DNA of 64,000 nucleotides, taken from positions 186,001 through 250,000 of the forward strand of contig NW_019029001.1 of assembly GCF_002105155.1 (NCBI RefSeq). Reading direction: 5' to 3'. Under the pieces are notes generated by a model that worked only from the letters and a program-made list of their open reading frames with translations, did not search any database and was not told where the DNA came from. The translations under genes and the position numbers were made by a program. Positions 1 through 64,000 of the stretch are shown here, one piece after another; position 1 is the first letter of the stretch; the number at the start of each line of letters is the position of its first letter. This DNA comes from Lobosporangium transversale. Lineage: Eukaryota.

Positions 1-2185
1 CGTTATAAACATCATGGATTCCATCGCCAGGCGTGTTTCCATAAGGGACTGCGGTAGAAAACAAACAATAAAATAAAAATAAAAATAAGATAGAGGCTAA
101 AAAAATATAAATAAAAAAGTAGGAAAACTAGGTATGTCACTTACCAAACCATAGCCACCATGATGGGCCCATGATACTCTTCCAGTTACCCATCAATGAG
201 CCGCGGTGCCATAACTGTTCGCCAGGCTCAACTTTGACAACGTTGAAACCTTGTCCTGACCAATAAGGAGAAGACGAGAAAGAAGACGCTAGGGCTGGGT
301 CCGATCTGATGTATTGAACTCGAACGAAAGTAGCTCTTACATCCTGTAAAGACTCAATTGTTGTCCGATTTTTGAGGATATAATCAGTGTGAGCCGCCGT
401 GAACGAGACAATGAGCAAACCCAACAGAAAAGCTACAGCGGTCATAATCGGCCAGTGTGTATTAAACACACAACGAGGTTGAGTATCATGTCCATCAGCG
501 TCTGAACCATTCAACGGAGAGTTTATCTCGCACCGCCGTACAGCAGATGTAATCATAGGTATCATCGTTGTAACAACAAAGACAGAGATTACAGAGGCAT
601 AGAAAATGAATAGATAAAAAAACTTGTGATTGTTATAGCCGATACAGCCTCTGACCCAAGGACAATGGTGGTCCATCCTGAGTACGCATTTATCGCATTC
701 GGAACAATGGTGGCACCGGTCTGGTTTGACGATCTTACATATATCGCACCATCGAGGACGGCCATCTCGCTTAGCAATGCTGAGGGTGGCAATAGGTTTC
801 TCCGCACGCCTCTTTCCATGTGTGGCTTGTTTTATCCTTTTATCGATATCAATTCTAAAAGAGCCATTTCCTTTATCGTTGCATTGAATCATTGTCGCCT
901 GGCTGGAACAACGCCTTTCCTTCTGCTTCATTCCCTCTGCTCCAGAAGATGTCGCTTGATATTGATGTTGCGCACGATTAGAGCCGGTTGTAACGTTATC
1001 AGGCTTCAGCAATGGCGTGGTATCTGTTACTGGTGAATTGAGTCTCTCTCTTCCCTCCCTAAGATCATCCCGAAACGATGGCATCAGCAGGGCTATGGGG
1101 ATTCTTTGAGGTTGATAAGGAGTGGTCGTGGGTGGGATAGGAGGCGTGGGGCTTCTCTGCGGTGGCTAGTGAAAAGTAGTCCAGAGTAACATGCGCATAA
1201 TATTTTTAAAGTTTCCGTGATCAGTCTATGTACTAGCACGAACGGAACACTAAACGTAAGACAACAAATGATAGCATACATCCAATGGAGATCCTGGCCC
1301 ACAGTTGAGACAACGGATATATGAGATAAAGAAGAGCAGCGATAGAGTATTAATCACGCCCAAATAAAGACCTAGGGTAGTAAAAAAGATCATCAGGCAT
1401 ACATCAACATATGTACCCACATGTCAAGCATACACCCCTTTATTGGCAATCTATCCAGCTCTGGAGGTCTCAAGAAATTGTGGAAAGTCGTCGGTGCTAA
1501 TAACCACATGTTACTCCTGCTAGTCTTCATCGTTACCTGCCTGTAGGGGACGACGCTGCTCATGAAGTATAAAGTCAACTTGTATCGACAATAGAAACAT
1601 AAAAAAGCTCATTAATATTATCAAATCAACTATGCGCAGCAATGAGATGAAGGCATGCAGAAAACTATGGGAGAATAAAACAGAAACTTCAAAGAAAGTA
1701 AGGAAAGACAAAAGAGGAACAAAAATGAACTTACTGCAAACTCGAAAGCTGAAGACATAGTAGATGTAGCCTATGACCAGAGCAAGCCCCAGAGGCATTA
1801 ATGGTTGAACTACATCGCGCACCACATCCAAAGCCAAGGATGATGAGGGATTTGAGCCCGAATTTGTCCCTGCGCCTTGTGCGCTGGCAATGATAGCCAT
1901 ACTATCATTTGCAGCAGCCAAGGCAGCCGCACGCTGAGCAGCAGCTAATGCTGAAGAATGAACCTTGTATCCGTCCACTGTAACTGTGACGGCCGAAGTA
2001 GCATTGGCATTGCTATTGATATCACTAACAGTACTGGCATCAACATCGACATCAACATCGGAATTAACATTGCATTCGACATCAACGTTGGTTAAATACT
2101 CAGAGGAGTGTAATAATGTTGAGGCATTCATCATTGCTGTTGCCCCATGCACCGGCAGCAACCCCTGATGGGAGGAGCTGGTCAT
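1..2185 (-). CDS. DHHC-type palmitoyltransferase (Pfa3/ZDHHC2-like), multi-exon, 3' end beyond window
   Basis: ORF 137-1084 has CDICKIVKPDRCHHCSECDKCVLRMDHHCPW, the NRTTIE motif and TM segments. Upstream TM exons run to ATG 2185. The last exon fragment (PYGNTPGDG) runs off position 1. Confidence 0.9.
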
Positions 2186-2331
2186 AGTGGGCTTAAGTGA
2201 GGAAGTATAAAAAGGAATGATTGAGTTCGAAGGAAGAAGTGGAGAGGAAGGAAAGTTTTATTTCAAGAAAAAAGGAGATTAAATGAGCACCAGCCAACTA
2301 CATTTATAGGCTCGCAATAGTTTTGAGAATA

Positions 2332-2965
2332 TTATCCGCCATGCAATGTTGAGATAAAAACAATCTCGTCCTTGTCCTGTAGTTCATACTCAAGCTCGCC
2401 CTCCAGCTCCCAGTCTGCACCATTGATCAGCACCAAAATGCCTGCTCGTCTGTTGGATTCAAATCAAACAAATTAGATTAGACCAAAAATTAAACAGATG
2501 AACAAAGCACCAATCTGTCTTGCTTCTTAATCATGTAGTGATCAAAAGACATGAATAGTATGCCACTATCCCTTCAGCTTTCGTCTACTTACACAGAGCC
2601 ATCGTCACCAATAAACAACTCTGGCCTTTCTTTCAAAAGCTCTATGCTGGTCCATGCAATAAGATCTCGAATTGTAGCTGCGTGTCGCTCCTGCTGATTC
2701 GTATCTGTATCCTTGGTCACAATAGGAAAGAATGCCGGCACATCTGCTTGGATTGTCTTTTGATTGTCAAATAGCAGTTCCATACCTCCACTAAACGTTT
2801 CTTAGAACAATAAAGTATCAAGATCATACACCTGGAAAACGATAGACCCTTCAATTCAATGCGATCCAACCCAATCCAGTTCATTCCATTTTATTTGATT
2901 CCTCATCTGTAACAATTTATCTACCTGAACTGAAGCTCAATCTGTAAAGTATCCTTTGTCGCCAT
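2332..2965 (-). CDS. URM1: Ubiquitin-related modifier Urm1 (3 exons)
   Basis: Spliced translation [23 protein letters not shown]...LLKERPELF...[36 protein letters not shown], with C-terminal HGG and GT-AG introns. Confidence 0.95.
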
Positions 2966-3054
2966 AATTTATAATCGCCAAATGCTGAAACAACTTTAAG
3001 CAAAGAGTGCCTTTCGTAAAATATTTAGCAAGCGTTTTGGTCACGTGATAAATC

Positions 3055-6000
3055 CTACCAAACTCGTAGAAACACAAATGCCACAGTTGAATCTAGACAC
3101 ACATCATCTTTTACGATAGTTCTGTTGTTGTTCGTGTCGTCCCGTTCATCATCTGAAATGCTAAACCACAGGATTTTGTCTTTGTCGGCAAGCCCATTTA
3201 TGTATCTGTTGATATCCATTAGAATTTCAGAGTCATTGAAAACCTCTGTTTCTAAAGCGAAGCTTCGACAGAGTTCTATATTCAAGTGCGTCCATTCCTC
3301 AAGTTCCTTCTTGGCAAATGATGTCGATGTCTTGCTCATGGTACCATTTTTGCTCACTTGCTGTGTACGGCCAGTTCCTTTGGACTTTGGTGAGTGAGGA
3401 AATGCTACAGTGTGGCAATCGCAGCCCAGTAAAGTGTGGGTTAAACATGGCTCATCTTCATGAAACGTAAACAGGTCCTTGAGCTCCTCGATCGAGAACT
3501 TGTTCAATTTTTCTGAAGTCTTTCCATCCTACAGCATAATATTTCCAGTCTTGAAATAAGAAGCCTAGTCTTGTGACTACCATCACACTCTTGTAACCAT
3601 ACTCTAAATATAAGTGCTCAACACGTACCATCAGAGAATCGCAAAGCCCAACTTTGGTAAGTTGGCGTTGGTATATCTTTTCTTCGATAGTCCCAGACCT
3701 ACAGTTGAGTTGAAAAGTATGTCTTAGCACCATAACAATAGAAAGTCCCTGCTGCTCTTGACCAGCTGTCTCATCAATAGTATTAACAATAGTAAAAAAG
3801 CTTACGACAACAAGCGGTAGATGTAAACTGGACGCGTCTGGCCATCCCGGTAGATACGAGCCATAGCCTGCAGATCAACACTTGGATTCCTGTGTAGGGC
3901 ATTCCGTATGCAGATGCTAAGCTGCGTCAGTGCTTTATTCATTATATATAAACAGTACACTTCGTTTTCTTATCATCTTACCAGTCAATATCGAACATAA
4001 TCTACAGTGTGTCAAATATAATTAGAGAAGGATAGTAAATATAAGAAAAGAAGAGGAATTTATTTGCCGTTGTAGACTACAAAAGACGTACCAATCTAGA
4101 GGCGCCGATGAGATTTAGCCCTAAACCGCCAGACTTTGCGCTTAATAGAAAGACGACTATGCAAAAACGAACATTAGCTTCGACGCAATAAAATAGACCG
4201 CCTGATATGATAAGTATCACATATACTTACATTTCCGGCAATTCGGGGCATTGAACTTATCTACATATTCTTGACGTTTTGATGTGGGGGTTGATCTATT
4301 GATATTAATGAGAATGATACATTATGATCCACTTATTGACAAACTCCATGCGGATCATAGCTATGTCATTCGAATTGAACCGCTGTCATACCCATCAAGG
4401 CGGAAAAATGAAAAGTGGTATCGGGTACAAATCCCTTCGAGCAAGTCCAATGTTTGCGTGAAGTTGGACACAAGCACCACACGTTCGGTTGTGTTGCGCT
4501 TAATTGATTTCAGTAGAGCTTCCACGAAACTCAGTTTTCCTGAGGTTTAAAGATGGACAAAGAGCTTCAGGATTTAAACGGAAAAGATAACAAGAAGCAT
4601 TTCTCTGATCCCTTCATATTGATGTGAGGCTTTGAGCATTACCTGAAATTGATGAACAATCCATGTCATAACCACTTCTTTGTATCAGTGCTTTAACACC
4701 ATTGTAAAGCCCCAGAATATCAGGATCATCTTTGAGCTAAGATGAGTGAATAGCATGCTCTAAGGATTAGCAGATGACGTTTTTATGCCAAGTTGCACGG
4801 CTCTTATCTTGAAAAAGGGCATGCCTATTACTTACCTTTGCTTGCTCAAGTACCAACTTTGGAGAGTTGCACAGTTTCCGTAACACTGTGATGCAGGCAA
4901 GATAGCGACTACTTTCCATTGAGAAGCAATTTTGTAGATATGGAGAGTCTAAAATATGACGATACATCGCACATTGTAATGGCGACGGTCGACAAAAAAT
5001 GACAAATTCAGCTATTGAATGACCCGATGGAGAGATTAACGAAACAGAAAACCTAGTAAATATCAATAGCAAAGTTTTGATCCTAATTTTCGATACAAGC
5101 GTCAACTTATGTTAATATAAAATCCGCTGTACACTTTCGAGGCAGGAATTCGTAGCTGACTTGAGCTGTGCGTCGGAGAATAAACTGATTTGTCAATCGA
5201 GTGAGCTATCAAAAAATACCAAGGAAGGACCTGTCAGAGGAGCTTTGGAAGCTCTTTGTTATTAATGGATAGTGATTCATGAGGTGTGTCATGAAAGCAT
5301 ACTATACATACCTCTTGTGATCTATAGTCGCAACACATCAAGGGAAATTAGTCTCGAAATCGTAACTCTTATTTCTAGAATAAGAATCATTATCCACATA
5401 CCTCTCTAGTCCGAGTAAGGCATCCGATGAAGAACAATCGGGTTGCCGGGACTTGACAATTGGGTCCTCAAAGACCCTCTTGAATGAGCTATAATTCTCA
5501 AATAGGCCAGGATTCACAAAGTCTATCATCGAGAATAGCTCTCCCAGGTCATTTTGTATTGGAGTACCACTTAAAATGATTCTGCGCATAGTGGAAAAAG
5601 AGCGGATGACTTGTGCAGTCTTAATGTTGGATGTCTTAAGTCTAGAAAATAAGCTGGAGTCAGTTCAACATTCATATGGGCCGTTTCTGTTAATGCACAA
5701 CAAATAAACATTATTACCTATGACCTTCATCACAAACAATAATATCAAAGTTGGTATTCACAAGCTCGTCTTGCACGGTTCGTAGCTATATAGTACGTTG
5801 AAGATGTATTTGAGGCCGGAACAGGGTTTATAATTTTGATCGACTAGTGTTTTGGCTTTACCTTCTCATATCCAATAATCATCACAGGGTAAATTTTTCC
5901 CAAAGTAAAGTCGGTCATGGTCGACTTTGAATCAACAGCGAAAACACGTAGCCTCTCGATTCCCAGCCATTTCTTGAATTCTTTCTGCCAATTCTATAAT

Positions 6001-7782
6001 ATTATTTTTTTATCAGAGCCAAGGCCCAAAGACTTTAAATACAAATGTGGCCACCAATAAGAGCAGTTAACTACTATCTATCTACTTATATACCTTGATT
6101 AATGATGCGGGGCAAACTATCAAGGCCTTCTTGATAACACATGACTCCTCGCCATAATATGGGCTCTGCTTGAGAAGTGTCCAGATTAGAGTAATAGTTT
6201 GGAGAGTTTTCCCCAGTCCCATTTCGTCAGCGAGGATAGCTCCTTGACCGTGGAAGTTCTTCATCTGCATAACGCACTCATAAAGAAATTGAACACCTTC
6301 TTTTTGGTGGGGACGGAGATGTTGTCCTAATACAGGATCAATCACCACATCCACAAGACCAATGTCACCAGGAGATCTTTTATTTCCGCAGCCTTTGATG
6401 ACTCGAGGATGATTCCTAGGAGGGCGAGGCAAGAGGATAGCATAGGGGGCATTGGGATTGTGCCGTGGTTGAGGCACAGGGCCTGAAGCTTCGACTGGGG
6501 TAGGGGGAGCGAAAGGCGACTTGAACTTTGTAGCAGGCATAGATGATATGCCAGCTATAACATTACACATGACACTCCATGTCGGTCAAACGATATAGTT
6601 CAACACTGAAAACACAACAACTAGGCCAATGCATCAGGTCTTACATGCTGCTGAGGCACTAATCGCGGAATTCGAGCCGTTCATGAAGCACTGCCCTGAA
6701 CGATAACGTGCAATGTCTAGGGAGGATACGATCTATCAATAATGTACATGTACATGGTACATTGTAAATGCCTATTTCTTTCTTACATTTCAAATAACCT
6801 TGATAAGACTCACCTCAATATCTTTTCCACCAGATGACAGCTCATCTCCATCTTTGATATCCAGTACAGCGACCTTGAATCCCTTAGCAATGCTTTATTG
6901 TTAATTTTTTTTAAAAAAAAAAAGTTAGCCAGTAATTCTTGATAATGAGCATGCATCATATGTACGGAAATCATACTCTTTTCCTTCCATGTCCCTAAGC
7001 ACGCCACTGGATCCATTGACCACAAGAATCCCTAGAGGTTGTTTACCCAACAATAAACATATCAGCCTCGGATAAATGCAAAAGCGGTTGATGATGCTAT
7101 TCCTAACTTGATGGTACTGTTATCATTGTAGTTATTGTAGTCGTACTGCTGATCCATACCATCACCATCCCACGATTTGTGCTTTTTCCCGCTCTTCTTT
7201 CGCCTATAGCCAAAAGATTTCAGCAATTCAGATCAAAATCTTTTTCTTCAATTACAATTATAATTGTCTCGAATCATCTCAATTTTCATACCATAAGACA
7301 TTAAAACATCTTTCTTGTACTATCCGCTCTGTAGTCTCGGTAGTGCGGAGAGTTGGTTGCTTAAATGCCAAAGCAGTATGTAGTCCAGCTTTAGGCTTTG
7401 GGGTGTTTCCTGAGAGCTTTGGTAATTTTATTGCATCAGAGTCAACTATCTCTGATACTCTTTTCTTTGATCCAGGAGGATTAGCAATCTCCTTTGCTAC
7501 CATTAAGATAGGAGATGGGGAGTCCGTAGTAGAAACAATGGAGGTATCTTGACGCAGTGGCGATTTGAAAGCAGACATCAAAGGTGACTTGAATGGCTTC
7601 ATAAGCTGCCTATTGAATGGCGTGGATAAAGCTGACGAAGACGTGGAGGTCTCTACTGCGCTATGGCTAGAGCTGCTGTCCCCAACAGTTTCAGTTCCAG
7701 GTTTTCTAGATGAATTGTTAATGAGTAAAGGTGGACGCAAGATCTTCTTGCGAATCTGTGAAGGAGCAGCATCTCTTTGCAT
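3055..7782 (-). CDS. RAD54B: SNF2-family DNA translocase Rad54B/Rdh54, many exons
   Basis: Starts MQRDAAPSQ (RAD54B-like N-terminus). Motifs: [62 protein letters not shown]. Confidence 0.93.
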
Positions 7783-10296
7783 TATTATAAATGTCTTCGA
7801 AGGAAATGATGGAAGCAATTAAATGAAAACATGCGTGCGAACAGATCTTAAGTGGCAATCGAAATAATTCAATGATTATTTCTCCTTCGAAAGAGATTAT
7901 GGTGTAGAACAAAGTTTATCGGTGACTTTCCTGGAACCCTTCGTCCGCGCCGAGAAAGACTTCACGAGAAGGTTTTCGAGAGCGCCCTATACCTGCCTGT
8001 GTGAGTTCGAGTAATACTTCTGTTCGTTAATATCATCTTGCCGGAATCAACAAGAGTCTTCGTCAGCACTAAAACCTCGACAAATCCTTTGCGAGTTTAT
8101 ATTAGACATGAAATGAGTAGCAGCTCATCATAAAGACATCTGTGACCCCTTGTATGTTACTACTCTAGTCTCCTATAGCTTCACATAATGCCTCTGTACA
8201 TGCAGCACTATCAATAAGGATAACGCATTTGGGAGGCAGCTCCAGCTGCTTATCAATAGAGCGGCGCGTCCCTTTGCTTTGCTTCGTTATTTTATGATTG
8301 CTTTCACAAGTCAAAAATATATTAGAAACGATAGTATTGGACTGAAGAAAAGGGTTGAGCGCAAACGTGTTTCCATCACTGACGAGAATGGCCAAACCGA
8401 CGCTGGCAATTTAGTGACAATGACAGTCGAAAGAGTTGAAGGTGATGGGTCTTATCCCTTCATCCGTAACAAGGGCAAATTTGCCATTATAAATGGGCTC
8501 AATCCATGGAAATTTTATTTCGACGTTGAAATAAATGACCGAAAACTAAACTGTCATGGAGCTATCCTGGCTTCTTTATTTGTGCAAATAAAAAAACTCA
8601 TGAAGGCTTTCGCATGACCCTAGCATCCCCTTGGGAGTCCATTGTATCGTTTATTTATAGACTGATGTAATATAACAGCTATAATATTCGCTGCCGTAGC
8701 ATCGACTTGAAAGGAGGGCAATCTGAGTTGATTCATTCTACCGCACCATAGAGCTTGACTAACTTGATCTTTTCCTGTACAGCTCGGCAAGACTTGATTT
8801 TTCACATCGTTCGCTTCCTCGTCTTCTTGCGTCCCTTGATATATCTGGGTTGGTAAGCACTCCTGTTGGAACCAGAGGGAACCACAGCAACATATCATAC
8901 CCAAGATGATACAAATATCTCTGTTGGAGTGAGTGGTTCAGATGTAGTGGACATAAACGGCGAAAGAATGCATCGAAAGGATGTAAGCGGTTATGGGAGC
9001 AAGGAAGAAGGGGTTGGTATGCCTATTCAAGTCCTTGGCAACAGAGCATGAGTAGCAGTTGTGATCACAAGTTGATTTCGGTGAGTCCGCATAACAATGG
9101 TATAGTTTCAGGGTCCTATCATCCACACACAGCATTGCATTATTATTGTTTTCAGACCTGGCACCAATCATGCGAGGTATTTCTTTTTCTGAGGGTTCCT
9201 AATGTTAAACGGCCAGACAGAAAGCTTAAAAGACATACAGACACAACGGTGAAAAAAATGTATGTGAGCAAACAGCTGCTGTGCTTATTTGTTATCTGCA
9301 CATGCCTTCTTTCACTGCGGGCTTTTTTTTCCTTTTTTGTTCGTCAATCACTGTGTGCACGAACATGCACCAGGCTATTGAATAAACAGCTGAAGCGTCT
9401 CTTTGATTTCTGTACATGTATAAACACATTTTGCATCGCGGCGTTTTTTTTTGTTTTCTAGGCAATTCCAATACATAAGCGTTTTCCATTGGTGCCTCCA
9501 GAAGAAATAAACAAACTTTATTTTGGCGACCACTTCACAATCATGCCATGGTTATAACAATCCCTAGGAAAAAAACTCAAACGCGTCGGTATTAATCTCG
9601 CTTCTGTTATTGTAATTTCGTATATCATGTTGATATCTGTAATTTTATATGCATATATTTTGGCGATTGGTATCAACTATCAAATTCACACATACACACA
9701 CCAAACGACCGCCAAAAACCACCACTCTCGCTTCTGCTCCCTCCATCCACAAGGCGCTGCGCAATATCACCATTAACAAGGCACCGTCCAGTAAGAAAGG
9801 GTGCTTAGATAGCTTTTACTCCAAGCAATAAGCGCATGCAACTACATCACTCCTATCTCCGCCATTGATGCCGGAACTTGAGAGCCAACGAATATATCTG
9901 CTTTAACGCAATAGGCTGTTAGAGCAAAGAGCGACATCTGAACCCATTCTTTGATAAAAAAGGCTTTTTTTTCTCATGTTGTTACCTTTGACAAGGATGT
10001 AATCACCTGTTTCAAAACCACCGCATCCCAACTATATACTCTTGAACTAGTCCAGCAAGAGTTTCCGCAGGCCTGCTTCACCAGTGAGTATGGAGCAACG
10101 CTTCGAGTCTTGGCCTCTACGGAGAAGAAACGAGCCCGCCAATAGCCTAGTCTAGTGCCCACACCTCTAGCTTGTAGCCACACTATTATTGTGATGTTTG
10201 GGGAGAAGCATGCTACTTCCCTATAGCTTTTCATTGTAGACATAAATATATATTTACTATAACAACTACCAGTACTAAAAAATAATAATAAAAGTA

Positions 10297-11327
10297 TCAT
10301 AGATCTCGAGTCTTTAAAGCAAGATGGGCTTCCATAATCTTAGCCTCGAGCTGGGCAATCCTTGCATTCTGCTCAGCCTGTTTGATTAAAAAGCCATTCT
10401 TCTCTGTTTCCAACACTGCAACCCGCGTATTGAGGCAACGTTTAATGGTCTCCAGCTCTGCCACCTTAGCCTCTAGCCCCTCCAACTTGATTAACTTCTT
10501 GAGACGGGACCGGCGGGCGGCATCGGTGTTCTTAGCACGCTTAGCTAGAATTTCCTCTGGTTCTTCTTCGTCAATACTGCAAGGGCGCTTGGCTGTGGTC
10601 TTGGCCTTAATCTTGGCTGTACTTGTAGCCGTAGCCATAGTCATAGCCGTAGCCGCTGTAGCAGTAGATGATTGTGATGAAGACAATATGCCTTCCTGAG
10701 CGATAGAGCTAATTATATTCAGGGGGAGCTTCTTAGTCTGTTCTAGCACTGCAGTCTTAAGTTCTTGGCTCCAAGGGATTTTGAGAGCTGCTGCTGCTTG
10801 CTGTAGTCGGCTGGTTGTCAGTCCATGAGGTGTTAAGAGCTCCATTGGGCCGAGTCCAAACTCTTGGGCTGCTAGGCCTTGCATACCGCAGGGGTGAGAT
10901 TGAAATGTATTGGGGCGCTCGAAAAGTGATGGCACAGGAGTAATTGACAATACTGTCTCGTACTTGAGTAAAGGTGATTCGTCTTCGAATGAATATGGAC
11001 TGGCTGTGGTAATAGGAGGCGTTTCATCGCCAACCAGCAGAGCCCCGTATTGGAGATCGTTTGCAAGCCATTCATCGAAACCTCTACCTGCATTGGACGG
11101 ATTAGGAACAGTAACAGGATGTTGAACTGAGGCAGCAAGCTTGTTGACTACAAAAGGTTAAAGAGTCATAAATGAAAGAGCCAGATCTGTTGAGTGAAAT
11201 GGTTAAATGGATTGGTCACAAAAACTGAAAATAAATAAAGCTTACACTGTATCAAGGCAGATTCAAGTGAGTCAGCAAGCTGAGGTGTGTTGGCATTGGC
11301 CAGTAAAGAATTGTTAGAAGCAGCCAT
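10297..11327 (-). CDS. Gcn4/CpcA-like bZIP transcription factor (2 exons)
   Basis: C-terminal basic region KRAKNTDAARRSRLKK plus leucine zipper LEAKVAELE...LE. ATG at 11327, followed by an intron with a gtaagc donor. Confidence 0.85.
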
Positions 11328-11383
11328 TTAGACTTGAAGGACGTCCAGATAACGTAGATCGTACTTGAATATAATGGTAGAAA

Positions 11384-11503
11384 TTATAATGAAGATACTA
11401 GTAAAACTAAATGAGTTCTTCTACTTCTTGTGGTTCTTCTTGTGTAAAGGGATTGAGTGATGCGAATGGTGCTTGTTGGGAGAGTAGTGAAGGCGCAAAT
11501 CAT
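11384..11503 (-). promoter_or_regulatory. uORF2 (39 aa) in bZIP leader
   Basis: ATG 11503 reads MICAFTTLPTSTIRITQSLYTRRTTRSRRTHLVLLVSSL*, ending 56 nt before the main ATG. Confidence 0.65.
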
Positions 11504-11679
11504 TTTTGGATTATGGCTGGTAAAAAAAAAAAAAAAAGGAAATGAGACAAAGTATCAAAGTCTTTTAAAAATGAGGTAGCGAAGAAGGGGAAGATTGCCG
11601 TTCTTTTTTGCTCCAAAAGGTAAAAAGTCAAGCTAGAAAGGTTAAAGGACAAGGCACACGATATATATCAACTTTTTTT

Positions 11680-11700
11680 TTAAGCAGAGAAGGGGGCCAT
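11680..11700 (-). promoter_or_regulatory. uORF1 (MAPFSA*) in bZIP leader
   Basis: atcATGG context. It is the first ATG downstream of the TATAAAAG box at 11835-11842. Confidence 0.65.
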
Positions 11701-11834
11701 GATGACAAGTACAATAAAATCAGGATTCGGGAAATGAAAGTGTAGTAAGTATATGAATATAGTTATATTTAAAAAATGGGATTCGACGTTGATGGGTTGT
11801 TAAAGTGATAAAGAGAAGAGAAGGAATCAAAGTC

Positions 11835-11922
11835 CTTTTATACCTTTTGTTGTGCATGTTTTTGGGCAAAGCAAAGCAGCACAGTTCAGTGTAACCATGC
11901 TCTTGGACTCGAAATGACTCAT
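11835..11922 (-). promoter_or_regulatory. TATA box and perfect Gcn4/AP-1 site upstream of bZIP gene
   Basis: TATAAAAG on the minus strand at 11835-11842 and ATGACTCAT at 11914-11922. Confidence 0.55.
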
Positions 11923-12586
11923 CTTTGCCAATGCATTCTTCCTGTCAGCTAAATAGGTCAGAAATCTGAAAAAGGGATTCATAGAATGATTTTATACAGG
12001 TAAGATTAGGCAGGTGTCGTGCTTTGCCCAAATCCACCAGTTCGTCTCAATTGCTCATAGTTGGCTACTTCAACAGTATCTAATCGGTTCCTTCCCCTCC
12101 TCCTCTCCTCTTTCTTCCCTTTATTGTCATCCGTCTCTTTTTCGCTTTGTTATTTCTCTTTCTATTTTCTCTTTCTTTTTTTTTCGGCATAAGTGGACAA
12201 AATTATGGCTATGTGTGATGTGACCAACCTTGGCTGCCATTCTATCCTCACCAGAAAAAAAGCCACATCTATCGGTCTGTATAATGTATATATTTATAGC
12301 GAGATCCTTCAAGCATGGCAAAGTATAGCAATCCACCTCAATGTTAGCCAAATGGAAATTGCATTCACAGATATAAAAAGGTAATCTATTGTAGCAAAAA
12401 ATTAGTTTCAGAGTTTATAAAATGTATTTAACTTTATGTGGGCTCATCTAATACTGCATTCCGTCTGTTGCTATATCCTACTTCCATCACTATCGTTTGC
12501 AAATGCCAGGCGCTCGTCTAATTGAATCAACAGTATGCTTTATTTTCCCTATATGAAGATGCAGTCAATGATTCCTCATCCGGACT

Positions 12587-13086
12587 CTAACGTAGAGTCC
12601 TTGTCAGGGATTTTTGACCAAACTCCCCAGGAGCACTGGCGTTGCCAGGTCTGAGGGTTTCTTTAGCGATCTCTCTGAATGATCTCTGCCCTTCAAGAGA
12701 TCGACCACTGCTCTTAAGTGGTTGTCCATGGCTGATGGCCTCTGTCTTGCGATGTTTGCTGTTGGCTTCAAAAGGGTCTGAATCATCGTCAAAGAACTTT
12801 CGCCGGAACATTAAATAGGCTTTTTCTTTGTCCTTAACCTCTTCGTGTAGTAAGGCCACCTTTCCTGCTACAGCGAGAAATCCTTCATGTTGATTTCTCA
12901 GAACTTCAGGCAGAGCTTTCAGTAGATAAATATACACAGTATAAGTGTTTGGGACTTGAGCAAAATGAAGTGGATCAAACTTTCAAAAGAAAAAAGAGAA
13001 AAAGCCTTAATGAAAAAAATCATACCATGAGAGACATGCGGATGCTTAACGTTAAAGGAAACAAGATGACGCTCGATATCCTATTG

Positions 13087-13122
<36 letters not shown>

Positions 13123-14640
13123 AATAAACAATGTTTTAGATAAAAACATTTTTCGTAGTCAACTAGACTTCGATAAGTATATAATACCTCGATTGTGCTT
13201 CGGAAAGTACGAAGTTGATCTTCAAATGATTGGCATTGATCCATGAAATATCTAGTTGTAAATAAACGAAAAAAGTGTTCGATGAAGATTCTGCGAATTT
13301 TGAAACCCTTGTATGGAAATAATCATGTATAGAATACTAGCGACCTACTGTCCTGCGGAATTATTTCCTGCGTAAAGAAAATTGGCGTGGGAGGTGTTGG
13401 CATAGGCTTCAATGATCCTGCCTGCAGAATCGGCTTGCTTGAGCTCTTTATCGATTTTATCTTGCAAGGCCTGGATTACCATGGTGTCACGTTTTAGTGC
13501 ATCATTCAATGTTACCAAGCGCTTCAGAATTCGGAGTTGTCCATGAGGTATAAGGGTTAGTCAGGCGAGCCGGTCACAAATAACCCTTTATCCTACAAAG
13601 CAAAAGAGCAGAGCATGATGGATTATGAAGCACGAACCTTGGATAACTCCTCGGTATCCTTTGAAATCTTGTCTAGTGAATCTGACGATCTCGCTGTGAG
13701 TGTGGCTGATAAATGGATTTGGCCCTGTAAAAAGGAGCTGTGGAGATTGAATGAGCCACTCGCTCTACAATTATGTATCCTGTTGTATGAACTAATAGCA
13801 TTTGGATGTAGGTTCTATGCAAGTCCTTAGCACTTACTGCAGCTGATCAAGCGTGTTCTTAGCGTCTGATGGGAGTTCCGTGTATTTCGTTGACCCTGCA
13901 ATGGTGTCTGGTGTGAGTACACTTTTAAGAATGAAGAGATGAATCATTTTTTTAAGAAAAGCCATTAATTGGAGAATTATTTTGCCATATTAATTACATT
14001 ATTGAGCAATATCATTGCTGCTTACACTGTTGTCGTCCCTCCGGTCAATGCGGATGCTGATAGAGTATTTTTATTCGCAGCATTGCTTAAAGCATTTGAG
14101 GCGGCTGTGGAGTTTGGATTGCCAAATAAGGTGCCTGAGATGGTCGATGGTCCAGAGACAAACAAGCTTGGGGTCGTAGTTGCAGAAGTGGACGCTGGTG
14201 TGGACAAGGAAGAGAAAAGTGACGTGGAAGCTGGTGCGGATGTAGCGGATGTAGCAGCTGCGGATGTGGATGTAGCGCCGAGAGAGCCAAATAGGCTTGG
14301 AGTCGATGTAACAGGCGTTGTTGAGCCAAAGAGACCAGTAGTTGATATTGCAGGAGTCGAAGTTCCGAAAGAGTTCGGGGCTGAGGAAGCAGGAGTCGTT
14401 CCGAAAAGGTTTGAGGATGAGGTTGTTGGTGCTGTGGGCCCGAAAAGATTTGGGGCTGATGTAGTAGGCGTTGTTGAGCCAAAGAGATTAGATGTTGTTG
14501 AGGCTGTTGAAACTGGAGTGGATGCGCTGGAATGATATACGTGTAAAAAAAAAAAAAAAGAATAAATGAAACATGATAACAATGACGAAACAAAATGTAC
14601 TCTGTTAAAGCAGATGAACTTGCCTTGCAAATAACGACAT
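12587..14640 (-). CDS. FG nucleoporin Nup58/Nup49 (p58/p45)-like
   Basis: N-terminal S/T-rich LFG repeats (14022-14526), then TKYTELP, coiled coils and QHEGFLAVAGKVALLHEEV...RRKFFDDDSDPF. First exon MSLFA ends in a GC donor. The exact 3' end is uncertain. Confidence 0.8.
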
Positions 14641-15517
14641 GGCGGGAATAAGGAGGATGGAGACGCGTGTGTGAATCAGGACAATGGAGGACGAAGAGCT
14701 TGTTAGTTAGCGGGGTAGAGAAAGAACGCGTTTTTCTTTTTGTGTTTATCATAAAGAACGGTGGCGCAGTGGAGAGGCAGTCAGCAAGTCAGAAAAGAAA
14801 ACTATTTGATTTGACTATTTAATTTGTCAGACGCTAGAGAAAAGAAGATTGACACTAGACCTGCACGGGATACATGGCAATCAATGGGCACATGTGGTTA
14901 TTATGTACATGTACAGGATGGCATGTACGGTAAATTGGCTGTTTCTTTAATGCAGCATGTATCCAAATGTTGTGCTGTGACGACAAAGAGTAAATTTCCA
15001 GACTGGACACATGCTTTTATGTGTGAGGAAAAAGTGTATCGTTGCAAAAAGCTCCTTTATTTTTTATTTTCGTCAGTTTCTTTTCTTTTTCTTTTGTCAT
15101 CCATCCCATCTCTTCTCCCCTAAATTCATTAAAATAAAAAAACCTTCTTTTTTATTCTTTTTTGGCTTTCTCCCATCACTGCCACTGTCATCATCATCCT
15201 TCCATCCATCACGTTCTTATCGTCTCATCCTTTTACTCCCCTCCTTCTCTTTAACTCTCTCACTCTTTCCTTCTCTTTCCTAGCAGATATATCATCTATC
15301 CTTTTTTCGATTGTGCATCCCATGTAGGTTGCAGTTCCTTGTTTAATCAGCACTTTTTTTTTGTTTTGTTGAAGAAAAAAAAATAATACTCCTTTTTCAT
15401 TACTATTCATGGCTCTTCTCATCATCCGTGACGCTAACAAAAACGTGCCCCGACTTTGTTTTTATGACCCTCTGACGTCTCTCTTATCCACAGACATCAT
15501 CTCTTTTCTCATTAAAC

Positions 15518-16743
15518 ATGACTGAAATCCGTCGAAAGCTCGTTATTGTTGGCGATGGTGCTTGTGGCAAGACCTGTCTCCTTATCGTCTTCTCAAAGGG
15601 AACCTTCCCTGAGGTATGTTGTCCAATCTAATCCTGTTCTGTTTTTCTGGCGCAGTATTGCTCTCTCTTTCTTTCTCTCTTAATTTTTTTACACACTGCT
15701 CTTTCTCTTCCGACTTATTCACTACTCAATGACTATATGTAATATATAATTGCAACATGAGCATGTCGCAGCAGCTTGGAATCATGCTGTTACAAATTGT
15801 TCATTCACATCATCAATGCTCGTCGAAAATATACTCATCCTTGAAAACAATCTCCTTGTTTCCTTGTTAGATTTATGTCCCCACTGTCTTTGAAAACTAC
15901 GTGACTGATGTCGAAGTTGATGGCAAGCATGTCGAACTTGCTCTCTGGGATACTGCTGGTATGCTTTTTTTTTAGTTTATAAAAAGTGCAAGTGAATTGA
16001 TCGAGCAATTTAGTCCTAACGATGTATTCTCCCTCACATGTGCCCTACATTCACCATTTCCACATTTTAAATAGGTCAGGAGGATTATGACCGTCTTCGT
16101 CCTCTCTCTTACCCTGACTCTCATGTGATTCTCATCTGCTTTGCCATTGACTCACCTGATTCCCTGGAAAACGTACAGGAGAAGGTATATTAATAGTGCT
16201 TAAAAGAAGTAACGATAAAAAGTGTAGTTTATCGTTATGACTGTAGTCTAATTTTATTTTTCATTTTTATCTGTAGTGGCATTCTGAGGTGCAGCACTTC
16301 TGTGGCGGGCTTCCCATTCTTCTTGTAGCCTGCAAGAAGGATCTTCGATTTGACAGGACTACTATTGAGGAGTTAGCAAAGACTAAGCAGGCTCCTGTCA
16401 CACCAGAGCGAGTATGTATCTACAAAAGGAACAAATTTGGTGTTTTAGGTGTCTGGATTAGGTGTATTGATCTGAACAAGCTTTTATTATTACATGTAAT
16501 GTTACTTTTTCGTTACATACGCACACAACTAACTCGTGTTCTGTATTTTTTATTTCGACAATGGTTCATCTTATGATTTAGGGTTTGGAGGTCGCTCGCC
16601 ATATTAAGGCTAGAGATTATCTCGAGTGTTCTGCAAAGACAGGTGAAGGTGTGCGTGAGGTGTTTGAAAGCGCAACCAGAGCATCGCTTTTGGCCAAACC
16701 CAAGGGTGGACGCTCGCGCGGTAAGACCTGCCTTGTTCTCTGA
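15518..16743 (+). CDS. RHO1: Rho1/RhoA small GTPase (5 coding exons)
   Basis: [60 protein letters not shown], and CaaX CLVL*. Confidence 0.97.
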
Positions 16744-17049
16744 AGAACACATATGCTTTGGAAATCCAGTGGATCAAATGCGGTCGTTTTCTTACTATTA
16801 CCGGACAATCATTTAAGGCAGTGAACAAAGTAATCTGTAGACATTGGAACAGTAGTTAGATAAGATGCAAAAAAAAATACACCAGTATCATCTTGTTCTA
16901 TGTATTTGTTGTTGCAATGTTGAAAAGAAAGAACTTTGAGGCTGTAGTGCAGTCACATGCACCTTTTCAGGATGGTGGCGCAACTTCACTACAAGAGTGC
17001 CTCTTTGCATGGACACATCTGTATTCCTTTCACTTCGTAACATCTCACA

Positions 17050-18947
17050 ATGGCAGCAGTCGGTGATACTACATCGGTCGTCCTAAACCAGCCTAATAAT
17101 TCGGGATTGCACATTGCCATGTATGTATTCCATTTTGGACGGCAGTAGAATGTTTTCTTCGAATGATGAAAACCTCTGACGCGTCAGCGTCAATGACCAT
17201 ATTCTAAGAAAAATAGCCGATTTTGCAGTGATTCTTGGCATCGCAGACAAGCATATGGTCTTCACTCACAATGGTGCCTATGGTCTATTTCCCATTGATG
17301 TCTTAAACCTCCTCACCACCTGCCGTGACTCGATGTAATGACAAGCGCGATTATGAACTAATAGCTTTCGGTTCTCTGGACACTTTAGACATCCATTGAC
17401 ATTGCTCAATATCTCTGACCACTATACAAGGAACGTTATACAGCGGGCAGGCAATAACAAGCCTGTGCATGGTAAACTTCAGATTCTGTTTTACTTTTTT
17501 TATTTTTATTTTTATTTTACTTTTTTTTTTTTTCCACCCTGCTATATATCAAACAAGTAAAGAATGCTCGCTCAAACTCTCGGCGGCTTTTTTATAATCT
17601 TTTGTATCATAGTCATTGGTGCATTATTGGGCATTCAGACTGGACGCGAAGTGGAGATATTCAACTCGTATGAGCTTCAGTTCACTCTACAACCAACTGG
17701 CTCAATTCGAATCCACGATGAATACTTTGTAACAAAACAAGAACAATGTAAGTAAAGTTTAATGTATCATGAATATGCGTATAACTAGCATGGATTCTCT
17801 CAACTTTCATAAAGACTTACTGAGACAAGATTTTTGGAAATAACTAGTTCGTCAAGTGTTCCCGGCCTACGATTTCCTAGGTTGGTATACCATCGGTTCT
17901 AAGCCTTCTATGATTGATATTGATGTGCTTCAACAGGTACAGTCCTCTTCAGTACGAGGCTAGAAACATGTCTTACTTTTTCCCACCTCGTATTCATGAT
18001 CAACTATCTAATACTTTCTGTATGTTAATATATTGAACTTTGATGATTTGCAAGCTTTCGGTATACAACGAAAGTCCATTATTTTTGCAGTTGGATCCCA
18101 ATGAGATCCCAACGCCCGCTCGTTCTTTACCCATCACAGTATACGAATCGCTTGTCGATATTGTTGATAACCAGCCTCAACCAATGTTTATTAAAGCATC
18201 ATACAAGGTAGAAACTGGCGAGGCTGAAAGAATTGCGGTAGATCATGTTGCTCATGCATCAACTCATCAAGAGGGTGAAAGCTCGCTTGTGGCCCATCTC
18301 TCAGGCCAAAAGAATGCGGTCAAAATGCTTGATACCCGCATCAAACTACTCCACCAATACCTCCAAGACTCTATTCAAGGTAATAGAATTTGCTTTTTCT
18401 TTTTTAAAAATAAAATAAAATAAAATAAAAATAAAAAAAGGACACAGGAATCAGCATATTAACTCTATATCACTATCATGGCACTAGGTCGTGTGCCCAA
18501 GGATCATGACTTGGAAAGACAAATCTCTAGTTTATGCAATCGTTTACCGACTATTTCAGGACAGGCTTTCGAAGAAGAGTTTATGACGGTAGAATCTTAT
18601 CCATATTTTGTTCTCAGTATCCATTGCTTTATCATCCCTATATACAAATCCTAACTGTACTTTTCTATATATAAATTGACCTCCTTAGGAGTATAATGAT
18701 GTCCTTTTGACTTCATATCTGGCTACAGTAACTAAAGGCACCTATGTGATGAGCGAGGTACCTACATCAATAGTAGCATATTTATATTATTAATACCATC
18801 TTGTTTATAACCATCAATAACTAAAACTAAATCTTATTTTTATGGTTTTGCTTTGGCTGCAACTAGATGGTGGACAAATTTAATATTGTTGCCAACACAT
18901 CAACTCACCAAAGTCACGGACGCCCCCGACGCGGAATGCTCGGCTAA
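17050..18947 (+). CDS. CSN6: COP9 signalosome subunit 6 (MPN- domain)
   Basis: HPLTLLNISDHYTR, GALLGIQTGREVEIFNSYEL, ETGEAERIAVDHVA and EYNDVLLTSYL across GT-AG exons. Confidence 0.9.
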
Positions 18948-19310
18948 TTGCTAGTGGCACTATAGCAATTTGCAACCTAGTTGATGAAAGTATGAAGACT
19001 TCCTTCTTGTTCATTTGTTCTAGAATAAACAAGCATTTAGCAAGTGGCTTTACTATTACACTATTACACAAGTAAATTTACTCCTATGAATCTTTTCCAG
19101 GTATGAGAGATTCCAAGTTTGTAACCACTCAGCAATAACTGATCTGAAACTATAAATTATCCTGGCATGTTATTCTTCAATATGCGTAGACGATTATGTA
19201 GTATGCAATATCATAAGCAAATGAAATAAAGGAATAGATGGCTTAAAAATATATTAATATTTACTCTGATTAGTATAAATGTAAAGTAGAGCCTTTTCTT
19301 TTCTTTCTTT

Positions 19311-22233
19311 TTAAGCCTTAAGAGCCTCGATAGCTTTGATCTTGAGGCCAAGGTGACGAACTTGATCAATAGAAGACCAAACATGGTCTTGTTGGATTGC
19401 ACGAGCCTTTCGTGCAGCGAGCTTCTCTCTACGAGCCTTTGTAGGCCATGCATGAGCTGTGAACTCAAAGTTCCATCGCTTGAAAATGAAGACCTTGACA
19501 AAGTCGAGAATGACAAAATAGACAAGAGAAATTCCAATGACAGCGATACCCCAAAGCCAACCAATAGCCTCACCAACGATCACGCCATATACACAAATCA
19601 GCATTGCGAAAACCTGGGTGCCCATGACAGCAATAAAGAAGATTGGTGAGGGGATATTCTCCCAAAAGTATCCAGAGAGACGTGTCGAAAAGATGACGAA
19701 GTGAGGCGCAGAGGAGATATGTAAATACATAATGGCCTCTAGCTGATGCTCAGAAACATCAAAGACATCACGTGCGATAAAGAAGTGAGCAAACGAGAGG
19801 GCAGTCAAGAGTGCACCAAGCACAATAGACAGGAAAATGAGCTGGCCTATCCTCCATTTGTCAGGATGAGCAGAGATCTTTGCATTATCAACCGAGATTA
19901 CCAACGTGGCAGCATCGTTCAAAATGCAGATTAGAATAAGTAATATTGGCCTCATCCTCCACTGGAGAGCCATGGTGATACAGAAGAAAAATATAAGGAA
20001 GTGGACTGTGGAGGTGATACGATAGAGAGCATACGATCGCATACGCTGGAAAATAGCTCGAGAGGTCAATAGCCCGTCAACGATAGTAGACAATCCAGGA
20101 GCGAGCAAGACTATGTCAGCAGCAGAACGAGCAGCATCTGTGCATCCGTGGACAGCAATACCAACGTTAGCTTTTTTGAGAGCTGGGGCATCGTTCACAC
20201 CATCACCTGTCATCCCAACGAGGATACCTCGATTCTGAAGCAATTCAACAACGCGATATTTGTGCTCAGGGATGACCTGCGCGAATCCGTCAGCACGAAT
20301 ACAATGTTCTGTGATCTCATCTTCAGATTTATCCTCATTCACCAAGTGACCAGCATCCAATATAACACGTCCCAGACCCAGACGATGCGCGACCTCCTTG
20401 GCAATAATCTGCTGGTCTCCGGTAATCATTTTAACATCTACACCCATATCGTTACAGCGGCGAATAGTCTCGCCAGAATCCGGGCGAGGGGGATCAATCA
20501 ACGAAATCATTCCAACAAGTTCATACTCCTCTAAACTGCTTCGTTTGGTGCGCGCAACACCCAGAGCACGGAGACCGCGCTTTGCAAGCGCATTAACAGC
20601 ACGGACAGCATCATCGTCACCACCAACAAGGCGAATAATAACTTGAGGAGCGCCCTTGGCGACCTTAAAAGATTCTTGAGTGTCCAAATTCAAGACAGTC
20701 GCCTGTGTCATTTTCGTCGCTGGATTGAAGGGTAGGAAAGACGTCACTTTGTATCCAGGGACATCATGCTTATGTGTACGATCTTTGAGAATATCAAGCT
20801 GATCCTCTGCAGCGGTACGGACAGCAGCTTCAATGGGGTCGTTAGCACCAGGCTCGGCCGCAAGGTAAGAGTATAGTAGGATATCTTCTGATGTGTAGTT
20901 GTTGGTCAAGTAAGGTTCGTCAAAAGTCAGCTCGTTCAGTGTCAATGTCCCAGTCTTGTCAGAACATAGAACAGAAACCGATGCCATTTCCTCCACAGCT
21001 GTCAGACGCTTGACAATGACTTTGCGAAGCGCGAGCTCCTTGGCACCCATTGCCATGGTCACAGACATGACTGTAGGAAGACCGACAGGGATGGCAGCAA
21101 TAGTGAGGACCAGGACTTGTTCGAGAACGTGTTTGAATTCACCCTCCTTAGTACCTCGATTATCGACCAAGAGGTAAATGAGAATAATTAGGACAAGGAC
21201 AACTGTGATCAAGATCAAAAAGTTGCCGATACGGTTGATAATCTTTTGGAAATGGCCTTCTTCAGTGGCTACGGCCATAAGGCCCGCTGCACGTCCAATG
21301 AAAGTATCTCCACCGGTCTTTGTCACAACCGCCATTTGCTGACCCTGCTTGACGATTGATGAAGAATACACGGTAGCGCCCTTATTCTTTGCCAAAGGCA
21401 ATGATTCTCCGGTCAAAGCAGACTGGTCAACCATCAGATCGCCCTCAGTGCTCTCGCCAGTGGCGCCAATTCCAAGAAGGCGGCCATCAGCAGGAATGAT
21501 ATCGCCAAGACGCAAAATAATCACATCGCCAGGCACAAGTTCAGAAGTATCAAGTTCAACTAGATGACCGTTACGCCAACAACGAGTTTTCAATGCTAGT
21601 GTTTGTTTGAGAGCGTCCAGAGCCGATTCTGCTTTGGCTTCCTCAACAAAACCAATAGTGGCATTGATGAACAGCAAGGCCAGAATAATGCCAAAATCAG
21701 GCCAATCCTATGTCGAATAAACAGCAAAAAAAAATAAAAATAAAAATAAAAATAAAAGGCAGGAAAAGTGAGTCAAGCCAGTTATAAAACAGTTTTAGGA
21801 TACCAACTGAGCAAGGAAAGAGACATTGTCTTCCATCCATTTCAGCGAGTACAGAAGTCGCGCTTTTAAATGACACAACGGTGAGAGGCGACAATTTTAT
21901 ACTTACACCAACAACTGCTGCACAAATACAAGCAATCTCAATCAAATAAGCAATGGCGCCTGTGAAATAACTGAGGAACTTGAGTAAAGGATGGCGCTTC
22001 TTCTCAATTAACTCATTGCGGCCAAAAGTTTCACGCCGTCGAGCAACCTCATCGTCACTTAAGCCCTGGCCGGGATCGGTATGAAGCAGTGCCTCAAGCT
22101 CAGGCGATATTTCCTCAACATGCTCATGGTGAACTTGCTCTTCAATCTCAACGTTTCCAATCTTGTCTTCTTTGCTTACAACTACTGGAGGCGCATCCTG
22201 CGTCTGAATTTCTGTTTTTTCGTTCATAGCCAT
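19311..22233 (-). CDS. PMA1: Plasma-membrane P3A H+-ATPase
   Basis: CSDKTGTLT phosphorylation motif, DQSALTGES, KGAPQ, MTGDGVNDAPALKKA. One coding intron (about 21708-21906) and a 5'UTR intron. Confidence 0.96.
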
Positions 22234-24099
22234 ACCTATTCAGGGTGTAGACGCTGAGCAATATTGGTGGTATTTCATTAGGCATTAAATTGTATATATT
22301 TTTTTATACACTTGTCACTTTCATAACATAGCACACTGAAATTTTGTGAATATGTTTTATGCATTGAGAGCGTTGATGGAACAGTCATGGGATACAGGTT
22401 TTTGATAATTCTTACATACCCCGACACGTTTAGGCTGTCTTTGATCAGGATAATGATAAAAATATGGAAAAGAAAACGGCAGTTGGTATAGAAGGGTGTG
22501 CAGGTGTTCGTAAATGGGGATGCAGAGGATCAAAAGAAGATACGCTCAGGTATTCTGTTGTTATAAATGAAGAAAGAAATAGAGAGACAATAACAACAAC
22601 AACAACAACAACATCCAGCGAATGGATGCTGACCAAGAGTGAAAGTATTTAATTTAAAAAAAGAAGAGAAAAAAAATAGTAGAAAAGATGATGGAGTTAT
22701 GGTGTGAAACGTCTGTCAGTTTAATAAATTGATGCTTTTTTTAACGCGGGTCTATCAAATGATCCGATCCGCCGCCCTTTTTGGACAGGGTTGAAGATTT
22801 GGATGCAGACGAGATTAAATTGCTCAGTCCAGCCCAACTCATGTCTTTTTTTGGGTATAACTGTATCACTGACACTGATCATGCTGATGCCATTACACAT
22901 GTTTGTTTTGTGCTCAATGACACACGCGCGCACAGGAAACAAATAAAGCGTACAAGATGGAATAAAAAAATCATGCAGTTTTCCTGATAAACAAATGTTC
23001 AGAACATGTGGTTCGTCATTACAACGGCTTTTTTTTTTTTTTTTTTTTTTTTTTTGTTTACTGTGCAACATTAGGCAATACAAATAAATGATGCAAACTT
23101 CCATTCTTTCAGAACACGGTGGAGACATTTTATCCATCAAGAATACAATAAAATTATATGGGCGAGTCGATCTTTTAAACGTAAACAAGTCTGGAGCAGA
23201 GCAATCAAGTGTTTGTGCATCGTATATATAGACTGTACAATCATATATATATATCTGTAAATGAAAATGATATCAGCAATGTCGGCCTAATGAAGGTTGT
23301 ATTATAAATTACATCGTGGTGAGGACAATCCATCAACAAGAGGATAAACTTGAAAAGACATTTTAAGCTACACTAAGATTTTTTTTATTGATGTAATGGC
23401 TGGCGGGATTAGTTGTCTTCTCTTCATTTGGTCATGACCGGATATATTTCGCAATCAAATTAGTCTCCTTGTTGCAAGCTTCTTAGAGATGTTGAAAAAA
23501 GAAGGTCTGCCACTGAATCATTCTAGACATTAAAAAAAAAAAAAAAAAAAAAATGAAAATCGAGTGTCGTGTCTGTCAGATGCGCAGCACTTGATCTACT
23601 TTACTAGCTGCCACCTTGATGTCAATAGGATTAGAAAAAAATAGCCTACATCCTGGTGGGGCATGTTTCAAAACTACATATTTATCCCTCTACTACTTCA
23701 TTCAAATCAGCAAGTTGTTAGCTCTCATGATCCTAACAATGCCTGGAGAACACTACTAATGGAGTATTTCTTTGCATCGCTATGGCTAACAGTTGTCCAA
23801 CCTTTTTCTTTTAGACGAGCAGTCATTCGACTCACTATCTTGGTACTTCCTCCAATTGACATTTGTAGTTTAAAGGCTTAACTAGGACATGTACGTAGTT
23901 CATATACAAGCAAAGCAGCTGTTAATGTTTTTAAAGTTCGAATTAGGGGAGAAAGTGGTAAGTACTATGAGGATACAAGTTGGAGTCAATGATCCATTGC
24001 CTTCGCTACAATGCGTCCATGATTAGTAAGGAGCGCGTGAAGAACAATGACAAGAGACCGTCGAAATTCTCGTTATACTGGTCAAATTCCATGGCTAGT

Positions 24100-24600
24100 C
24101 GAGCTTTCAGTGATCAAACCCGCCGAGAACAAGCCGTCTCATGCTGACATCACTGATCGTTATAAAAGCCGCACTGGCGTACGAGAAAGTGACATCGTAC
24201 ATGGCTCATAGTCCATGTGGTGTTCATAGCCATCGGTTACCATGAATGGTCGAAGAAAGCGGCAGCAAAAAGCATCCACGCTCGTAACGACAGCCATTGC
24301 CAACGCAACGAGCTCAAACACCCCTTTGTGATACGTATAGCGATATCGCTAATAACACTATAATCGCTTCTCATAACCTGCGGTTTGCAGCCAAACACAA
24401 TGCATACATCAACGTCGGAATCTTCGGGCCTGTTTCGTTGGCCAAGTGCATTAACGAGTATGTACACGAGCCAGCACAGGGCACCAATTTCTGCTGCAGC
24501 GAACAGGAGGAACTGTCAGCTCCGAAAACATCGACGTTTTATCTTCCGCAAGAGGGACTTGGTAGTAAGCATTTTTACGTGGCATTTTCTAAATGTGTAT
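24100..24600 (+). mobile_element. Degenerate Helitron Rep/helicase fragment
   Basis: One frame reads LAYEKVTSYMAHSPCGVHSHRLP*MVEESGSKKHPRS*...NNTIIASHNLRFAAKHNAYINVGIFGPVSLAKCINEYVH. This resembles the Helitron motifs MxHGPCG..PCM..GKCSKxYP and NxxVVPYNxxLxxKYNAHINVE..KYxxKY. Contains in-frame stops. Confidence 0.75.
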
Positions 24601-25100
24601 ATACCCAAGCCATCGTATAATGCTCGTTAATAATAAAAGAATTGGAGGTAAGCTCGGATTATACGCATGGGGTATCGTCTATAAGAATGTATATATCGCA
24701 GACGTATGCTTGTCTCTCCTCCAGTCTTCATTTTTTTAGCGTCTCTGCTGCTGTCTCTGCTGTCTCTGCTGTCTAAGCTGTCATTGCAATATCTGCTTCA
24801 AGTCTTCCGTTCCGGCCATCAATTTACTTCAATACGCTCGCTTGAACCCCCAGTGCTATGTTTGTTAGATGTTCTCTTTCTCCTTATATAGTGACCCTGC
24901 TGAGCTATCCACTTGAAGAGGGTGAGGGGATTTCAAAGGGTCATATCGTATTATAAGCGCAGTGATTTTCACCAGTGTTCAAAGCTTGCAAAAATAAAAA
25001 GGAAGCACCATACCAAATTGCAACGCAACGTATGAATTACTGTGGTAAATTCCAAAGCCATTTTTGTTTTAATAGTAACAAGTCATATGTACAGAGGACA

Positions 25101-28100
25101 CTACGGAGCATCCACTCCAAGCATTCGAAGTTGTTCCTTCAAGCCCGTTAGCTCTTGGTCCTGCTCTGCCAGGCAGATTAAGAGATCCTCATGCTCTCGC
25201 TCAAGTGCCTTATGCTGTTCTTGCCGACTTCGCATCTCCTCACGCAGTCCTGCAAGCGTATTCTCGTATTGCTCCTGTTCATGAGCCTATTTTTATATAT
25301 TTTTGAACAAAAAAGAGATACTTATTTGAGCAACATGTTCACGACATTGATTCAGCAGCTCACATTTAAAAGATAGACTTGTACAAAAAAAAAAAAAAAA
25401 AAAAAAAAAACCTTCTGTGCAAGAAGCTTTTTGGCCTCCTCCAGTTGTGATCTTAATTCTTCTAACTCTGCGTCTTGCGTCGACAGCTTGGTCTGTAACA
25501 AAGTCAATTTTGACTCGATCTCGGCATTATTGGGAAGTGCCAGCCCATTTTGTGTGGGTGTGTTTTCTGGAGACAGTGTGATTGACTTCTGTGTTCGTTC
25601 TACATGTGATACACACAATATCCTTATAAGCTTCAATAAGAAGGTAAAAGGAAAAAAAAATAATAATTGTCCAGAATATCTTACCAAAGGTGCGTTTCAT
25701 AAATTCAACAAATGAATAGTCAAAGTAGAGATTAGGCAACTTCCCATCGCTTTCTTCGGATGGAAGAACTATCATAAATGGCGCGACTGAATTAAAAGGT
25801 TTAGACTCGCGTACGCGAGTAATGCACGCTGCAAAATGGTCATGTCCGATACGGCTCAAGATAATGGGTTGAATAGTAGCTCGTGTGATCAATGCATCCT
25901 TCTCCCAGTTGAATTCATAGCATATCCCAAGTAGAAAGGCAGCCAAGCCCTGAACCATAGGATCTTCTTTGGATGATGGACTAATAAGCTCGATTAACTA
26001 TACAAAAATCATCCATAGTATTAGTCATAAATCTTCTGACAGCATCATTTCAGCACCAGCATTGTAATACCATGAGAGTGCAATTGCATGGTACAAAATC
26101 AAAATTTTCATTCTTACAAATTGCAAGTGTGCACCTTCCGATAAAAAGTCCTTAATGCTCTTGGGACTATCATAGCACCAAATACACAGTAATGCTAAGT
26201 AACCCAGAGCAACTCGTACATCTGCTCGTCCCTTCACAGCAACCATTAACGCGGCTGCAATGGCATGAATTAGCGACACAGGATCTTCACCTATTACCCA
26301 GTATAGACATGTAACGATAAAATATTATTAGCTTTGCCACCGAACGATACATTTAACTGAATCGTCGCTTTACATTTTAAATTTAATAGACTTACCATTT
26401 TCTTCGTCGCCAAACGTTATCGCAAGAGCGATACCCTTGGCTCGGGCATTGTTCTGCAAGATATGAGAAAATAGAACGGATGCAAACCAGCTGTTGTATG
26501 GATCCGCCACAGTTGTTTCAGCGTCATCTTGCCATCCTTGAAGAGCGCTGAGCAAAAGTGTTCCTGGTGATTGTGGTTTTTCTGAACGATAAATACTGTA
26601 TCAGATAATGTCCTAAACTTTCATATTCTGAGCCAAATGCCGTTTGTTGGTCTTTGCACTCTCGTTTACTTACCATGAGACTCTATATTTGGATTGTCTT
26701 CTGGAGGCGCATTCAGAGTTGTGGCTAGTACTAATTGTGTATCTGGATTCTCTAAAACAAAAGACTATAGCTAGGAAAGTTAATACTATAAAAAGATAAA
26801 ACGGAAACAAAAAATTGATTTTTCCACGGAAACTTAGACTTTTCAATCTACACCAACATTACCTGAAATAGACAGGTAGCTGCCGCCCTTACTGAGTACG
26901 TGCAGCCAGGATATCGTCCTACAGCAATGGCTACTACTTCAACAATAGCGGGGCAGCGTTCGCGTACTTCTAAGTGTCTATGAGCCTGGGCACCACGGTC
27001 GCCTACAGTAGAGCCTCTCCCAGATTGGAAGGAAGATCGAGATAATTGAGTTGATGATCGTGAAGGTGCTGCAAGTGAGAGTGACGCATCTCCTATGGGG
27101 ACAGGCGGTGGGTGGGCTGGAGTAATGACAGCTTTGGATAGCGCATCTTGGTTGACTTTGTTCAGCCGAATTAGCTCCGCTAGAGCGTAGAATGCACTGG
27201 CCTTCACCCTTTGAGGAGCATTTGATGCCAAAGAAAGATCGATCAAAAGCTGGAGGATCCCGCATTGAGACATGGATCTCTATTAGTAAAAAATAGTAAT
27301 ATCTTGTTCAGCTCAAGTCCACATAGCTCACTTTCTTCCTCAAAATTAGGTGATCGGGCAAAACTCTTCCTGAGTTGACATACCTGATTTGGTGCAGTGT
27401 TTGAGTGGTCAGGAACAACAAGGACGCGAATCAGCTCCAGAATCATAATCATATTGTTCCCCTTTTGGTCCGACCATTGGTCTCTCAGCGGAAGCTCATG
27501 CCTGCCGTTGCTATCCAACGTATCGTCTTCAAACAAAGATGGGATTCGCTGTATACAGCTCGTCTCACGAAAGTAATTCTATAGTATTAACCCCCCAGAT
27601 ATCAGCAGCCATACGATGTGAATAAGTGGGTATTTCCTCATCATACTATTCGATCTCCTTTTCTCATTCAGATCTTCAAAGAGTCAAAACCATATTGGAT
27701 ATATACTGGTACCTGATTTGAGACATTGTATCTAAGAAGATTCTGCACTAATTGAAGACAGTCTTGGACAATAATCCCCCCCGAGACGGCCCCCTCTTCG
27801 TCTATGATAGCCAATAGTCTCTCGAACGCGTTTTCAAAAGCAACGATCTTTTGCAAATCTGCATTCGACTCTGTCAATGATATCAACAACAGTAGCCCCT
27901 CTATGGATGAGAAGGGTATTATTAGGTTATTTTTGATTTATTACAAACAGCTAGTATTCAATATATCCAACCCGATCTTACCATTGCGAATAATCTCACG
28001 GCGATCATCCAATAGTGCAATCAGCCTTGACATGCCAATAGGTGACGTCAAGATACATTCTTGAAGTCGCGCGGCGTTATTCAGTACAAGTGTAGAAAGC

Positions 28101-28903
28101 AGCGATACCACATGGAATCGTATGTAAAAATCATTTTCCTCGAGCATATCCAACAGGATGGCCACATCACTAGCATCCTACATCCATGATAATGAAACAT
28201 CAGAATAAAGTCATATTCAGCACACAGTAATCTAGTTGAGGTACTTTTACTCTCCAACATATAAATATTCCTTGCCACTATTCTTGACTCCTGTTAAGTA
28301 GCTTGCCTTCATGATTGCATTTGACATCTCCAGCGCAAACTCGATGGTCCCTTCTCGATCCTATGCGGTAATATGATGCATGAGAGAAACAACAAGCTGA
28401 TTATCAGTAAACATCGCCATCTACTAGCTCCTCGATTCAGTTTCTTTTTATAGTAATCATACCGTATCCGGTTGACAGAGTACTGTTAATGTCTCTAGGA
28501 CAGCTTTACAGATATCAATGTCCATGGAATCTCGTCGTAACATGTTGCAGAGTACTAAAACTCCTCGTGTTCCAACATCCTAGTTGAGGATTACGACAAC
28601 TCGCTATTTGTCAACGACTATATCATATACAAACATATTCATCGTAGCCTCTTTTGTACCCCTTTTTTTTGTCATCATGTTCATCTTTATTATTTCATCG
28701 TCTCCAGAAGAATAGTGATCAGCCATCCATACTCTTTTGTGCTCTCTTGAACAGGACTTGAGAGCGAGAACAGCGGCACGTCTGTCCTCGAGAAGGGTGG
28801 CATGCTCTATTCTTTCACAAAGTCTGTCAATGATTTCTGATCCTGTCTGATGTTGCCCTTTTTGTCCACGCAAGGCATTGAGGCCACTGGCAAAAAAATC
28901 CAT
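25101..28903 (-). CDS. USO1: Vesicle tethering factor Uso1/p115
   Basis: RLCERIEHATLLEDRRAAV, LLDDRREIIRNE, LQKIVAFENAFERL, IIVQDCL, VQGLAAFLLGICYEF, and C-terminal HEDLLICLAEQD. Confidence 0.93.
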
Positions 28904-30320
28904 TGTTGTAGTAAAATGTCCTTCAGATGAAGTCAATGATGTTAAGTTTGCCTAAACCTGATTTTGACGTTTCTATTGCCACAAGTTACTAGATGTTGAA
29001 ACAGCAATGAAGAAAAAAAAAAGGGAGGGAAGGAGGGTGAGAGAGAGAAAGCTTATCCTGTCCTTCATCACCAACGTTCAATTTAAATTTTCGAAGCTCT
29101 GTAAGTATACAGTCCCTAGCATTAATTGAAATAGGCGTTCTATCATGCTCTCCAACTCGGCAGCACGCTTAAGACTTTGCAGGTAGTTCTCGGCCAGGAA
29201 CACGTGAATGTCTTCAGCCTTCTAAGTAGGCCCAGTTTTGTCAAACCTTTATTGCGGTGGAAATGACAAAAGGCTCATAATTGCGTGTTCCATACAATGG
29301 ACACGTATCAACAGCCAATACATGTACATGTACATGGTGTGGCCAAGCTATAAGCGACGGACGCGTTGGATGACTTATATATAACTAGTTAAAGCCCTTA
29401 TATATCCAGAGCCATCTCTATATTCTACCTCCTCGTCCTCCGCTTTCTCTTACTATCCACTTTGTCGCCCTATGGTCCCTTTACCCTACTGATTCCGACA
29501 AAACCACCCAAGTTCTTTTTCTTTTTCGCTCAGTACCAAGTTTGCCTTGGGAGGGCTGCCGAGAATGAGGGTGGGAGACTAACGAATCAGGAATACAGGA
29601 ACAACAGTTGAAACATAACTTTGATCTACTAGGGACTGAGGAGATTAAGCTTGATAGGTTAGAGAAGTGTCCTCCGGCTACGACAACAACCAATACAACT
29701 ATGGGTACAATGACTATTGTGGATGTTCGCTAGCCAGAGAGGTGTGCTAAAATCAGCTTGGTCACTTAAAAGCACGACCAGGATGATGAACAAACATGCC
29801 ACACTAATGCGCCATTTAGTACGGCGGGTAAGTTGATGATATTGGGATCCCTTTTATTTGTTAGTTAGAAACTATATCCTAACAATGACAACGGTTCGAA
29901 TATAGTCTATGAATTATCAACCAGTGTGTGTTGCGCCCACGTCCTCTGCAGCAGCTTTCTCGAAGCTGCCTTTCTACGCTCAAAATACTAGCTGCAGCTG
30001 CCAGATCTAATTCAATTGCTATACCATCAGAGCGAAAAGCATTGCTCGTGCCTGCTTGGTCCAAGTTCTCGTTTAAAAGAGATTTGCAAGCAACCAGCGT
30101 CAACATCAATAGTAATTGGAAGGCCATAGTCCAACTATAAGTAAAACCAATTACTGTTTTTTGTCCTTTTGGCTATCGAGTTATTTCAGCCCATGAATTA
30201 TTGGCGCTTTGCAGACCAAGGGATAGCAGAATGCAGAGTCAAGGTTCGATTTGGTTGGTTTTTTATCTTTTTTTTTTTTTTTTTTTTTTGCAAATCATAT
30301 GTTGTGCTATAGCCACGAGC

Positions 30321-33300
30321 TCATAGGTGTTTTTTGCTTGAGGATGGGTGTCCAGCGCCAAAGATTATTAAGATGAGGAGGAGGATCATGATCGAAATAT
30401 CCTGCATCCATCCCATAACTGCACTCCATAACACGCCTTGCTTCTCCCTCCATGGGAATACCAGGTGAAGGATGCGTGGCGACCAGTCCATCACATTTAA
30501 TTGCCCGTCGTTGTCTGCAAGGACCCATGCGATATTCACAACACGCATAGCCAAAAGTAGCAATAAAAGGTACTATTGCTCAACAATTAATATGAAAATA
30601 CAGAATTAGATATTCTTGTGATGCTCTACGTCCCAATGGACTTGACAGGGATCAGAACACAGCCTTACCGAGCATATATGGTCCACTTTTCTCGGTTCAT
30701 ATGGGTCATTAGGCTCTGGAGGTGATTTCTTTTCTACAGCTACAGTCTTTTTTCTCATTTGACGAAGCACTGCACGGTATTCGTCTAGTGCCCAAAATGC
30801 CGTTGCATGTATCACGACTCCTATAAACATAGCCTGACTAGCCCAGCTCAAGGCATCGGACAATTCAAACACAAACTAATATCACAGAGATAACATGACA
30901 ATAATACTGGGTGAGGATCGTGACATTGTGAATCGATATCAGATTACGATAAATGTAAAGCAATGACCTTACCTTCCAGGCAAAACAGGTTCGACAGAGT
31001 AACAAAAGGATGAGCCATCGTCGCGCTAAACGTTTCTTGAGCATTAAATTCCTGCCACCAATGCTCCGAGGCCCTTGCTGAGGAGGTAAATAGTCATCTA
31101 CAATCTTGACAATACCGAAGAAGTTGTCCTCCAAACCAGTTTCAGGCTCAGGTGGAAAATATCTTTGCGCTGCAAAAAGATCTCTACCATCGGATGTCCA
31201 ACAATTTCTTGGAGATTCTAGAGATCCACCAGAGGACGAAGGTGTCTTAACTTTTTCATCTCTCCCAAATGGCCCGTGATTAGAGCTGAAGGCCAAGGAG
31301 TCATCTTCATCATTCATGTCAGCGTCCGTATAATCAGAGAATCCAGACCTAGCTAAAGGTCGTCTTAGTTGGGCTAACGAATGATTCAATTCAGACCTCT
31401 CTGTTTCTGATGTAAACTCCCGATGAGACCAAGATTTCGTCTCATTTTGCTCTTGCGACCTTGCCGACCGGTGCGCAAAGTGGTTTTCGGGAGGCTGGAA
31501 CTTTGCGGAGGGAAAACCCAACATTTCGCCTAAAGATATGTTATTAAGCCCCATGTTGGCTATGATAGAAGGATTGGCTAGTGGCGAGGGTTCGTAGGCT
31601 CGTGTGTGAAATTTGACATTACTATTGCCAGCAGTAAAGCTGTTATTAAACATTTCTGCACTCCCGGGTCGTGAACCCGGCTGGAATGACGCGCTTTCCT
31701 GCTCCGAGTGACGATTTGGGTCCCGATACATGCCAAATGCTGCTGACAGATGGTTCGCAGAAGTTAGGGTAGGCTTATTAGATGACCAACTCATCTGATC
31801 AATGTCAGGTGAATCAGTGCGGGATCTTGGGCCATCATGTAAGAGCTCCGAAGAGTTTATTGCTAGACGAGTTGACGTGGACACAGCATTGGATTCACGC
31901 TTCTTGGTCTATTAATAGATAAAACACGATGCTTGGTCAAATATGTATAATTCTGATGCTACTATATCAAATAGAAAATGCCAAACAAGCACTACCTTGT
32001 GCTGGTTTTCCAATAAGGCATTGTTGCGAGAGAGGACTTTCGACGACGGTGGGGATATAGCCTGTCTCTCAAGCTTGAATTCCAATGGTTCCTGTAAATA
32101 TCGTCCAGTATGAAATGCCAAGAGATATATAATATGTAACATGAGAATTGCACTACAGAGCTGAGTTAAATTCTGCTTCCATTGACCGATAAACAAAACT
32201 AAATATTGCAAAACCAGAAGAGGAACCGCGCCGATTCGTGCCCAAATATGGTATTGACGTTCTCGGATCCGAATCCGTGGCATCCTTTGTATTGTGAAAT
32301 GCATTGGATCCCAATATAATCCTGCAATCGACAGTCCCATCAAGCCCAAAATGACGATAGCTGATAGCTCATCATCGGAAAGAGTGCGAAGCAGCTGTCC
32401 ATCAGATGTTGACCATGGCCAAAAGGCAGAAGAATAAAGCTTAGAAAGTGCCCCTATCATGTTTTGTAGCGTCAGACAGCCTATACTTTGGGTGAGAAAC
32501 TTTGGTAGCTGAAATATCTTCGAATCAAAGAGTGCATCGATGCCCAAGAAGCCTACTAAAAAAAAGATAGATAAGTATTATGGGAATGTGTTAGAGGCAT
32601 ACATGTGTCGATATAAATGGGTAGGGCCAGTTCCAATACTAGGCACACAGTGATAAAGGTTCATACCAATGATTTCAGTGCTCAGCAATGCTGTATGCGC
32701 GCACAAGTAACTACATCCTGTAAAGAGCCAGCCTATACTTGGATATTTCCGTGCAGGTCTAATATTATCGCCTCTACTCTTACTCAGTGTTGCATTCAGA
32801 AGGCTAGATTTGATCTGATGACCCTGTTGCGCTAACTCTTTCTGGACCTTATCCAGACATCTTACACAAGCCAATGGATACCGCTCCTCAAGCTGCCGTC
32901 TGTATGTCTCTGCACTGTCGTAGTAAGCTTCATAGTTCTCATCCTTCAAACGTGTTATATGAACAGGTCATGTTAAATTCGTACTACGTTTTTTAAACAA
33001 AGTTCTCAGATAGAATGACAAAACGACGAACACACAACCATACCTACCTCCTCGTCTGGTATATAATTGCTTAGTAATTGATAGACAACTCGTTGATGAC
33101 CGCTGCACATTTCACAGAAAATGTCATTTCGCGAGGTCTGTCGAATATCATTATCTCCTGCGATTCTCCTGTTTTTTAGGCTGTAAGCTGCATGGGATAC
33201 GCAGGATGCATCAAACAATTTTTTTTTTAAAAAAAAGTATTTAAATACTAAATCAAAAGCAAGGAAAGCGAATATTTCGTTTCTAGTCAAGCAGAGGCAC

Positions 33301-33689
33301 TTACAAATACGTTTCGTAACATCTTCATTCAATGATTCATCAAACATTTCCGGGACCGGCACAATATTTCCATCCTAGAACAAGTTTATGAGTTTCCATT
33401 TCAGCAAATGAGGCAGTCAATTATTACTCTATATGTCTTTCCCAAATAAGTCTTTTTAAATCGCTATGCTAGTTACTTTATCCCGACATTGATGTGTCTT
33501 GCAGTGAGGGCATGTCCAATCAGAAGGCGATTCATTCTTCTGATTTCGATGAAGCCATGAAGGGCGAAGGCACGACCAACACTCGACACGAATTGGGCGA
33601 TGAAGAATGGCTTCGATCCATGATGGCGGGCGTTGGATAGGGCGCATCTGGTGTGTTCGACCCTTTGGTAAGGTTGATACGGGTTGCAT
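30321..33689 (-). CDS. IMA1: Inner nuclear membrane protein Ima1/TMEM201 family
   Basis: VECWSC...WTCPHC, FCEMC...QLLSNYIPDE, YRRQLEERYPLACVRC (Ima1_N zinc fingers), TM segments and the PEPETGLE motif. Confidence 0.82.
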
Positions 33690-33913
33690 ATTTAGGATTG
33701 AATCAGTCGTTTTTGTTGCTGTGCCTCACCCATCCTAACACGCACAAAAAAAAAAAAGTCCCAGAAGCAGTCCCAACGCACGCGTCCATTTTTGGCACCA
33801 ATTAAAAAGAGAACACTCATCATCCTTTTTTGCTCTCACACTACTTTCTTTTACTTTCCTTGCCAATTTTCAACGACCCCAACATCCTTCTAGCCGTCTA
33901 ATATAACTTCAAG

Positions 33914-35873
33914 ATGTCTGTCTTTCTTCGTAGTCCTATTCGGGCATCCATCTCTTCTCTCTTTAGAGCTTACCCTCATAAGATTATACCTATTGGAATG
34001 CGAGCTTTCACAAGCAAAAGCAGTGCTGAAGACTCTGATTCTGGACGTACGCACTCCACTACCCAAAGAACTAACCCTGCTACTGACAACACTAACGCCA
34101 GTGCCGGGGACAGCGATAGCAGCAAAGACGGCTCCTCGTCAGCTAAACCTCTTGGGAAAGTCAGCGGCATTGTTAACAGCATTCTTCATGGTTCCGGCTC
34201 ACTGCCCAAGGTTCAAAGTCAAGAATCATGGGGACTTTCCCTGGCCCGAGGAAAATATGTTCATGAACTTCAGAGTATGTGCAGTCGGCCTATTTGCTAC
34301 TTTTTCTTCATTTGCATCGTTGACACACGGCAGTGCACAAGCATTGGTATTGATAGGGAATTCTTTTGGATTTGTCACTAGAGCACCGCATCCGACCTGA
34401 ACGATTTGATGATTACGTAGAATTAGTGTAAGTAGCATGGACTTTTTTTTTCTTTTTTCTTTTCTTCATCAGCAGCTTTGTGTTCTTCTATTGATCATTT
34501 CTTTTCACGCGTTACATGCATTGTGCTTAATGGGGTCACCTACTGCAGGTCTGAGGCTTTCCCAAGAATGGTTAAAGAGTCCAACAATAGACTCCGCCTG
34601 ACTGGAAGTTGGCTGACGGAGATTGGTCAATTAGATACTGCAGGCAAGTATTTTAACTGACATTGGATTGAATGCATAATAGGGCAAAAAACAATAGTCG
34701 TGAACGAATTATATAAAGCATGAGCCGCTACTTTTCAGGACTGTAAAGTATCTAGAACTCATTTTCGCCGAATATATGTATCAGTCATGCGGATTTGCAT
34801 TCTGGATCCTTGAAAATCAATGTTGTCATCGATTGTTCCGAGATATGGATAATAGTTATCATGTGGTCATTAAAGCAGAGGTGTTGGATGTGGAGCAAGA
34901 CTGAGAGCACTAAACTTTAATGCGCATAAAAAGCGATGACACTACTCTCTTTCAGACGACTCTGAGAGTCACAAAAATACTAAATAGAATTCCATTTAAT
35001 ACTATATGTTCTCTATTGTAGTTCACATCTGGGAATTTGATGGCTATGCAGGTCATGTACAGGAGATGGACCGATTGAGGAAGGACCTAGTAAGATATTA
35101 GAGGCTTTGGTTGTGCACTTTGTTTTACTCTAAACTCTTTGATCTTTATCTTATACTCTTTGAAATAATAGGCTTATCAAAAGTTTTTGAAGGATTTGCG
35201 GCCTTTACTTATCAGTCGAGATAACCAGATCTGCCTCGAGTTTGCATTCTGGAAATCCCGACCACCAGTTGCTCTGGGAGGCATCTATGAGATGAGAACC
35301 TATCTTTTGAAGGCAAATTGAAAATTTCATGAGCAGTAATATAATGACGTTTAGTTAAGGCTGCATTTCCCCATCTAATCGAACTGTTTTAACTAAACGT
35401 GCTACTACTAGCCTGGAAATCTACTTGAGTGGGAGACTAACTGGCGCAGAGGTTTAGAGTGCCGTCGCCAATTCTGTGAGCCAGTCGGAGCATGGTTCTC
35501 ACAGCTTGGGGAGTTAAACTATGTTCATCACATGTGGAACTATCCGTAAGTGGCCTGAGGTGTGTAAACATGCTCAAAAAAGGCCTATAAATCTCACCGC
35601 AACCCTTTGCCTCTGCTATTTTCATTAATCGTGTACCTAGGGATCTCGAGACGCGTAAGAAGACACGCGAACAGGCCTGGAAAGTGGACGGATGGGCAGA
35701 GACTGTGTATAATACAGGTATGTGTGTAAAAAAACTAGAATCAAAAACCAAAATACTTTCACCATGTTTTAAGAAACATGCTCACGAAATTCTCGTCTCC
35801 AAATTTAGTGAGACTGATTGAACGGATGGAAGCCAACATATTGCTTCCTATGGGTTTTTCGTCATTGAAATAA
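33914..35873 (+). CDS. NIPSNAP-family mitochondrial protein
   Basis: Arg/Ser-rich presequence, then LTGSWLTEIGQLDTAVHIWEF, GGIYEMRTYLLKPGNLLEW, GAWFSQLGELNYVHHMWNY and GWAETVYNTV. Confidence 0.92.
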
Positions 35874-36095
35874 AAGCTGTAGAGTAGACACTTTGAGTAG
35901 CCGGTGATAGCCATACATGATTAAAAGGTTTTTTTTAAACAACTCGTGATTATTCTACAAATGAGTGTCGCATGTTCACGACGATTCTATGTGGGCAAAT
36001 GAATTGTACAAGGAGTATAGATTGGGATGCGTTGTACCAAATAGCTCCATCTGGCAAGAATAAAGGCGTGCTTTGAAACCTAGAAACGCGCAAGC

Positions 36096-37858
36096 TCACT
36101 TCCTGTCGTTCAACATCAGAACGGGTGAACTTGTAGGGGTGTGAAGGGGTGTAAGCTCAGACATGGAGGGCCCAAGGTACCGCTGCTGGAGTTCATATAC
36201 AAACAAGGCGATGGCGAACATAGGCTAACCAACAGGAGTTTGATTTAGTAGACGTACTAGCGCTTTTTTTTGTTCCATTTTGTGTTCAACGCTCACTTAC
36301 AGCGACGATGAGAGACCTAGGGACAACACCTTTGAAAAGTGCAGCGAATCCTTCGTTTCGCACAATTTGTTGGAAGCAGTCAGCAATGCCTCTATAAACA
36401 GGCTCGCCAGGTTTTCTCGTCACCTGAAGCCTCGTTTTGATTACTATATTCAGTGAACAATTTTGTATAAAAGGCATTAGAATCAATGGTTGCGCCTATC
36501 TTCGAAACATTTTTCAGGATCTTACCATCAGCGGGTGTAACTGTGGAGGCGCCAACAACACCGGCGACAAGACCAGCACCCAAGACCACGGAAAATGGGG
36601 TCTTGCCGTCTTCATCTGCACCCTGTAGTTTGATGTATGAGTTCAAAGGAAAAAAAATGATTGAGAATGGCACGTCCCTAATTCGTTTACGGTAATTTGG
36701 GGAAAGGAGAAATTGTGGCAAATAGACATTAATAAACCGTTTTTCTTTTCTCTCCTTCCCTAAATGAAGTAGTCAATGCTCTCTCACCTCAACAATGTGG
36801 CAGGAGTGCCTCTGTAGAGACCACGCAAACCCAAAGAGCGTACAATGCTCATAGCAGTGGGTCGTTGTTCATTAGGAGTCAGTTTTTGGGATCCGGCCAA
36901 TTGCATCTGAATCTTGACTATTTCCATGGGGTTGGTGGCTATGACCTGGCAGAAACCTGCAGTTGCACCGGCGAGCATACCATATTTTATTGGTAGCTTG
37001 TCTTCAGGCACAGAAAGACGCTCGGCCCAATATTCACGCGAAAAGTCATTAACAGCTAACTTGATGGCTTTTTCAGGGGTGATCCCGATCAGATTAGGAA
37101 CAATACCACGATACAGACCTCGAACACCTTCCTTAGCGACGACTTGACGGAAGCAGTCGAGTCTAAGTAAATTACAGCACCGAGATCAACAAAGCACTCA
37201 TGAACACTTTGTTTTGCTATGAATTCTACTCCTTAGATAGACTGGCCTCTGATCCAAAGAGCCATTTGGCGACAAAAATACTATTTAATCACTCGGCCAT
37301 AGCTCAGCCTTGCATACATTAATGGGTATATGGCGTTTCTTTTTCCCACATTATCGCATCATCTCAAAGTTGCTGTGTTATGAGATCTAAAAAATGCTTG
37401 ATTCACATTTATAAGGTCCAGACTGTGTGTTGCACACTTACCCTCCACGATACTGCAGCTTGCCCAAAGAATCTTTTTTTTGGTTTTGTAGTCTAATAGC
37501 AAAAAAAAAAAAAAAAAAAAAAGTATAGACTGTCTTAATTGCTACAGCGCTAAAATGAGGGAAATTTCTCATTTCACTCCATTGTCGACAAGATTTGTCG
37601 TCTCCTGTCAAAATAAAAACTAACCTAGTCTTGACCATGTCAAGCGGGTAGACGATCAGAACACCAGCAATACCAGCCACTGCACCGGCGCCAAGCTTCG
37701 AAATAAATCTGTGAAAAGGAATGGAGTCAAAGAAATATTTTTAGTATTTTCTGTCTAATTATCAGAATCTGCTGTTGTTTCATAACTTACTTGCTGCCTG
37801 TTGCTGTTGAATGGTCTTGATTGGCACCAAATGCGTATTGATCGTGATGCGATGCCAT
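36096..37858 (-). CDS. Mitochondrial carrier, glutamate (SLC25A22/Agc1-like) type
   Basis: Three carrier signatures (PLDMVKTRLQ, PMEIVKIQMQ, PADVIKTRLQ), plus PEKAIKLAVND and RDVPFSIIFFP typical of glutamate/aspartate carriers. Confidence 0.88.
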
Positions 37859-39028
37859 GGGATGTGAACAAACTAGAGGTAAGGGAGTGGAGATGATGAA
37901 GCAAAGATGGAAAGAGATGCACAGACTATGGGCTACACAGGTCGTAATGAAGACTTCTTTAACAGGGAAAAAAAAAAAAAAAAAAAAAGCAAAGTACATG
38001 TATATTTTGCGTTCCCGTGCCCAACTGGAGTTTTTTTTTTTTTTTTTTTTTTTTTTTCCGAGAACAATGGACTGTGGAATGCAAGCTACGACAAAATTAA
38101 TGTTGCAGGAACGGCATTTTGCTATTTGTTTGTTTGTTGGAATAGATTGGGGGACTGTCCGCAACAACACCGTCATCCAACCCCCATCCTCTAGTTTCGC
38201 ATCTACGCGTGAACCCAGTACTTTAACTACTCATACGGTACTATTAGCTTTCTTGAGGATAGCCTTATTTTTGGCTCTTGTAAGCGCCCGTGCTTGCTGC
38301 ATGAAGAGGAAGGACAGACGCAGATCCATCCTCAGCAATCCTTCATCAAACCCTATTAACCCACATTAGAAATGGATATCATCTTTTCATACCATCTACC
38401 ACGTTACCGCACGAACCCATCAACTATATCCTTGTCATACAACTGCAACTAGGATCCTTCCTGTGCAAAGAAATTGATATTAAGAATAGTTTCCTTATTA
38501 TCACCTGTCAACTCTGAGACTTCAATGCAGACTATTCAAAGACAGGACCCACGATGATCTCTCTACGCAGTTTCCTCATCACGACCGTTTGCCAACCTGT
38601 GGTATTGTACTGGAGCTCAAATGCAAGCTTAAGTGACAGCCACTCTTTGTCTCTTAAGGACATTTTTGCCTCTTCGGATGCATCCATGTTACTTCATCTA
38701 TTATATACCTAAGGTAGGCCACTTATCTCTGGCCCAACTTCTTCTGTCACCCACCTCGACTTCGGAGTCCAGGATCTAGTCCAAAATTAGGTAGAAAATC
38801 TAGTAAAACAACGCACTTCTGATCAGCGTGGTTTATTTCTTCGATCTCTGACATATTTATTTGAAGCATCAATGCAAATAGATGCCATAGATGGCCATTA
38901 GCAAGTCTCTCATTGCAACGCTAATAAATGCAATGAATGTGTGGCTTTATGGCCCCCAAGCGGGGTTTTATTTTTTCTTCCCACGGGCAACAACAGGTCT
39001 TCTATTCTCCCACACTTCTTTTTCCTCT

Positions 39029-39167
39029 CCTCTTTCCTCTTTCCTCTTTCCTCTTTCCTCTTTCCTCTTTCCTCTTTCCTCTTTCCTCTTTCTCTTTTTC
39101 TCCTTTCTCCTTTCTCCTTCCACCATTTCCCATTCTCCATTCTCCATTCTCCATTCTCCATTCTCCA
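39029..39167. repeat. Two adjacent heptamer tandem arrays: (CCTCTTT)x9 and (CCATTCT)x5
   Basis: Read directly at 39029-39091 and 39130-39164, about 300 bp upstream of the MUT ATG. Confidence 0.9.
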
Positions 39168-39467
39168 CCTTCCTTAACCCTTTACTCCTCCTCACTGCAC
39201 TCCACTTTCTTCTACTCTTTCTGAGTGTCATTTTACGCTTGTCTTTCCTTGCAGATCTAAAAAAAAAAAAAAAAAAAATCTGCATCGCGTGCATTTTACA
39301 CGCCAACGACAAAATACATAGTAGCATTGCATTGCCAGTGAGCCATACAATAGTGCCTCTTTGGTCTTCTCTCTCGTCCTTCGCTTGACTCCTGTTGCTC
39401 TCCTTATACTGATTCTCCGTGCCGGCACTCTAGTCCAAAAAGCTCATTGTTACCATACTCATTTGCA

Positions 39468-40177
39468 ATGCTCTCGCTCAAACACATTCACAGACCAGCC
39501 ATACGATGGACTTCGCGTTTGCAATTGAAAAAGGTATACTAGCTCTTTTAATACAATAGTGCCTGAACATTTGTTTCATAAAATTTGACTCGATTATTTC
39601 TAATATCCTTTTTTAACTGTATGATAATAGACTTACACAACCGATCGATCTCGTCAACCTCTGCATGAAGAATGGGCCAAACTTGCTACAAAAGAGCTCA
39701 AGGGCAAAAATCCTGAGGAGCACTTGACATGGAGAACTGCTGAAGGACTCAACATCAAGCCCGTCTACACGCAAGCAGATACGAAAGGCATTCCTGATGA
39801 AATTCCTGGTGCTTTTCCGTTCACCCGAGGCCCTTATGCTTCCATGTACACGGCTCGACCATGGACAGTCCGTCAGGTATGAACAAACAAAAAGAAACAA
39901 AAAAGAGTTTTGTGCCATGACATTGGGTCAATATACATGGATCCTAGAGAAGGTCACATGAATCTCCGCATTATTCTACTTTACGAAAACAACCATCAAT
40001 CTGACAAGACGTTGATCGGGATTTTTTTTTTCTCCACCTCTGACACATGACAGTACGCCGGATTCAGTACGGTCGAGGAATCAAATAAGTTTTATCGAAA
40101 AAACTTAGCTGCTGGACAACAAGGTCTCAGTGTAGCTTTTGATCTGGCCACCCACCGAGGGTAAGAACAGAAAATTA

Positions 40178-40208
<31 letters not shown>

Positions 40209-41057
40209 GGTATTTATACATTTTTCTGTAAAACAGTTATGATTCTGATCATCCTAGAGCCGTTGGTGATGTTGGGATGGCAGGTGTGGCAATTGACTCG
40301 GTCGAAGATATGAAGGCAAGTTATATAATCTGAGAAACCTTTTTTGAAACTGAGTTCAAGGAGACTAATCTGGCTTTTTCCTGTAGATTTTGTTTGATGG
40401 TATCCCTCTTAACAAGATGTCGGTCTCTATGACTATGAATGGCGCAGTATTGCCCATTCTGGCCATGTTTATTGTCGCAGGATTGGAACAGGTTAGTAAT
40501 GAGCATTAATAGATAGGCTGGGCTCTGTAGCGGTTTATTTACAAACATTGATGGAAATGTCTTATTATTACGATTTAGGGAGCCAAACTGGCCGAGCTAT
40601 CCGGCACGATCCAAAACGATATTTTGAAAGAATTTATGGTGCGCAACACCTTCATCTACCCTCCTGATCCATCCATGAAGATCATCGGTGACATCTTCTC
40701 GTATACTTCTGAAAATATGCCAAAGTACAACTCGATCTCCATCTCGGGATATCATATGCAGGAGGCAGGTGCTGACAACGTTCTTGAGATGGCTTTTACT
40801 ATTGCGGATGGTTTGGAATATATTCGCACTGGCCTTAAAGCAGGCATGACGGTCGACCAGTTTGCACCCCGTCTCTCCTTCTTCTGGGCCATTGGTATGA
40901 ATTTCTACATGGAGATTGCAAAAATGAGAGCTGCCCGCCGCCTTTGGGCTGTTTTGGTCAAGGAGAAGTTCCAGCCTAAAAGTGAAAAGAGCTTACTGTT
41001 ACGAACTCATTGTCAAACCTCTGGATGGTCTTTGACTGAGCAGGTAGGCAAAGCAGG

Positions 41058-41090
<33 letters not shown>

Positions 41091-42408
41091 CTTATCTTTT
41101 TCGATTTAACTAATATCTATTAGGATCCTTATAACAATGTCATTCGCACGACCGTTGAAGCAATGGCTGCTACCTTAGGAGGCACGCAGTCTCTTCACAC
41201 AAACGCGTTTGACGAAGCCATCGGTCTGCCAACTGAATTCAGTGCCCGCATTGCCCGTAATACGCAGCTGATCTTACAAGAGGAGGCATTCATTCCCAAA
41301 GTAGCTGATCCATGGGGAGGTTCCTACATGATGGAATCAATGACCAATGATATGTATGATGCTGCTAAGAAGATTGTCGAGGAAGTCGAAGCGATGGGAG
41401 GTATGGCCAAGGCTGTAGCAAGTGGAATGCCAAAGCTTAGGATCGAAGAATCCGCTGCTAAGAAGCAGGCTCGCATCGATTCAGGTCAAGGTGAGATGCT
41501 GTTCAATGAAAAATATGTGTGTATAATATTTGTTGCTCGGAGATAATATATTTATATGATACGGATACTTTGTTTTAATCTTTTATTTTTTATTACTATG
41601 ACTTGTTATTTGGGTAAAAGATGTCATTGTCGGTGTCAACAAATATCGCTTGGCCAAAGAGGATCCGATTGATGTTTTAGCCATTGATAACACAGCCGTT
41701 CGTCTGGGCCAGACCAGACGCTTGGAGGAAATACGTAAGAAGAGGAACGTCGAAAAAGCAGAAGCATGCCTAACGGCACTGACCGAATGTGCTAAAACGG
41801 GTAAAGGCAACCTCCTTGCCCTTGCTGTTGAGGCTGCCAAGGAGAGGTGCTCTGTTGGTGAAATCTCATATGCGTTGGAGAAGGTATGGGGGCGCCATTC
41901 ACCTTCTATCCGTGTTGTCTCTGGAGCATACAAGTCTGAGTATGGTGATAGCAATGACGTGAGCGAAACCATTTCCTTGGTAGAAAAGTTTTTGAAAGAA
42001 CAGGGAAGACGCCCACGTTTATTGGTGGCCAAGATGGGTCAAGATGGGCATGATCGTGGAGCCAAAGTGATTGCTTCTGGATTTGCAGACTTGGGTTTTG
42101 ATGTTGATGTAGGACCATTATTCCAAACACCAGCCGAAGTAGCACGCCAAGCTATTGATGCTGATGTGCATGTTGTTGGCGTCTCATCTCAGGCAGCAGG
42201 CCACAAAACACTTGTACCACAATTGATTGCAGAGTTGAAGAAGCAAGGAGCCGGAGACAAGCTTGTGATCTGTGGAGGTGTTATCCCCCAACAGGACTAT
42301 CAGTTCTTGTATGACGCTGGCGTCACTTCTGTGTTTGGTCCTGGCACCCGTATCCCTGTAGCAGCACAAGAGGTAGTGAACAAGATTGACGAAAAGCTGA
42401 AGCTATAA
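39468..42408 (+). CDS. MUT: Adenosylcobalamin-dependent methylmalonyl-CoA mutase, mitochondrial
   Basis: [50 protein letters not shown], the B12-binding motif [15 protein letters not shown], and GGVIP. Spliceosomal introns are present. Confidence 0.97.
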
Positions 42409-42914
42409 AATGTAGATAAAAACAAAGAACGAGGGAAGAAAGTTGAATATTTTCGCATTAGTAATAGAAGCATTGAGCACTGAGGAAATATCTTCAAACG
42501 ATAATAAATCATTATATTTCTTCATGTGTTCAGTAAACTCTCTCTTGCAGCTCTCTTGTCAATGCTCAAATATCACTTTTCATTTTGTCTTTGCCCTTTA
42601 TAATGGATGTGCTGTATCCTGTCATTCTATCCTTTTTGTTACACACATCGACTCTTTTTCAGTGAAGATTAATTTGATAGTATGACTATCCCAGGGCAAT
42701 GTAAACTGCAATCCATTTTTGAGCATGGGTGTTCGGTTCATAAAGTCGTCTTGTTGCCCCTAAAACAAAGATTTCTTTGCTATGTTGATCTGTAAGGTTT
42801 TTAAAGTTAGTCCAGAAATTCAGGGGCAAAAGATTAGGTAGAAAGGATACAGGAGACGAAAATAACAGAACTTACAAATTTTTTGTGGGTGTGCCGGCAC
42901 CCAAATACTTGTGT

Positions 42915-44711
42915 CTAGCGTCGTGCGCGCTTTGCACCCGGAGCAGGCGACTCTTCCGAAGGTTTGTACTTTGCAGGTCTCTCTTGCCTCTCAATTTGAG
43001 CAGGACCAATTCTTGCGATGTTTTCCGCCCCTACTGCGTCACGGTCGAAGAATACCTTACATGCCCGGCAATAATTAAAGCGAAGGTTCACCGCCTCTAA
43101 AAGCTATCGCAGAGGGGTCGAGGGCAGCGGGCGCTGGTGTAAAATTCGTGCGCCCCTCGTGTCTTGACTTAAGCGTTTCAACTGGCAGTCGTTTATCAGC
43201 AAGGGCTCCAGCTTTTCTTATTTTTTTTTAAAAAAGTCATACCTGTGTGACAAGGTGTCTCGTTATAGCAGTGTGCTTGCTGGGAACCCCTTTACTACTT
43301 TCAAAGGACCCTAGGCCGACGACACTCGCTGCACCGCGTAGTCGAACGTAGCTCGTTGAGCCTTTCGTAGGTCCCATTTTTTTTAAGTGTCATCTAGACT
43401 CGTAGAACTCTTGAAGCACATCCAAATTCTTTGATCCTGTCTGTGTCTGGGACTCCTTGTTCATCCATTAAAAGTACTCATTGTACGTATCCCTTCCAAA
43501 CACAGGGATGGCGCTCTCAACCTCAATCATTCCTTTTTCACGCTTCCTTTTGTTCAACAGGTGATTGAAACGGAGGACGGGGAGGTACAAGAACCTGCTT
43601 CTCACCTTTACCGTTTGCCGCAAGTTAGGGTTGTGAGGATCCAGGGAGGAAAACGTAAGGACGTTAACAATACCAGGATCGCATCCGACGATAGTTGTGG
43701 TGTTTGCGGATGGGCATCGCTCTGGCTCGTTGAATGTGAGCTCAACATTTTCAAGCAGTTTGGAGCTCCTCTTCCAGTTTATGTTTGCGTAGTCTTCATC
43801 TGTCAGGTCTTCATCGGCTGCCTTTGAACACGTCGTGTTGAGGAATCCTTGAGAAAGCTGTAGATTCAGAACAAGACTGTTGGTAGGAATCGTTCCTTTG
43901 AGTTTGAACCGAGTTATATCTTTGTCCTGTGACTGTAGGGATACTTTGTCTCGATATCCATGAACCATGCGATCACCTCCAATGTCACAAAAGAGAGCCT
44001 GTATCAAAACCCCTTTTGTTCCCTGTATACACTCAAGCATTGCAGTCTTGGAAGGATTGTTGAGAGGCAGAATACGCTCCAGCAGCCGCTTGGTATCTTC
44101 GTTCACCCAGAGGATGTCAACTAGGGCGTGTTCAGATAGATACACATACCCAGGTGTCCAGGGGGACGTAGGAAAGTCTGAGTATTTTTTCACTTTTTTG
44201 TTCTCCCGCAAAAAAACTCAATATCGCTCATATCTTCGTTTGTTTTCTCGACATCAAACTAGAAAAAATAAAAAATAAAAAATAAAAAAGTCTGGATAGT
44301 TGCAGAATATGCATGAAAATACCCTACACAAGGTTATACCATTGCGCTCCTGTAGTGCTGCTTTAATGATGTCTGTACTTGGCCCATTAGTAGCTCTGAT
44401 GCTCTTGGAAATGAGATCTTTTTGGGATCAAAGCCTTGCACGTCCCCCAATGCGATGTCTATTTCCTTTATTGGGGGAAGTTCAGTGGTGGCCTTCATAA
44501 GTGAGGAGATAATGGGGCGTTTCTACCGCCTTTCCTTGTTTTTTTTGCCCTCACGTAAGCTGAATTGGGGCCACCTTGACCACTTAAAAGAAGGGTGGCA
44601 AGACGGAAGGAATAGCCAGTGCTATCCAAGACCTCGTCCAGTGCCTTTTTCCTCGACCTTGCTGCCCCTAGTAACCGCATGATCCTCTCAATGTCCAAGG
44701 CAATCGCCCAG
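42915..44711 (-). pseudogene. Inverted partial copy (3' half: RuvC/zinc-finger part) of the Fanzor-like gene
   Basis: Reverse complement of 45998-47794, with the same stops and frameshifts. Confidence 0.85.
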
Positions 44712-47700
44712 ACTATACATATTGATGGGGAACCTTGTACTGAGAAAGAAAAAGCAAGGACAGAACGGCAAGCCATAAGACAAAAAAATATGGATGCTTT
44801 GGAGAACGATATGAGCACCTTCGAGAGAAATTCTCGGAGTGGGGTATGGACTCGTCCTCAAGTCATGAGGCGCATCCAGAAGGGTCTTCGAGAATCAGCT
44901 GGCAACAGTCCTTAGCTCTGTCTTCGATGTCTGTCTGTGTGCAAATGAAGCGGATCCATGCATAGGGTGCCATAATGAGGAGAATGATAGGATCGTGATA
45001 TCCCAAGACTCTGATTTTTTTGCGTACGAACGAGTCTGCTTCCTAGTGCGATCCTTTCCACACCGTAGACGGAAGTTTGAGGCTTACGACGTGGACAATG
45101 TTATCAAAGTACTAAACCTGCCATCACACGAACATCTGGTGTTATTCTGTGCCATCGCAGACAATGATTACTCAAGGAACCTCGAGACGTTGGACCCGAT
45201 TAATAATCTTCGATTAGTTCGAGAGGTTGCGTGGAACAAGAACTACAATAAAATGCTTCAAGATTACCTTAGGGAAGCTAATAAGATGTTGGGAAGGAAT
45301 GCAGCCTCTGAAGAAGGCCGTTTCAGAGTAGCTCTCCGTATTTTTACTTCCGGCCATCAAACGTCGGCCCAAGCGTTACCATCGAACAATGAGTTCGATA
45401 ACTTCAAGCAGCGTCTACTCAATGGAAAGGATCTTCGCAATAGAATGGCTCAGCAAAGGCGAGCGCAGCGCCGCAGAACGTAAGAAAGCTCAAGCTATAG
45501 TTTTGGCCTTGAAACCAGACGTCCCCAATACTAATCGTTAGTCCCTTTCTTGAATAATGTAGAGGCGCACCATCATTCTATATAGCGGAAGGGTCACATA
45601 GAAACCAGTTCCGGCCCATCTTTTCTGACAAGCCGAGCATATTGAATGGGCGCACAGTTGATATCAGTAACTGCCGTCAGCACGATAGGCGAGGCCTTAA
45701 GCATCCACCACGTCGGAGAAAGGCAAAAAAGAAGCAACAGAAAAAACAAAAGCGGAAGCACAAAGGCAAGAAGCCCCACAGGGCTAAAAAAGAAGGTGCA
45801 CCAATTAGGAACTTGAAGGATGCTACGAAGGTTGATCACAGCTACAGTAGTAAGCACCCTATCAAGGCCTTAACAATTGGGTCCCTCAAGGCTTCCATGG
45901 CAAGGAAAGGCGGACTGGACGCAGATGAAAGGGATAATATTGCAAGCCAGATCCGAGGGGCAGTTGTTGTCCTCAACCGACTACGCCGCTATGCATACTG
46001 GGCGATTGCCTTGGACATTGAGAGGATCATGCGGTTACTAGGGGCAGCAAGGTCGAGGAAAAAGGCACTGGACGAGGTCTTGGATAGCACTGGCTATTCC
46101 TTCCGTCTTGCCACCCTTCTTTTAAGTGGTCAAGGTGGCCCCAATTCAGCTTACGTGAGGGCAAAAAAAACAAGGAAAGGCGGTAGAAACGCCCCATTAT
46201 CTCCTCACTTATGAAGGCCACCACTGAACTTCCCCCAATAAAGGAAATAGACATCGCATTGGGGGACGTGCAAGGCTTTGATCCCAAAAAGATCTCATTT
46301 CCAAGAGCATCAGAGCTACTAATGGGCCAAGTACAGACATCATTAAAGCAGCACTACAGGAGCGCAATGGTATAACCTTGTGTAGGGTATTTTCATGCAT
46401 ATTCTGCAACTATCCAGACTTTTTTATTTTTTATTTTTTATTTTTTCTAGTTTGATGTCGAGAAAACAAACGAAGATATGAGCGATATTGAGTTTTTTTG
46501 CGGGAGAACAAAAAAGTGAAAAAATACTCAGACTTTCCTACGTCCCCCTGGACACCTGGGTATGTGTATCTATCTGAACACGCCCTAGTTGACATCCTCT
46601 GGGTGAACGAAGATACCAAGCGGCTGCTGGAGCGTATTCTGCCTCTCAACAATCCTTCCAAGACTGCAATGCTTGAGTGTATACAGGGAACAAAAGGGGT
46701 TTTGATACAGGCTCTCTTTTGTGACATTGGAGGTGATCGCATGGTTCATGGATATCGAGACAAAGTATCCCTACAGTCACAGGACAAAGATATAACTCGG
46801 TTCAAACTCAAAGGAACGATTCCTACCAACAGTCTTGTTCTGAATCTACAGCTTTCTCAAGGATTCCTCAACACGACGTGTTCAAAGGCAGCCGATGAAG
46901 ACCTGACAGATGAAGACTACGCAAACATAAACTGGAAGAGGAGCTCCAAACTGCTTGAAAATGTTGAGCTCACATTCAACGAGCCAGAGCGATGCCCATC
47001 CGCAAACACCACAACTATCGTCGGATGCGATCCTGGTATTGTTAACGTCCTTACGTTTTCCTCCCTGGATCCTCACAACCCTAACTTGCGGCAAACGGTA
47101 AAGGTGAGAAGCAGGTTCTTGTACCTCCCCGTCCTCCGTTTCAATCACCTGTTGAACAAAAGGAAGCGTGAAAAAGGAATGATTGAGGTTGAGAGCGCCA
47201 TCCCTGTGTTTGGAAGGGATACGTACAATGAGTACTTTTAATGGATGAACAAGGAGTCCCAGACACAGACAGGATCAAAGAATTTGGATGTGCTTCAAGA
47301 GTTCTACGAGTCTAGATGACACTTAAAAAAAATGGGACCTACGAAAGGCTCAACGAGCTACGTTCGACTACGCGGTGCAGCGAGTGTCGTCGGCCTAGGG
47401 TCCTTTGAAAGTAGTAAAGGGGTTCCCAGCAAGCACACTGCTATAACGAGACACCTTGTCACACAGGTATGACTTTTTTAAAAAAAAATAAGAAAAGCTG
47501 GAGCCCTTGCTGATAAACGACTGCCAGTTGAAACGCTTAAGTCAAGACACGAGGGGCGCACGAATTTTACACCAGCGCCCGCTGCCCTCGACCCCTCTGC
47601 GATAGCTTTTAGAGGCGGTGAACCTTCGCTTTAATTATTGCCGGGCATGTAAGGTATTCTTCGACCGTGACGCAGTAGGGGCGGAAAACATCGCAAGAAT

Positions 47701-47794
47701 TGGTCCTGCTCAAATTGAGAGGCAAGAGAGACCTGCAAAGTACAAACCTTCGGAAGAGTCGCCTGCTCCGGGTGCAAAGCGCGCACGACGCTAG
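44712..47794 (+). pseudogene. XPG/FEN1-like 5' nuclease fused to TnpB/Fanzor-like RuvC nuclease, 5'-truncated, intron-containing, disrupted
   Basis: 5'-nuclease motifs: HIDG..TEK, NEADP, VISQDSD, CAIADNDY. RuvC part: IVGCDPG (I), HEFYTSARCPRPLC (II plus Zn finger), CRACKVFFDRDAVGAENI (III). Introns at 45480-45562, about 46370-46450 and 47467-47527. Several stops and frameshifts. Confidence 0.8.
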
Positions 47795-48078
47795 ACACAA
47801 GTATTTGGGTGCCGGCACACCCACAAAAAATTTGTAAGTTCTGTTATTTTCGTCTCCTGTATCCTTTCTACCTAATCTTTTGCCCCTGAATTTCTGGACT
47901 AACTTTAAAAACCTTACAGATCAACAGATACAACAGAGAAACACAAGGTTCTTAAGACGACCTTTTTTTTTTTCTTTCTTTAATCTTATATGAATAAATG
48001 AACTACATGGAAAAGTAAAACGACAGGAGGATGTGTGGAAGAAATGATTGATATGATGAAGCGATAGATAGAGATCTA

Positions 48079-50005
48079 TTACTTGGTGACCTCATGAATA
48101 GCTCTAGCAAGGTAGGCAACGTTCTTGCTCGAAATACCAGCGACAGAGATACGGCCATCCTTGGTCAAGTAAATGTGGTGCTCGTTCTTCAACTTTTCAA
48201 CCTGCTCTGGCGTCAAGCCAGTATAGCAGAACATACCAATTTGGTTGGTAATGTGGTCCCAGTTGAGCTTAGATTTGTGATCGTTGACAAGATGGTTCTT
48301 GAGCTGAGTGCGCATGGTAATAATGCGGTCAGCCATGACCTTGACCTCCTTCAACCACTCAGCGTTCAGCTCAGGACTGTTTAAAACAGCGGCAACAATG
48401 CGGGCGCCGTTAACAGGGGGATTAGAATACATGGGACGGACAACAATTTTGATCTGAGAGTCGACACGAGCCTTTTCCTCTGGAGAGGAAGTCACCAAGC
48501 TAAAAGATCCGGTACGCTCGCCATAAAGACCCATGTTCTTGGCAAATGATTGGGAGAGAGCGAGCAAGTGACCATCCTGGACAAACTTGCGGAGAGCATA
48601 AGCGTCCTTGTCAGTGCTGCCAGAGGCAAAGCCTTGGTAGGCCATATCGAAGAAAGGGAAGTGACCAGCACCTTTGATGATCTTGGAGAGTTCATCCCAC
48701 TGAGCTTGGGTCGGATCAACACCAGTAGGATTATGGGCGCAAGCATGTAGCAAAATAATCGATCCCTTGGGGGCATTCTAAGACATTCATATTTCATTAC
48801 ATCAATAAAAGTACATGTTTAGTCATAAAGCATCATGGTGTTGATTCACAATTCCATAATCACGCTTTCACAATGGCTTTACCTTGATGTCGTTGACCAT
48901 ACCCTCGAAGTCGAGGCCATTGGTCTTCTTATCAAAATATTTATAATGGTTAACCTCCAAACCAGAGTCCTTAAAGATTGGAATGTGATTACCCCAGGTA
49001 GGAGTTGGAACAAAGATCTTCTTGCTGGAGGGGTACCATCTAGCAAGGAACTCGCCTCCAACACGGAGAGCACCAGTACCAGAGATAGTTTGCGTAATGG
49101 CAATCTGCCGATGAACAAGCGGCGAAAAGGGAACATAAAAGGAATTTATACTTCAACACCCGCAAGTATAATCTGTAAAACATTCTAAATTAATACATTT
49201 AAGGTGTACTTACGCGACCCTCCTTCAAGGGAGAGCTATCTGCGCCGTAGGCGAGAAGAGCAGCACCCTTGTTGAATTCTGGAACACCAGTAATACCGGC
49301 ATATTCTTTGTCAAGCAAATCCTTCATGATCCTGTCCTCAGCCTAGATAGATATATAACATTAACAAAACACATTAAAATCAAGAAGGTTTGATTCCTTC
49401 ACATCTTTTCTTATGTCAAAACGATGATACCTTGCGGACACAATTCAAGACGAAAGGCTTTCCAGCATCATCACGGTAGGCGCCGACACCAAGGTTCATT
49501 TTGTTAGGATTGGTGTCCTTCTTGAAAGCCTCGGTGACACCAAGAATAGCATCAGGAGGGCCTAGGATTTTCACAAAAGGAAAATTGCGGGGGAGAGCTC
49601 AGTAAATTATAATCACATGTGTCACTCTTGAGTCTTTTTAAATCCACTTCATGACATTTTGAGACTTCGGATAGGGAATAATGAATACAAAACAAGTCCT
49701 TTTACACTACTCCCATTGTAGTACTAAACTACTTCAATAATATCCCAGCGTGAGGACAATGCTAATATGAATCAATCCAGAACTGGACGCTGATTTTGAT
49801 GCAGCTTATCCTCCAGGAACTCTAAACTTTCTCATGGATGCTGACAGACGCGTCCTATCTCAACGGCAATATTTCAGGCAAAAGACCTACCCATGGGAAC
49901 GTTAGACCACACTGAGGAGAAACGAACGCCAATAGCTGCAGTAGGACGCAAAGTGGCGCGGGTAAGGACAGCGCGAGCAAAGACTCTGGATTGAGCAGCC
50001 AACAT
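48079..50005 (-). CDS. GOT2: Mitochondrial aspartate aminotransferase
   Basis: Presequence [14 protein letters not shown], then [30 protein letters not shown], the PLP lysine motif [12 protein letters not shown], and DGRIS. Confidence 0.96.
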
Positions 50006-50092
50006 GATGAATGGGATGATGAATGGTTTGTTTTACGAGGATGAGGGATGTACAGTAGGAAAACGGAAGAAGAGAGAGTGAGAGAGAGAGGG

Positions 50093-50123
<31 letters not shown>

Positions 50124-50439
50124 AAGAATGAAGAAAAGCTGATCGGTTTCTGTCACGAGCAGTGTGGGACATCGACCATGTGTGCTTGTCCCTGTGTATC
50201 CGCCCGATTGCGGGGTTTTGCGGGGTGGCATGCCGCTTTGGGGTAACAAATCCGCACAAGCAAATATTCCTGGATTCTCACAGAAACTTTATTTTGACCA
50301 AGGCGCGTTCATGTGTGGTGTGCACTTTGAACTGCCCATTCGACTCACTGCTCTCACCCTCACAAAAGAGACAGCACAAACCTCTCAAGAACGTCATAGA
50401 CGTGACTGTGAAAGATTATAAGCGTGTTTTCTAATTCCT

Positions 50440-53400
50440 CCTCAGCCTTAAATGGTGCTTGACGTTTGGTGTGCACTGAACAACCGTCTTTCATCCATAG
50501 ATATGCTCCATTCTTGGCTATCGCTGGAGGCAAAGGGGCCGCTGTTAGTGCATTAGATAACCACGGACGACGTTGGCTATGTTGTAGCTCGCCATCACAT
50601 CTCTGTGCATAAATGTCTTGCATTTGGAACAATAGAGTCGGCGAATGTCAACCTGCCCTACAAATCCTTCACAGTTTGGGTGCTTCTTAGAAGTGTAGTA
50701 TTTGTTCACGCCGGCAGCAATGTATCCAAGAGATCTGGCCTAGGAGAAGCGTAGGTGTATTATTATCGGCTATAGGGTAAGAAAATATAAACAATAAGAG
50801 TAAAAAATAAAATAAAAACTTATTGTTTGAATGAAGTAAGGTTGAAACGACTCATGTAAGGAAGAAAGCCTGGTATTGGAAGGAGGCTTCCCCAGACATA
50901 CAGCAATCACAACCTTGTCGGCAACTGAACCACCCACCATCTTGGGCAAACGGCTGGCGACCTGAACGTATTCTTCATCTCGGGCCCTCTTCGCGTTCTA
51001 CTGATGCCTTTTGATGGCTCTTTTCGTATTAAAGGAACTGAGGTGTGTCTCCACTTCTGCAAGCTTATCGATGTATTCTAATGCTTGCTCCATTGCCGCG
51101 GAGGGGTGATAGACTGCTCTCAATATCGCTGATGCATTTTGTAAAACCATCAATGATTGCTGTTGTTCTCCTTTTTCATCCAGTTTCAATGCTTAAATGT
51201 GGGTTGATACACCGCCTTTTGCTTGGTAGCCAGGTTATAGAACTTGGGCTGTACGGCTGTGCCATTGGAACCTTCATGATTTGGCAACAAAGCATTGGCA
51301 CCAATCACGCACGCTTGTCCGAGGTCCAAAATCTTGATGTTTTCTGGTTGACATCCCCAAAGCCGGTGAATATCATTACTGGCCTTGACTGTCTTCCTAA
51401 TTTCGGTCAAATAGTAGTCTGCACCACCAACTGCAGAGGTGATTCGAGAAGGTAGTTTGTTCTCAGGCAATCGTTGGTACTTCACTGCATTCAGCTCGTT
51501 TATCTTAAATGCCAGGAATTGAAGAAGGAAGCCATCGTTCCGCAAGACATAACCATTTGTCGTGTGTATTTGATTCAAGGATATCGGTCTCTCATCTCTG
51601 ATAGAGACGTCGTGTAAGTCTTGGCTTTGAATTCTTTGAGCCCTCAGCACTGCTCTGGTTAAAGCCTCCAATGTCGGTAATTAGCTTGCTGATAAGGAAC
51701 CCAGGTTCTTTTCAGATAGCCAGCTCAGGCGCCGTTTTCCAGAGGATAAAGATAAGGTTGGGCCCGGACAGGTATATGAAGGGGTCCTCAAACGATGATA
51801 GTGGGGCTAACCTTCGTGAATTCTCTAGAATCTTCCTCATAGGGATGGAGTTTTCAATTGTGGGGATTTTGCAGTCAATGGTAATTGGTGTGTCAGCAGG
51901 TAAAGCGCCTCTGTTCCTTAGGGATTGGATCTATAATATCAAGGAGAGGAATGTCATGTCAGTTATATTTTATTACTTAGATGTATTAATATCTATCAGT
52001 GTGAGAAAGAGTTGTACCTTTTCGCAAAGTGTTTGTGAGCCCTTCACGCAGTGGTTCTTCAATTCGGTAGCCAGTTGCGTGACAATAGACTGTAATATTG
52101 TTGATCCAGGGTATGCCTGCCTTACTTCGATTTTATCACGGCTTGCAATGCTTGGCAAGAAGTCCTTGGTTCTGTCTATAAATCTTTGAGCACCCGCTCC
52201 TTTGCCGTTGGGAGGCTCACGAGTGTAGATACACACGACAAACGCGCCTAAAAAGCTAGTTTGGATGTTCCTTGGTGCAGCGTTTTCAACGATCGACAGC
52301 TTCCCCTATCCTTGTGACTGGTGTTGTCAATACAAAGGCTCTCGACATACAGGTGGTGGCTCTCTAGCAGACACATTTGACTTTTGAGGCTTCACCAACA
52401 ACTTGAAGGTAGCTCTTAATGGCAGATGCTAGATCAGTGCTCGCTTGATATTCGCGGAAATGGTTCCGACATTAAGAGTACTTGTCGGATGTTCCAATTC
52501 CATGACTTTGACCAGACCTTGTTTATTCATATCATTTACATTTTTTCGTTCTGCTTTCTTTTGCTGTTTTGTCTTTTTGGGCTTCGGAGTACTCAATCTG
52601 CCACTAACAGTACTTTCGAATCCCCTTCCCCATACTTTCCATCTGTACTTCTTCATCTTCTGGGGGGCAGCATGCTCTATCTGTCGCGTACGTGACTTGA
52701 ACGAATAGCACATTCGATGCTTATATTTCTTGCCAGATGCATGAGGAGATACCCTTTTGGACAACATCAATCACCGGGACGTTGTTCAAAACAAATAAAT
52801 TCAATAATAGAGCACGTTGGAGAAATTATGAAGTGGCTTCGTGAAGTGACTTGAACTTGAAGTTCGTTTTAAGTCCCATTTGTGCGATGTCATACTTATA
52901 GTCATTTTTCGAGACAATACAAAGCACGATCAACTGTCCCCTTGAGATGCTTAAATGGCCTAACATGGTTAGAACGTGATAAATATAGCCTTTATGCCTG
53001 GACACAGGTCGCCAGGTGGTCGTTATACTGTACAATATTTTAATATGTCCACTCGCTTCCCTTTGAAGAAGCTACAAACACAATCAGTAACTCCTCTCCC
53101 AATGGCCCCAGCGGCTAGCAAGTTAGTGTTGTTTTGCATTTAGTGCTAGGTTGACGGAGCTGTCGAGACAAAAAGCTCTAGCTGAGTATATCCCATTTGA
53201 TAGACAAAGGAAAAATAGTAACAAAGCAACTAGAATGTCATTTTCCTGCCATTGCACCCTGGACGCAAAGTAGGCAGAGCTTTGATTACTTTAACATATA
53301 ATGACCACCCAACAAGCTATAGTCTTCATTCTTTTATGGTTTATTACAGGCGTAGAATATTAAACATTGCCCAACGCATTTTCCACCCGCTATCCTGTTT

Positions 53401-53669
53401 AAACGAAAAGCTACAAATGGGCGAGAGAAAAAAGGCGATAGCTTATATGCATGCCTTGCAAGATAAAGTAGCCACGCTCCAGGACAATTGTTTCTGAGGT
53501 AAAAAGGGAAGATGTCCTGCATCATGTGGTAAAAGCAATTTATGAACAGAAAAATTGGCCGAAGTTCGCCAAGATCGCTCGCTAATATCTCTCTCAGAAA
53601 AGTACAGGATATCAACGCTTTGGTCCTCGAAAAGACAAATTTAAATGCGCAAAGACCATCACACACCAT
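50440..53669 (-). pseudogene. Second, diverged XPG-like + Fanzor-like pseudogene
   Basis: LIVLCIVSKNDY (H3TH-like), EHPTSTLNVGT, LRNDGFLLQ, ILDLGQACVIGA (RuvC-I), VNKYYTSKKHPNC, CSKCKTFMHRDVMASYNI (RuvC-III). A possible decayed N-terminus MVCDGLCAF lies at 53669. The 5' limit is uncertain. Confidence 0.75.
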
Positions 53670-53853
53670 CGTTGAGAGATTGCAACTCCTGTGGGATACA
53701 CTAATTTAAAGCTGCTCATCTCCAGAAACCGTGAACTTCTCTCAGCTCAGCATAGCATTGCCCCCTAAGGGGAATGCGGTTGTGGAAGGAGAAAGGAGAA
53801 AGGAAAAAGAAAGCTTGAAGGAAAGGGCCGAGAAGATGCAATTGAGAAAAACG

Positions 53854-53884
<31 letters not shown>

Positions 53885-54089
53885 CAACGAAAGGATGGTC
53901 TTTATCATAGTGCGTCTTCAATGCGGGAGCCTGCTAGGCCAAAACGTATGAAAGCATACTTATGCTTATGTTTTGCGTAACAAAACTCATCCTTTCTAGC
54001 TAACAAACATGTAAGGGAAATTGAAAGGATGTACAGAAAGTGACTTGGATTTTATTGATGGACCCTTTTACCTCGCTGGACAATCTTTA

Positions 54090-57000
54090 TCATCGCCGCA
54101 CTTTCCTTGACTGATGCAGAGGCAGTGACATTGATTGATGGCATTCTTTGTACAATGCCATCCCTTGTGCAAATCCCTCAAATCCTGGTCGATCTTTTGC
54201 AACCGGCTTCAGCTCGTGCAGCCTTTGGTCGAGCATGACTCGGTAATATTCGACAGCAGTATCTCTTTCTAATTGCTCCAACGTATGGTCCTTATATTTA
54301 GTTTTGCTGGCTTCTCCCTGAAAAGAGCTCATTTCCACGAGCGAGTTGGCATCCTGTCGTTGTTGTCGCCGCCGCTGCTGCTTCTCACGTAATTGTATCA
54401 AATTATGGCTTTGGAAAAAATCAAGAGTCATACCTACAAAAGCAGCAAGGAGTCTACCCTGTGAGAATGTCTCAAGTCTCCCCGGAACTGGGATCCATAA
54501 TGTTCGATACATAAGTGTCCACACAAGGCTTTGAGGAGCAAGATGCTGATCTCCGCATCCTATCAATGGCGTGGTCATCATAGCAGCACCCAACTCGACT
54601 TTAAATGATAAGAAGAAGGAAAAATACTATTAATGAATATATATAATAGGCAGTATAGTTGAGTCATGTTAAGAGTTATTGATTTACCTGCGCGCTTCCC
54701 ATTTGGCGTCATGGCAGTCTTCAAGAGTTGCTTCAGGATAGTAGTTGCAAACTGAGCAGGGCCAAGGTGACATAGTGTTGCCCGAAAGAGGTCCACGTCG
54801 ATGTGGTAGCATGACTCACCGAAGACTGGCCATCCTTTTTCCTTCCTTGTCACTATAGATGTCCTGCCGCCCAAGGCAATGGCTTCAAAAGCTAAGGAGG
54901 TCTGTTGTGCCAACTTTGGTACATCATAAGTACCAGATACAGACCAAGCTAATGACGAAACGGAACCAAACATGCAGCATTTTTAGTATGTTTGTCCTAC
55001 ATCATTAAATAGGCTTTTATTCATAATCACCATTTACTCTTTCACTGATCCCTTACGATAATAATTAAGAGAAGCTGCTGCCAAGCGCTCCTGGATAATG
55101 GCCATCTGACGATCATTATTATCCACCGTTTGGTGCTCCAATGCTGCCTGGATTTCACTCTTCAGCAGCCGCATTAGCCGTGTTGGAAACGCTTCTCCAG
55201 TAAGTAAAGATTTGAGAATTGTCTGTAACATCGCAACGGCTGCCACTGTCTTTCCATTCCCATGACTATGCATTGTGTTGGACTGGCTCGAGTGATGTAC
55301 AGGCCTAATACCCTTCGCTGCAAGTGGTGAGACAATGTGCCCTGTTGGAGATAGCATATTTGATGAATGAGCATGAATTAAACCTGATGCAGGCTGTGCG
55401 CTCGGTAGATGTGCTTTTGTTGAATCCGGCGATGATACTGAAGATGAGAATAAAATTTCCTGACAAAGAAATTGGACGACACCAACTAGCACAAATAGCA
55501 GGCAGGGCTGAAGAAAATAATCCAACCCGCTATTGAGTGTGGTAATATCGATCACGCCTGCTTGACAAGCGGCAAGAGACTGTGCAAAGATTGAGGGCGA
55601 AATTTCCAGCAGCATCTGTGGCTTGGATGTTCTATGTATCAGTGGAAACAGATGTCGGAAGTAAAGTTAGCTGTATCCCCTTCCTTGAGAGCGCTCCATT
55701 TTTTATATGATACGTAACAAATTATCATCATCCTACTGGATCAAATCATCCGAGATTCCCATGCTATCGAAAAGAGCACTGACCCATCTTCCCATCAAGC
55801 TATGCATATCCGCTGACATGGATGACATGGATGTAGCGGGTATCACGGCTGAGGTGCGATGGAGCCAGAGATAACAAAATCCCTGTTTTTCTTTGAAAAT
55901 GCTATTCAAGCAACTCGCCAGTTCATATCGACGAATGATAGTCATGATAAGAATCAGAACTGTTCCAAGCCCTTCTAAATTAGAGTTGCATGTGTCTGTA
56001 ATTGTGATTGCGTACAAATATATATTAGAATGAGTATTCCGCATGGATATTAAGAGACGACTTGTTTTATGTCGTTTGTTAGTTTTGCCCATTACCAATA
56101 TCATCGCCCAAACTATGCTGGAAATTATTTACAAACCCTTCGAGAGGAACTAGTAATGCTGACGGTGGCTGCAAGAAATGGATGAGATCTAGCACCAACG
56201 GGTTATCATCCAATGTTTGACAAAGCCTTGAAAGTACAGGTACGTCATTCCTGAACCCTGCATCCCTGCAAACCTGATAACGAAGGAAAATCAAGTAGGT
56301 CCCATAATGAAGCTCCATGCTGTCAGTCACTAATAAAGAACAATCAATTCAAAACAGGAAAAAGAGAACTCCAACAGTTTCTTCATTCCTCTAGTTCCTC
56401 TGAGATAGGACATACCTGAATGATACGATTAACCAATTTTTCTTGGTGCACAAAATCACTTAGAGTCCTTCCACAGAGATCATCAATTAAATCAAGTGAT
56501 GAATGGTTGATAGCGCAATAGTCGTCAGAGGTGTCTTGAAAGGATGTTAAGCCATGAGGAACATGGAGCTGATTGGGTCGGATAAGCCCCTTCGTAATGC
56601 ATCCAACAGCAATTGCCCGGAGCACGTCCAATTGTTCTACTGTACTGTCCCCTGCTATACTCTGATCGCATTCATTTAATATCCCACGATAGAATGACAA
56701 TTGTCGAAGAGCAGATTCTACCAAGCTACATATCTTTCAAATGTTTTTGTCCGAGATTATCATTGTAAGAGTGACTTGAAACTTAAACACCAAAGTAATA
56801 AAATGAACTAGATAGTACTGTGACCATGGCCAGCATATGAAAGCATTCTGCATACCTCGCCTTGAGGGAGACCAAATTGTGAAACGATATAAGGGATCTG
56901 TTGGTTATTACAGAAGAATAGGTTTGTTAAATGAAATGTCACCAATATTCGAGCTTTCATTGATTAGCTCACCCTTGGATGCAAAAATAACTCACCTTGA

Positions 57001-57357
57001 CCGAGACTAGAGACTTCCAAATTAAACGCTGAGATAGGGTAGTAGATTCGGCTAGACCTGTTAGTCCAGCGAGCCAAAACTGCAGCAGTACCACGTCCAT
57101 CTCCAGGGCCTTGATCTTCTTCATATCCTTGAGTCTCTGAACAACGAATATGTCGGGGACCACTGGACGAATACGAGCCTGCAAAGAAAAGAAAAAAATT
57201 ACTGTCAAAATCGGAAACATTCAACTCCCCTCCTTAATTTAAAGAATATTAATTGAGGATAGGTTAAACTTGCCATTGTATATGTCAAGTACATCAAGTC
57301 AACTGCAACTAGCATCTCAGTGTTGCTGTTAGTCTCCTCCATATTCCATGGATCCAT
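54090..57357 (-). CDS. MED5: Mediator subunit Med5/Nut1-like
   Basis: WVSALFDSMGISDDLI, PQMLLEISPSIFAQSLAAC..G.IDITTLNSGLDYFLQPCL, and LIWKSLVSVKIP resemble fungal Med5. The start is uncertain and extra 5' exons are possible. Confidence 0.72.
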
Positions 57358-57792
57358 TACTGATAATTAATTGGCACCCGCCTATGTCCAGTCTTAATAC
57401 TGTTCAGGTATAACCACTATAATGGCTGCCACTGTTGCCTGTGTTTTAGTCAGTTTGCATATACTGTATGTGTTTTCCTTGCTGTAAGGAATTCGCGCTT
57501 GAATGCGTTTTACAATGGTAAAGGCATGAGATGGTTAAATGAATGCAGGGACACGGATAACGAAACATTGCTCTGGACCAGTGGCTTTGACATGCCTACC
57601 TGCCTTGATTCTCAGATATGCATTGCCTGCTTTTTCACCCAAAACCTAGAATTGTGATCGCTTCATCCTGAAATCTTATTACGGACACAGATCCCATTTG
57701 TCAACAAAGGACAAGGATACAGCGAGACAAGAAGACAAGGAGGAGCAAGCGCGGCGCCAGTAACATCTGCCCTTATTGTTTTATTTGCTCGT

Positions 57793-60350
57793 ATGCAGAC
57801 TACTCAGAGTGCCCAGACTGGCCCCGCATGGACGCTTGATATTGCAGAGACACGTGTAGAGCTTCGTGAAGCTGTTCAGGCCTGCAATGAACGTGGACTC
57901 TACTTTTCAGCGCGATGGTAATGGAAATGCTAGACGGCATGACTAAAAGCTGAAGATGAAAAAAGCAAAGCATTGACTTTGGGGTTCGATTCATATTTAT
58001 TAGGGCAGCTGAAGCACTCAACGGCCTTCCTACCATAGGCAGCAGCGGCACCCACAACCATGAGAATGGACTTCCATCTACTACAGGATCTTTGGGGCCC
58101 GAGACTCATCAGAGCGGTCACCATATCTCTAAATATGTAGCAGAAGTATCGCTTTACTCAAGTATGGCTATTACGGAGGCTGATCTGGCTGAGTTTGACA
58201 CATATTTGATGGCAAAGACTTTCTTCGACCTCAAAGAATATGATCGCTGTGTGTCTGTCCTGGAAGAGCGCACTAGCCATAAGTCACGATTCTTGAGACT
58301 CTATTCGAAATATCTTGTATGTAAGAGGATTCGCATTGTTATCGCTCCATTAGAAAATGCTCTTTTTTTCTGAACTCTCTCTCATTGGCCATAGGCAGGA
58401 GAAAGAAGACGGGAGCAAGATACGCGCGAGGTTTTAGGTAATGCGTATGCTTTTTGCTCTACAAAGTCTGAAAATTATTAAAGCCTCCGAAGATGATTTG
58501 GCACCATAACCTTACGATCAAAAAGGAATGTTGCCTCTTTTGGGGGGTTTATAGGCCCATTAGACAACGCCATGGCGGTCAACAGAGAGCTTGAAAGTAT
58601 TTATTCGGAGCTTACAGCTGGTTACCAGGCGGGGATCCTCGACTCTTTTTGCAAATATCTGTAAGTATAGCGGGTTTTCCTAATCATTTAATAAAGCCTA
58701 AAATTGATTTTAATCCATAGTTGGGTCGACCTTTAACTTTTTTTTTCTTGATACCATCTTAGATATGGCTTAATCCTGATCAAACAACAGCGCAAGACTC
58801 AGGCTATCGCAGTCCTTATAGAATCTATTAATCAGTATCCGTATAACTGGAGTGCTTGGCAAGATCTCAGTTCATGCTTGCTTACCTTTGCTGCGGTAGG
58901 CTGCTGACAAAAGCAAAAAAAAAAAAAAAAAGACACAGCATTTCACACATAAAGTACTGAATACGGATACAATTTTATTAGGTCACGAACATTCAATCAG
59001 ATCTACCTGTTAGCTTCATGACGACCTACTTCCTCTCCTATGCCACCCAAGAGTACTTTAGCAGCCAGCAAGAAGACGCCGTGGTTTGGCTGGAGGAGCT
59101 GAGTGAAGCATTTCCAAGAAGTGCATACGTCAAGTGTCAACGCGCGATAGCACTCTACCACGCTAGAGGTGTGTACCCATATTGAGTCGAATTATGGATT
59201 TGTCTTTTCATTTTTGTTGAAGATCCCCCTTACGGTTTTACTCGATAGATTTCCCAGAGGCAGCCAATGTTTTCGAGGAGCTGATAACGGAAAATCCGCA
59301 TCGCCTTGATAATTTGGATATTTTTTCAAATGTTTTGTTTGTAACGGAAAATCGGGCAAGGCTGAGCTTTTTAGCACATAGCTGTGCTAAAACTGATAAC
59401 TATCGACCAGAAACATGTTGTATCATTGGAAACTACTATAGTATGAAGGCTGAGCATGAAAAAGCTGTGGTTTATTTCAAAAAGGCTTTGAGATTTAACC
59501 GGAGCTATGCCTCAGCGTGGACATTACTTGGACATGAATACCTGGAAATGAAAAACACATATGCAGCAGTAGAATCCTACAGAAGAGCTGTCGGTAAGTT
59601 TATGCACTATGGTGATGGTCGAATCTCGTGTCCGATGATGGAGTTTCCGTTATAACATTCAGCATACACATTTATGCTCCATGTGCTTGTCATGTCATAT
59701 GGTCATCAGACTTCAATCATCGTGATTACAGGGCTTGGAATGGTTTAGGACAAACGTATGAAGTCCTCAAGATGCATTATTACGCACTCAACTACTATCA
59801 AAGGGCTACAGCTATCCGACCATACGATGGTCGGATGTGGTGTGCCATGGCTGAGTGCTATGAGTATCTAGATCAAGACCTTGCTGCGATCAAATGCTAT
59901 ACAAGAGCATTATTAGGCTCAGACCAAGAAAAGATGGCACTCAAAAAACTGCCCAAACTGTATAAAAAGATTGATGACACTGAAGCTGCAGCACATTACT
60001 TTCGGAAAAGTCTGGAGCAACTACGAGAAGAACAGGTTAGTTTATTCTTAGTCTGTATTGTTCTTTCAGTCTCACGACAGTTAAACATAGTAGCCATTCA
60101 TCATAAATGTCCGATGTCTTTTAACTCTTCTTTTTAATTTCATCCCTTATAGAGTGAGTCAGAAGATACCTCAGAGGCATGTATTTTTTTGGCATTGTAT
60201 GAGCGCGAACGAGGCAATCTTGCCGCAGCGCTTGATTATGCAACAGAAGCGATGCAATGTTCATCCGAACAGCATCAAGAAGACGCGAGGGCATTGATGC
60301 GCGACATTCGCAGCGTGCTAGATGCGGGCGAGACATCGGAGATAGACTAG
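57793..60350 (+). CDS. CDC23: Anaphase-promoting complex subunit 8 (TPR)
   Basis: [82 protein letters not shown]. Confidence 0.95.
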
Positions 60351-61929
60351 GAGGACCATGCTATGCGTATGCTTGGCCTGTTGGCATCCACTGTTCATTT
60401 GTGCAATAAACAAAATAAGTGTGGCGCCATGCTTCCTTCCCTGCTGACCTTACTGGCATTGATCTGTCCAGTTCATTGATGTGAATTTGATCGTCCCAGT
60501 AAAAGTCAACATTTACATGTCCCAGTGTCTATTCAGCTGCAAAGTATACATCTCTGCCCCAAGAATTATCCAGCAGTATAGAGTTGCGTTGGATCAAGTA
60601 TTATCGGCAATAGTATCAAGCTGAATGCTACACTCAGAGGATTTCTGATTCATTTGTTTGATCATGTTGGGATTTGACTTAAGAATCGATTCTAGACGCC
60701 CTATCATCAGAACTGCTACAACGGCTGCGTCAATACAGTCGAATATGGTGTATTGATCAAGGAACCAATGTGATCATCATCAAGAAGAGCATCTCGGACA
60801 ATCACGATCAAGTACCTTTTGTGATGTCTTGTACGGCCAACAAGCTGTTGTTAATATCCTGAGTCCATTCTAGAACAATTCGGGAAAAATGCCACAGACG
60901 CTAGGAATTACAAAAGTAACCATTCTGGAAAGCTAATATATTGCTGGTTCTTCAACAGTTAGCTCACATGCCAGATGCACATTGATAATGACAGCCGAAC
61001 CAAGGTTATCTATGCTACATGAATGGTCATTTTTGCAGCTCGATCAGGAACCTAAAGGATAAGGAGCTTCATAAGGCATTAATGGGCTACCTGAAGGGGC
61101 AATTCTAAAACTCTAACAACTGCAAACTGGGCATTAACAATAGCGACAGGAATACAAGGAATATTTAACTGAATACTCCATTACCAATGGATACGAGCTC
61201 AAAGCTACATACTACAAGCTGATATCGCCTACATAGAACGCAAGACATCGCTATTTTCTTTATCTCTTAAGTTATTTCCCAGAATGGAGCTATTGCACAC
61301 GACGAAGAGTATCTCAGATCCCGAGTGTGCTGCCAGTGCAAGTTGGCTGGACATGTAGCCTACCAAAACTAGTTTAACAGTGCAATAGGGTTTGAGATCA
61401 CATGTATATATATCATAATGTTAACTGTACACTGTTGAACAGCTGTTTCACATGAAATGTCTTTGTCATTTTTTTACATCTGACACGTGAGAGTCACTGT
61501 GGAGAACAATAAAAAGGACTTGTCTAGCTGAGGCAACATTGAAGAATGGCAGCCGAATGAATACAAATACCACTGTCATTGACCCTTATGCTAGTAGGAA
61601 AAAGGATAAGCGAGAGAGAAAGGGAGAGAGGGAGAGAGAGAGAAAGAAAGAGAAAAGAAACTACGTTATTGACAAAGTTCAGGAGCGTGCAATGTGCGAG
61701 AGAAATGTGAAAGTGTGCAGTCCCTTCATGGTCGGTCGCCTTTTCGAGTTAATCTTTCCTTTGTCTCCTTTACCCTCTTTCTCTTCTTTCATTGATTTGT
61801 CCCATTGTCTATTTGTGTGTGCTCCCATCCGTCAATCTCCTGATCTTTTCCCGTCTTAGCTTACAAACTGCACACATCAAAGACAGACCACCACCTACTA
61901 TTCCTGGATATAAATACAGCAGACGGCAA

Positions 61930-63010
61930 ATGGGTATCTTTTCAAAACCCACGACGACTTCGGTTGTCTTTGATCCTCACGCCTTCAAGGCGGTCTTGGT
62001 CAAGGTTGTAAGAGCCTACTCCAATAATCGATCTACAGTCAAGCGCTCTATCTGGATCACCATTCTCGTCACCCTCGCCTTTCGTATCCATGGCATGGCA
62101 ACAAACAAGCCCAAGAAGGACAGCAAGAAGTCCGGTCTTATCAAGGGCGATAAAAAGAATACTAAAGTAGCTGTAAGTTCCTCGATCCTCGGGTTTAATA
62201 ATATTGTTTATTCACTAATGAATGAGGATCAAGAAAAGCCTGGGCAGATCAGAAGGAAGATTACAAAAAAAAAAAGAAAAGGGGGGGAAAAGTGGTTAAG
62301 TAAACGTTGCGAATGCAAAAACTCATTAATCTTTTTCCACCCTCTTTTTCAGGTTGATCGGGTCTTCTTCGAACGATTTATGAGGCTCCTGCGCTTGGTC
62401 ATTCCAGGGTGGCGATCTAAAGAATTTTGGCTATTAATTGTCCATTCAGGATTCTTGGGTATGTACTATGCATAATACACATTGGTAATTCCCTCTTCCC
62501 TTCACTATCAAAACTGAAAAAGAAAGTCGAGAATACAGGATGCCATAGCTGGGGCATACATAATTTCTTTATTAGTTCCCCATATGTCTGACCAAGCCGT
62601 CCTTTCGACATTCTAACCTCAACTGTCTCTCCTGATGCAGTCTTTAGAACCATGCTTTCCGTGTACATTGCTGCCCTCGATGGAAGGATCGTCAGTGCTT
62701 TGGTCCGTGGTCAAGCCAAAGACTTTATGGTGGGTCTTCTCTGGTGGATGACCGTGGCTGTACCTGCCACTTATACCAACAGCATGGTAAGTTCATAAAA
62801 AATTTCTTTCAAAATGAGTGAAAGTTTAGTATGTTGATTTTTTTTTATTATTATTCTTGTTTCCTTTTAAAGTTGACGTATATGCAAAGCAAGCTGGCCA
62901 TCCAGTTCCGTACACGTCTCACGAACCACATTCATGAGCAATACCTCACTGACATGACCTTTTACGCCATCGGCAATCTGGACGACCGTATCAAGAACGC
63001 AGATCAGTAT

Positions 63011-63044
<34 letters not shown>

Positions 63045-63106
63045 TGCAATGATATATATTAATAGCTCTTATTACACTACATACGATTTTACCAACTACC
63101 AACCTT

Positions 63107-63137
<31 letters not shown>

Positions 63138-63675
63138 CGTTTAGGTGCATCACAGTGGATGTCAACAAATTCTGCACATCTTTATCGGAACTCTATTCCA
63201 ACTTAGCCAAGCCTATCCTCGATGTTATTATTTACAATGTTCAGCTCTCTAAGAGCGTTGGGGGCGAAGGATTATTCGGTGTCAGCGCACTACTTCACGC
63301 CTCGGCCTTGGTGCTCCGGGCATTGACTCCTCCATTTGGCAAGATGGTAGCGGAGGAGCAGCGCCTTGAGGGTGAGTTCCGCTTCACACACTCACGAGTG
63401 ATCGAAAACGCTGAGGAGATTGCACTCTTTGGAGGACATGACGTCGAGAAGGCGATCCTGGACAGAAACTACTTTGCATTGATCAAGCACGTCAACCGCA
63501 TCTTCCGCATGCGTGTCTGGCACGGCATGCTCGAAGACTTTATCATCAAGTACTTCTGGGGCGCCATGGGTCTTGTCATTTGTTCCATCCCTGTCTTCTT
63601 CAAGCTTCCTGGTCAGAGTGGGGGGGCTGATATTGGAGGCCGTACCGAAGGTCAGCATCTTTTTCTTAAGCTATT

Positions 63676-63709
<34 letters not shown>

Positions 63710-64000
63710 TTGCTATTGTGACTAAAGAGTTTCATTTTTACAAATATGTATTCAGGCTTCATCACAAATAGGCGTATGTTACTAAGCTCTTCGGACGCAT
63801 TCGGACGCATCATGTACTCATACAAAGAAGTGACTGAGCTGGCTGGCTATACCGCCCGTGTGTCTGAACTGTTGGACGTCTTTGAGGATGTAAAGGCAGG
63901 TCGTTTTGAGAAGAGACTGGTTTCCTCAGCATCAACGGACGAGAACGCTAGGGTGCTCTCGGGTCGTGGCGACGTGGTCGAGGATGACACCATTGAGTTT
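61930..64000 (+). CDS. Peroxisomal ABCD fatty acyl-CoA transporter (Pxa2-like), partial
   Basis: [54 protein letters not shown] and LAGYTARV. Continues past the window end. Confidence 0.92.

Follow-up and report, generated by a model that had tools for sequence, protein, structure and literature searches.

A decayed fungal gene joining an EXO1/FEN1-type nuclease to a Fanzor1 nuclease, with a predicted intron-split omegaRNA in its tail

The locus at 44712..47794 in a 64,000-nucleotide stretch of the Lobosporangium transversale genome (assembly GCF_002105155.1, contig NW_019029001.1, positions 186,001 to 250,000; hereafter the window) is a dead copy of a single gene for two nuclease domains, which in relatives have the expected folds and conserved active sites. 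The N-terminal domain, or head, is a 5' nuclease of the EXO1/FEN1 type, and the remainder is a Fanzor1 nuclease. The pattern of the non-coding tail behind the stop codon suggests an omegaRNA that is split by an intron. The value of the locus lies in this gene family and its tail, not in the dead copy itself.

The locus and its inverted repeat

The window, a stretch of fungal genomic DNA, contains ordinary genes with introns. Its plus-strand pieces of the fusion gene are colinear in tblastn with full-length Mortierella alpina proteins from the PIN domain to RuvC-III, and follow one of these, P0013 (1186 aa), from residue 165 through its C-terminus. The closest named proteins are L. transversale models, with 65-89% identity to two query pieces. 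A re-check of the sequence found every residue and motif cited for the two halves in the preliminary description of this DNA at its proper position. The features of the locus are as follows.

42781..42782 (no strand): TA by the outer end of the left arm, inferred as a possible target-site duplication with a partner TA at 47929-47930
42783..44711 (-): left arm of the inverted repeat, identical to 45998-47926 in inverted orientation and standing in place of the gene's 5' end
44712..44893 (+): start of the remaining head, FEN1/EXO1-like and 5'-truncated, with D44724 (IHIDG) and the helical arch; begins at about residue 81 of homolog P0001
44890..45479 (+): remainder of the FEN1/EXO1-like domain, with E44947 (ANEADP), D44953, D45007 and D45013 (SQDSD) and D45166 (DNDY)
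45480..45562 (+): intron 1, GT..AG, 83 nt, branch CTAAT at 45531, at the boundary of head and Fanzor
45563..46369 (+): basic linker followed by the first Fanzor part, which the homolog model places in the WED/REC region
45998..47926 (+): right arm of the inverted repeat
46370..46450 (+): predicted intron 2, GT..AG, 81 nt; related loci are gapped at the same profile position
46451..47466 (+): REC/WED to RuvC-I, with D47029 (GCDPG), and the bridge region
47467..47540 (+): predicted intron 3, donor at 47467, acceptor at 47527 or a decayed one at 47540
47541..47794 (+): RuvC-II E47562 (HEFYTS), C4 zinc finger (CPRPLC at 47583, CRAC at 47639), RuvC-III D47669 (DRDAVG) and stop (47792-47794)
47806..47833 (+): predicted omegaRNA stem-loop 1 (6 bp, 47806-47823) and a 10-nt A-rich linker
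47834..47919 (+): predicted tail intron-like unit, 86 nt, with GTAAGT donor, CTAAC branch at 47899 and CAG acceptor
47920..47930 (+): last bases of the element, predicted to form stem-loop 2 after splicing, closing on the TA at 47929-47930
47931..47945 (+): candidate guide, the flank adjoining the right end, by analogy with studied Fanzor1 (PMC13565253)

The window copy was already recognized as disrupted in the preliminary description, and it is dead: it is truncated at its 5' end and carries several frameshifts, stops and in-frame losses. A frameshift at 44893, where high-depth contigs have 29 extra bases, ends the first head piece. Further frameshifts lie near 46165-46170 and 46214 in the first Fanzor part, near 46495, 47327 and 47389 in the following exon, which is also interrupted by stops at 47239 and 47317 and has lost 25 residues in frame, and near 47606 in the last exon. 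Several of those in 46165-47610 fall in homopolymer runs, as do frameshifts in the L. transversale models P0009 and P0010, and could reflect slippage or sequencing error. Only 8 of 25 transitions are attributable to CpG decay. Position 44712, which the preliminary description had taken as the start of the gene, is the edge of an inverted repeat, so that the head lacks its N-terminal 80 residues or so, the first catalytic Asp among them; six of the seven FEN acids are kept, the first having gone together with the 5' end.

The arms of the inverted repeat are 1929 nt long without a single mismatch and are separated by a 1286-nt spacer whose edge is 44712. The left arm repeats the Fanzor region from its 3' part into the non-coding tail, lesions included; since every lesion is found in both arms, the duplication followed the decay. 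The repeat sits between convergent methylmalonyl-CoA mutase and aminotransferase genes and has two right ends, one TA adjoining the left arm and another lying two bases past the right arm. We consider it probable that the repeat is real, and that a later rearrangement put an inverted 3' copy where the 5' end had been. There is a smaller but substantial chance that it is a fold-back created in assembly or library preparation, a reading favored by the 100% identity of the arms of a copy that has otherwise decayed and by the fact that no contig among those listed bridges 44711/44712, in sequencing runs that differ from the window at many fixed positions. An artefact of this kind fits less well with the outer edge, which coincides with the predicted right end of the element and does not run into host DNA, with the separate flank and ordinary host gene that each arm possesses, and with the short imperfect microhomology at the inner junction. 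Apparent opposite-strand joints at 44711/45990 were rejected as support for an inversion, being the normal continuous element seen through the repeat.

Other relics are present in the window. A second decayed head-plus-Fanzor copy, belonging to another family (P0119/P0085 type), occupies 50460-53040 on the minus strand, with a PIN profile match at 52853-53029 (E 9e-12) and colinear tblastn pieces down to RuvC-III. Weak tblastn matches at 29705-29990 on the plus strand mark a small relic of the RuvC-II/zinc-finger end from the same Fanzor family. The preliminary description had passed over the inverted repeat, intron 46370-46450, the donor at 47467 and the tail unit at 47834-47919.

Two nuclease domains in one protein

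The first 340 positions of a family profile (47 rows) match structures of FEN1, XPG, Rad2 and EXO1 (best E 9e-14). Family members have a median identity near 28%, and the seven FEN acids are conserved in 28/28, 38/39, 42/46, 45/46 (D or E), 45/46, 44/45 and 44/45 of the rows with a residue at the position; the helical-arch Arg is conserved in 40/40. AlphaFold models of homologs P0001 (pLDDT 87.6) and P0013 (83.1) have a FEN-like PIN fold with helical arch and helix-turn-helix. The P0001 model matches the FEN1/EXO1 fold (E 9e-10), and residues 2-311 of P0013 align with EXO1 (Z 22.5, rmsd 3.0, 278 aligned), with FEN1 at Z 21.2 and XPG at 20.3 or lower. The sequence matches to PDB structures came with the profile; a single-sequence PDB search with P0013 gave low-complexity noise only. 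The earlier label of an XPG/FEN1-type head was right about the superfamily, given the fold and the seven acids in relatives; in modeled fold the head is about equally near to EXO1 and FEN1 and less near to XPG, and the scores did not single out one subfamily among EXO1, FEN1, XPG and GEN1.

The C-terminal assignment to the TnpB/Fanzor type was borne out. Profile positions 656-916 match SpuFz1 (E 3.7e-8), and residues 441-1185 of P0013 align with SpuFz1 (Z 17.0, rmsd 3.4, 464 aligned) and with PpFz1 (Z 17.6). SpuFz1 takes Foldseek ranks 1-4 for P0013, and the WED/REC/RuvC/TNB fold was found on this homolog. Fanzor1 proteins share the motif D-x(125-275)-[TS][TS]-x-x-C4 zinc finger-x(5-50)-RD (PMC3627910), which the window retains as D47029, HEFYTS, CPRPLC..CRAC and DRD; the spacing from the RuvC Asp to the Glu is 173 in P0013 and 154-170 in its nearest relatives. 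The RuvC-II Glu of Fanzor1 lies about six residues before the zinc finger (PMC13565253), and E-F-Y-T-S-A-R-C in the window and its relatives puts the Glu in the same place. All three RuvC motifs are kept in 10 of 19 long proteins, the other nine being shortened or off-pattern. Sequence pattern, best profile match and modeled fold all point to Fanzor1 for this half. From alignments and models, both halves look active in relatives; the linker between them (residues 346-426 of P0013) is basic and modeled with low confidence. The folds anticipated in the preliminary description were recovered in homologs, single fragments of the window itself remaining below Pfam cut-offs (XPG_I E 0.0076; Cas12f1-like_TNB E 0.075).

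To survey relatives, P0013 was searched against 1.84 billion representative sequences, which gave 920 matches; the best 150 of the 920 and earlier matches form a set of 160 proteins that, having been picked by P0013, does not measure prevalence. Among these matches listed, 23/160 have both halves, 45 have a head without RuvC, 68 have RuvC without a head and 24 have the middle only. Most of the 45 head-without-RuvC proteins look like partial gene models, though some may come from separate genes. Named fusions come from five genera of Mortierellaceae (Mortierella, Linnemannia, Entomortierella, Dissophora and Actinomortierella), and the ESM Atlas holds a 58-member Mucoromycota cluster, 1312 aa, that is named only for its TNB domain. 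Three proteins (P0113, P0137 and P0160) are single fusions of 1131-1302 aa encoded on contigs of 4.0-4.9 kb, and P0160 scores above the Pfam cut-offs for both XPG_I and Cas12f1-like_TNB. P0113 and P0160 are divergent, with a reduced zinc finger (1/4 Cys evident) and 42% identity to each other.

Genomic loci agree with the proteins. Among 13 metagenome loci, the two that include the gene-start region (L010 and L011) have the head upstream of the Fanzor part in the same orientation. Removing four GT..AG introns in silico from L010 leaves an uninterrupted reading frame of 1188 aa in which every catalytic motif is present; of the 32 splice combinations examined, 8 were open. Together with full-length P0013, this locus answers the earlier suggestion that intact copies be sought: the halves are not always separate genes. 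Downstream of the main fusion copy, L011 also contains another Fanzor relic and a faint PIN signal (8006-8644 and 9986-10111). Across 18 fusions, pairwise distances of the head correlate with those of RuvC (Mantel r 0.81; 0/5000 permutations), which indicates joint inheritance as one unit, not joint function. Pattern matches to relatives on viral contigs numbered 16, of which 0 were confirmed.

Intron 1, which joins the two frames just as the preliminary description proposed, is supported by one contig when sequencing runs are compared with the window over 44300-45990. In that contig, from run X7 (guessed to be RNA), exactly 45480-45562, with its GT..AG ends, is missing; none of three DNA runs shows the skip. 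Contig depths of 7-11 for single and 115-165 for collapsed contigs are a rough sign of many copies. The skipped intron, the long proteins on 4.0-4.9 kb contigs and the open L010 frame rule out an annotation artefact as the source of the fusion. It is improbable, too, that the head is a passenger or that retention of intron 1 mostly yields separate proteins, as might be thought from the in-frame stop region at the opening of this intron, where the frame closes at 45483 just behind the head, and from the many database models that end near it; the same three lines of evidence, and a head active site that is near-invariant, speak against both.

A predicted intron-split omegaRNA

The tails of related loci share an unusual layout. 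Among 12 loci with a located stop (L001 and L006 were left out), 9 have a GTAAG[TC] donor 27-72 nt behind the stop, against a background in the window of about 4% per 100 nt; it is missing in L002, L011 and L012, and from the tail of the second relic in the window. In most loci a hairpin of 4-7 bp and then an A-rich linker of about 10-15 nt precede the donor. A branch motif with an acceptor 78-106 nt further on was recognized in six loci, and L005, L008 and L009 each contain two such units; in L004 the rule identified no acceptor, and the sequences of L003 and L007 end too soon. Random positions yield the donor-branch-acceptor layout in 156/1676 cases, and four of the six loci keep strictly within its limits.

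The end of the element follows closely. L005 and L008, which are 94% alike, diverge at a sharp point 7 nt behind the last acceptor, and the window arms likewise end 7 nt behind it. When the tail is joined in silico, the last base of exon 1 and the next two pair with the triplet ending in TA in 7/7 joins, from five families and in both AU/UA and AC/GU versions. This TA-closing stem forms in 0/7 unspliced tails and in 244/3035 control joins (8%), by a criterion set after the sequences had been seen. Whole-tail folding z-scores are weak, the unspliced tail being no better than shuffles (z 0.85), and without splicing the flank sits 100-230 nt from the first hairpin. This pattern suggests an intron-split omegaRNA that would have two hairpins after splicing. 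The predicted spliced product resembles the two-hairpin scaffold of SpuFz1 and PpFz1 (PMC11423790 section 5) and would include the 3' TSD, as the Fanzor1 omegaRNA reportedly does (PMC13565253). Rfam gave no match up to E 1 in 42400-48200, and a group I intron enclosing the element was not found there.

The published PpFz1 omegaRNA carries CAG-GTAAGC 12 nt behind stem-loop 1 (PMC11423790 Table S3), which fits the 5' splice-site consensus perfectly. The accessible parts of PMC11423790 do not speak of an intron or of splicing for this RNA. Because it was defined in yeast, native splicing may have been missed; because it works unspliced in vitro, the motif may be scaffold, donor or both. Our literature search, which Repbase, most subscription journals and supplements on Fanzor domain content (Fig. 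S1B of PMC10530073) lay outside, found no spliceosomal intron inside a Fanzor omegaRNA. Within the same limits, we found no paper joining Fanzor with XPG or describing a fusion of this head to Fanzor, and the fusion goes without mention in the accessible parts of PMC3627910, PMC10432273, PMC10530073, PMC11423790, PMC13565253, PMC5499597 and 10.64898/2026.06.03.729735.

Possible function and known systems

The window locus is best explained as a decayed copy of a multi-copy fungal gene for an EXO1/FEN1-type nuclease and Fanzor1, and we see an even chance that intact copies act as a cut-and-resect homing device. For the fusion, RNA guidance, nuclease activity, resection and homing are inferred. 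Once spliced, the transcript tail would be a short omegaRNA with two hairpins, its guide drawn from the DNA by the right end. The Fanzor part would then cut the empty allele, and the head, tethered by its flexible basic linker, would resect 5' ends or trim flaps and bias repair toward recopying the element. Prokaryotic TnpB/IscB are established to home after RNA-guided cutting, and the same has been proposed for Fanzor (PMC13565253). Spread to new sites needs more than homing, and new TA insertions would probably involve a transposase in trans or repair-based capture. More tentatively, we propose that these genes form a self-contained cut-and-resect Fanzor1 lineage with an active head, in which the spliceosome joins hairpin 1 to hairpin 2 and the guide, which would make guide production depend on splicing; PpFz1 may work likewise.

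One alternative is that no transposase takes part and the two domains are the whole mobility machine. Fanzor would cut near-matches of its guide, the resected end would prime on the right flank of the donor and copy the element inward from its right end, and the head would trim or resolve the junction. As the preliminary description had noted, no transposase is visible nearby: none was found among 70 ORFs scanned in the window, nor in 112 ORFs of at least 105 aa from the window and the flanks of seven loci. The other ORFs around the locus belong to the host or to the element, each copy stands alone next to ordinary host genes, and right ends are sharp, both in L005/L008 and in the window arms, each of which stops there. 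In L005, a host sorting-nexin ORF (1868-2299, minus strand) reaches about 25 nt into the right end of the element. A left end and TIR were not found (the TIR was sought in L010, L011, L005, L009 and L006). We nevertheless consider transposase-free mobility unlikely, since neither the right flanks of L005 and L008 nor the two window flanks are clearly similar to each other, and the TA ends fit TA-specific transposases acting in trans, as for SPu-1 (PMC3627910).

Somewhat less likely still is a head that acts on RNA or on an RNA-DNA hybrid, either maturing the 5' end of the omegaRNA from the mRNA or clearing the R-loop for turnover. Such a role would suit an omegaRNA that must be freed from a spliced mRNA tail, and Rad27/FEN1 reportedly cleaves R-loop RNA. 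Against it, the fold and arch residues are those of DNA 5' nucleases, and the headless Fanzors studied so far already carry their RNA (PMC10530073).

If the cut-and-resect reading is true, a natural Fanzor equipped with its own 5' nuclease would show how a eukaryotic RNA-guided element directs the repair of the break it makes. The protein would then also be a natural, ready-made counterpart of the nuclease-exonuclease fusions that engineers build. Assembly of a guide RNA by the spliceosome, if confirmed, would be a new way to make omegaRNA and would explain failed reconstitution of intron-bearing Fanzors in hosts that do not splice. As P0013 and L010 are intact candidates, both ideas are directly testable.

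The two halves depart from their known relatives in different ways. Like EXO1, FEN1 and XPG, the head has the shared fold (Z 20-22.5), the N-terminal Met-Gly position, the seven acids, a basic helical arch and a GxDY-like helix-turn-helix motif; unlike these single-copy repair genes, with which it is 12-18% identical, it is fused to Fanzor in a repeated element. The Fanzor half is like SpuFz1, PpFz1 and GtFz1 (PMC3627910, PMC10432273, PMC11423790) in its C-terminal motif, in the RuvC-II Glu just before the zinc finger and in its whole fold, and the family, like Fanzor1, is multi-copy, with a short hairpin tail behind the stop and probably TA at its end. It differs in length (about 1150-1300 aa for the fusion compared to 600-850), in its N-terminal EXO1/FEN1-type nuclease and in a tail split by one or two intron-like units.

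The arrangement of the window locus resembles the Mu killer and Ac composite insertions of maize (PMC3440606; 10.1101/2020.01.07.897926), which are likewise partial inverted duplications with the same end on both sides, where read-through from flanking genes is possible; in the window locus it is a fungal Fanzor element whose 3' end is duplicated. The maize insertions give hairpin RNA and silence their families (PMC3440606; 10.1101/2020.01.07.897926). By analogy, similar hairpin RNA may arise from the window locus, and the fold-back shape of a dead copy could seed silencing of the family. Finally, IStrons, which combine a group I intron with a TnpB omegaRNA (PMC13565253), also bring splicing and guide-RNA formation together at the 3' end of the element. 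In the fusion family, by contrast, the unit is short and of spliceosomal type (78-106 nt), and the prediction is that splicing builds the scaffold instead of competing with it.

Follow-up and report, generated by a model that had tools for sequence, protein, structure and literature searches.

The closest described relatives of the family reported here are the Fanzor1 proteins SpuFz1, GtFz1, and PpFz1, described in PMC10432273 and PMC11423790 and ~600 to 730 aa long, and the Fanzor1 elements of MuDR type in Mucorales (ROr-4 and PBl-3, plus MCi-4), which the accessible text of Bao and Jurka 2013 (PMC3627910) reports as transposase-less with 9-bp TSDs and without mention of a second nuclease domain. 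The role accepted for Fanzor-type systems in PMC13565253 is restorative homing, and the review text consulted regards cut-and-paste transposons as awkward hosts for Fanzor homing. The family shares with Fanzor1 its fold, the RuvC triad with its Glu six residues before a C4 zinc finger, carriage by a terminal inverted repeat (TIR) element, and a scaffold predicted to have two stems and to take in the right TIR. In contrast, its members are ~1,150 to 1,300 aa long, with an N-terminal 5′ nuclease domain of ~300 aa and up to four conserved introns, and one of its clades carries DLG at RuvC-I instead of the DPG that Yoon 2023 (PMC10711439) calls near-exclusive to Fanzors. Like the Mucorales elements, those described below place a Fanzor1 in a MuDR-like TIR element of early-diverging fungi; unlike them, complete elements encode a divergent MULE-SWIM transposase. 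The N-terminal domain resembles the EXO1/FEN1/XPG/GEN1 (Rad2) 5′ nucleases, including giant-virus homologs, in fold and active-site pattern and differs from them in being transposon-borne and fused to a predicted RNA-guided nuclease.

The locus lies in a 64-kb window of Lobosporangium transversale, by which we mean the whole stretch of DNA analysed. It is intron-rich fungal DNA with two decayed family members, copy 1 and copy 2 (Table 1), whose nearest named relatives are Mortierellaceae proteins. Copy 2 (53050 to 50368, minus strand) is a decayed, still-spliced pseudogene of this Mortierellaceae family. With a probability of roughly 0.6, we read it as the broken, left-truncated gene of a Mutator-type transposon whose intact fusion protein would cut the emptied donor site, resect the cut ends, and restore the element. 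What remains in the window is merely a fossil by which the family can be recognized, and it cannot itself perform any of the cutting, resection, or homing steps proposed.

Table 1. Coordinates of the two copies and neighboring features in the window, and of the left-end motif in metagenome relatives
Feature	Position	Strand	Remarks
EXO1/FEN1/XPG-like domain remnant, copy 2	52850..53050	-	profile columns 186-257; 52 bits; second profile E 1e-22
Linker and first half of Fanzor recognition region, copy 2	52018..52760	-	frameshifts and one stop
87-nt GT-AG intron, copy 2	51931..52017	-	family-conserved site, column 655
Fanzor exon carrying the RuvC-I Asp (codon 51326-51324, in DLGQ), copy 2	50824..51930	-	several frameshifts; stops 51714, 51577, 51188, 51000
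84-nt intron, donor AT not GT, copy 2	50740..50823	-	family-conserved site, column 1071
Last exon, copy 2	50434..50739	-	PF07282 E 1e-10; stop at 50547
Decayed right end of copy 2, GTGACGT-like motif and TIR	50368..50407	-	right-end matrix from relatives
Host aspartate aminotransferase gene (GOT2-like)	48079..50005	-	between the two copies
Copy 1, decayed DPG-subfamily member	44706..47926	+	profile columns 74-1148
Perfect inverted duplicate (1,929 bp) of 45998-47926	42783..44711	-	occupies expected place of copy 1 5′ end
Left-end motif sites	L001:149-169, L002:197-217, L003:189-209, L008:284-304, L010:283-303, L032:108-128		

The N-terminal part of the family profile matched FEN1 (E 5e-11), Rad2, XPG, and EXO1, and its C-terminal finger matched Fanzor2/TnpB-like chains. 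A model of the N-domain (pLDDT 94) was closest to EXO1 (Z 21.1, rmsd 2.8, 269 aligned), followed by XPG (Z 18.7) and FEN1 (Z 18.6), with Xrn1 at Z 14.8. Nine active-site positions (seven acidic, two basic), which we take to correspond to the human FEN1 catalytic set, are retained in 27 to 32 of 32 aligned members. Fold and active-site pattern thus place the N-domain model in the FEN1/XPG (Rad2) superfamily and predict 5′ exonuclease or flap endonuclease activity; since it has 13 to 17% identity to any solved EXO1/FEN1/XPG/GEN1 member, we assign it to no subfamily. For the full-length model, which is weak (pLDDT 61), the top six Foldseek matches were the Fanzor1 structures SpuFz, GtFz, and PpFz (E 1e-7 to 5e-6). 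Intact relatives show the Fanzor1 pattern D-X(125-275)-[TS][TS]-XX-C4 zinc finger-X(5-50)-RD with the RuvC-II Glu standing six residues ahead of the finger, and D877, E1063, T1066-S1067, and D1097 are invariant in all 11 that were aligned. Spliced alignment of 11 full-length metagenome loci gave, in 10 of them, a single frame through both domains that is free of stops and frameshifts (L008 carries one frameshift, and the frame of L050 begins only with column 41); GT-AG introns fall close to columns 257, 335, 655, and 1071. The nuclease and Fanzor parts are thus predicted to form a single protein.

This two-domain layout recurs widely. Both domains were found in 18 database proteins and copy 1 among 195 sequences examined, and a representative search returned 928 clusters at E below 1e-30; 10 clusters were looked up, of which the 8 named ones all belong to Mortierellaceae, with one annotated "Rad2 nuclease." Earlier supplements already class these proteins with Fanzor1: members of both subfamilies described below, including DLG proteins, are labelled FZ1 in the Saito 2023 table (PMC10432273), and P0001, the 1,186-aa Mortierella sp. 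GBAus27b protein that served as reference for the copy 2 alignment, is a Fanzor entry in Table S2 of Yoon 2023 (PMC10711439). The fusion itself is apparently undescribed in the literature searched. The term "XPG" does not occur in the readable supplements of PMC10432273 and PMC10711439, and two supplement files of Jiang 2023 (PMC10530073) hold no Mortierella rows. Full-text searches turned up no account of the fusion (subscription papers, Repbase, or bioRxiv supplements could hold one), no papers joining Fanzor with Mortierella or XPG, and, for Fanzor with Exo1 or TnpB with flap endonuclease, only editing reviews or unrelated titles. As a lead to its origin, the nearest Atlas clusters of P0001 residues 1 to 300 and 430 to 1130 are mostly giant-virus (Nucleocytoviricota) proteins, a hint that both halves may have come through giant viruses. 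No viral locus carried the full profile, and the N-domain profile found one, where the XPG gene stands alone and none of the ORFs is a Fanzor.

Intact relatives were found among 80 metagenome loci (L-numbered), 21 of which were examined for both ends. Clear TIRs of 25 to 29 bp, flanking 5.6 to 7.9 kb of element, occur in 7 of these 21 (L001 to L003, L008, L010, L013, and L032), representing three element families, and weaker candidates occur in L050 and L063. The left part of the element encodes an intron-rich MULE-SWIM transposase on the strand opposite to the nuclease-Fanzor gene, with exons in L001 to L004, L008 to L013, L022, L029, L032, L035, and L046 that are homologous in seven locus groups; it is shortened in the L008 family. 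Pfam supports its assignment with PF04434 (E 9e-7) and PF10551 (E 6e-4 and 9e-3, below the curated cutoff, in split exons). The host element is therefore a MULE/Mutator-type TIR transposon. Copies 99.4 to 100% identical sit in different flanks, including a 99.9%-identical element with four right flanks, as expected if they moved recently. In 12 plus 15 pairs of left and right flanks, where collapsed metagenome repeats may join the flanks of separate insertions, no match of at least 5 bp was found that could represent the 8- to 11-bp TSD of a MULE/MuDR transposon. Elements also lie beside or inside members of the same group (L013:440-485, L002:7650-9144, L003:1-126, and L001:130-169), with the right end of a different family immediately to the left of L013 and a second MULE transposase right of L002, which suggests clustered or nested insertion.

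The right end of these elements is predicted to be a structured, omegaRNA-like scaffold that overlaps the TIR and contains a covarying stem 1. In the stretch from stop codon to right end, the motif GTGACGT is common to 28 families, chosen for having it, 27 nt from the right end, and a stricter hairpin pattern was present in 26 of 78 loci, many of them cut short. The short stem 1 has changes on both sides at all five of its pairs. The long stem uses the TIR as its 3′ arm; when upstream arms are compared as partners for the TIR, its own arm ranks first in 10 of the 28 families and among the top three in 18. Fold z was below -1.5 in 12 of 17 relatives folded, while the right ends of L032, L039, L068, and L075 had z above -1 and folded no better than shuffles. 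RNAalifold on the raw right-end alignment gave no consensus pair.

Given these parts, restorative homing with built-in end resection is the likely role of the intact fusion. Excision of the MULE would empty the donor site; an RNA transcribed from the right end and its flank would then guide the Fanzor part to the emptied site for cutting, the fused EXO1/FEN1-like 5′ nuclease would resect the cut ends 5′ to 3′, and repair by homologous recombination would copy the element back from a filled copy. A Fanzor with its own resection nuclease would, if this is true, be a natural answer to the problem of homing from a cut-and-paste transposon. Engineered exonuclease-editor fusions serve to shift repair outcomes, and the natural fusion would be their evolved counterpart. 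Since intact, recently mobile elements with a transposase, an ORF, and a predicted guide scaffold are at hand (L001 and L032), the model is directly testable. A different use of the FEN-superfamily domain, on RNA or transposition intermediates (omegaRNA 5′ trimming, or flap and gap cleanup for the MULE) rather than on Fanzor-cut ends, would suit a fold that includes Xrn1 and other 5′ nucleases and a domain that always travels in a cut-and-paste element; however, DNA 5′ nucleases, led by EXO1, head the structural matches, and the domain is fused to the Fanzor and not to the transposase, so we consider this use unlikely.

One regularity at the left ends bears on a second alternative. ACG[TC] ends 13 to 14 nt outside 6 of 7 left ends in three element families (the exception being L013), and full GTGACG occurs in 4 of 7, against backgrounds of 0.005 and 0.0003 per base, respectively; the offset was chosen after seeing the data. 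The motif may reflect a target-site preference or a TAM-like signal, and its 13- to 14-nt offset is unexplained by a simple homing model; no conserved TAM abuts the left end. Conceivably the element is an RNA-guided eukaryotic transposon, in which the Fanzor would read a GTGACG-type TAM and cut about one guide length away, the EXO1-like domain would trim, and the MULE would insert there. Such steering would account for the fixed offset, which resembles the Fanzor1 guide length of 14 to 15 nt reported in PMC10432273, and Bao and Jurka 2013 (PMC3627910) noted fixed motifs adjoining long TSDs in other Fanzor elements. We nevertheless regard steered insertion as improbable, given the few ends, the post hoc position, a motif-less L013, and searches that found neither a guide matching those 14 nt nor a TSD. 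Furthermore, the heptamer recurs without variation within the right end, so that binding by the transposase or by a host factor of the bZIP type is conceivable.

Returning to restorative homing and to the fossil that led to it, copy 2 is collinear with P0001 from residue 190 to residue 1122 (46% identity over 788 columns). Frameshift-aware alignment revealed ~10 frameshifts as well as 9 stops, of which 3 lie within a poorly aligned deleted part. The XPG remnant holds the last Asp of D-x-D, WRP, and a helix-turn-helix with SKNDY, and ~110 residues after it are lost (about columns 258 to 370, including the first two intron sites of the family). Copy 2 keeps only the last two of the seven acidic active-site positions. 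In the last exon, the alternative RuvC-II Glu has become Lys (50703-50701) and the first zinc-finger Cys has become His, which makes copy 2 a dead Fanzor1 member; the RuvC-III Asp is kept (50601-50599). The preliminary description had correctly recognized this E>K change, together with a W>TAG stop and the AT donor, which lie at 51000 and 50823, respectively. It had placed the copy at 50440 to 53669, with MVCDGLCAF as a possible decayed XPG start. The start at 53669 fails: profile columns 1 to 185 are undetectable upstream with two profiles, the second of which found nothing at the MVCDGLCAF region, and frameshift-aware alignment of columns 1 to 195 to 53030-53760 scored 13.1 versus 13.4 ± 1.6 for 40 shuffles. 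We therefore reject the MVCDGL ORF as an XPG N terminus. The other boundary passes 50440, to about 50368. Resemblance to paralogs ends at 50434, and the right-end matrix then finds its best site in the whole window at 50407-50368 (18.7 bits, versus 9.3 for the next), indicating that copy 2 retains a decayed right end, which one paralog contig also carries. Most of the predicted omegaRNA scaffold upstream of it is deleted (fold z 0.15), a covariance model from the raw alignment, which has no pairs, reported this end at an E of only 8.3, and Rfam gave no matches within 42000-55000. Only the right TIR survives; no left TIR or TSD was found for copy 2, and no remnant of a MULE transposase is present in the window.

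Paralogs of copy 2 are many and diverged. In run X1, from the same organism, 35 of 47 contigs, which do not equal copy counts, were less than 95% alike and therefore represent other, diverged copies; X3 and X4 agree. Two paralog contigs run on past 53027 with loose ends that carry an intact D-S-D motif (V-D-S-D-M-L-A-Y). X5 is a putative RNA run of low depth, taken as RNA by guess with support from a spliced joint: one of its contigs, 100% identical to copy 2, is without the intron at 51931-52017, and the joint is absent from three DNA runs. The pseudogene is thus probably still transcribed at a low level, expression evidence being limited to the parts of copy 2 with X5 cover; no contig of this run spanned the nuclease-Fanzor junction. 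A reading of copy 2 as a host gene that was domesticated and still functions, or as a chance neighborhood of unrelated fragments, is very improbable and is refuted for this copy by the lesions, the many paralogs, and intact TIR relatives with the same domain order and intron sites, even though it appears to be transcribed, with one intron spliced, in X5.

The lesions had been described as all G>A, a bias that we could not confirm. Judged by the family residue, the stops of copy 2 appear to be products of C>T as well as G>A, and compared with its paralogs transitions account for 259 of 321 places and are symmetric (75 G>A, 75 T>C, 58 A>G, and 51 C>T), while the RIP indices of copy 2 are the same as those of GOT2 and of the whole window. 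RIP-like or G>A-biased decay is rejected on these grounds; the decay of copy 2 is by ordinary transitions in both directions.

The relation between the two copies is more distant than it first appeared. All motifs quoted in the preliminary description are present on the minus strand in the order claimed, and 7 of the 8 motif pairs checked between copies fall on the same or nearly the same profile columns (462/462, 707/707, 754/752, 894/894, 1084/1084, 1109/1109, and 1117/1117); the eighth, NDY, is unaligned in the global alignment but has a local match to the same profile region. Direct comparison against shuffles showed a significant but weak similarity across both domains: 96 versus 32 ± 4 for the RuvC-Zn part (0 of 200 as high), 49 versus 24 ± 4 for the XPG piece (0 of 500), and 57 versus 36 ± 6 for the middle (2 of 200). 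A conserved, old, multicopy, and mobile family is upheld by the proteins with both domains, the intact frames, and the many diverged paralogs, but the copies fall in two deeply split subfamilies and are not close kin. They share 17.5% identity (100 of 571 shared columns), and a long branch with SH-aLRT 99 separates two clades in a quick, midpoint-rooted tree of 49 rows, which omits 146 of the 195 sequences (RuvC-I to III not covered), is built without Fanzor2 or TnpB outgroups, and takes its Fz1 branch labels from Saito's published table. Copy 1 groups in a DPG clade with L. transversale proteins (77 to 85% identity) and M. alpina proteins, whereas copy 2 groups in a clade spanning many genera, in which RuvC-I reads DLG in 13 of 13 loci. 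The most plausible reading is that each copy inserted independently, from a different old subfamily.

The 5′ end of copy 1 is lost to the perfect inverted duplicate, which may be a very recent event, gene conversion, or an assembly artefact; the duplication gives copy 1 two 3′ ends, as in a foldback element. At its 3′ end, folding was no better than shuffles (z 0.4 to 0.8), and the right-end matrix found no motif of the copy 2 type. The GOT2-like gene stands between the copies, as had been noted, with Med5 upstream of copy 2 and methylmalonyl-CoA mutase beyond copy 1. About 360 bp separate the GOT2-like start codon from the right end of copy 2, which is upstream of it and on the same strand (50368-50005), and it is possible that copy 2, apparently transcribed, affects the GOT2-like promoter. 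Elsewhere in the window, 29762-29988 weakly resembles (E 1.5e-4) the RuvC/zinc-finger part at the C terminus of a copy 1-type protein and is possibly a third small remnant.
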